Positions 1 to 6,667 of a stretch of 6,667 nucleotides of DNA are shown here, piece by piece (positions within the stretch are counted from its first letter, which is position 1; every line of letters begins with the position of its first letter). Source of the DNA: Selaginella moellendorffii (Eukaryota; Plantae; Lycopodiophyta); the NCBI RefSeq assembly GCF_000143415.4, contig NW_003314712.1:1-6667 (forward strand), written 5' to 3'. Under the pieces are notes generated by a model. It was not told where the DNA came from. It searched no databases and saw only the letters and a list, made by a program, of their open reading frames with translations. Position numbers and translations under genes: made by a program.

Positions 1-478
1 TGGGTGTTGTCACGCTTCTTCCAGTGAGCCTTGTCTGCCAGGTATGGCGTTCGTTTATTCTTGGAGATGGCTGCCAGATCAGGCGGAGGTGTTATTTCCC
101 CCTGTTGTTCCTTCATGGGGAATTAAGGAGGCTGGCGTGCTTCATCCCTATTAGTGGCACGCTCTACGATCCCGATGCTTTCTTTTTGCCGCCGTTCGTG
201 TTCGTTTCGCCATCCAGCATTACAAGAGGGCGAGCTCAAATGGTTGGGTGTTGTGGAGGTACTACACAGAAGGAAAGACGGTCTCTTTGGTGCTAAACAA
301 TCCCTTGGTACCATCCAGCTCAGTGACGCTACCACACTGCCCAGAAGTAAAGCATGATTGGATTGAACCTGAGAACTTCGCCATGCTTGCCGCGAAAGAC
401 GGCAGCAGCTTTTGCATATCGTTTGTCGACTTTGACATCTTTTATGCGTATTCTTATGCTGCTGGTGGTGAGAACGAG
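1..478 (+). pseudogene. F-box gene, frameshifted paralog of 5127-6206 (5' end outside the window, 3' end in the N gap)
   Basis: Frame starting at nt 3 gives GVVTLLPVSLVCQVWRSF...ELRRLACF...LYDPDAFFLPP...SSIT; after 2 extra nt at about 225-229 (ACA AGAGG GCG versus CCA GTC GCT in the intact copy) another frame gives ASSNGWVLWRYYT...NNPLVPSSSVTLPHC...DWIEPENFAMLAAKDGSSFCISFV. Manual alignment to the intact copy gives roughly 108/157 identical residues. The frameshift could be a sequencing error. Confidence 0.85.
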
Positions 479-1309
479 NNNNNNNNNNNNNNNNNNNNNN
501 NNNNNNNNNNNNNNNNNNNNNNNNNNNNNNNNNNNNNNNNNNNNNNNNNNNNNNNNNNNNNNNNNNNNNNNNNNNNNNNNNNNNNNNNNNNNNNNNNNNN
601 NNNNNNNNNNNNNNNNNNNNNNNNNNNNNNNNNNNNNNNNNNNNNNNNNNNNNNNNNNNNNNNNNNNNNNNNNNNNNNNNNNNNNNNNNNNNNNNNNNNN
701 NNNNNNNNNNNNNNNNNNNNNNNNNNNNNNNNNNNNNNNNNNNNNNNNNNNNNNNNNNNNNNNNNNNNNNNNNNNNNNNNNNNNNNNNNNNNNNNNNNNN
801 NNNNNNNNNNNNNNNNNNNNNNNNNNNNNNNNNNNNNNNNNNNNNNNNNNNNNNNNNNNNNNNNNNNNNNNNNNNNNNNNNNNNNNNNNNNNNNNNNNNN
901 NNNNNNNNNNNNNNNNNNNNNNNNNNNNNNNNNNNNNNNNNNNNNNNNNNNNNNNNNNNNNNNNNNNNNNNNNNNNNNNNNNNNNNNNNNNNNNNNNNNN
1001 NNNNNNNNNNNNNNNNNNNNNNNNNNNNNNNNNNNNNNNNNNNNNNNNNNNNNNNNNNNNNNNNNNNNNNNNNNNNNNNNNNNNNNNNNNNNNNNNNNNN
1101 NNNNNNNNNNNNNNNNNNNNNNNNNNNNNNNNNNNNNNNNNNNNNNNNNNNNNNNNNNNNNNNNNNNNNNNNNNNNNNNNNNNNNNNNNNNNNNNNNNNN
1201 NNNNNNNNNNNNNNNNNNNNNNNNNNNNNNNNNNNNNNNNNNNNNNNNNNNNNNNNNNNNNNNNNNNNNNNNNNNNNNNNNNNNNNNNNNNNNNNNNNNN
1301 NNNNNNNNN
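479..1309. other. Assembly gap (831 N)
   Basis: Run of N; long enough to hold the about 530 nt missing from the + strand F-box copy. Confidence 1.
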
Positions 1310-1950
1310 TCTAGCTGCCAAGAACAGAGATACTCTCTGTGAGAAGGCAAAAGGAACCCGAGGAGACCAAAACTATGAAGCACGTATCGAAAGAGAGCCG
1401 ATTGCCACAAAGTGTGTTCTTCGATCTTCGTGGCAACCATGACAGGGTTGGTGTCCCCAATCGCGAACTGGACTTCTTTTCTTGGTACAGCATCAGCGCA
1501 GATATGAATCGTGTCGGTCGATCCTGTTCAAGCGGGAACTGTCACGGTGCGTTAACTTGGATCATTGCTTGTGAAACTTACAGTGGAAAACTATTTCTTC
1601 TCTGATAGGTTCCTGGTGGCTGGACGTACTTGTTTCTTGGTTTTGATGATATCATGGCCATCGGGCTTCGCGTGGCCAACAAATCTGTTTGGCGACAGAC
1701 TCCCTGAAAATGGAGTCCCTGCTCGAAGGCTTTGAAAAGAAGCAGTCACGCAGTTCTTCCGCCAAGGTAGCGTTTGGACACTTTCCAATGTCTTTCACGG
1801 CCTCTTCAGAATCAGGGAGACGAGGCATACTTATCCACACTAAGTTTGCAAATCATGTATGGGCTTCGGGCGGAGCTCTAGCAGAAAGAACGAGTTTTGG
1901 GAGTGGGAAATCGAGGACTGGAGAGCTTTCACTTGATCGCATTCGAGCTG
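1310..1950 (+). pseudogene. Decayed calcineurin-like metallophosphoesterase fragment (At3g03305/TMEM62-like)
   Basis: Collinear family motifs in shifting frames: SVFFDLRGNHD (GNHD at 1432-1443), LDFFSWYSI, intron 1547-1608 (GTGCGT...ATAG), YLFLGFD..MAIGLR / PTNLFG (frameshift near 1670), KVAFGHFPMSF (GHFP 1776-1787), AYL/HTKF (GHLH motif damaged by deletion), EFWEWEIEDWR (1892-1924) followed by TGA. Family assignment is from my recall of the plant protein, not from a search. Confidence 0.85.
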
Positions 1951-3240
1951 TGTTCTCCAAAGGTGCCGATTACTGCTGTGAGCTGGTGTGGCGGCGGCTA
2001 AAGTCAGTTCCAGTTCCAGGTGATGTTGAATGTCTGTCTCTTTTTCTATAGTTTATTCATCTTTTCGTGGCATTTCTGAACAGCATCTATGTCTCAGATT
2101 GCGTCAGTCTTGATCGTCTTAAGGACATCGGTGGTGTACGAAGAGTCTCGGGATTATGCGGGACACAGGTGAGCTCTAAGTCGACGTCGGAAGTTTCTGT
2201 CTTATTTGATGTGTCGTGCAAAGACTTGGCAGAAACAGATCACCGACGTTGTGCAGTATATTGAAGAGAGGCTTGACGAGGTCTGGAAGAGGTAAGAGTT
2301 CCTTGAAATAAATAAGTAAAAACTTATCCTTTGGAACAAAGATTCAAGCCCAGGGATGTGCCGAAAAACAGTAAAATGAGGCTACAGGTTCGAATCAAGT
2401 AATGTTTAGTCGAGTTGAGAAGTGACAACGAGTAGCGAGGTGTTCGTCAGCTTGTCCAAGCTCTTGTAAGCGCCGTTTACTCCATTGTGGTGATTGTCGT
2501 CTAACTTGACAAGCTCCATTGGCAGGCAATTCATCAAGAAAACGAGTTTGAACGCTTTCTTGCGCTTCTGAGCGACCGGCAGGTTATGTCTTCTTCTTCT
2601 GCTACTTGTCGACCATACACAGGCGGGTCTAGCTACAGAGTTTGGAAGCGCAAGAGAACAAGACCAATGGCTTCAGATGGACGTTTCAACGTGACTTCTG
2701 CACAGGTAAACAACACTTTTTTTTTCTTTCTTACTTCGTTTACTCCCGCTTTAGATCGAAGAACCGGAGGAGGCAATCGATCTGGTGAGGTGGCTGAGGA
2801 ATTAACGAGACGAGCCCCAGAAAGTAAGCAGTCTCTAGAGCTGGTCCCAGTGCGTCTAACCACGTAATTCTTTCTGCCAGGAAACGTTTGAAGACAGAGG
2901 TCACCCTTAGCAAGCAAGTCAAGTTCGACAGTGTCAAGGCAATTACACTTTTGTTTTGCAGGATATTCGGCAAGATTGAACTCTGTCAGACGTTCCGGTA
3001 TGGTTTACGATTGTTTGATCTCTACGTACAATTTGCGTTTCCGGTGTTTGGCAGGACTATAATGGATCTAGATTGCATCATTCTTTTGAAGGTAAGCTCT
3101 TTTTTTTAAGTTTCGCAAACTTCCAGGTGGTATGCCCAAGTACGTGACAATCGGAAGAGGAGAGTGAGCGGCACAGGTAAGAGTTTGGTGGTTTGGTGTT
3201 TCCTCGGTTCGATTTTTTCCTTTGTGTCACTTGAAGTTTG
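1951..3240 (+). pseudogene. Unidentified intron-rich gene, probably degenerate in its 3' half
   Basis: Chain of short candidate introns: 2003-2083, 2169-2223, 2292-2341, 2388-2435, 2466-2513 (CTAAC branch site), 2583-2632/2638, 2706-2754, 2824-2880 (CTAAC), 2914-2961 (GC-AG), 2998-3054, 3092-3126/3140, 3177-3236. Exons 2084-2582 splice into an open frame (IYVSDCVSLDRLKDIGG...TWQKQITDVVQYIEERLDEVWKRFKP...RGVRQLVQALLHWQAIHQENEFERFLALLSDRQ); later exons carry stops. Several acceptors are weak AAG. No family recognised. Confidence 0.6.
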
Positions 3241-3263
3241 CACGAGCTTGGCGGCAAGGAGAG

Positions 3264-3351
3264 GCCGTGAAGATGAATGCACTGGAGAAAGGCATGGCTG
3301 TTCACTCTCAAGGATTGGATGCAAGCCGTGAAGATGAATGCATTGGAGAAA
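3264..3351 (+). repeat. Direct repeat, 27 bp x2, period 61 bp
   Basis: GCCGTGAAGATGAATGCA(C/T)TGGAGAAA at 3264-3290 and 3325-3351, one mismatch. Confidence 0.95.
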
Positions 3352-3439
3352 AGATGGCCGAGAACAAATTGCTGAGAACGAATCAAATTGCGTAGAATAG
3401 AACTTTGACAATGCGGCACCGACGACACACAAGATTCAC

Positions 3440-3718
3440 CTAGAAATCTACAACAAGCTCACGCAGAGCCTTTTCGGCATCCAGAACAGCACGCTCGAAC
3501 TTTTCTCCGATCTTCTGCAGTTTTGTTGCTTTGCGCTTCCCGATTTCCCCCATAGCACGAAGCCCCTGGTTGCCGTGGACAGCTTCGGTGATGCCCGCCT
3601 TGAATTCGTCCAGGTGGAAGCCAGTGAGCGTGTCCCCGATGGCGTCTTCAGTCACACGGGCGATTCGCTGGAGCTCTCCTTTGATCGCCAGAACATTGCG
3701 CATCGCCTCTGCCGCCAT
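3440..3718 (-). CDS. Small uncharacterised helical/coiled-coil-like protein X1 (92 aa, MAAEAMRNVLAIKGELQRIARVTEDAIG...KALRELVVDF)
   Basis: ATG at 3718 in good context (GGATGG) directly after a 5'-UTR intron; TATA box upstream; GC-rich coding-like sequence; amphipathic periodicity; N-terminal similarity to 4873-5121. The ORF-track start at 3790 lies in the intron. Confidence 0.75.
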   Translation of the reverse strand: MAAEAMRNVLAIKGELQRIARVTEDAIGDTLTGFHLDEFKAGITEAVHGNQGLRAMGEIGKRKATKLQKIGEKFERAVLDAEKALRELVVDF

Positions 3719-3719
3719 C

Positions 3720-3794
3720 CTGGAAAAGAAAGAGAAACGAGAGGGAGAGAGACGGAAGAGATGAGAGATGAGGGAGTAGAAGAGAAGCACTCAC
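3720..3794 (-). other. 5'-UTR intron of X1 (75 nt)
   Basis: Minus strand GTGAGT...long CT tract...TTTTCCAG, ending 1 nt before the ATG. Confidence 0.8.
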
Positions 3795-3853
3795 GTTAGA
3801 GAGCCGCGCAGACAAGAGCCGAGACGTTAGCGAGCCGCTGAAGAGCCGAGACG
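3793..3853 (+). repeat. Imperfect tandem duplication (about 27-31 bp unit) in the X1 leader exon
   Basis: ACGTTAG(A/C)GAGCCGC at 3793 and 3824; AAGAGCCGAGACG at 3814 and 3841. Confidence 0.8.
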
Positions 3854-3866
3854 CCCCAGCTGGCCA

Positions 3867-3953
3867 TTTTATAGAGCAGGATATTGACTTTTGACTGAGG
3901 ACTGCTTGGACTTTGACGTGATCCCGTAAAGATTTCAGTGACTTTGACTTTGA
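3867..3953 (-). promoter_or_regulatory. X1 core promoter: TATA box plus W-box cluster
   Basis: TATAAAA on the minus strand at 3867-3873; TTGACT at 3884, 3891 and 3944; TGACT at 3939; TTGACGT (TGACG, TGA/as-1-like half site) at 3913. Confidence 0.7.
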
Positions 3954-4265
3954 TACGGGCAAAGAAAAACTTAATACAGGGCATTTTTTTTTGTTACTGG
4001 CAGATCAGGAAATCCAAATACAAACTATCAGGAAAAGTATTTAAAATGTACATAATTGATGATTAAGAAAGATTAAGCTAAGGCATTCCTCAAGTAAGCT
4101 TGAAGTAAGTAAACTATATATATATTTGATCCATGTGACGAGCAACACTCTTGTGAGCAAGACGTCTCAAGAAGAACTAGGCAGTGCCGTAGTTCCCAAG
4201 TAATTGTATGAAATCCTCAAAGGGCTCAAAAGCAACCATGGCAAAGAGCAGTTAATTTCAGTATT

Positions 4266-4360
4266 TGTTAGGCACTAGGTCAGGATAATAGGATAAAGAA
4301 AAAGCCCTGTAATACTTTTTTAGCTAGCTGGTTTAGGGTGTAAGGGATAGGATCCTAACA
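4266..4360 (+). repeat. 5' LTR of the TRIM (95 bp)
   Basis: Perfect 7-bp terminal inverted repeat TGTTAGG...CCTAACA; matches 4451-4535 at 42/48 nt (5' part) and 21/24 nt (3' part). Confidence 0.92.
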
Positions 4361-4450
4361 TTGGTATCAAAACTTAATTCGATTCTTGTAATTGACTTAA
4401 ATATAACCTAAATATAATTGCGGATGATCATTCCCTGACAAAGGGAGGAT

Positions 4451-4535
4451 TGTTAGGCACTAAGTCAGGATAATAAAATAAAGAAAGGGCCCTGCAATTA
4501 AGTGATCACCCGGTGTAAGGGATAGAATTTTAACA
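4451..4535 (+). repeat. 3' LTR of the TRIM (85 bp)
   Basis: TGTTAGG...TTTAACA, preceded by the polypurine tract; direct repeat of 4266-4360 with a different middle segment. Confidence 0.92.
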
Positions 4536-4610
4536 ATATTCTTTCTCTATTAAACACATGATTAGTGGACGTCATGAAGAGTGCCTTAAGCTAAGAATCT
4601 ATTCATTAAG

Positions 4611-4758
4611 GGTCAACACTCAAACATTCTCTAACAGAATTCAAAGTCTAAGATTTGTATGATGCTTTAGCTGTCAAAAATCCAAAAGTCAAAGATATTC
4701 AAAGATCTAAGTCAAAGAGATTCAAAGGTCAATGGCCAACCTCTTCTGCTTTATAAAA
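4611..4758 (+). promoter_or_regulatory. X2 core promoter: W-box cluster plus TATA box
   Basis: RGTCAA (reverse-complement W-box) at 4611, 4687, 4710 and 4727; TGTCAA at 4672; five TCAAAG copies in 4641-4727; TATAAAA at 4752-4758. Confidence 0.7.
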
Positions 4759-4799
4759 TCCGCTACAGCTCGCTGTTTCTTCTCTCTTCTCTCCACAAG

Positions 4800-4867
4800 G
4801 TGAGTGTGTTTTTCTTTTTCTAGATTCTCCTTCTCGTCTCTCTCTCTGTTTCGTTTTTTCTCTGCAG
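4800..4867 (+). other. 5'-UTR intron of X2 (68 nt)
   Basis: AAG|GTGAGT...CT-rich...CTGCAG|TGAGGATGG; ends 5 nt before the ATG at 4873. Confidence 0.8.
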
Positions 4868-4872
4868 TGAGG

Positions 4873-5121
4873 ATGGCACACAACATTCCAATGGGCGGAG
4901 CGATCCAGCTCAAGCGAGACTTGGAGGAACTTCTCCACGGCACTGAGGCCGCTTTCATCCCCACCCTCCGCCAGCTCGACCTCGCCGCCAACACGGGTGG
5001 AGGCCCGCTATGCCGTGACCCGTCGAGCTCCATTTTATCGAGCACGAAAACTCGCTTCTCCTGCACCCACGCTCTCTCACAAAAAACAACCCTAAACTCT
5101 TTCTCTGAACACAAACTATAG
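4873..5121 (+). CDS. Small uncharacterised protein X2 (82 aa), distant paralog of X1; possibly 3'-truncated
   Basis: MAHNIPMGGAIQLKRDLEELLHGTEAAFIPTLRQLDL aligns without gaps to X1 MRNVLAIKGELQRIARVTEDAIGDTLTGFHL (9/31 identical, hydrophobic pattern kept). Same gene architecture as X1. Similarity stops near 4985 and the rest looks like read-through. Confidence 0.6.
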   Translation: MAHNIPMGGAIQLKRDLEELLHGTEAAFIPTLRQLDLAANTGGGPLCRDPSSSILSSTKTRFSCTHALSQKTTLNSFSEHKL

Positions 5122-5126
5122 CTTCT

Positions 5127-6206
5127 TTAGATTTTTGGATTTGGAACAAATGCTAATGTGTGTGACATGGGCCAATCTTTCGGCCATGGCTGAGCTTCAT
5201 CGGTTTCTTTCATTAGAGGGCACCATTTAAACTTGACTGGCGTCACAAGCTTTTCAACCTTCCACACTCCAGTCTTCAAATCAAGCACCGTTTGATTCCA
5301 TGGAACATGGTGGAACTCATTATCCGAGCAAATAAACACTTTCTTTCTCCTATACGGGACAATTTCAGCACAAACCCATTTTTCCTCCTCTTTTACAAAC
5401 CCGTCAACACGTTTTACCAGTGATAAACGCATGGGCCCGTTCATGAATCTCACGGTGACGAGCTCTCCTCTCAACGAGACTAATCCAAAAGCACCATACT
5501 TGTAGTCCTCCAAGCTTTCCAACTTCCCCACAAGCACACATTCATCATTTTGAGGCTTGTAAACCCAGTGGCCGCTTTCCCCTAAGATGTGGCAGTGCTC
5601 AAAATCAGTCCATGCAACCCTATGTCCCCTGTATCTTCCATTCCCGACCGTTCTCCACTCGTTCTGATCATGATCATGACCACCCGCAGTATAAGCATAC
5701 GCATAAATGGTACCAAAGACGACAAAAGATATGCAAAAGCTGCTGCCGTCCTTGGCCGCAAGCACGGCGAAGTTCTCAGGTTCAATCCAATCCTCCGTCA
5801 AAACGTCATGGCAGTGTGGCAGCGTCACTGAGCTGGATCGTACCAAGGGATTGTTTATCACCAAAGAGACCATATCTTCCTTTGTGTAATACCTCCACAA
5901 CACCCAACCATTTGAGCTAGCGACTGGAATGCTTGATAGTGAAACTGATACCTCAGGTGGCAGAAAAAAGGTGTTGGGATCGTAGAGCTGGCCACTTTTA
6001 GGGTTGAAGCACGCCAGCCTTCGAAGTTCCACTTGAAGAAACAAGAGTGGAGAATTACACCTTTGCTTGATATCGTTGCCCTCTCTACGAACAAACCCAT
6101 TCCATTCCCTGCAAACAAGGGATGCTCGAACCAGTGATTCAACATCCAGCAGCTTGGACAAGATATAAAACCAAAGAACGTCTGGTAATCCCGGGTGTGG
6201 TGGCAT
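5127..6206 (-). CDS. F-box protein (359 aa) with a probable C-terminal beta-propeller-type substrate-binding domain; intronless CDS
   Basis: N-terminal F-box LPDVLWFYILSKLLDVESLVRASLVCREWN; plant F-box-associated signatures ASSNGWVL and INNPLVRSSSVTLP; uninterrupted ORF; paralog at 1-478. Confidence 0.93.
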   Translation of the reverse strand: MPPHPGLPDVLWFYILSKLLDVESLVRASLVCREWNGFVRREGNDIKQRCNSPLLFLQVELRRLACFNPKSGQLYDPNTFFLPPEVSVSLSSIPVASSNGWVLWRYYTKEDMVSLVINNPLVRSSSVTLPHCHDVLTEDWIEPENFAVLAAKDGSSFCISFVVFGTIYAYAYTAGGHDHDQNEWRTVGNGRYRGHRVAWTDFEHCHILGESGHWVYKPQNDECVLVGKLESLEDYKYGAFGLVSLRGELVTVRFMNGPMRLSLVKRVDGFVKEEEKWVCAEIVPYRRKKVFICSDNEFHHVPWNQTVLDLKTGVWKVEKLVTPVKFKWCPLMKETDEAQPWPKDWPMSHTLAFVPNPKI

Positions 6207-6261
6207 CGTTCTACTAATGAGAGTGACGACAAGAGTTGATTATGTATACAATACAAAGAGG

Positions 6262-6291
6262 CCATATTTGGTTTACAAGAACCATATTTGG
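6262..6291. promoter_or_regulatory. Two perfect CArG boxes (CC[A/T]6GG), 20 bp apart
   Basis: CCATATTTGG at 6262-6271 and 6282-6291, 56-85 nt upstream of the F-box ATG. Confidence 0.55.
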
Positions 6292-6469
6292 TGTTTGCCT
6301 TTAATTTAATAATGTTTTTGATTTTTCATGGCATTCGCACAAATGTAAGAAAAAGAGAGAGATGAAAATTCTTCCAGAATTGACTGTATAGACATAAGAA
6401 ATCCCGAGACTTGGGTAGGTAGGGTAGGGCGACACTCAAAATCGAGGGCGACAGTAGAATGACTTTGTG

Positions 6470-6618
6470 ATGCGGCTTCCCAGGATCACTGCTCCGCAGG
6501 CCACAATCAGGGCGTGGCTCGGCTCTCATGGTGTGTCGCCCGCCATGGATTCCTCCGATTCCTTCTCCGCAGCCTGGAGGCCGTGCTTGCTCGCCAGGGA
6601 GGGCTTCGGCAACTCAAG
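6470..6618 (+). other. Possible exon of a + strand gene continuing beyond the window
   Basis: GC-rich segment open from ATG 6470 (MRLPRITAPQ...), ending at AAG|GTGAAA (6619) and followed by T-rich intron-like sequence. Reading frame and product are uncertain. Confidence 0.3.
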
Positions 6619-6667
6619 GTGAAATTTTCTTCCATTTTGCACGAGTTTTTAGTTGCTTAGTATTTTT

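Follow-up and report, generated by a model that had tools for sequence, protein, structure and literature searches.

The locus examined here raises the question of whether a family of small open reading frames (ORFs) and a family of F-box genes, which lie side by side in a mirror-image arrangement in Selaginella moellendorffii, are functional partners or neighbours that have been duplicated together. The sequence analysed, hereafter the window, is a 6,667-nt stretch of NW_003314712.1 (GCF_000143415.4, positions 1-6,667). The F-box copies are referred to as FL (left), FR (right) and F3 (third copy), and the small-ORF copies as X1, X2 and X3.

From left to right, the window comprises FL, an assembly gap, phosphoesterase-like debris, X1, X2 and FR (Table 1), with X1 (3443-3718, minus strand) and X2 (4873-5121, plus strand) forming a head-to-head pair of small ORFs between both F-box copies. 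An earlier note had described inward-pointing F-box paralogs enclosing an outward-pointing X pair, and the inverted repeats and ORF positions confirm this layout inside the window. Also recovered were its 5-nt spacing between the X2 stop and the FR ORF, its gene debris plus gap between X1 and the left F-box gene, and its states of the two arms, namely an intact X1 with a frameshifted FL, and an intact FR with an X2 that is X-like only over ~36 codons. The mirror symmetry is limited to the window. Beyond it the locus runs co-directionally (X3> F3> FL>), so that the wider order is X3> F3> FL> gap, phosphoesterase-like pseudogene, <X1 X2> <FR, and X is present three times and F three to four times within one locus of roughly 9-10 kb. 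Our best reading is that the window represents the right-hand two thirds of a gene cluster that appears to be restricted to S. moellendorffii.

Table 1 Features of the 6,667-nt window, in order of position
Feature	Position	Strand	Description
FL, left F-box paralog	1..478	+	Cut by window start and by gap
Assembly gap (N)	479..1309	.	Nominal 831 N; length only estimated
Gene debris	1310..3110	+	Frameshifted, stop-ridden; GNHD motif near 1420-1431; three-frame translation
X1	3440..3718	-	Intact 92-codon ORF plus stop
X1 5'UTR intron, predicted	3720..3794	-	75 nt, GTGAGTG...CAG, ends 1 nt before ATG
X1 promoter	3866..3948	-	TATAAAAT (TATA box) at 3866-3873, gene strand; W-box cores (TTGAC) at 3884, 3891, 3913, 3944
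AT-rich spacer between X promoters	3975..4650	.	~185-nt tandem duplication (4265-4360 vs 4450-4535)
X2 promoter	4673..4759	+	W-box cores at 4673, 4688, 4711, 4728 (antisense to X2); TATAAAAT at 4752-4759
X2 5'UTR intron, predicted	4800..4867	+	68 nt, GTGAGTG...CAG, ends 5 nt before ATG
X2	4873..5121	+	82-codon ORF; X-like only about codons 4-36 (4882-4980)
FR, right F-box gene	5127..6206	-	Intact, intronless ORF, 359 aa; F-box at aa 7-43

An N-terminal F-box motif (PF00646 / PF12937) was found in FR, with Pfam matches to F-box-like (aa 7-40, E 2.7e-8; score 33.9 bits, cut-off 24.3) and to F-box (E 3e-5). Its allele, SELMODRAFT_445617, likewise encodes 359 aa and shares 93.6% protein identity. 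The C-terminal region of FR contained no Pfam domain at E<=1 and no kelch, LRR, FBA or DUF295-type match, and an unsuccessful AF2 model built on four sequences (pLDDT 32) showed no more than a beta-hairpin pattern. Matches to the family in the databases searched were confined to S. moellendorffii and comprised two proteins and the other members of their clusters. Family F is best read as an intronless gene whose product is a predicted substrate adaptor of the SCF type, its C-terminal region being beta-rich and unclassified, and FR looks functional in this haplotype.

FL aligns with FR as an inverted repeat in three blocks, 1-224/5925-6148 (71%), 230-348/5803-5921 (88%) and 356-469/5679-5792 (89%). 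Residues equivalent to 22-93 are encoded in frame 3 (nt 3-227) and residues 96-178 in frame 2 (nt 230-478), with a frameshift at about 225-229, where FL has 5 nt and FR 3 nt, a 2-nt surplus. Protein identity between the two copies is 60% over 72 aa and 77% over 82 aa, which reproduces the previously claimed value of about 69% overall. When translated, nt 230-478 match aa 481-563 of the other-scaffold allele (SELMODRAFT_422926) at every residue (100%), and the part at nt 3-227 shares just 65% with that allele and 60% with FR; dS between FL and FR is 0.27 in the 3' part and 0.6-0.68 in the 5' part, with omega about 0.45-0.5. Because FL carries a frameshift and the substitutions in its 5' part are distributed evenly among codon positions, this mosaic copy appears to be decaying in the window haplotype. 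Left of the gap the FL frame ends at about residue 178 of 359, and no F-box sequence is present right of the gap, before FR, within the window; the missing ~181 codons would fit the nominal gap length if FL were full length, as its allele is in the SELMODRAFT_422926 model. That model contains two F-boxes according to Pfam. A DUF3703 match within it (E 7e-5) was discarded as spurious, being barely over threshold, apparently the sum of two weak stretches, and absent from single-copy FR.

The third small-ORF copy, X3, was found at the N-terminus of the same fused model on the other haplotype scaffold, directly upstream of F3. X1 and X3 (aa 10-96 of SELMODRAFT_422926) share 43% identity over 87 aa (pairwise E 2e-19), and X is therefore a genuine protein family. 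Their alignment contains conserved blocks and just two indels, both in-frame, the open frames span 92-100 codons, and GC content at the codon positions of X1 (0.70/0.37/0.63) has a coding-type periodicity; we infer coding constraint on X, and X1 looks functional in this haplotype. The AF2 model of X1 (mean pLDDT 69) places helices at residues 2-33, 36-49 and 51-91, predicting an antiparallel helical hairpin or bundle.

X2 is a partial relative. After about codon 36 it continues as unrelated S/T-rich sequence within the 3' flank of FR, GC by codon position differs between codons 1-36 (0.69/0.36/0.75) and codons 37-82 (0.43/0.59/0.59), and tblastn with X3 detected C-terminal X sequence at X2 in no frame. 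The paralogy of X1 and X2 had been proposed from the two ORFs, and their pairwise comparison is not significant alone, as default BLASTP returned no match and a permissive run gave 31% over 26 aa at E 0.036. Paralogy is nevertheless credible for the first ~36 codons of X2, because X3 links both copies: it matches X2 codons 4-36 with 36% identity over 33 aa (E 0.01 in a six-frame search of the whole window; next noise match 1.3), and an HMM of X1 and X3 retrieves X2 at E 0.026 (next match 0.51). X2 appears to have kept its promoter, predicted intron and first ~36 codons and to have lost the rest. Weak matches upstream of FR (6532-6597, minus strand, E 3.7; 6580-6627, plus strand, E 1.5) were considered as a fourth X remnant and dropped, since the HMM missed it and the two matches overlap on opposite strands.

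Searches for relatives of X beyond the locus found none in the databases covered. Among 1.84 billion representatives searched with HMMER, X1 had no relatives save the allele-derived model, two non-Selaginella matches being repeat proteins that were set aside as noise. Word searches with X1 and X2 in a 5.8-billion-cluster collection, which includes transcript-derived assemblies, were blank for stand-alone proteins. None of X1, X2 and X3 had a Pfam match, or relatives in the PDB by profile or in the ESM Atlas, and X showed no similarity to known toxins, RNases or effectors. For the X1 model, Foldseek returned nothing at E<=1e-3 and VIA-align only generic coiled-coil hairpins within helical noise (Z<=10.1, against ~13 required for helical models). 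The best reading of family X is a gene of ~92-100 codons, with a TATA and W-box promoter and a short predicted 5'UTR intron, the product of which is predicted to be a cytosolic antiparallel helical hairpin.

A TTGAC(C/T) cluster was found in the proximal promoter of both X genes, each with four TTGAC cores in the 100 nt upstream of its TATA box, all four being antisense to X1 in the X1 promoter. Four cores were reached in 0 of 5000 local-composition shuffles, and outside these two promoter patches no 100-nt interval of the sequence holds more than two cores. The signal is one of local clustering, because the window-wide W-box count is not enriched (11 vs 8.3 expected). This layout suggests WRKY-driven stress or defence induction of the X genes. 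In promoter sequence, each X gene resembles the WRKY/W-box defence genes of seed plants, with TTGAC cores densely clustered no further than 100 nt from the TATA box, but here the product is an orphan. In relaxed blastn, the two X arms aligned over 157 nt spanning the intron and ATG (64%, E 5e-4), and the acceptor of the predicted X1 intron is apparently also used by the model SELMODRAFT_422925. Rfam had no match anywhere in the window.

The two pairs of arms differ in age. Nucleotide identity between the F-box arms is 71-89% (dS 0.27-0.68), whereas little of the X arms can be aligned (157 nt at 64%), dS between X1 and X2 being 0.9-1.3 and dN about 0.75. Equal divergence of both arms, in genes and flanks alike, as in a single inverted segmental duplication, was not observed, and a single inverted (palindromic) duplication was rejected on this discordance. 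The X copies are far older than the F-box copies, and the mirror image is therefore not one inverted duplication, which bears out the caution in the earlier note that one simple event is inadequate. For the same reason the X/F-box pairs do not derive from one duplication, unless gene conversion has homogenised the F-box genes. The apparent mirror image is, on these estimates, a composite of events of different ages. Relative orientation also varies, X3 and F3 being co-directional, X2 and FR convergent, and X1 without an adjacent F-box gene.

The other scaffold, which spans 1,266,795 nt and carries SELMODRAFT_445617, SELMODRAFT_422925 and SELMODRAFT_422926, provides a comparison for the integrity of the window across the gap. 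Its models for X3-F3-FL, debris-X1 and FR have consecutive UniProt accessions (D8SK01, D8SK00 and D8SJZ9); the first two map to the plus strand of the window and the third to the minus strand, so that order and orientation are as in the window. It is extremely improbable that the mirror image is an assembly artefact in which the 478-nt left contig was misjoined or misoriented across the gap. In favour of an artefact are the shortness of that contig, an odd divergence from the allele in its 5' 227 nt (65%) beside a protein-identical 3' 249 nt, and a gap length that is an estimate; against this, the order FL, debris, X1, FR is consistent with the apparently neighbouring models on the other scaffold. 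The second scaffold probably carries the allelic haplotype of the window locus. Ordinary allele pairs in the S. moellendorffii assembly differ by 7-9 bp per cDNA (PMC3095285). Between the two scaffolds considered here, protein identity follows a mosaic of high divergence (93.6%, 98.1%, 100% and 65%), FL is broken on the window haplotype and intact on the other scaffold, and X1 appears to be differently arranged there. The last exon of SELMODRAFT_422925 matches X1 on the opposite strand, which would reflect either an inverted 5' half of X1 or an X1-like copy where X2 lies. Such hyperdivergence also typifies loci involved in conflict or immunity. A literature search under the locus tags and the UniProt accessions retrieved no publication.

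Taken together, X and F are probably two neighbouring orphan families that were locally duplicated several times under birth-and-death evolution. Some copies would have decayed (FL frameshifted, X2 truncated), and physical linkage would reflect co-duplication of neighbours rather than obligatory partnership. The species restriction of both families, their discordant ages, the decaying FL, the partial X2 and the variable X/F orientation all favour this reading. Two observations count against it: the co-occurrence of X and F at one locus, and nowhere else searchable, exceeds the expectation for a casual neighbourhood, and the two scaffolds differ to an unusual degree at this locus. For lineage-specific F-box genes of plants, tandem or segmental expansion, relaxed selection and frequent pseudogenisation have been reported (Hua et al. 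2011, PMC3030570). The window F-boxes resemble such clusters in being species-restricted and locally duplicated, with omega ~0.45-0.5, one frameshifted copy and no recognisable conserved C-terminal domain; they differ in that a second orphan family has been amplified beside them and that the C-terminal region of FR matches no Pfam F-box-associated domain. It is very unlikely that the X ORFs are non-functional, whether as decaying remnants or as never-expressed ORFs in a duplicated intergenic region. Their absence as stand-alone proteins from the large cluster collection, an annotation that captures X pieces only inside chimeric models, an X1/X2 dN/dS close to 1 and the clear truncation of X2 would all accord with such decay, but X1 and X3 retain open frames with conserved blocks and in-frame indels at no more than 43% identity, X1 has coding-type periodicity, and the set of TATA box, W-box cluster and predicted 5'UTR intron is complete in both X1 and X2.

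A coupled module, duplicated as a unit, in which the linked X would be recognised by the F-box protein, either as its substrate or as the target of an antidote, is possible but unlikely. It would account for X3 lying directly upstream of F3 and X2 abutting FR, for reciprocal states in the window haplotype (an intact X1 alongside a broken FL, an intact FR alongside a truncated X2) and for the strong divergence between scaffolds, and linked F-box/substrate modules have precedents elsewhere (bioRxiv 10.1101/2024.09.16.613340; PMC10657391). Both families are moreover confined to the locus in the databases searched. However, X/F orientation and spacing are not conserved, the X and F duplications are of discordant age, X is like no known toxin or enzyme (generic helical hairpins only, Z about 10 or below), and the F-box omega gives no sign of positive selection. 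The linkage is also a single evolutionary observation rather than three independent ones, because all copies sit in one locus. What remains of the earlier suggestion of a repeated unit is repeated co-location; a fixed unit is not supported, given the differing orientation, spacing and ages. A more specific version, in which X and F-box constitute a young Selaginella-specific F-box/substrate module, W-box defence-inducible, broken differently in each haplotype and acting as a toxin-antidote or effector-regulator pair, is distinctly doubtful. If true, it would be the first F-box-based linked module of such kind in a non-seed plant.

Comparison with known systems gives partial likenesses. As in S-RNase/SLF loci, a non-F-box gene lies among clustered F-box paralogs in a polymorphic region, but X is not an RNase T2, X1, X2 and X3 being without Pfam match and X1 predicted all-helical. 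Selaginella, moreover, reproduces by spores and has no pollen-pistil recognition. In Caenorhabditis tropicalis, F-box-plus-substrate modules (klmt-1/kss-1 and kss/fars-3) gave rise to toxin-antidote elements (bioRxiv 10.1101/2024.09.16.613340). The present locus shares with them an F-box gene tightly linked to a second gene, and also, it appears, local repetition of the pair and strongly diverged haplotypes; unlike their counterparts, X is a 92-aa orphan with a predicted helical hairpin rather than a duplicate of an essential enzyme, and pair orientation is not conserved. In rice, qHMS1 comprises the toxin HPT (a DEAD-like helicase) and the 361-aa F-box antidote HPA, between which direct binding was not detected (PMC10657391). 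It is likewise a plant locus with an N-terminal F-box protein of ~360 aa beside a linked partner gene, but X differs from that partner in fold and size.

If X and F-box are partners, the duplication of a linked F-box gene and substrate into an interdependent pair, a route that was recently elucidated in nematodes and that is suspected for rice, would also operate in an early-diverging vascular plant, and a 92-aa protein with a 359-aa intronless F-box gene would offer a compact, testable system. If they are merely neighbours, the locus is a tidy lycophyte example of orphan-gene birth-and-death. The analysis also corrects the chimeric gene models SELMODRAFT_422925 and SELMODRAFT_422926 and the truncated SELMODRAFT_428972.

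The debris between FL and X1 looks like a calcineurin-type metallophosphoesterase, a resemblance offered as a lead only. Its ORF pieces, searched one by one, had no Pfam match; in the Atlas, each of the three best-scoring named clusters belongs to PF00149 Metallophos (scores 0.77-0.79). On the other scaffold, fragments of this debris have been built into the ab initio model SELMODRAFT_422925, the exons of which map to 1710-3091 of the window.

Default BLASTP gave no match between X1 and X2, the two small head-to-head ORFs in the centre of the window, and a permissive pairwise run aligned them at 31% over 26 aa (E 0.036), which is not significant by itself. A third copy, X3, was found via a cluster look-up as the first ~100 residues of the 742-aa model SELMODRAFT_422926. 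It is 43% identical to X1 over 87 aa (pairwise E 2e-19), with just two indels, both in-frame, and two conserved blocks, one ending AIGDT and the other a C-terminal KLxKxGExFERAV block. Searching the whole window with X3 (tblastn) recovered X1 (E 1.7e-16) and then codons 4-36 of X2 (E 0.01, 36% identity across 33 aa), followed by noise (E 1.3), while an HMM of X1 and X3, run on 218 six-frame fragments, gave the X2 ORF an E of 0.026 (next best 0.51). Judged by these comparisons, X is a real protein family whose copies are 31-43% identical to each other. The paralogy of X1 and X2 claimed in the earlier note thus becomes credible by way of the matches of X3 to both, but not from X1 versus X2 alone, and for X2 over codons 4-36 only.

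In no frame downstream of the X2 start region did tblastn with X3 find the C-terminal two thirds of an X protein, and GC by codon position in X2 changes from 0.69/0.36/0.75 (codons 1-36) to 0.43/0.59/0.59 (codons 37-82), compared with 0.70/0.37/0.63 in X1. Because its match is also confined to the start, X2 is a truncated or decayed, partial member of the family. The tail of its ORF passes through the 3' flank of FR, the right F-box gene, and the 5-nt separation of the two genes reported earlier was reproduced (X2 end 5121, FR from 5127). Word searches with X1 and with X2 found no match, nor did family X match anything in the Atlas, Pfam or a PDB profile search; among 1.84 billion representatives the only relative of X1 was SELMODRAFT_422925, a model partly built from X1's own allele. 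The predicted fold of X1 (AF2, mean pLDDT 69) has three helices (2-33, 36-49 and 51-91), for which Foldseek returned nothing at E<=1e-3 and VIA-align only generic antiparallel coiled coils (Z<=10.1), within the tool's stated helical noise range. Just downstream of the X1 stop codon, in the putative 3' region, lies a 27-nt direct repeat (3264-3290 and 3325-3351, 96% identical, 61 nt apart).

Features of the window (introns as predicted)
Feature	Position	Strand	Description
FL	1-478	+	inverted-repeat copy of FR
Assembly gap	479-1309		nominal 831 N
Debris	1310-3110	+	~1.8 kb of interrupted reading frames (three-frame reading; stops, frame changes)
X1	3443-3718	-	ORF; stop codon 3440-3442
5'UTR intron, X1	3720-3794		short; GTGAGTG donor, end just before ATG
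TATAAAAT box, X1	3866-3873	-	TATA box
Spacer	between X1 and X2		AT-rich
TATAAAAT box, X2	4752-4759	+	TATA box
5'UTR intron, X2	4800-4867		short; GTGAGTG donor, end just before ATG
X2	4873-5121	+	ORF; ends 5 nt before FR stop codon
FR	5127-6206	-	359-aa ORF; F-box at aa 7-43

The F-box of FR is F-box-like (Pfam, E 2.7e-8) and no further Pfam domain was detected beyond it. FR is identical to one collection protein, its only other match being SELMODRAFT_428972 on the same scaffold (565,628 nt). A structure model of the F-box protein (AF2) is of low confidence (pLDDT 32), with a beta-hairpin pattern in its C-terminal region. FL, the left paralog, forms an inverted repeat with FR at 71% identity over 1-224 and 88-89% over 230-469. 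Its reading frame is 3 as far as ~nt 227 and 2 from nt 230 on, with 5 nt where FR has 3, and this 2-nt surplus is a frameshift in FL. The two genes differ at a dS of 0.6-0.68 over nt 3-227 and 0.27 over nt 230-478 (omega ~0.45-0.5), and protein identity among FL, FR and the third copy, F3, is 75-78%. Compared with its presumed allele in SELMODRAFT_422926, the 3' half of FL has 100% protein identity and the 5' half only 65%, with changes evenly distributed across codon positions, and FL is thus a mosaic. The switch is abrupt, at ~nt 228 where the frameshift lies (window 1-227 versus aa 407-478 of the model), and may mark either the end of a chimeric contig or a breakpoint of recombination or conversion. 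Pfam DUF3703 has a borderline match (E 7e-5, 23.1 bits, cut-off 22.3) to SELMODRAFT_422926 at aa 275-308 and at the equivalent place in the second F-box unit, where the F-box proteins share a conserved RIAWTDFEHCHILG motif; as the sum of two weak stretches this match is probably spurious.

FL ends left of the gap at the equivalent of residue 178, and to the right no F-box sequence was found, the first readable bases being + strand debris. The missing ~181 codons (~546 nt) would fit the nominal gap size. The debris, which has a GNHD motif near 1420-1431, resembles a calcineurin-type metallophosphoesterase, and each of the three best-scoring named clusters in the Atlas is Metallophos; as these scored only 0.77-0.79 and the pieces, searched exon by exon, had no Pfam match, a phosphoesterase-like pseudogene is a lead, not a result. 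Parts of the debris are stitched into the hypothetical protein SELMODRAFT_422925 of a second scaffold (1,266,795 nt), which therefore looks chimeric, combining pseudogene scraps with part of X1.

On that scaffold SELMODRAFT_422926 (X3-F3-FL), 422925 (debris-X1) and 445617 (FR) have consecutive UniProt accessions (D8SK01, D8SK00, D8SJZ9) and follow the order and strands of the window, which indirectly supports the join across the gap and speaks against a misjoined left contig. The S. moellendorffii assembly contains both haplotypes, ordinary allele pairs reportedly differing by 7-9 bp per cDNA (PMC3095285). The second scaffold is presumably the allelic one; between the scaffolds the FR alleles share 93.6% identity (23 differences in 359 residues) and the F3 alleles 98.1%, and FL is intact in SELMODRAFT_422926 and frameshifted in the window. 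The last 41 residues of SELMODRAFT_422925 match X1 residues 1-40 at 93%, in the reverse orientation to the rest of the model's exons. Since its last two exons fall on opposite strands of the window, at 3518-3565 (+) and 3721-3599 (-), the scaffolds would differ by an inversion or conversion at the X1/X2 pair: either the X1 5' half is inverted on the other scaffold, or a copy with an X1-like start occupies the position of X2. SELMODRAFT_422926 is a fusion of three genes, X3, F3 and FL. Both F3 models (the other being SELMODRAFT_428972, 276 aa) lack the last ~85 residues present in FR and FL, which points to a possible truncation of F3 or to an error in the models.

From left to right, the wider locus comprises X3, F3 and FL, all pointing rightward, the gap, the rightward debris, the divergent X1 and X2, and the leftward FR. 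A single inverted duplication, already doubted in the earlier note, is ruled out by the mismatch between arms, dS being 0.27-0.68 for the F-box genes and 0.9-1.3 for X1 versus X2 (30 homologous codons, dN ~0.75), whose arms are alignable over only 157 nt (64% identity). Either the X copies would be older or the F-box genes would have been homogenised by conversion. The two orphan families do cluster, and strikingly so, but everything lies in one locus. Neighbouring F and X genes that were duplicated together locally and then decayed explain all observations, and such a history matches the published pattern for lineage-specific plant F-box genes (PMC3030570).

The proposal that X and F-box form a functional module, as a toxin-antidote or effector-regulator pair, has precedents in C. 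tropicalis, where duplication of F-box-plus-substrate modules gave rise to toxin-antidote pairs (bioRxiv 10.1101/2024.09.16.613340), and in the rice qHMS1 locus, where HPA is an F-box antidote (PMC10657391), and the divergence between haplotypes is compatible with it. We nevertheless consider it unlikely. Both families do cluster here, but a repeated unit disagrees with the orientation of the copies (X3/F3 co-directional, X2/FR convergent, X1 without an adjacent F) and with the discordant ages of the X and F duplications; moreover, omega of the F-box genes is below 1 and X has no toxin-like feature.

W-boxes are the WRKY binding sites of defence genes, as established for seed plants. Four TTGAC cores, every one antisense to the gene, lie in the 100 nt upstream of each X TATA box, a number reached in 0 of 5000 local-composition shuffles, and these promoter patches are the only sites in the window with at least three cores per 100 nt. 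As TTGACY is not enriched across the window (11 observed versus 8.3 expected), the signal is the clustering of cores, which suggests that the X genes may be WRKY- or defence-regulated. The spacer between the promoters contains a ~185-nt tandem duplication (4265-4360 and 4450-4535, segments 88% identical) that may be a small repeat or transposon fragment. Beyond FR, an ORF at 6467-6625 (+) has an ATG near 6545 and a GT donor-like end, CAAG/GTGAAA (~6619). Another gene may thus start here with its first exon, pointing away from FR and truncated where the window ends.
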